From a virus (taxonomy: Duplodnaviria > Heunggongvirae > Uroviricota > Caudoviricetes), in the IMG/VR virus record IMGVR_UViG_3300049595_003752, positions 1 to 12,162 of that record: a DNA stretch of 12,162 bases; one strand, written 5' to 3'. Numbering within the stretch: the stretch's first letter is position 1; each line of letters begins with the position of its first letter. This document shows positions 1 through 12,162 of this stretch, in pieces. The notes under the pieces were generated by a model. That model saw only the letters and a program-made list of their open reading frames with translations, made no database searches and was not told the origin of the DNA. The translations under genes were made by a program, and so were the position numbers.

Positions 1-5
1 TAGCC

Positions 6-13
6 TATTTATA
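6..13 (+). promoter_or_regulatory. TATTTATA motif upstream of ORF 30..770 (variant of the recurrent ATATTTAT putative late-promoter motif)
   Basis: TATTTATA at 6-13, 16 nt before ATG 30. The same core precedes ORFs starting at 3959(-), 6007(-), 8168(+) and 9599(+). Confidence 0.4.
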
Positions 14-29
14 ATAGAAAGAATATAAT

Positions 30-770
30 ATGGAATGGTTAAAAAAAGGTGCAGTCACATTTTCTCTAGCGGTAGGTAAGTTAGAAAAAGATTTATTTGC
101 ACAAAATGGAAGTGAGGATATTTTAGCCCAAAATGTTGGTATTGTAAATCCTTATATAGCAAATCAATTGATGAACGATTTAAAACAAGGTCGTTTAACA
201 CAACAAGTAAAAGAGTTTAGAAAAAAACATTATCAGATTCTTAAAGAGTCGGCTAAGTACAAATTTAAAGACGGACAGTTAATGTCTGAACAAGAAGTTA
301 GACAATCTAGAGTATCACAAGGTGACCCACACGATTCTTATCAGGTAGAAGTTGTTTTTGATAATAAATCATTAGGTAAAAGTTTATTTGAAGAAGGTGA
401 AGTTAGACCTATGAAAATCCAAAGGGGTGTTGTACCTAGACACAAAATTGAAAACTATACTTCCACTGTACACATTAGGGATATTGACGGTAAAAACAAA
501 TTAATTGATTTTTATATACCAAATAAACCTGGTAACGAATCTATCATTAGGGAAATTGAAATGATAAGAATGAACCCAAAAGTTACCGACTTGGTAAATT
601 TTACAAAAATGACATTTACGACTCAAGATGCTGAGATGTTAGTTTTTGAATATAAAATGTTGGCCTTTGACAAGTGTGTTGAATATAACGGTAACCATAT
701 AGTTAAAATGTTCGCTGAGTGTACATCTGATGGTAGATGGGCGGCCGAATGGACTCAAATAATTGATTAA
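30..770 (+). CDS. Hypothetical phage protein (246 aa)
   Basis: Long ORF in AT-rich sequence with an ATG start preceded by an A-rich leader. No family motif recognised. Confidence 0.85.
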   Translation: MEWLKKGAVTFSLAVGKLEKDLFAQNGSEDILAQNVGIVNPYIANQLMNDLKQGRLTQQVKEFRKKHYQILKESAKYKFKDGQLMSEQEVRQSRVSQGDPHDSYQVEVVFDNKSLGKSLFEEGEVRPMKIQRGVVPRHKIENYTSTVHIRDIDGKNKLIDFYIPNKPGNESIIREIEMIRMNPKVTDLVNFTKMTFTTQDAEMLVFEYKMLAFDKCVEYNGNHIVKMFAECTSDGRWAAEWTQIID

Positions 771-796
771 AAAAAGAAGGTTAATTAACGTTTTTG

Positions 797-1318
797 ATGA
801 ACAAAAATAAGGTTTCTCATAGAATAAATGAGGGAATTAGAAGTCCACAGATTAGAATCATAGGTGAAGGTATTGAATCAAAAGTATGTTCGGTACAAGA
901 AGCAATGAAAATTGCTGAACCATTAGATGTTGATGTGGTTGAAATCAACTCAAAGGTTAGTCCACCTGTCTGTAAATTAATTCGTTATGACAAATTTCTT
1001 TACGAAGAAAAAAGAAAAGCTAAAGAAATTGAAAAGAAAAACCGTGAACAACGTGTCGATATTAAAGAAATAGGTTTAGGACCAAATACTGACACACACG
1101 ACATTGAATTTAAAGTTAAACACGCAGTTAACTTTTTAAAAGAAGGTAATAAGGTAAAACTTGTTATGAAATTTAGTGGACGTGAGATGGTTTATAAAGA
1201 AAGAGGTGAAAAATTAATGTTGGAGTTTGTTCAAAAATTAGAAGATTATGGGGTGGCAGAAAGTCTACCCAAAATGGAAGGTAAAAGAATGTTCGTTACT
1301 TTAAAACAAAAAAAATGA
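797..1318 (+). CDS. infC: Translation initiation factor IF-3 (phage-encoded)
   Basis: Both IF3 domains are recognisable: N-terminal 'HRINEGIR..QIRII...DVVEI...PPVCKLIRYDKFLYE' and C-terminal 'KEIGLGPNTDTHDIEFKVKHAVNFLKEGNKVK..MKFSGREM..KERG...MEGKRM'. Start is ATG 797 or TTG 794; there is an in-frame TAA at 782-784. The usual thrS/rpmI/rplT neighbours are absent. Confidence 0.97.
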   Translation: MNKNKVSHRINEGIRSPQIRIIGEGIESKVCSVQEAMKIAEPLDVDVVEINSKVSPPVCKLIRYDKFLYEEKRKAKEIEKKNREQRVDIKEIGLGPNTDTHDIEFKVKHAVNFLKEGNKVKLVMKFSGREMVYKERGEKLMLEFVQKLEDYGVAESLPKMEGKRMFVTLKQKK

Positions 1319-1749
1319 AAAAATTATTAATTATTTTATTATTGGTATTAACTTATTCAAGTTATTCTCAAGTTGATTCTACAAGCAGATATTTGTTGTG
1401 TTCAAATGTTACAAAAACAATTAAATATACTTTTAACACACCTAGGGTGTATAAACCAATAACTTATATTAATTTAAATCTTAATATAAGTAAGGATAAA
1501 TTTAACCCTGAAGATAGAAAAAAGGCTTTTGCTGTTTTATTTTTAGCTGGTTTAGCTTTTACAACAGCTTCGGCTTTAGAAAATGATGGGGCTTACGGTA
1601 CTTACCAATCTTCACCAAACAAAACTAGTAACTACAATAGTACATATACTACAAAACCTTTTTGGCAACAAACACCAAGACAGATAATGATGTGTTTAGG
1701 TATTGGTTTTACAATAGTCGGTGGTGTAGGAATGGCATCTTCCAAATAA
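1315..1749 (+). CDS. Putative exported/membrane protein (144 aa)
   Basis: N-terminal signal peptide-like MKKLLIILLLVLTYSSYSQ, plus two hydrophobic segments (AFAVLFLAGLAFTTASAL; IMMCLGIGFTIVGGVGMA). ATGA overlap with the infC stop. Confidence 0.8.
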   Translation: MKKLLIILLLVLTYSSYSQVDSTSRYLLCSNVTKTIKYTFNTPRVYKPITYINLNLNISKDKFNPEDRKKAFAVLFLAGLAFTTASALENDGAYGTYQSSPNKTSNYNSTYTTKPFWQQTPRQIMMCLGIGFTIVGGVGMASSK

Positions 1750-1750
1750 C

Positions 1751-1781
1751 AAAAAAGGGACCTATTTGGTCCCTTTGTTTT
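1751..1781. terminator. Bidirectional intrinsic terminator between convergent genes
   Basis: Perfect stem AAAGGGACC (1754-1762) / GGTCCCTTT (1768-1776) with loop TATTT, an A-run on the left and a T-rich run on the right. It lies between the stops at 1749(+) and 1780(-). Confidence 0.85.
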
Positions 1782-2151
1782 AAAATAAACTTTCTAATTC
1801 TTCTGCTGATTTATCTAACTCGTCCTTGATACTTGTGTATTCTTTGTGAAGTTCAATGTAACCAATTAAGATATCTTCTAAGTTATTGAATTTGTTTACC
1901 GTTTCAACATTTTGTATTTTACTTAGATTTTTGGTTAAATCAAATATTTTTTCATCATAAATTTCGTTTAAGGTATCAATATCATCCTTATCAAAAGCTT
2001 CTTTAATTTCTTCAATTAATTCTTGATATTTGTTTTCCATCAATTCTGTTAACGAATCTTTTGGGAAATCTAATTCTAATTGTTCTTCGGTTAGAAAGTT
2101 TTTAACAAACTGTTCCAAATCTGATTCTTTGATTATTAATTTTTTCTTCAT
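1780..2151 (-). CDS. Acidic helical/coiled-coil hypothetical protein (123 aa) with putative virion-targeting N-terminal leader
   Basis: ORF ends at the terminator. Very E/K/L-rich. N-terminus MKKKLIIKESDLEQFVKNFLTEE resembles the leaders of other ORFs in the window. Confidence 0.8.
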   Translation of the reverse strand: MKKKLIIKESDLEQFVKNFLTEEQLELDFPKDSLTELMENKYQELIEEIKEAFDKDDIDTLNEIYDEKIFDLTKNLSKIQNVETVNKFNNLEDILIGYIELHKEYTSIKDELDKSAEELESLF

Positions 2152-2326
2152 TTTTAAATTTTATTTCTTTTGAGTTAAGAGTTTCCTCTATGTTACCTAT
2201 TGAATAGTTGACCCACTCATCTTCATACCTTATTCTAACCATTAATTGTTTTAATTCACTTATTGTGATTGATTCAATTACACCCTCACCATTTGGAGTT
2301 ATAACAGGTATTTCTTTGTGTGTCAT
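2102..2326 (-). CDS. Small hypothetical protein (74 aa)
   Basis: Co-oriented with its neighbours and fills the gap between them. Beta-strand-like pattern VITPNGEGVIESI. Overlaps the downstream ORF by 50 nt. Confidence 0.65.
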   Translation of the reverse strand: MTHKEIPVITPNGEGVIESITISELKQLMVRIRYEDEWVNYSIGNIEETLNSKEIKFKNEEKINNQRIRFGTVC

Positions 2327-2340
2327 CTCATATAACGTTT

Positions 2341-2514
2341 TTATTTTTTGTGATAAGTTTCCATTAGTGACCTCATTTCTTCATTCGTAGATTTTAAAGC
2401 CATTTTTAGATACTTTATTTTTTCTTCATCATTTGAATTATTTATCTCATCTCGTAATGATTTTATTTTACCCATCAGACTTTCTAGTCTTAGATAATAC
2501 GTTTCCTTATCCAT
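2341..2514 (-). CDS. Small helical hypothetical protein (57 aa), not in the supplied ORF track
   Basis: Manual translation gives MDKETYYLRLESLMGKIKSLRDEINNSNDEEKIKYLKMALKSTNEEMRSLMETYHKK*. ATG at 2514 overlaps the end of the 489-aa ORF (alternative ATG at 2475). It fills the 2327-2489 gap on the same strand as its neighbours. Confidence 0.65.
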   Translation of the reverse strand: MDKETYYLRLESLMGKIKSLRDEINNSNDEEKIKYLKMALKSTNEEMRSLMETYHKK

Positions 2515-3959
2515 CTTGATTCAGTTGTAGGTTGTTGAGTAGATACTCTATCATCAACAATTTTCATAATACCTGTAACTCTTTTTTTATAATTACTGTA
2601 AGTTCTAGCAATCCTTTTACCGTTACTTAATTGAATACTTTTCTCAGCAACTCTGGTTACTTTAACTTGTTCACCTGAACCATAACGTCTTGTACCTGTA
2701 TAAATAATAGTATCACCAACTTGTAAATTATAAGTTGATACATTCTCTGTTCTACTAATTTTAGCCTCGTTAAACATTTTAACATAAGAATCAAGAAAAT
2801 CTTGTAATTCTTCTTGACTTAACTTAGGTAGTAAACCCCTAATTTCACTATTAATAGAACCATATCTTTCACTTAATCTTGTCATTACGGCCGATAAAGG
2901 TATTGTGTTGTTGGGTCTTCTTTCGTTAACTGCTGCATTCCAATTAACATAATTTGTATCAATGTCAGGTAATCTACCTGGTCTGAGAATCAATGTAACA
3001 TAAGGTAAACCTTGTTCTTTATAACTCATGATATCATTTGCAACACCATCATCAAGTTTAACTAAAAATTGAGTGGCTTCCTCAATAGAAGAACGGTCCC
3101 AATTTTGTAATTTTAAAAACAAAAATATTTTATTATTTTCTGCATATGTAATTAAAGAGTTTTTCTTTAACTCTTCCATGCTAACCTCATTCTTTTTGTA
3201 TAACTCACCCATGAATTCATTAAAATACTTAGAAGTTACTTCAATTAAATTTTTAGGTATTAAATTCATCATTAAAGCCGCATCAACCCTATTGTCTTCC
3301 ATTGTATACCAATCCCAATCTATTGGATCTGGTTGGTCGTACTTGATATTAACAGCGATTTTATATATATTAGCATTAGGTTTTTTTGGGTTGGTGCCTT
3401 TTTTATCTAAAAAGAATACTAAGATACCTTCTTTAGTATAACGTTTATAATAATCTGGGTTAGTTGTAGAAACACACCAATTAGAATGAGCCCCATACGA
3501 ACAAGATGCGTCATGTGTTAACGGAGAAACCACTAACCATTTATCATCTTCATAAATTTTAACTCTTGATGCATTTTTAGGTTTTTGTTCTTCAAAATAC
3601 TTACACATAACCTCAATATCATCAGGGGTTGGGTAAGAATTGATGTCTTTTGGAGCTTTTTTAATTTTAGTGTTTGATTCGGTGTCTGAAGTGTAGATAG
3701 CGTTCACATTTTTTTCACTCAGACGATTAACGTTCTCATGAAAACACTTGACGATACTAATAATGTATTCAGATGTATAATCTTTTCTTTGAGCACACAT
3801 CCAATCAAGATATTTGTTATTACCTGATGGGTCTCCTGCTGATAATTGACGAACCATATCCTCAGATACAGAACCTTCATATTTTTTAATCATATCCTCC
3901 AGACGACCTTCAGTAATGATTTGTTCTAATATATTATATTTAATGTTTTTCATACTCAT
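2490..3959 (-). CDS. Multidomain phage protein (489 aa): 'YG-x4-WC' domain (possibly PcfJ-related) plus a C-terminal SH3/KOW-like segment
   Basis: Contains DPSGNNKY...KDINSY...WLVVSPLTHDASCSYGAHSNWCVS, shared with ORF 6964..7920. The C-terminal LQVGDTIIYTG...VKVTRVAEKSIQLSNG looks like a small beta-barrel. The PcfJ relationship is recollection/inference. Confidence 0.85.
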   Translation of the reverse strand: MSMKNIKYNILEQIITEGRLEDMIKKYEGSVSEDMVRQLSAGDPSGNNKYLDWMCAQRKDYTSEYIISIVKCFHENVNRLSEKNVNAIYTSDTESNTKIKKAPKDINSYPTPDDIEVMCKYFEEQKPKNASRVKIYEDDKWLVVSPLTHDASCSYGAHSNWCVSTTNPDYYKRYTKEGILVFFLDKKGTNPKKPNANIYKIAVNIKYDQPDPIDWDWYTMEDNRVDAALMMNLIPKNLIEVTSKYFNEFMGELYKKNEVSMEELKKNSLITYAENNKIFLFLKLQNWDRSSIEEATQFLVKLDDGVANDIMSYKEQGLPYVTLILRPGRLPDIDTNYVNWNAAVNERRPNNTIPLSAVMTRLSERYGSINSEIRGLLPKLSQEELQDFLDSYVKMFNEAKISRTENVSTYNLQVGDTIIYTGTRRYGSGEQVKVTRVAEKSIQLSNGKRIARTYSNYKKRVTGIMKIVDDRVSTQQPTTESRWIRKRII

Positions 3960-3983
3960 AATTTTATATAATTATTCTAATAA

Positions 3984-3991
3984 ATAAATAT
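3984..3991 (-). promoter_or_regulatory. ATATTTAT motif (putative phage late promoter)
   Basis: ATAAATAT on the + strand at 3984-3991, i.e. ATATTTAT on the - strand, 24 nt upstream of ATG 3959. Confidence 0.5.
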
Positions 3992-4012
3992 TCGTTTTTT
4001 ACGAATAAGCCA

Positions 4013-4041
4013 TTGACACTACGATAAAAAAGACATAATAT
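4013..4041 (+). promoter_or_regulatory. Sigma70-like promoter driving the non-coding unit
   Basis: TTGACA (4013-4018), a 17-nt spacer, then TAATAT (4036-4041). It points into the structured RNA/tRNA-like region. Confidence 0.55.
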
Positions 4042-4081
4042 TAACTTGTAATCGAAACGGTGAAACCACACAAAAGTTAAG

Positions 4082-4190
4082 ATGGTAAGGTTGATGGAAG
4101 GATTTTAATAATCACTGAAACAATCAAATGACCATAAATATAGAGAAAGGGTTTCCTCAATTACAGGAAAGTGGCCCTACAGACCACTAC
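4082..4190 (+). ncRNA. Candidate structured RNA leader upstream of the tRNA-like elements
   Basis: Nested stems ATGGT/ACCAT (4082-86/4131-35), TTGAT/ATCAA (4091-95/4123-27) and GATT/AATC (4101-04/4110-13), plus hairpin TTTCCT/AGGAAA (4152-57/4165-70). No ORF here. Confidence 0.3.
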
Positions 4191-4193
4191 TAC

Positions 4194-4268
4194 GCGGAGG
4201 TAGTTTAAATATTAGAACACAGTACATTCCTGTACTGGGGTGACAGTGAAAATCTGATTCCCTCCGCT
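4194..4268 (+). tRNA. Non-canonical tRNA-like element 1 (Gly-like; 8-nt anticodon loop CAUUCCUG)
   Basis: Acceptor GCGGAGG/CCTCCGC with discriminator T4268. D arm GTTT-AAATATTA-GAAC. Anticodon stem CAGTA/TACTG around CATTCCTG. T arm GACAG-TGAAAAT-CTG(AT)TC with a 2-nt bulge. No encoded CCA. Confidence 0.75.
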
Positions 4269-4281
4269 CTAAACAAAATAC

Positions 4282-4354
4282 GTGGGGTTAGCATAAGTTA
4301 ATGTGTTTAACATTCCTGTTAAAAGATGTGGTGTCGAACCCTCATCCCACTCCA
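4282..4354 (+). tRNA. Non-canonical tRNA-like element 2 (Gly-like; 8-nt anticodon loop CAUUCCUG; encoded CCA)
   Basis: Acceptor GTGGGGT/ATCCCAC, discriminator T4351 and CCA 4352-4354. D arm GCAT-AAGTTA-ATGT. Anticodon stem TTTAA/TTAAA around CATTCCTG. Imperfect T arm containing GTCGAAC. Confidence 0.75.
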
Positions 4355-4356
4355 AT

Positions 4357-4495
4357 GGTGTTAGACACCCACCAACGTGACTATCAGGCCGATGGTCACC
4401 ATAACAAAAATCCTCTGTCACCGAGTAGTGTTGACCGTTGACTTACGTACAGTCCTTTTTTACGGGTTTTTTACGATTAAAAAAATTCATCGGCC
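4357..4495 (+). ncRNA. Candidate structured RNA downstream of the tRNA-like pair
   Basis: Hairpins GGTGT-TAG-ACACC (4357-69), GTGACTATC-AGGCC-GATGGTCAC (4377-99) and GACT-TACGTAC-AGTC (4440-54). Long-range helix GGCCGATG (4387-94) / CATCGGCC (4488-95). GC content appears higher than in the flanks. Confidence 0.4.
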
Positions 4496-4509
4496 AACAG
4501 CTGTTAGAG

Positions 4510-4556
4510 ACCTGACCTTTAGTTTGATTTATCACTCTCTTGGTCAGGTTTTTTTT
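4510..4556 (+). terminator. Intrinsic terminator ending the non-coding unit
   Basis: Stem ACCTGACC (4510-17) / GGTCAGGT (4542-49) with a long, partly paired loop, followed by a T-run to 4556. Confidence 0.65.
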
Positions 4557-4591
4557 AAAATTCAAAAGGATTTTGGAGAAAATGGGTAAGA

Positions 4592-6007
4592 CTAAAAAAA
4601 TCTAAATGAAGACTCTTCTGCCCAGTATTTACCATTATTTTCTGTTTGAGAAAAATTATAAAGTTCTTGTTCCGATAATTCAGGACCTATATTCCATCTA
4701 CCATTTTGACGTACATTGATTGTACGTTTAATCCATTTTGTAATTTCGATGTAAGAAGTTTTTTTACCAAAATATTCTAAAGTTTCAGGATAATAATCAT
4801 TATCTTCTAAAAAATAGGCAATTTTATTGAATCTTTTATCCCCAACTTCAACAGATGGATTAAACATTATATATCTAACATCTTCCAATCTAACAGGTTT
4901 TCTTGGGTTATCTCTTATTAATTGAAGGTGAAAAGGTTCTGTTACCAAATTTTCAGCCCAACCAAAATCGTCTTCAGACTCAGTTAAGTGATTATAATAA
5001 CCATTGTTACCCATTGGACGCCAATATCTTTCATCAACCAAATTTAAAGCATCATCATATTTTACATAATTGTAATAACCATCACCGTCATCATAATGAC
5101 AACGTGGGTTTGTTGGGTTGTAGTCCTTGGGGTTGTATGATATACCTTTACGGTCACAGTTTTTATACTCTATCATCAAACCACCATTCTCTTCATAGAT
5201 ATCGGTAACAAAAAGTAGATAACGAACATCTTCTGGTTTATGATTCATTGGATTTTGATCCCCACCAAAATTTGAATCCACAATATAAAAAACATCACCA
5301 AGTTTAATTGGTTGTTCTTTAACAATATCGGTTGCCCAACCAAATTCATCTTCAGACTCATTCATCTGTGGATTACAAAAATCTTTTTCAACAAAATCTT
5401 GTTTTCTAAAATAAACTTTAGGGTAATGATCATTAAATTTAACTATATAACAATCAATATTATTGAATACTTTTTCATCAATAATTTCGTAACAATCACT
5501 CCAACCACCTACTTTGGAAGTAAACATACCCTCATCTTGTTGGTGATAATAATTTTCAATATAAAATGGTTTACCATCTACACGGACTTTTAACCCAATT
5601 TCATTTTGGGTAGGTAGCCAATCAAATTCTTCTTCTGATTCTGTTAAACTATCAAAGAAGTTTATATTCTTTTGTAACAAACTCCAATAACCCATTTTTA
5701 CCAACTCACCAATCCAACCAGTATCAACATAATGACCTTCACCATCATGGTTTTCTTCTCCAACGTCTTCATATGCCCAAGTCTTACCGTTATTTAAAGA
5801 TACTTTATATTTTAATGAATAACCTTCTGATTCATATTGTTTAGTACCCCACATTGTTTGGACAGATTTAATACCAGGTTTACCATCCTGAATAATATTG
5901 GTAACCATAATCAAATTATTTGTTTCGGTAATAAAAAAAATGTCACCAACCTCAATTTTTTGGGGTTCAACGCTTTCCAATAATATTTTCCTAATAATAC
6001 TTCTCAC
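4592..6007 (-). CDS. Modular putative virion protein/polyprotein (471 aa) with repeated ESE(D/E)(D/E)F(G/D)W linkers
   Basis: GTG start with N-terminus MRSIIRKILLES. Three internal linkers (LTESEEEFDW, MNESEDEFGW, LTESEDDFGW) divide it into four modules. Modules 1 and 3 resemble each other (I.(V/L)GD.F.I ... VT.I ... LV...YW). Confidence 0.85.
   Translation of the reverse strand: MRSIIRKILLESVEPQKIEVGDIFFITETNNLIMVTNIIQDGKPGIKSVQTMWGTKQYESEGYSLKYKVSLNNGKTWAYEDVGEENHDGEGHYVDTGWIGELVKMGYWSLLQKNINFFDSLTESEEEFDWLPTQNEIGLKVRVDGKPFYIENYYHQQDEGMFTSKVGGWSDCYEIIDEKVFNNIDCYIVKFNDHYPKVYFRKQDFVEKDFCNPQMNESEDEFGWATDIVKEQPIKLGDVFYIVDSNFGGDQNPMNHKPEDVRYLLFVTDIYEENGGLMIEYKNCDRKGISYNPKDYNPTNPRCHYDDGDGYYNYVKYDDALNLVDERYWRPMGNNGYYNHLTESEDDFGWAENLVTEPFHLQLIRDNPRKPVRLEDVRYIMFNPSVEVGDKRFNKIAYFLEDNDYYPETLEYFGKKTSYIEITKWIKRTINVRQNGRWNIGPELSEQELYNFSQTENNGKYWAEESSFRFF
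4958..5647 (-). repeat. Three dispersed ~30-bp coding repeats (4958-4987, 5336-5365, 5618-5647)
   Basis: + strand copies agcccaaccaaaatcgtcttcagactcagt and tgcccaaccaaattcatcttcagactcatt are nearly identical. The third copy (ccaatcaaattcttcttctgattctgttaa) is more diverged. Confidence 0.85.
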
Positions 6008-6012
6008 TTTTA

Positions 6013-6020
6013 ATAAATAT
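6013..6020 (-). promoter_or_regulatory. ATATTTAT motif (putative phage late promoter)
   Basis: ATAAATAT on the + strand, 5 nt upstream of the GTG start at 6007. Confidence 0.55.
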
Positions 6021-6024
6021 TCAT

Positions 6025-6032
6025 TATATTTG
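6025..6032 (+). promoter_or_regulatory. Bacteroidota-type -7 promoter element (TAnnTTTG)
   Basis: TATATTTG at 6025-6032, 4 nt before the GTG start at 6037. No clear -33 TTTG element seen. Confidence 0.4.
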
Positions 6033-6036
6033 TATT

Positions 6037-6531
6037 GTGGATAATATTTTAAACATAACAGGTAGGATTGTTTTTGATCCTGATAACGTAACTCGTAAAC
6101 ACAATCGTCAGGCTGATTGGAAGCGTATTGCGATGGTTGTTTTTGAAGATGATACTGCAGAGTATTATTCTTGGTTTATTAAACGTAGATACGGTATTAC
6201 TTTGAACAAACCTTTACGTGGACCACACATTACATTTGTTAACGACTCTGTTAGGGAAATTAATGGTGGTGATAAAGTGTGGGAAGAAGTTAGAAAAAAG
6301 TGGGATGGCAAAGAAATTGAAGTTACCTTAAACTTGGATGTTCGTACCAATATTGAGTATTGGTGGTTAAGAGCAAGTTCTGAAAGTTTTAACCTTGTTA
6401 GAGAGGAACTTGGTCTTGGTGAACCTTATTTTAGTTATCACATGACCGTTGGGTTCCCAAATGAGAGAAACATCGAACAATCGGAATACATACACAATTT
6501 AATTATGAAATTCGGTGGAGAATATAATTGA
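6037..6531 (+). CDS. 2H phosphoesterase superfamily protein (164 aa)
   Basis: Two HxT motifs about 70 aa apart: PHITFV (His64) and YHMTVG (His135), the hallmark of the 2H fold. Size is typical of stand-alone phage 2H enzymes. Confidence 0.88.
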   Translation: MDNILNITGRIVFDPDNVTRKHNRQADWKRIAMVVFEDDTAEYYSWFIKRRYGITLNKPLRGPHITFVNDSVREINGGDKVWEEVRKKWDGKEIEVTLNLDVRTNIEYWWLRASSESFNLVREELGLGEPYFSYHMTVGFPNERNIEQSEYIHNLIMKFGGEYN

Positions 6532-6567
6532 TTCTCTACCGATTTTTTTTTATTCTTATATAAAAAT

Positions 6568-6921
6568 ATGGGTAAAATGAATGAAAATTATTTACTAAAC
6601 AATTACTTTGTAGTTTCAGGTATGACAATGAATTATCCTGTTGTCGATACTGACTACGTATCTTTATATACTGGTTCAAGTTTTTATAACAAATCCGACC
6701 AAATTATTAGTATTAAAAGAAAAGATGTATCTTTTATTAAGAAAGAATTACCAAAGTTTAGTATGCAAGAAACACCAAAATTATTTATTGGTGATTTGAG
6801 TGAACAAGATATGGAGTATTTCCAAAAAAGGTTATTTGAGGCACTTAAATTACCTAATTGGTTGAGTGCAACATCTTATGGTATATCAGATTTAAATATA
6901 AATTATGATGAATTTCATTAA
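6568..6921 (+). CDS. Hypothetical protein (117 aa)
   Basis: ORF co-oriented within the cluster, with an A-rich leader. No motif recognised. Confidence 0.75.
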   Translation: MGKMNENYLLNNYFVVSGMTMNYPVVDTDYVSLYTGSSFYNKSDQIISIKRKDVSFIKKELPKFSMQETPKLFIGDLSEQDMEYFQKRLFEALKLPNWLSATSYGISDLNINYDEFH

Positions 6922-6963
6922 TCATCTACAGAGTAAAATTTAAAATTAATATAATTGTTTTTT

Positions 6964-7920
6964 ATGGGAAAAAGAGAATTAAAAGAACAAAATAAAAATT
7001 TGGAAATCCATGTTGTGGATTTGATAGACAAATTTAACCCAAGTGGGACTAACAAATACACTAGTTTTCTAACTAAAATATTACAAAATAAATTAGAAGA
7101 AGAAAAAAAACGTGTTAAAAAAGGTCGTCTTAGGACAATCCAAAATGTTGTTCGTGTGTTTGAAAGACCAAAAGGTCATGATGATTTGGAAGATGTCTTG
7201 ATTAGTTATTTAATGGAAGTTTATGGAAGAGAAAACATAGATGCTTTACATTCTTTCCATAAACACAGCCAAGAAAACAGAATTACAGGAAAAGATATTA
7301 ATTCTTATAAATCTTGGGAAGAAATGCAGAAAGATGTTGCTTTAGCAACACTAAAACAAAATCAAAAATTACTTGAAAAAGAAGTTCAAAAAGTTTTTGA
7401 AAACGATGAATGGTTAATTGTACGTCCATTAACAGTTGAGTCTTCATTAACTTACGGTGCTGGGACTAAATGGTGTACAGCATCAAGACATAACAAAGAA
7501 TATTTTTATCGTTATTCAAAAAACGGTGTTTTGTGTTACGCAATAAATAAAAATGACGGTGATAAATATGGTTTATTTTACGATATGCAAAATTCAGAAC
7601 TTAGTATTTGGGATGCTCCTGACAGAAGAATTGACTCTGTTGAATCTTCTATTCCATTTGAAATAATGTCTAATACGTATAAATTCATGAAAAATGAAAA
7701 ACCAAATTATACTTATTTTTCTGATTTAGAAAAAGAAAAATGTGATAAATATTATAGTGAAGTAAAAATGGAAGAACTAATACCTACGGTTGACTATGAA
7801 GAAGGTCAAAATCAATTTGATCTTGAACCATTGACAGAAGAATATGGGTACGCGGAAGAAGTGAGTGATGAAATATGTGACGAAATTGATGAACAAGTTA
7901 GACCTAATCTAGAATGGTAA
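6964..7920 (+). CDS. 'YG-x4-WC' domain protein (possibly PcfJ-related), paralogue of 2490..3959, with acidic C-terminal tail
   Basis: NPSGTNKY...KDINSY...KVFENDEWLIVRPLTVESSLTYGAGTKWCTAS. ATG 6964 is preferred over TTG 6955. TATAAT lies at 6950-6955. Confidence 0.88.
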   Translation: MGKRELKEQNKNLEIHVVDLIDKFNPSGTNKYTSFLTKILQNKLEEEKKRVKKGRLRTIQNVVRVFERPKGHDDLEDVLISYLMEVYGRENIDALHSFHKHSQENRITGKDINSYKSWEEMQKDVALATLKQNQKLLEKEVQKVFENDEWLIVRPLTVESSLTYGAGTKWCTASRHNKEYFYRYSKNGVLCYAINKNDGDKYGLFYDMQNSELSIWDAPDRRIDSVESSIPFEIMSNTYKFMKNEKPNYTYFSDLEKEKCDKYYSEVKMEELIPTVDYEEGQNQFDLEPLTEEYGYAEEVSDEICDEIDEQVRPNLEW

Positions 7921-8114
7921 AAAAAGGGGTATATAGAGACGGTAAAGTACATACTCATGAGCATGTGGTTCATGATGTTGAACGTACTTTAGATTGGTGG
8001 CCAAATGCCAATCAAGAAGTTGAGTTTGAATTACTAAACGGCAAAGCAATAATTAAATCTTTGGGTAGGATGTTAAAATCTGAAGATGCTGATAAATATT
8101 GTAGAGATTTCTAA
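7914..8114 (+). CDS. Small hypothetical protein (66 aa)
   Basis: Start overlaps the upstream stop, suggesting coupling. Ends just before a terminator. Confidence 0.7.
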   Translation: MVKKGVYRDGKVHTHEHVVHDVERTLDWWPNANQEVEFELLNGKAIIKSLGRMLKSEDADKYCRDF

Positions 8115-8119
8115 TTAAG

Positions 8120-8142
8120 ACCCTGAGTAATCAGGGTTTTTT
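8120..8142 (+). terminator. Intrinsic terminator
   Basis: ACCCTGA-GTAA-TCAGGGT (GNRA loop) followed by TTTTT. Confidence 0.88.
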
Positions 8143-8153
8143 ATTTTTATCGG

Positions 8154-8161
8154 ATATTTAT
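8154..8161 (+). promoter_or_regulatory. ATATTTAT motif (putative phage late promoter)
   Basis: GATATTTAT immediately after a terminator and 6 nt before ATG 8168. Confidence 0.55.
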
Positions 8162-8167
8162 TTAAAG

Positions 8168-9523
8168 ATGAATAATATCCGTAAAATTACTCGTAAAACC
8201 TTATTAAATGAAGTCGCAGGTATTTCATTCATAGTGCGTAAATGGGCTGACATTTTAGAAAAAGAAGTGAACCAACAAATGGAGGCTCACAGAAAAACTG
8301 AAATGGAAAAAATCCAAAACCAACCTAAAAAAGAAGAACCAAAGTACTCACAATCTTCATTTGATTTTCTTGAGAAAGAAACTGACGATAAAAAGAATGA
8401 TCCTTTTTATTGGGAAGATGAATCGGGTTATGGTTCGGGTAGTAAGTACAAAAATGACGATGATTATTTTAGTTCTTGGAAAAAGAATAAAAATAAAGAT
8501 TGGAAGGAACGTGAAGGTGGTTATTATAAAAAAAGATTTAAGTCAGATGATGACTACGGTTATACTAAAAGTAGTTATGGTAGAAGTTATGGCAGTTATG
8601 GAAGTTACACACCTAGACCTAGTATACCACCGTTAGAAGAAATTGTGGTTATGGGTGAGAAATACCCTGAAGAATACAAACAATTTTCTGTTGATAAATG
8701 GGTTATGAAAAGTAGTAATCGTATTGAGTATGACCATCGGCATTCTGGATACGATGAAGAAGGAAAATACGTTGTTTACTTCAATATACCAATTGCTTCA
8801 ATGAGTAAAGGGGCTTTCATACATGAGATTAAACACGCTTATGATGATTGGAACAGAATGAGTCATGGTGGTAAACCTATCCGTGATAGTTGGGAAATTA
8901 AAAATATATACACCCCTGATTTTGAAAAGTTAGTATTGGGAGGTAGCTCAAGATATCCACAACTTGGTTCATTAATTCGTAATTTTTATTTAGGTTCTAG
9001 TTTAGAAACTCCAGCTTATCTAGAAAATGAATATGATGGTACTGGTGTTGGTTACCAAGAAATTGGTAGAAAACTAAAAAACTTTAAAATAGATAGTTAT
9101 TTCAACAAACAAGGAGAACTTGCTAAGGGACTTGAGGAAGAATTTGAGGAAATGAAAAAACTCGACATCCCTCTGTTTAAGAAATTTAATAACGTAACCG
9201 ATTTTTTAAATTGGGTTAAAAAGTATTTTAACAAAAGAGGTGAAGACATTTTTAAACGTGTTATTAAAATGAAATATGTACACGGTAAACCTTTAGACCC
9301 TTTTGAACCAAAACCTTATAAACCAGTTTATACCGGAACTTACCAACCCAAGACACAAACTAAAACTAAAAAAGAATTACCGAAAGAAGATGACCCTTGG
9401 GCAGATTTTGAAGAAGGTGAAATGATGGGTGATTGGAAATTCTCAAAAGAAAGAGGATGGTATCACGTTGGTGAGGAGAATGGTGGTAAAAATGATGATT
9501 ATTACGATTATTATAATTACTAA
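8168..9523 (+). CDS. Zincin-like (HExxH) metallopeptidase with low-complexity N- and C-terminal regions (451 aa)
   Basis: FIHEIKHAYD (His219, nt 8822-8836) with a downstream ETPAY as candidate third zinc ligand. D/Y/S/G-rich region before the domain and a D/Y/E-rich tail. N-terminal leader MNNIRKITRKTLLNE. Confidence 0.8.
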   Translation: MNNIRKITRKTLLNEVAGISFIVRKWADILEKEVNQQMEAHRKTEMEKIQNQPKKEEPKYSQSSFDFLEKETDDKKNDPFYWEDESGYGSGSKYKNDDDYFSSWKKNKNKDWKEREGGYYKKRFKSDDDYGYTKSSYGRSYGSYGSYTPRPSIPPLEEIVVMGEKYPEEYKQFSVDKWVMKSSNRIEYDHRHSGYDEEGKYVVYFNIPIASMSKGAFIHEIKHAYDDWNRMSHGGKPIRDSWEIKNIYTPDFEKLVLGGSSRYPQLGSLIRNFYLGSSLETPAYLENEYDGTGVGYQEIGRKLKNFKIDSYFNKQGELAKGLEEEFEEMKKLDIPLFKKFNNVTDFLNWVKKYFNKRGEDIFKRVIKMKYVHGKPLDPFEPKPYKPVYTGTYQPKTQTKTKKELPKEDDPWADFEEGEMMGDWKFSKERGWYHVGEENGGKNDDYYDYYNY

Positions 9524-9542
9524 ATTGGTAATCGATAAAAGT

Positions 9543-9567
9543 AACCCCGATTAATTTGGGGTTTTTT
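9543..9567 (+). terminator. Intrinsic terminator
   Basis: AACCCC-GATTAATTT-GGGGTT followed by TTTT, downstream of the 9523 stop. Confidence 0.8.
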
Positions 9568-9586
9568 GTGCCAACTTTTTATTGAG

Positions 9587-9594
9587 ATATTTAT
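9587..9594 (+). promoter_or_regulatory. ATATTTAT motif (putative phage late promoter) upstream of the kinase cassette
   Basis: GATATTTAT after a terminator and 4 nt before ATG 9599. Confidence 0.55.
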
Positions 9595-9598
9595 TGTT

Positions 9599-11203
9599 AT
9601 GTTAACAAAATTAAAAATATATATAACACTAGCAGTACTAGTAATGTTAGTATTTTTTATAGTAAAAACCTTCGTATTACTAGAAATCACACAATCAACA
9701 CCCATAACTCGTGGGATTGAATATACCTGTTTTTTACTTTTTATACCAATTTTTGTCTTTATAACCAAAGAGTATTCATCAAGTAAAAATAATAGGCTTA
9801 TTAATGAACTAAAAGAGTTTGATAGGTTTGTTGACCGTTCTGTTTTGGTTAGTAGAGCTGACGCTAAAGGTAAAATAACTTACGTAAATAAAAAATTCCA
9901 AGAAGTTTCGGGTTGGTCTTTGGATGAAGTTGTTGGTAAAGACCATAACATAGTTAACTCAGGTACACACCCGAAAGAATTTTGGTCTGAAATGTATAGA
10001 GTAACAGTTAAAGAAAGAGATATATGGAACGCTATTTGTACCAACAGAAATAAGAAAGGTGAATTATATTGGGTTGATTCTTATATTAAAGCAGAGTTTG
10101 ATGAAAATGGTAAACTCAAAGGTTTTATGTCTATTAGATATGATGTTACAGAACTAAAGAAAAAAGAAGTAGAAATACGTAATAGAATGAATGCAATAAA
10201 CAAATCTAATGCGGTTATTGAGTTTGATTTAGAAGGGAACATTGTTTTTGCTAATGACTTGTTTTTAGGTACTATGGGATATTCATCACAAGATGAGGTT
10301 GTCGGAAAACACCACAGAATTTTTATAGATGATGAATATTCAAAAAGTGATGACTATTCTCTTTTTTGGAAAAAATTAAATAATGGTGAGTTATTTTCAG
10401 GTGAAATTGTTAGAGTCAAAAAAGATGGGTCTTTAGTATATCTACAGGCAACTTACAATCCTATTATTGGTACAGATGGTAAAATTTATCGTGTTATGAA
10501 AATTGCGACCGATGTAACTAGTTCTTATGAACAAAAGAAAGAGATTGAAAAGAAAAATACTTATCTAGAACACGCTGCTAAAATATTAAGACATGATATG
10601 CACTCAGGGATTAATACTTATATGCCAAGAGGAGTTAACTCATTAGAAAGAAGATTATCTCAAGAAGATATAACTAACCTTAAAATTGAGGCACCACTTA
10701 AAATGATTAAGGAAGGTCTTAAACACTCACAAAAAGTTTATAAAGGGGTTTATGAGTTTACCAATCTAGTTAAGAAAGATGTGGTATTAAACAAGACCGA
10801 ATGTAATGTAAAAAATATTCTTGCAGATTATTTATCATCAACGGCTTATATAAGTCAGGTGATATTAGACGATAATTTACCAACCCTTGAACTTAATGAA
10901 CCGTTGTTCTGTACCGCAGTTGATAATCTAATTAGGAATGGCTTAAAATATAATGACTCCGAAACAAAGTTTGTTAAGGTCTATGGTGACGATGATTCAG
11001 TTGTCATACAAGATAACGGTAGAGGTATTACCCAAGACGATTTTAATTATTTATCCAAACCTTATACAAGAAAAGAAGGTCAAAAAGAATCTGGGACTGG
11101 GTTAGGGTTAAATATTTGTGTCGCAATCTTGGAAGAACATAAGTTTAAGATTACTTGTGAGAAGAATGAAATTGGTACTAAAATGAAAATAAAAATAAAA
11201 TAA
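9599..11203 (+). CDS. Membrane-anchored PAS-PAS sensor histidine kinase
   Basis: Two N-terminal hydrophobic helices. Two PAS/PAC domains (ITYVN..F..VSG...NR.KKGELYWV; IEFDLEG.I.FAN..FL.TMGY...GKHH...ATYNPI). H-box LRHDMHS (His at 10592). N box DNLIRNGLKYN, G1 QDNGRGI, G2 GTGLGL. Start moved to ATG 9599 because the track's GTG 9566 lies inside the terminator. Confidence 0.95.
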   Translation: MLTKLKIYITLAVLVMLVFFIVKTFVLLEITQSTPITRGIEYTCFLLFIPIFVFITKEYSSSKNNRLINELKEFDRFVDRSVLVSRADAKGKITYVNKKFQEVSGWSLDEVVGKDHNIVNSGTHPKEFWSEMYRVTVKERDIWNAICTNRNKKGELYWVDSYIKAEFDENGKLKGFMSIRYDVTELKKKEVEIRNRMNAINKSNAVIEFDLEGNIVFANDLFLGTMGYSSQDEVVGKHHRIFIDDEYSKSDDYSLFWKKLNNGELFSGEIVRVKKDGSLVYLQATYNPIIGTDGKIYRVMKIATDVTSSYEQKKEIEKKNTYLEHAAKILRHDMHSGINTYMPRGVNSLERRLSQEDITNLKIEAPLKMIKEGLKHSQKVYKGVYEFTNLVKKDVVLNKTECNVKNILADYLSSTAYISQVILDDNLPTLELNEPLFCTAVDNLIRNGLKYNDSETKFVKVYGDDDSVVIQDNGRGITQDDFNYLSKPYTRKEGQKESGTGLGLNICVAILEEHKFKITCEKNEIGTKMKIKIK

Positions 11204-11216
11204 AAAAAGAAAAAAT

Positions 11217-11648
11217 ATGATTGATTCAATTTTATTAGTGGATGATGAGGACTTATTCCACTTGGTTTTTGAGGATAGTTGTTCCTTATTAGACATTACT
11301 TTGTCATTAAAAAGTTTAAATAGTTCTGACGAGGCCGCTAAATTATTTGCCGATTGGCAAAAGAATCCAAACGGTAAACCTGAATGTGTGTTTGTGGATT
11401 TAAATATAATCGGTTCGTCCTTTGACGGTATTGAACTTATCCGTAAGGTTAATTTTGAATATGGTAATAACGTAGTTATTGGTATTATATCTTCGAGTAA
11501 CGAAGCGGAAGAACAGGCGAAAGCCATTCAAGCCGGAGCTCAATTTTGGATAATAAAATCTGATGATATTGAACCTCGTTTAGAAGAATTTAGAAAAGAT
11601 TATGAAGGTTATAAAAATAGAACTGCACCATTTAAGGTGTATAAATAA
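11217..11648 (+). CDS. Single-domain response regulator (CheY-like receiver)
   Basis: ILLVDDED acidic pocket, phosphoacceptor VFVDLNI, ISSS (Ser/Thr switch) and WIIKS (conserved Lys). No output domain. Confidence 0.93.
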   Translation: MIDSILLVDDEDLFHLVFEDSCSLLDITLSLKSLNSSDEAAKLFADWQKNPNGKPECVFVDLNIIGSSFDGIELIRKVNFEYGNNVVIGIISSSNEAEEQAKAIQAGAQFWIIKSDDIEPRLEEFRKDYEGYKNRTAPFKVYK

Positions 11649-12162
11649 TGATTAAACTTAACAAAGAAACTAAAAAAGAATTAATTGAATTATTAAATTC
11701 TAAAAACATTGCTTTAGAGGGTAATATAGTTAAATTATTTGATACTGAGGGTGATGTTGAGTTTGAAAAATATTTAAAAACTTGTTCTGAGAAAGATAAA
11801 GATAATAGAAAAAAACGTTTAGAAATTACTAGACAGGTACAACAACAAAATAGAGACCTTACCAATCTTAATAGTGAAAATGAAAAAATAATGGTAGAAT
11901 TACAAGATACATTAAAAAGTGTCGAAGATTCTAAAATTACTTTTGAGGTTCAAAATCGTGAACTAAACGAATGGAAACAGGATAATTTAAGGTTAACCGA
12001 AGAATTAAAAAATGAAATGGTTAAATCCGAACAAGCCAGAATAGAAGCTGAGAAATCTAAAGAAGTTGCTTTAAATGATTTAGATTTATTACAGAAAAAA
12101 ACTCAAACAGAACTTATCGGTACAATAGTTAGGGTGGCTTTAATTGTAATACTTAGTGTTGG
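11648..12162 (+). CDS. Coiled-coil protein entering a probable transmembrane helix (partial, runs off the window end)
   Basis: TAATG overlap with the receiver stop. The frame is open to the window end: MIKLNKETKKELIELLNSKNIALEGNIVKLFD...RKKRLEITRQVQQQNRDL...LDLLQKKTQTELIGTIVRVALIVILSV. Missing from the ORF track because there is no stop codon in the window. Confidence 0.88.
   Translation, partial: MIKLNKETKKELIELLNSKNIALEGNIVKLFDTEGDVEFEKYLKTCSEKDKDNRKKRLEITRQVQQQNRDLTNLNSENEKIMVELQDTLKSVEDSKITFEVQNRELNEWKQDNLRLTEELKNEMVKSEQARIEAEKSKEVALNDLDLLQKKTQTELIGTIVRVALIVILSV

Follow-up and report, generated by a model that had tools for sequence, protein, structure and literature searches.

What are the two tRNA-like RNAs that this giant T4-like phage of lake water encodes in tandem, and what might they do for it? 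The stretch of DNA analyzed here (the window, 12,162 nt) lies on a 105,103-bp contig that represents about 33% of the phage genome. Direct reading of the sequence placed both cloverleaves on the + strand, E1 at 4194–4268 and E2 at 4282–4351, with a spacing of 13 nt; as the initial annotation had reported, their stems differ and their loop, CAUUCCUG, is the same. They stand within a larger unit.

4013–4041, + strand: predicted sigma-70-type promoter (TTGACA, 17-nt spacer, TAATAT; 10 of 12 matches; putative function)
4048–4193, + strand: conserved structured leader RNA, ending at the base before G1 of E1
4194–4268, + strand: E1, cloverleaf derived from tRNA-Gly(UCC); loop C-A-U-UCC-U-G at 4225–4232; discriminator U4268; 64.2 bits
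4282–4354, + strand: E2, second cloverleaf derived from tRNA-Gly(UCC); the E1 loop repeated at 4311–4318; discriminator U4351; 72.5 bits
4355–4470, + strand: conserved downstream noncoding module of the E1/E2 transcription unit; 96% identical to that of the related locus L001
4509–4556, + strand: terminator-like hairpin, ACCTGACC ... GGTCAGG followed by eight T; 98% identical in L001

E1 is assembled from the acceptor stem GCGGAGG/CCTCCGC, U8-A9, the D arm GTTT/GAAC, and the anticodon stem CAGTA/TACTG, and E2 from the acceptor stem GTGGGGT/ATCCCAC (with one G-U), the D arm GCAT/ATGT, and the anticodon stem TTTAA/TTAAA. The loop CATTCCTG occupies 4225–4232 in E1 and 4311–4318 in E2, and the 10-mer ACATTCCTGT has two copies in the contig, found only at these two loops. 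E1 has C2:G71 and G3:C70; E2 has U2:A71 and G3:C70. Both carry a U discriminator (T4268 and T4351), and both lack the D-loop GG and the TTC of the T-loop, in agreement with the first reading of the locus. CCA is encoded in E2 (4352–4354) right after the discriminator T4351 but not in E1, where T4268 is directly followed by CTA (CUA in the RNA).

Standard searches pass over both elements. Default ARAGORN, and Rfam at its gathering score (29 bits for the tRNA family, RF00005), made no call for E1 or E2 in the window or in the phage's own genome; Rfam also returned no match at E ≤ 10 between positions 3950 and 4600, nor in the own genome at relaxed E values (≤1 to 10). With relaxed or mitochondrial settings, ARAGORN recognized E2 and drew a cloverleaf for it, with the isotype label '?(Glu|Gly)'. 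Homologues in four related loci (L007, L032, L033, and L034) passed the Rfam threshold, at 39 to 52 bits. A covariance model built from the homologues recovered both elements, and only on the + strand: E2 scored 72.5 bits (E = 8e-16) and E1 scored 64.2 bits (E = 1e-13), far beyond chance. The silence of default ARAGORN and Rfam is no argument against a tRNA origin, because both are too strict for this family.

Related phages from lakes and oceans carry the family at approximately 20 loci. With the entire intergenic region as query, blastn gave no match among cultured phages, and a search for related loci using the flanking protein encoded at 4592–6007 found nothing. In a MAFFT alignment of 28 distinct homologues that was fitted to no structure, 92.2% of the cells were paired, compared with 45 to 58% when the partners were slid; 19 of the 22 pairs showed changes on both sides, and none of 500 shuffles reached the observed covariation score. 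The cloverleaf covaries strongly. By stem, pairing amounted to 99.5% in the acceptor, 99.1% in the D, 93.6% in the anticodon, and 75.4% in the T stem, which is irregular, with position 51:63 mostly unpaired; the T-arms are degenerate in freshwater members. G-U pairs are common (pair 6:67 in 20/28, pair 10:25 in 16/28), which identifies the + strand as the RNA strand.

Several positions do not vary at all in the family, namely U8, G10, A14, A21, C35/C36, G1:C72, and U73 (U8, A14, and A21 as checked in 28 to 29 sequences, G1:C72 and U73 in 28/28 homologues). CC (C35-C36) is present in every family loop, and the D-loop GG in 0/29 members. Pair 2:71 is C-G in 23 homologues and U-A in 5, and pair 3:70 is G-C in 20, A-U in 6, and G-U in 2. 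Bacterial tRNA-Gly identity, as defined by the determinants of Escherichia coli and Thermus GlyRS, comprises U73, G1:C72, C2:G71, G3:C70, C35, and C36; the glycine identity elements first noticed in E1 and E2 extend, for U73, G1:C72, C35, and C36, to the whole family. The stems covary around a retained loop, the glycine marks do not change, and the original argument for selection over decay stands. These patterns support the conclusion that E1 and E2 are selected, tRNA-derived RNAs.

The anticodon loop itself is constant in composition rather than in size. Among 29 distinct members it measures 7 nt in 8, 8 nt in 19, and 9 nt in 2, so the 8-nt size is not the conserved trait that it had been taken for. 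The variation in length lies entirely 5′ of UCC, and U34 is kept in 27/29. The second loop base (position 33) is A in 26/29 and G in 3/29, and U in 0/29; the 32/38 pair is C-G in 21 members and U-A in 7, and the changes at 32-38 are compensatory. Ordinary 7-nt loops in homologues had been named as grounds for abandoning the initial interpretation. Loops of 7 nt do exist, but they carry A33 or G33 and hence are not ordinary. Freshwater members have U37. The two copies within one genome share their loop, whereas loops differ between genomes: CAUUCCUG occurs twice here and CAUCCUG twice in L021. For the 9-nt members, we tried a 7-nt register with U33, which works in L001 (ARAGORN mitochondrial mode) but fails in L010, where a compensatory change supports the 9-nt register. 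The E1 anticodon stem CAGTA/TACTG is replaced by CAACA/TGTTG in L001. The family constants are a purine at position 33, C35-C36, a Watson–Crick pair at 32-38, U73, G1:C72, and the absence of the D-loop GG, not an 8-nt loop.

The surroundings of the pair are conserved as well. The −35/−10 pair of the promoter is found at the equivalent place in eight related loci (L001, L003, L004, L007, L016, L017, L021, and L024). The leader is 94% identical to that of L001, where the flanking gene is only 80% identical at the DNA level; RNAalifold predicts 29 pairs in it, 8 of them with compensatory changes. It is recognizable in marine relatives, in which one module is duplicated, and it has no match in Rfam. 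A pairing of the leader with the anticodon loop through CAGGAA was considered and dropped, since, on visual inspection, L003, L004, L007, and L021 do not preserve the complementary word. The downstream module is present in nine loci, with a promoter of its own in L016 and weak RNAalifold support for a structure, and is missing from L004 and L021, which have the cloverleaves. The terminator-like hairpin was read directly, because its loop, longer than 8 nt, leaves it unflagged by the consensus scan. Compared with L001, these flanking RNAs are 94 to 98% identical and the cloverleaves 59 to 88%, E2 having only 59% identity to the element at the same position. E2 thus behaves as a swapped, variable cassette, and this swap, together with the sharing of loops within genomes and their difference between genomes, may be a sign of an arms race.

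The wider genome holds an ordinary tRNA set. Relative G002 (96% complete) encodes 22 ordinary tRNAs, all 22 with U33, among them a tRNA-Gly(UCC) with a normal loop at 21.3 kb. Its odd pair lies at 47.5 kb, 26 kb from this array copy, in a unit with its own promoter and leader, an arrangement that marks the pair as specialized extra paralogues. Both elbow elements, G18G19 and T54-Psi55-C56, are present in 21 of the 22 other tRNAs of G002; the elbow is lost only in the glycine tRNAs of the lineage, including the normal-loop array copy. On the contig, genes for a HAD phosphatase, an Rnl1 ligase, and a P-loop kinase are adjacent, and a CCA-type nucleotidyltransferase is also encoded; we take these enzymes to be a T4-style toolkit against anticodon nucleases. 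No class II synthetase of the Gly/His/Pro/Ser/Thr type was found in the relatives. Compensation for codon use is a poor explanation of the pair, because GGA makes up only 15% of the glycine codons of the phage (GGT, 74%). Stop-codon recoding was likewise considered and rejected: an in-frame TAG lies between two large ORFs with an ATG 17 codons on, and TAG ends 8 of 75 long ORFs.

The likely ancestor can be named. In a marine member, the acceptor stem GCGGAUA and the T-arm match those of T4 tRNA-Gly (approximately 76% identity over 78 nt, in 69 phage records), and the tRNA-Gly of T4 and of a Streptomyces phage score 56 to 60 bits with the family model, with the canonical loop CUUCCAA and D-loop GG. 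At the level of sequence, homology of the E1/E2 family to T4 tRNA-Gly(UCC) is shown. The tRNA-Gly(UCC) of T4 and other cultured phages (for example, Streptomyces phage LukeCage) resemble the family in scaffold, U73, UCC, and a CCA that is not always encoded, and the T4 acceptor stem is that of the marine members. They differ in having a 7-nt loop (C-U-UCC-A-A), G18G19, and a UUCGA T-loop, whereas members of the family carry a purine at position 33, with or without additional bases, lack GG, and in many cases lack UUC; the anticodon loop is altered relative to T4, LukeCage, and the lineage's own array tRNA-Gly(UCC) alike. The observations are thus of a covarying cloverleaf with an invariant loop core and acceptor end, located apart from the ordinary tRNA arrays, and their best reading is that E1 and E2 are diverged tandem copies of a T4-type phage tRNA-Gly(UCC) gene.

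What these copies do can be framed by work of recent years in which tRNAs have emerged as a chief object of conflict between phages and their bacterial hosts (PrrC, PARIS, retrons, Schlafen, OLD, toxSAS, and Cas12a3); phages are known to respond with repair enzymes and with substitute tRNAs that carry point changes. Tentatively, and with slightly less than even confidence, we regard E1 and E2 as glycine-accepting, attack-resistant stand-ins or decoys for tRNA-Gly(UCC). The pair would be transcribed early from its own sigma-70-type promoter, behind the structured leader, and would be excised from the transcript as tRNAs are. Their CCA ends would be added or repaired, possibly by the phage CCA-type enzyme, and host GlyRS would charge them with glycine through U73, G1:C72, C35, and C36. 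Lineage-wide, the anticodon loop has been rebuilt, with a purine for U33 and, here, an extra U giving 8 nt; a Watson–Crick 32/38 pair can form, and the contacts between D-loop and T-loop at the elbow are gone. The most likely role would be to counter host enzymes that attack the anticodon loop of tRNA-Gly(UCC) 5′ of the wobble base; with its loop rebuilt, the stand-in would be uncleavable. We know of no nuclease specific for tRNA-Gly(UCC), and the literature searched contained no anticodon nuclease with this specificity.

Parts of this proposal have precedents. Phage tRNAs escape tRNA-targeting defenses, according to three reports (PMC10264068, PMC11464382, and PMC11555353); changing base 33 affects how an anticodon nuclease cleaves (PMC2275089); and decoding tRNAs with G33 or A33 occur naturally (PMC11415595). 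The last include Candida tRNA-Ser(CAG) with G33 and Streptomyces tRNA-ProX with A33, working tRNAs that share the purine with the family but are cellular and mistranslating and have 7-nt loops, intact elbows, and other amino acid identities (PMC11415595). Defense-evading phage tRNAs (T5 against PARIS and Retron-Eco7; van den Berg et al. 2023, PMC10264068) are likewise isoacceptors with noncanonical loops that occur with repair enzymes. Those described keep a 7-nt loop with U33, and their decoding is shown or assumed, whereas the family here is without U33; the text of PMC10264068 makes no mention of U33, position 33, insertions, or tRNA-Gly.

Within the attack-resistance reading, we lean toward a stand-in that reads GGA and GGG as three-base codons; alternatively, the stand-in would bind the attacker and keep it occupied. 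A decoding role is made doubtful by U37 in the freshwater members, by a potential C32-G38 pair, which would reduce the loop to 5 to 6 nt, by the irregular T-stem (75% paired, 51:63 mostly unpaired), and by the 9-nt loops of two members. Against attack resistance as a whole stand the codon figures (GGA 15% versus GGT 74% of glycine codons) and the location, since a resistant spare would be more at home among the arrayed tRNAs than downstream of a structured leader. That purine-33 is retained so strictly over deep divergence suggests a positive role of this base and not mere escape. An unlikely but distinct version dispenses with translation: glycine-chargeable, uncleavable purine-33 look-alikes, made early from their own promoter, would act purely as decoys that bind and tie up a host immune nuclease or toxin directed at tRNA-Gly.

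The initial annotation had also proposed natural four-base decoding, in which the 8-nt loop would shift the frame by +1 and read GGAA (with UUCC) or AGGA (with UCCU) as glycine. The loops in the window are indeed 8 nt, the laboratory 8-nt-loop suppressors sufD and SufJ shift frame (PMC4238358), and U37 could pair with an A before GGA. Strict and sensitive scans found no ORF pair on the contig needing a +1 shift at GGA, GGAA, or AGGA, and over these 105 kb (approximately 33% of the genome) there are no AGGA bridging sites (0.8 expected) and four GGAA bridging sites, all of them ordinary gene junctions at which the next gene has its own ATG; neither word was enriched at bridging sites relative to all 256 four-base words. 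Coding density under the standard code is 94%, with long ORFs, and efficient four-base reading would do harm, since the long ORFs contain 79 in-frame instances of GGAA (as GGA then A). On this same scaffold, close homologues carry loops of 7 or 9 nt, and natural 8-nt-loop tRNAs can read triplets (PMC3113583). The tRNA-Gly suppressor sufD, SufJ, and SufB2 share with E1 and E2 an 8-nt loop on a glycine scaffold but are laboratory mutants with a matching four-base site; yeast mitochondrial tRNA-Thr(UAG) offers a natural, clade-conserved 8-nt loop for comparison but is organellar, serves a codon reassignment as the sole tRNA for its codons, and is considered a triplet reader (PMC3113583). Four-base decoding by E1 and E2 is disfavored and finds no support in either contig scan; we give it very little probability.

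It is quite improbable, in our estimate, that the pair instead serve off the ribosome as glycyl carriers, charged by GlyRS, kept from EF-Tu and the ribosome, and delivering glycine to a phage transferase. The models for this are the staphylococcal nonproteogenic (NP) tRNA-Gly, assumed to have a normal-size loop and U33, with FmhB, FemA, and FemB, and, in DNA modification, Gly-tRNA-Gly with phage Mu Mom. The initially noted likeness to the former is real for the D- and T-loops: NP1-3 tRNA-Gly(UCC) share with E1 and E2 the UCC, the loss of G18G19, a T-loop without UUC (UGC or UGU in its place), and a small loop with an additional anticodon-stem pair; they coexist with proteogenic tRNA-Gly (PMC7826273), as the pair does with a tRNA-Gly of more normal form in its genome. 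Mom shows that a phage can use Gly-tRNA-Gly as a glycyl donor (PMC13219725), the T-stem of the family is irregular at the EF-Tu-binding region, and only glycine tRNAs of the lineage have lost the elbow. But the normal-loop array copy also lacks the elbow, so that its loss does not mark the odd pair as nondecoding, and a donor role leaves the retained U34 and purine-33 unexplained, since GlyRS needs only C35 and C36. The NP tRNAs are cellular, restricted to staphylococci, and partnered by Fem enzymes, whereas E1 and E2 are viral and have no U33. A FemAB-family gene (PF02388) is absent from the contig, from G002 (96% complete), and from G003 (67% complete), and an Acetyltransf_1 GNAT is absent from the contig; the idea of a Fem-type donor thus lacks its partner enzyme even in the most complete of these. 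More improbable still is that the cloverleaves have no job of their own and are processing punctuation, handles by which RNase P and RNase Z free the leader and the downstream module. The leader ends exactly at G1 of E1, the module begins right after the CCA of E2, these flanking RNAs are better conserved than the cloverleaves (94–98% versus 59–88%), and T4 co-transcribes stable RNAs with its own tRNAs. A handle, however, needs only acceptor and T arms, and it is the anticodon loop core and the glycine set that are most conserved; moreover, L004 and L021 carry the cloverleaves without the module. Finally, redundant tRNA-Gly copies drifting under relaxed constraint, as sloppy decoders or decaying duplicates, would fit the presence of a normal-loop tRNA-Gly(UCC) in the complete relative and the degenerate T-arms of freshwater members. 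The conservation pattern disfavors such drift, which seems hardly probable to us: 29/29 distinct members have no U at the second loop position, changes at 32-38 compensate for each other, CC and U73 never vary, lake and ocean lineages alike retain the pair, and the promoter and leader are conserved. Of the interpretation with which the locus was first presented, selection, tRNA origin, and the glycine marks hold; the 8-nt size is not conserved, four-base decoding found no support on the contig, and the Fem-type donor lacks a partner enzyme in the genomes searched.

Unlike the repair enzymes and point-changed substitutes known so far, a lake and ocean lineage of giant T4-like phages keeps, beside a full normal set, a pair of glycine tRNA offshoots that is probably transcribed separately. 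The pair departs, in a regular and selected manner, from two of the most strongly conserved features of tRNA, U33 and the elbow. The entire family escapes standard tRNA finders, which is a practical warning. If the pair act purely as decoys, they would be the first RNA decoy against a tRNA-targeting defense. If they decode, they would show the extent to which nature can rebuild the loop (purine-33, 8- and 9-nt loops, and U37), which would be useful for tRNA engineering; if they do not, they would be functional tRNA mimics of a new kind. In both cases they may point to an undiscovered host activity against tRNA-Gly(UCC), and they provide a simple set of RNAs to set against candidate nucleases and toxins.

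The tRNA-like unit is encoded on the plus strand, within the 630 nt of intergenic sequence that separate the minus-strand genes at 2490-3959 and 4592-6007. Its elements, with the basis on which each was assigned, are as follows:

4013-4041, plus strand: putative near-consensus sigma-70 promoter (TTGACA, 17 nt, TAATAT), from consensus match and conservation
4048-4193, plus strand: leader of ~145 nt, upstream of E1
4194-4268, plus strand: cloverleaf E1, from covariation and the family covariance model
4282-4351, plus strand: cloverleaf E2, followed by an encoded CCA, from covariation and the family covariance model
4355-4470, plus strand: downstream RNA module, conserved across loci
4509-4556, plus strand: putative terminator at the end of the unit, a hairpin followed by eight T, from consensus match and conservation

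As the initial annotation described, the two cloverleaves lie 13 nt apart and differ in their acceptor, D, anticodon-stem and T sequences while sharing one loop, CATTCCTG. Both have a U discriminator, U8, A14 and A21, and neither has the D-loop GG or the TTC T-loop. Weak detection by standard tRNA finders had been anticipated, and default ARAGORN and Rfam indeed made no call for either element, in the window or on the whole contig; ARAGORN drew cloverleaves only at relaxed or mitochondrial settings. The 10-mer around the loop has no further copy in the 105-kb contig.

Using the protein that adjoins the RNA locus, we fetched syntenic loci from IMG/VR and JGI metagenomes. By nhmmer, the RNA locus lies upstream of the orthologue in ~17 loci; in four others, more distant and partly marine, it lies elsewhere. 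It is still recognizable where the neighboring protein is only 40-50% identical. Across loci, the hairpin bearing (C)ATTCCT(G) has at least nine different stem sequences. In a MAFFT alignment of 28 distinct elements, to which no structure was fitted, the cloverleaf pairing held in 92.2% of cells, compared with 45-58% when partners were slid; 19 of 22 cloverleaf pairs had changed on both sides, and the observed covariation score was reached by 0 of 500 shuffles. A covariance model made from this alignment, whose E-values are rough owing to a shortened calibration, gave scores of 72.5 bits for E2 and 64.2 bits for E1, and found exactly these two copies on the 105-kb contig. The many G-U pairs identify the plus strand as the RNA strand. 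Together, the covariation, shuffles and model scores show that E1 and E2 are real and under selection, in line with the earlier reading of stems that covary around a kept loop.

Homologous elements from four loci (L007, L032, L033 and L034) exceed the Rfam tRNA threshold with 39-52 bits, and in these Infernal places an inserted A between positions 32 and 33. A marine member matches tRNA-Gly of T4-like phages and a Streptomyces phage (69 records); it shares the acceptor stem and T-arm of T4 tRNA-Gly and differs from it mainly by G19-to-U and U33-to-A. The T4 and LukeCage tRNA-Gly score 56-60 bits with the E1/E2 family model but, unlike the family, carry a D-loop GG and the canonical CUUCCAA loop. 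Glycine identity in bacteria rests on a set made up of G1:C72, U73, C35, C36, C2:G71 and G3:C70. The first four are invariant across the family, which bears out the glycine identity elements claimed at the outset, and the last two occur in most members, E1 included; since the set is kept, charging by GlyRS is a reasonable inference. E1 and E2 are very probably functional, selected offshoots of a T4-type tRNA-Gly(UCC). We found no account of this glycine family in the literature searched.

The 8-nt loop size, which had been taken as the conserved feature, did not hold up among 29 distinct family members: loops are 8 nt in 19, 7 nt in eight and 9 nt in two, and all length variation falls 5′ of UCC. 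The second loop base is A in 26 members, G in three and U in none, so it is the loss of U33 that is conserved. The bases at the two ends of the loop are C-G in 21 members, U-A in seven and U/U in one, a swap by which the 32-38 pair covaries. UCC is present in 27 members and ACC in two; the base 3′ of the CC is U in freshwater members and A in most others. The conserved trait is therefore a lost U33, joined in some members by one or two extra bases, in a UCC loop closable by one more pair. The two copies in a genome tend to have the same loop on different bodies (CAUUCCUG twice here, CAUCCUG twice in locus L021), which points to the anticodon loop as the part being tuned.

Two IMG/VR relatives were scanned whole. 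In G002 (318 kb, 96% complete), ARAGORN found 22 tRNAs, in arrays between 2 and 22 kb that cover most amino acids. U33 is present in every one of them. The D-loop GG and a TTCRA T-loop occur in 21; the lone exception, which lacks both, is an array tRNA-Gly(UCC) with the normal anticodon loop CUUCCAA (G002 21340-21410; L175 1228-1299). The odd pair of this genome lies at 47.5 kb, 26 kb from the arrays, with a promoter and leader as in the window. Because the sole exception is a tRNA-Gly(UCC), elbow loss in this lineage is confined to glycine tRNAs, and the separately transcribed pair lost U33 too. Pairs of the E1/E2 type are extra, specialized copies; the lack of ordinary tRNAs on the 105-kb contig simply reflects its incompleteness. 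Locus L085 of relative G001 holds three tRNA-model matches (1501-1589, 1701-1803 and 2018-2163), none called by ARAGORN, with a common acceptor AGUCAGG, canonical D (GG) and T arms and anticodon regions of 33-68 nt. They represent a further type of tRNA-like RNA within this phage clade.

The leader is a structured RNA with no match in Rfam. It is predicted to form a long-range stem (GTAAT...ATTAC), three nested helices whose conserved internal loops contain GGAA, and a last hairpin with a CCC loop that might pair with a GGG further upstream; eight of the 29 pairs predicted by RNAalifold have compensatory changes. Lake and ocean phages alike conserve the leader, one module being duplicated in marine loci. 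Invariant words in the downstream module are GUGUUAG, UCAGGCCG as the loop of a hairpin with a locus-dependent stem, and an unpaired, anti-Shine–Dalgarno-like AAAAAUCCUC. Its RNAalifold support is weak; L016 has a separate promoter for it, and in L004 and L021 it is missing after the cloverleaves. Relative to the nearest relative, identity is 94% in the leader, 88% in E1, 59% in E2, 96-98% in the downstream modules and 80% (DNA) in the flanking gene. E2 is thus a swapped cassette within a conserved frame. Subtype combinations of the cloverleaves differ between phages.

The source record is a single 105,103-bp IMG/VR contig (30.5% GC; completeness ~33% by CheckV) that begins with the window and has a standard-code coding density of 94%. 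Its Pfam matches include a T4-type major capsid protein (Gp23), portal (Gp20), prohead protease, IF-3 and thymidylate synthase, among others. The T4-type head genes, together with contigs of 312-318 kb that carry homologues of the head-protein gene beside the locus, identify the carrier as a jumbo T4-like phage. The IF-3 gene (window 794-1318) is full length, its two Pfam domains matching at E 1e-19 and 5e-30, in keeping with heavy phage investment in translation parts. Two large ORFs of 931 and 625 codons share a frame and are parted by a lone TAG at 87880-87882 of the contig; since an ATG lies 17 codons further on and TAG ends eight of 75 long ORFs, the arrangement looks like chance adjacency rather than recoding.

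At 25.0-27.3 kb, the contig encodes an RNA-repair-type HAD phosphatase and a T4 Rnl1-family ligase with an adjoining small P-loop kinase. Next to these genes is a 282-aa stand-alone class II aminoacyl-tRNA-synthetase-like core of Asp/Lys/Asn type that falls well short of the AsnRS and EpmA cut-offs. The region, core included (24037-27267; L089 7037-10267), resembles a T4-style tRNA repair cassette in split form, with an unexplained synthetase-like neighbor. A 510-aa class II nucleotidyltransferase (95606-97135, minus strand; L093 10506-12035) is closest to CCA tRNA nucleotidyltransferase at 193 bits, below the 290-bit cut-off and with PcnB almost equal, and its C-terminus weakly matches a fungal tRNA-ligase phosphodiesterase domain (E 7e-4). 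This enzyme may complete or repair the 3′ ends of phage tRNAs, several of which lack an encoded CCA. Together, the phosphatase, ligase, kinase and CCA-type enzyme correspond to the T4 healing-and-sealing toolkit against anticodon nucleases plus 3′-end repair.

Several roles were weighed for the pair. Four-base decoding of GGAA or AGGA, as initially proposed, is very improbable. Two scans of the contig, about a third of the genome, found nothing: a strict one of ORF pairs, and a sensitive one that checked every one of the 256 four-base words for sites where a +1 shift bridges two open frames. AGGA had 0 bridging sites with 0.8 expected, and each of the four GGAA sites falls at an ordinary gene junction whose downstream gene starts at an ATG of its own. 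A natural 8-nt loop, that of yeast mitochondrial tRNA-Thr, can read triplets (PMC3113583). Codon supply is a poor explanation as well, since GGT makes up 74% of glycine codons and GGA 15%. We give just as little credence to relaxed duplicates of tRNA-Gly, since the conservation pattern contradicts decay and rules it out for E1 and E2. The cloverleaves probably do punctuate the transcript, because the leader runs up to G1 of E1 and the downstream module starts behind E2's CCA; that they are processing handles alone is improbable, as no parts are better kept than the loop core and the glycine identity set, for which a handle role gives no reason. The closest rival, still unlikely, has E1 and E2 carry glycine off the ribosome in the manner of the staphylococcal non-proteogenic tRNA-Gly, with which they share the elbow loss. 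This reading leaves the conserved U34 and purine-33 unexplained, and no partner enzyme was found: the contig and two larger relatives gave no FemAB gene of the kind a Fem-type donor would need, the contig has no Acetyltransf_1, and the relatives encode no Gly-type class II synthetase.

The RNA-repair genes, the exchange of the E2 cassette and literature precedents favor a role in conflict. Phages counter PARIS and retron nucleases with substitute tRNAs (PMC11464382, PMC11555353, PMC10264068), base 33 affects anticodon-nuclease cleavage (PMC2275089), and tRNAs with G33 or A33 can still decode (PMC11415595). At least one toxin, FaRel2, reads the acceptor stem and has tRNA-Gly among its targets. 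The reading we favor, tentatively and at slightly under an even chance, is that E1 and E2 are attack-resistant stand-ins for tRNA-Gly(UCC). Transcribed early from their own promoter, they would either go on reading GGA and GGG as triplets or occupy the attacker.

Follow-up and report, generated by a model that had tools for sequence, protein, structure and literature searches.

Lysis timing determines the burst size and the fitness of a phage, and the ways of controlling it known so far are holin/antiholin clocks and, in T4, superinfection. The locus described here raises the question of whether a phage can also choose the moment of lysis by reading the internal state of its host through a phosphorelay. 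It belongs to an uncultured giant T4-like lake phage, represented by a contig of 105 kb and having complete relatives of 290-322 kb, in which three tightly packed genes encode, in this order, a PAS-PAS histidine kinase, a stand-alone receiver and a coiled-coil membrane protein. The initial annotation of the window, that is, the whole stretch of 12,162 nt that was analysed, had placed this cassette at its end and had read it as a phage device relaying host physiology to the membrane, possibly to control lysis; its observation as a whole is confirmed by the present analysis, while its interpretation is partly supported. Since a kinase-receiver-membrane-protein trio lies among lysis genes, the phage probably times lysis by the internal state of its host. 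In the specific form favoured here, to which we give about an even chance, the cassette would be a late-expressed phosphorelay that senses host redox or energy, gates holin triggering and in this way controls lysis timing. No description of this system was found in a literature search.

Organization, conservation and phage origin of the cassette

All three ORFs announced for this place are present, the last one running beyond the end of the window:

9599..11203, plus strand: sensor histidine kinase, 534 aa (ORF; Pfam PAS families and HATPase_c; HK853 alignment; motif positions)
11217..11648, plus strand: stand-alone receiver, 143 aa, predicted acceptor D61 with its codon at 11397-11399 (Pfam Response_reg; 3ilh alignment)
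11648..12162, plus strand: third (output) protein, first 171 of 226 codons in the window, joined by the TAATG overlap; the gene ends at genome position 12328

Only 13 nt separate the kinase stop from the receiver start, and the receiver TAA and the ATG of the third gene overlap as TAATG. The synteny of the trio, proposed earlier as a check, was found in 147 of 158 related viral loci, the remaining ones being truncated by contig ends, bar one; the third gene is therefore conserved together with the kinase-receiver pair, and its overlap with the receiver gene is kept in every scored locus (ATGA, n = 114; TAATG-type, n = 28). The dN/dS values of the trio, 0.02-0.18 with synonymous sites saturated, indicate strong purifying selection. 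Three antisense ORFs (9520-9768, 11108-11527 and 11632-11865) lie opposite genes under this strong selection and, having no support, were rejected.

The contig carries the genes for the Gp23 capsid protein and the T4 portal, so that a bacterial contig is rejected and the phage origin assumed at first reading is upheld. Comparison of the window with GenBank phages by megablast gave no match, and the kinase, searched by tblastn, gave matches at the PAS level only.

Upstream boundary and candidate promoter

The terminator and the sequence motif that had been noticed ahead of the cassette are both found:

9543..9570, plus strand: intrinsic terminator of the upstream gene, with an 8-bp G+C stem and a T-run (terminator scan and sequence); upstream boundary of the cassette
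9587..9594, plus strand: ATATTTAT box, 4 nt 5' of the kinase ATG (sequence)

In the terminator scan the hairpin extends from 9543 to 9563 and is followed by the T-run. The ATG at 9599 is the most plausible start of the kinase because the alternative TTG at 9566, which was rejected, falls within the terminator tail and precedes the box.

The 105-kb contig contains 59 copies of the box, 36 of which are located within 60 nt upstream of called starts and 18 within 9 nt, and 19 of 22 distinct relatives carry an exact or near copy 4-8 nt 5' of the kinase start. The M15 and GH19 endolysin genes are also preceded by the box, and a further copy is found just upstream of the portal-matching region, a distribution that favours the idea, already put forward, of a late promoter. 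The box is a candidate core of a phage-specific, late-type promoter, from which a near-leaderless mRNA would be transcribed.

The sensor kinase and the stand-alone receiver

Read by eye, the N-terminus of the kinase has two TM helices, at residues 7-28 and about 43-56, joined by a loop of about 14 aa, in agreement with the short extracytoplasmic loop reported before. Two PAS domains and the HATPase_c domain exceed the Pfam cut-offs, and the following features were located:

9824..10183, plus strand: PAS1, about residues 76-195, Aer/NifL/MmoS-type (best solved-structure matches)
10184..10543, plus strand: PAS2, about residues 196-315, of the clade of PAS1 but weaker (3ewk, 1.4e-14; 8dik, 1e-7; Pfam PAS_3 and PAS_9)
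10592..10594, plus strand: codon of H332, predicted phospho-accepting His, in the H-box LRHDMHSG (HK853 H-box alignment)
10907..11197, plus strand: HATPase_c catalytic domain with N, G1 and G2 boxes (Pfam; box positions)

The best solved matches of PAS1 are MmoS (3ewk, 9e-27), Aer (8dik, 8e-19) and NifL (2gj3, 9e-12), and by sequence PAS1 falls in this clade, to which PAS2 is related more weakly. The PAS domains of Aer, NifL and MmoS are FAD-binding, and we infer that the PAS region of the kinase may bind FAD as well. Unlike in these clear sequence relatives of PAS1, the output in the cassette is a HisKA-like kinase core on a two-TM anchor, encoded by a phage. The kinase aligns with Thermotoga HK853 over the DHp and CA regions (E 6e-9), LRHDMHSG falling on the H-box; the Pfam HisKA model does not match the kinase, and its H-box is for this reason considered divergent, although the same motif occurs in the second kinase type of the relatives and in a bacterial homologue. 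The HATPase_c match reaches 54-56 bits (cut-off 26.4), with the N box at residue 442, G1 at 472 and G2 at 499. By its DHp H-box and HATPase_c features the protein is classified, from sequence, as a class I (HisKA-type) kinase.

The receiver matches Response_reg with 33.9 bits (Pfam cut-off 30.2). No output domain was found by Pfam in its 143 aa, which comprise only the receiver and a conserved C-terminal tail of about 27 aa, just as a receiver devoid of a DNA-binding domain had been described. In an alignment with the receiver structure 3ilh, D61 falls on the acceptor Asp. Among 61 relatives, D9, D10, D61, S92-94, W111 and K114 are invariant and the mean column identity is 91%; dN/dS is 0.02-0.07. 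Single-domain response regulators act by protein contact, as CheY does on FliM and DivK on the kinase DivL, and the receiver of the cassette resembles them in having no output domain; it differs from them in its conserved tail and in its predicted target, a coiled coil ending in a TM hairpin.

The membrane protein and its interchangeable inputs

The third protein (226 aa, genome positions 11648-12328) carries two C-terminal TM helices. It begins with a small N-domain (residues 1-36), which is followed by a long coiled coil and, from about residue 160, by TM1, TM2 being encoded outside the window. In its AF2 model (pLDDT 86) the N-domain is followed by a single helix, residues 37-185, that continues into TM1 and then by TM2; together with the TAATG overlap, this agrees well with the translationally coupled coiled-coil membrane protein described at the outset. 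No Pfam or PHROG family was matched; fold searches in the PDB, AlphaFold DB clusters and the viral BFVD matched only a member of its own family, and a feature search of the ESM Atlas returned viral hypothetical clusters only. In 185,579 species genomes only eight loci were found, all on MAG contigs and spread over eight phyla, and a genuine bacterial home for the protein was rejected; one of these MAGs also carries a Gp23 gene.

Newly seen here is the modularity of the third protein, whose hairpin is swapped onto PAS-PAS or GAF domains and whose N-domain is swapped onto soluble kinases. In other phages the TM hairpin is fused to PAS-PAS (P0169; L160, L165-L168) or to GAF (P0136; L161), and these fusions sit inside lysis cassettes. 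None of their loci has a receiver or a separate kinase, the hairpin being joined straight to the sensor, which supports the hairpin as the output, as the initial annotation had surmised for the third protein. Gene coupling and the domain swaps suggest that the third protein is the partner of the receiver; a complex prediction that paired the receiver with third-protein residues 1-165 (score 0.15, mark 0.32) was counted neither way for binding.

Lysis genes around the trio

Downstream of the cassette in this genome come a shared bidirectional terminator and then two convergent genes, one for an 80-aa protein with two TM helices and the other for an M15 endolysin (Peptidase_M15_3 / PHROG-894). 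The initial annotation missed this holin-like protein and the endolysin, whose genes lie just beyond the window. The lysis genes are on the opposite strand and, therefore, are not co-transcribed with the trio. The 80-aa protein has no significant Pfam or PHROG match, and in the same collections neither it nor the third protein matched a holin, antiholin or spanin family; its gene, encoding a small membrane protein beside an endolysin, has the placement of a holin or antiholin gene.

Of 80 distinct relatives, 50 encode a lysin of the GH19, M15 or f12 type no more than 3.5 kb from the trio, as do 17 of the 25 relatives with full flanks, and about a third of the relatives have no recognisable lysin within this distance; these counts are not independent events, because the link rests on gene neighbourhood among related genomes. 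They nevertheless give contextual support to the lysis-control idea. The arrangements vary, the lysin being located directly downstream, divergently upstream or behind small membrane proteins. In L161 the order is the GAF fusion, an 80-aa homologue (87% identity), a TM and coiled-coil protein with a weak Rz-like match, a lipoprotein, GH19 and a glucosaminidase, and in L168 the fusion is 32 nt from GH19. Neither GH19 nor M15_3 is present in G001, a complete relative of 321 kb, which carries only a weak homologue of the 80-aa protein 4.3 kb away.

A different division of labour would make the third protein itself the hole-former, namely a holin with a large cytoplasmic coiled-coil arm gated by the phosphorylated receiver or by the fused PAS/GAF. 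Its gene is directly followed by a GH19 endolysin in 32 relatives, the classic holin-endolysin order, with a gap of 17 nt in the complete genomes G003 and G004, and in G003 no homologue of the 80-aa protein is detectable. Moreover, TM2 is nearly invariant and its small or polar residues (G201, T205, S209, G212 and G216) have the spacing of a helix-packing zipper, with a short charged tail behind them. This reading is nonetheless unlikely, since a separate small two-TM holin-like protein is encoded alongside in this genome and in L161, no holin family was matched, and a cytoplasmic coiled coil of 160 aa is atypical of holins, none of which, to our knowledge, has one.

Relatives in Bacteroidota-type operons

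The front end of the phage cassette has close relatives in metagenome contigs (L170-L174) that carry a Bacteroidota-type operon coding for a kinase, a receiver and a soluble kinase in which the N-domain and coiled coil are fused to a HisKA/HATPase core. A 143-aa receiver, 66-73% identical to that of the phage, precedes the N-domain kinase with a start/stop overlap in three of four cases, and for this reason the N-domain is regarded as the likely target of the receiver, much as DivK acts on DivL: the bacterial receiver presumably binds the N-domain of the kinase that it precedes. The N-domains are 40% identical, and the phage kinase shares 53.5% identity over 469 aa, as well as the H-box, with the kinase of L172. 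The third genes differ at their 3' ends, the bacterial one ending in a kinase core and the phage one in a coiled coil and TM hairpin. Consequently, the cassette is unique to phages in its TM-hairpin output, while the claim that it is phage-specific as a whole does not extend to the kinase, the receiver and the N-domain. Kinase, receiver and N-domain were probably borrowed from a Bacteroidota operon.

These identities to one and the same operon also invite a reading in which the cassette would be a captured host signalling module that manipulates or eavesdrops on host kinases, by cross-talk with a host N-domain kinase or as a membrane sink for the receiver, and in which the lysis neighbourhood would be inherited gene order. 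The operon contigs carry a T9SS-sorted protein and an AraC-type regulator and have 40% G+C, and the varying flanks of the trio, with lysins missing near it in a third of the relatives, would also fit. Against it, conservation within the third protein is highest in the TM hairpin, which is found only in phages, and the hairpin adjoins lysins even where a fused sensor takes the place of kinase, receiver and N-domain and the neighbourhoods are otherwise different. In addition, a search of 401 sampled Bacteroidota genomes (E 1e-25) did not recover the host-type receiver, so that a general host target is not evident, even if this search, having no positive control, shows little. We judge this reading improbable. 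It is more improbable still that the hairpin controls, in place of holin triggering, another late membrane event such as superinfection exclusion, a DNA-entry block, a change in membrane potential or the switching-off of a host envelope machine: the output is indeed a membrane hairpin without an enzyme domain, the sensor type suits the energy sensing relevant to PMF-linked processes, and in some relatives the neighbours are DnaK, a class II aaRS-like gene or a metallophosphoesterase in place of lysins, but only lysis-type neighbours (endolysins, holin-like and Rz-like proteins, lipoprotein) recur across three architectures.

A putative phosphorelay for lysis timing

In the reading favoured here, that of a phosphorelay gating the holin, the membrane-anchored kinase would read a cytoplasmic cue, probably the redox state of the infected cell or its energy state, by means of its two Aer/NifL/MmoS-type PAS domains. 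It would then autophosphorylate on H332 and pass the phosphate to D61 of the receiver, which, once phosphorylated, would dock onto the third protein at its small N-domain. From there the signal would travel along the coiled coil to the nearly invariant C-terminal TM hairpin, and the hairpin would, in the membrane, promote or hold back hole formation by the phage holin, for which the adjoining 80-aa two-TM protein is the candidate. The third protein would accordingly be a signal-gated antiholin or holin regulator.

Considered across the family, the cassettes may represent modular signal-gated lysis regulators, in which a conserved TM hairpin acts on hole formation and takes its signal, by way of a coiled coil, from a cytoplasmic input that can be exchanged: either an N-domain on which the receiver docks, supplied by one or two phage kinases, or a fused PAS-PAS or GAF. 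The time of burst would be chosen by phosphorylation from the redox or energy state of the host. This wider proposal, which we hold tentatively and rate somewhat short of an even chance, includes the possibility that the phage system might listen to host kinases, since both its receiver and its N-domain closely copy those of the Bacteroidota module.

Comparison with known systems

The nearest functional parallel is LytSR with LrgAB/CidAB of staphylococci and Bacillus, a kinase-receiver pair tied to holin-/antiholin-like membrane proteins that govern the access of murein hydrolases and lysis; the LytSR cue is related to membrane or energy state, and LytR is a transcription regulator with a LytTR DNA-binding domain. 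The cassette likewise ties a sensor kinase-receiver pair to a membrane protein, with a role in lysis that is proposed here. It differs from LytSR in that it is encoded by a phage and that its receiver lacks an output domain and is coupled in translation to the membrane protein. Pfam gave no match for the third protein, and hence no LrgA/CidA-type family was detected; the cassette may thus work like the LytSR-LrgAB/CidAB systems without being one of them.

In phages, a second protein sets the firing of the holin, as with RI/RIII of T4, which act on the holin T, S107 of lambda and LydB of P1, and the lysis clock is sensitive to the energised state of the cell. The proposed role of the third protein resembles that of these antiholins, in which a second phage membrane or cytoplasmic protein times the holin, but by Pfam and PHROGs it has no family in common with them, and we know of none among RI/RIII, S107 and LydB that works with a histidine kinase, a receiver or a PAS/GAF input. 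If the proposal holds, the virus would decide on lysis in a new way, through a His-Asp phosphorelay that acts post-translationally on a membrane lysis regulator and ties the decision to host redox or energy. The swappable inputs form a natural construct set, and the arrangement of sensor, coiled coil and TM hairpin may serve as a programmable lysis switch. In lake metagenomes the family is very abundant, with more than 7,600 clusters at 90% identity, and it could therefore shape the mortality of freshwater bacteria.

Organization and viral origin of the cassette

Three ORFs on one strand (+) occupy positions 9599-12162 and encode a PAS-PAS kinase, a stand-alone receiver and a coiled-coil protein with a C-terminal transmembrane (TM) hairpin, hereafter the third protein. 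The elements that delimit them are the following (L001 is the locus of this cassette):

9543-9563 (+): terminator hairpin and T-run from a terminator scan, upstream edge of the cassette
9587-9594 (+): ATATTTAT box, candidate promoter core read in the sequence, 4 nt 5' of the kinase ATG at 9599
genome 12333-12358, L001:2186-2211 (both strands): bidirectional terminator hairpin directly 3' of the third gene, common to the convergent neighbours
genome 12383-13101, L001:2236-2954 (-): genes for an 80-aa protein and a 154-aa Peptidase_M15_3 protein, convergent with the cassette, past the common terminator

The ATG at 9599 was taken as the kinase start because the alternative, TTG 9566, falls within the terminator tail and was rejected. 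Only 13 nt separate the kinase stop from the receiver ATG, and the final A of the receiver TAA is the first base of the third-gene ATG; the third gene is truncated by the end of the window and extends to 12328 in the 105,103-bp record, giving a protein of 226 aa. Since terminators lie at both ends, the cassette is a three-gene operon. The initial annotation had set the unit downstream of a terminator and a motif, with the third gene joined by a TAATG overlap, and these are the elements now located.

The record, a virus contig of IMG/VR, has an estimated completeness of 33%. The concern that the flanking contig might be bacterial is answered by two genes on it, one for a Gp23 major capsid protein of T4 type (203.6 bits) and one for a T4 portal (258 bits). 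The same trio is present in complete genomes of 290-322 kb, one of them with terminal repeats, and in the Atlas the third protein falls into clusters whose members are 96-100% viral. Among 185,579 prokaryote species (one genome each) the third protein is encoded at only 8 loci (L162-L169), all on MAG contigs across eight phyla, with the cassette or a fused variant on one contig per MAG; the Ignavibacteria MAG among them also has a Gp23 capsid gene, and the eight are probably phage contigs binned with bacteria.

Architecture of the three proteins

The kinase (534 aa) has two PAS domains and a HATPase_c domain in Pfam, preceded at the N-terminus by two hydrophobic helices that enclose a loop of ~14 residues, as read by eye from the sequence. 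The Pfam HisKA model has no match in it; the C-terminal 235 aa align over DHp and CA with Thermotoga HK853, with 'LRHDMHSG' falling on the H-box. The predicted phospho-acceptor is H332, residues 442, 472 and 499 mark the N, G1 and G2 boxes, and the catalytic residues are intact. PAS1 is clearly related to the PAS domains of MmoS (3ewk, 9e-27), Aer (8dik, 8e-19) and NifL (2gj3), which bind FAD, and PAS2 is a weaker relative of the same domains; the phage kinase may hold a similar cofactor.

The receiver (143 aa) narrowly passes the Pfam cut-off (33.9 vs 30.2 bits), an alignment with the receiver structure 3ilh places its D61 on the acceptor Asp, and D9, D10, D61, S92-94, W111 and K114 are invariant across 61 relatives. 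It has no output domain and adds to the receiver fold only a conserved tail of 27 residues. The third protein has no family in Pfam or PHROGs. Its AF2 model (pLDDT 86) comprises a small N-domain (1-36) and a single unbroken helix (37-185) that passes from the coiled coil into TM1, followed by a four-residue loop and TM2 (190-225). The features first read by eye, namely a ~13-aa extracytoplasmic loop in the kinase, a receiver without DNA-binding domain and a coiled coil leading into a hydrophobic helix, all recur in this analysis. Among relatives the coiled coil is variable, and almost no change is seen in the loop and TM2. The family is huge in metagenomes, exceeding 7,600 clusters at the 90% identity level, and its range of sequences is narrow: at 50% identity it accounts for 264 of 1.84 billion clusters.

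Conservation and variable input

Two scans of viral contigs found all three genes in 147 of 158 loci, in line with the synteny proposed initially and against a third gene that is not conserved with the pair. Ten of the 11 incomplete loci end at a contig edge; in the exception (L071:5570-6675) a divergent GH19 lysin gene immediately precedes the receiver and third gene, no kinase lies within 5.5 kb, and the kinase may be located elsewhere or lost. All scored loci retain the overlap between receiver and third gene, as ATGA in 114 and as a TAATG type in 28, and the genes are coupled, conserved and under selection.

Identity to the window proteins, and dN/dS computed at saturated synonymous sites
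Receiver: identity 78-99%; dN/dS 0.02-0.07
Kinase: identity 40-100%; dN/dS 0.13-0.14
Third protein: identity 48-97%; dN/dS 0.08-0.18

In many relatives an extra kinase (440-484 aa) is encoded between PAS kinase and receiver. It is found in the closest relative (L002, third protein 97% identical) at ~4150-5555, being absent from the window, and in about 20 other loci (e.g., L042:618-2072), and consists of a TM, a periplasmic segment of ~180-210 aa, a second TM and the same H-box, without PAS; in these phages two sensors would supply one receiver. Some other relatives have longer multi-PAS kinases. The input is therefore variable, receiver and output stay fixed, and the window holds the minimal form.

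Domain swaps and a Bacteroidota-type operon

A profile search, together with the sequences, revealed two kinds of natural chimera. In the first, a sensor replaces the N-domain ahead of the coiled coil and TM hairpin: PAS-PAS, resembling the kinase's own, in P0169 and at loci L160 and L165-L168, and GAF in P0136 (L161). At none of these loci is there a receiver or separate kinase. In the second, the N-domain and the start of the coiled coil are fused to a HisKA/HATPase core (P0240, P0249, P0256, P0261), and three of these four have directly upstream, with a start/stop overlap, a receiver of 143 aa. This receiver is 66-73% identical to that of the phage, tail included, the N-domain is 40% identical, and the first kinase of the operon is 53.5% identical over 469 aa with the same H-box. 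The operon was found as follows:

L170:179-2523; L172:3088-6463; L171, L173 and L174: kinase, 143-aa receiver and N-domain-coiled coil-HisKA-HATPase kinase, with start/stop overlaps

The G+C content of these contigs is 40%, vs ~30% in the phages, and their gene products include a T9SS-sorted protein, an AraC-type regulator and a xylose-isomerase-like protein; on these grounds Bacteroidota chromosomes are their most likely origin. The initial expectation that the unit is absent from bacterial chromosomes stands for the hairpin, the third gene there being a kinase, and fails for the kinase, receiver and N-domain.

Both kinds of chimera indicate that the N-domain travels with the receiver, that the TM hairpin is the output, able to take other sensors directly, and that the phage front end stems from, or has a common ancestor with, a bacterial kinase-receiver-kinase module, the Bacteroidota-type operon being its likely source. 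Short of experiment, the swaps are the strongest evidence here that the receiver may act on the third protein.

Lysis genes around the cassette

The convergent 80-aa protein has two hydrophobic helices, a charged tail and no family match, and is a candidate holin; its 154-aa neighbour matches Peptidase_M15_3 (70 bits in Pfam) and PHROG 894 'endolysin' (4e-38). A GH19 homologue lies 9.6 kb farther along. In related genomes, counting PG_binding_1+GH19, M15 and the 'f12' domain, 50 of 80 distinct loci have a lysin no farther than 3.5 kb from the trio, as do 17 of the 25 whose flanks are complete. The f12 domain matches PHROG 3000 and, more weakly, endolysin PHROG 33083, is fused to PG_binding_1 in L167 (8753-9556), and is a candidate for the catalytic domain of an endolysin, one for which Pfam has no model. 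The lysin is either on the same strand directly 3' of the trio (32 loci, with a gap of 17 nt in the complete genomes G003 and G004), or divergent and 5' (12 loci), or downstream with small membrane proteins intervening. The f12 family (210 aa) is often divergent beside the kinase gene (e.g., L041:467-1099, minus), and its H...SxGC motif recalls YkuD-type L,D-peptidases.

That the cassette has a role in host signalling and that its neighbourhood is incidental we consider improbable. The lysin counts are drawn from genomes related to one another, about a third of the 80 loci showed no lysin within 3.5 kb, and the complete genome G001 has no GH19 or M15_3 and only a weak homologue of the 80-aa protein, 4.3 kb off. 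The one-component variants sit in neighbourhoods unlike those of the trio and beside lysis-type genes. In L161 the GAF fusion is followed by a homologue 87% identical to the 80-aa protein, a 93-aa TM and coiled-coil protein with a weak Rz-like spanin match, a 125-aa lipoprotein, a 77-aa protein, GH19 and a glucosaminidase; in L160 the order is Rz-like protein, PAS fusion, lipoprotein, TM protein and PG_binding+GH19; in L168 the fusion and GH19 are 32 nt apart, and downstream of the fusion come a GH19 after ~0.5 kb in L165 and a PG_binding+f12 lysin after ~0.3 kb in L167.

Proposed mechanism and known systems

A cytoplasmic redox or energy cue would be perceived by the PAS domains of the kinase, H332 would become phosphorylated and pass its phosphate to D61 of the receiver, which would dock onto the N-domain of the third protein; the coiled coil would convey the signal and the TM hairpin would act on hole formation. 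We put at about even the chance that the third protein is an antiholin-like regulator of the holin. It is equally improbable, as with a host-signalling role, that the hairpin protein is the holin itself, and service to another membrane event is more doubtful still.

LytSR with LrgAB/CidAB is a two-component system tied to holin-like proteins, and is the closest to the way in which the cassette would work. The cassette is not a member of that system, because its receiver has no LytTR domain and its third protein no Pfam family. The proposed regulator also resembles phage antiholin control, and the output-less receiver resembles the CheY/DivK-type receivers that act by contact. Full-text literature searches found no description of a phage kinase-receiver pair coupled to lysis; keyword matches in a jumbo-phage genomics survey concern only a different, kinase-independent receiver family, and a preprint on envelope proteins of large-genome phages mentions neither kinases nor response regulators.

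The ATATTTAT box and other genes in the window

The box occurs 59 times in the 105-kb contig, vs ~39 expected on both strands from base composition (~19 per strand); of the copies, 36 precede a called start by at most 60 nt and 18 by at most 9 nt, and these start-proximal copies would imply many near-leaderless mRNAs. It precedes the kinase, M15 (15 nt upstream of the start) and GH19 genes, a copy at 89802 is just 5' of the T4-portal-matching region, and of 22 distinct relatives, 19 have an exact or near copy 4-8 nt 5' of the start of the kinase gene. Other genes in the window are:

794-1318 (+): translation initiation factor IF-3, IF3_N and IF3_C (Pfam, 70.9 and 103.6 bits; PHROG 9787)
6037-6531 (+): 164-aa protein, PHROG 12204, with two H-x-T motifs (HITF, HMTV) like those of 2H phosphoesterases
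2490-3959 (-) and 6955-7920 (+): two paralogues with PHROGs 17056 and 28193 in common

The 164-aa protein may be an RNA-repair or cyclic-phosphodiesterase enzyme. The paralogues, members of a multi-copy family, have 'SGNNKYLDW'/'GTNKY' and 'YGAxxxWC' motifs in common.
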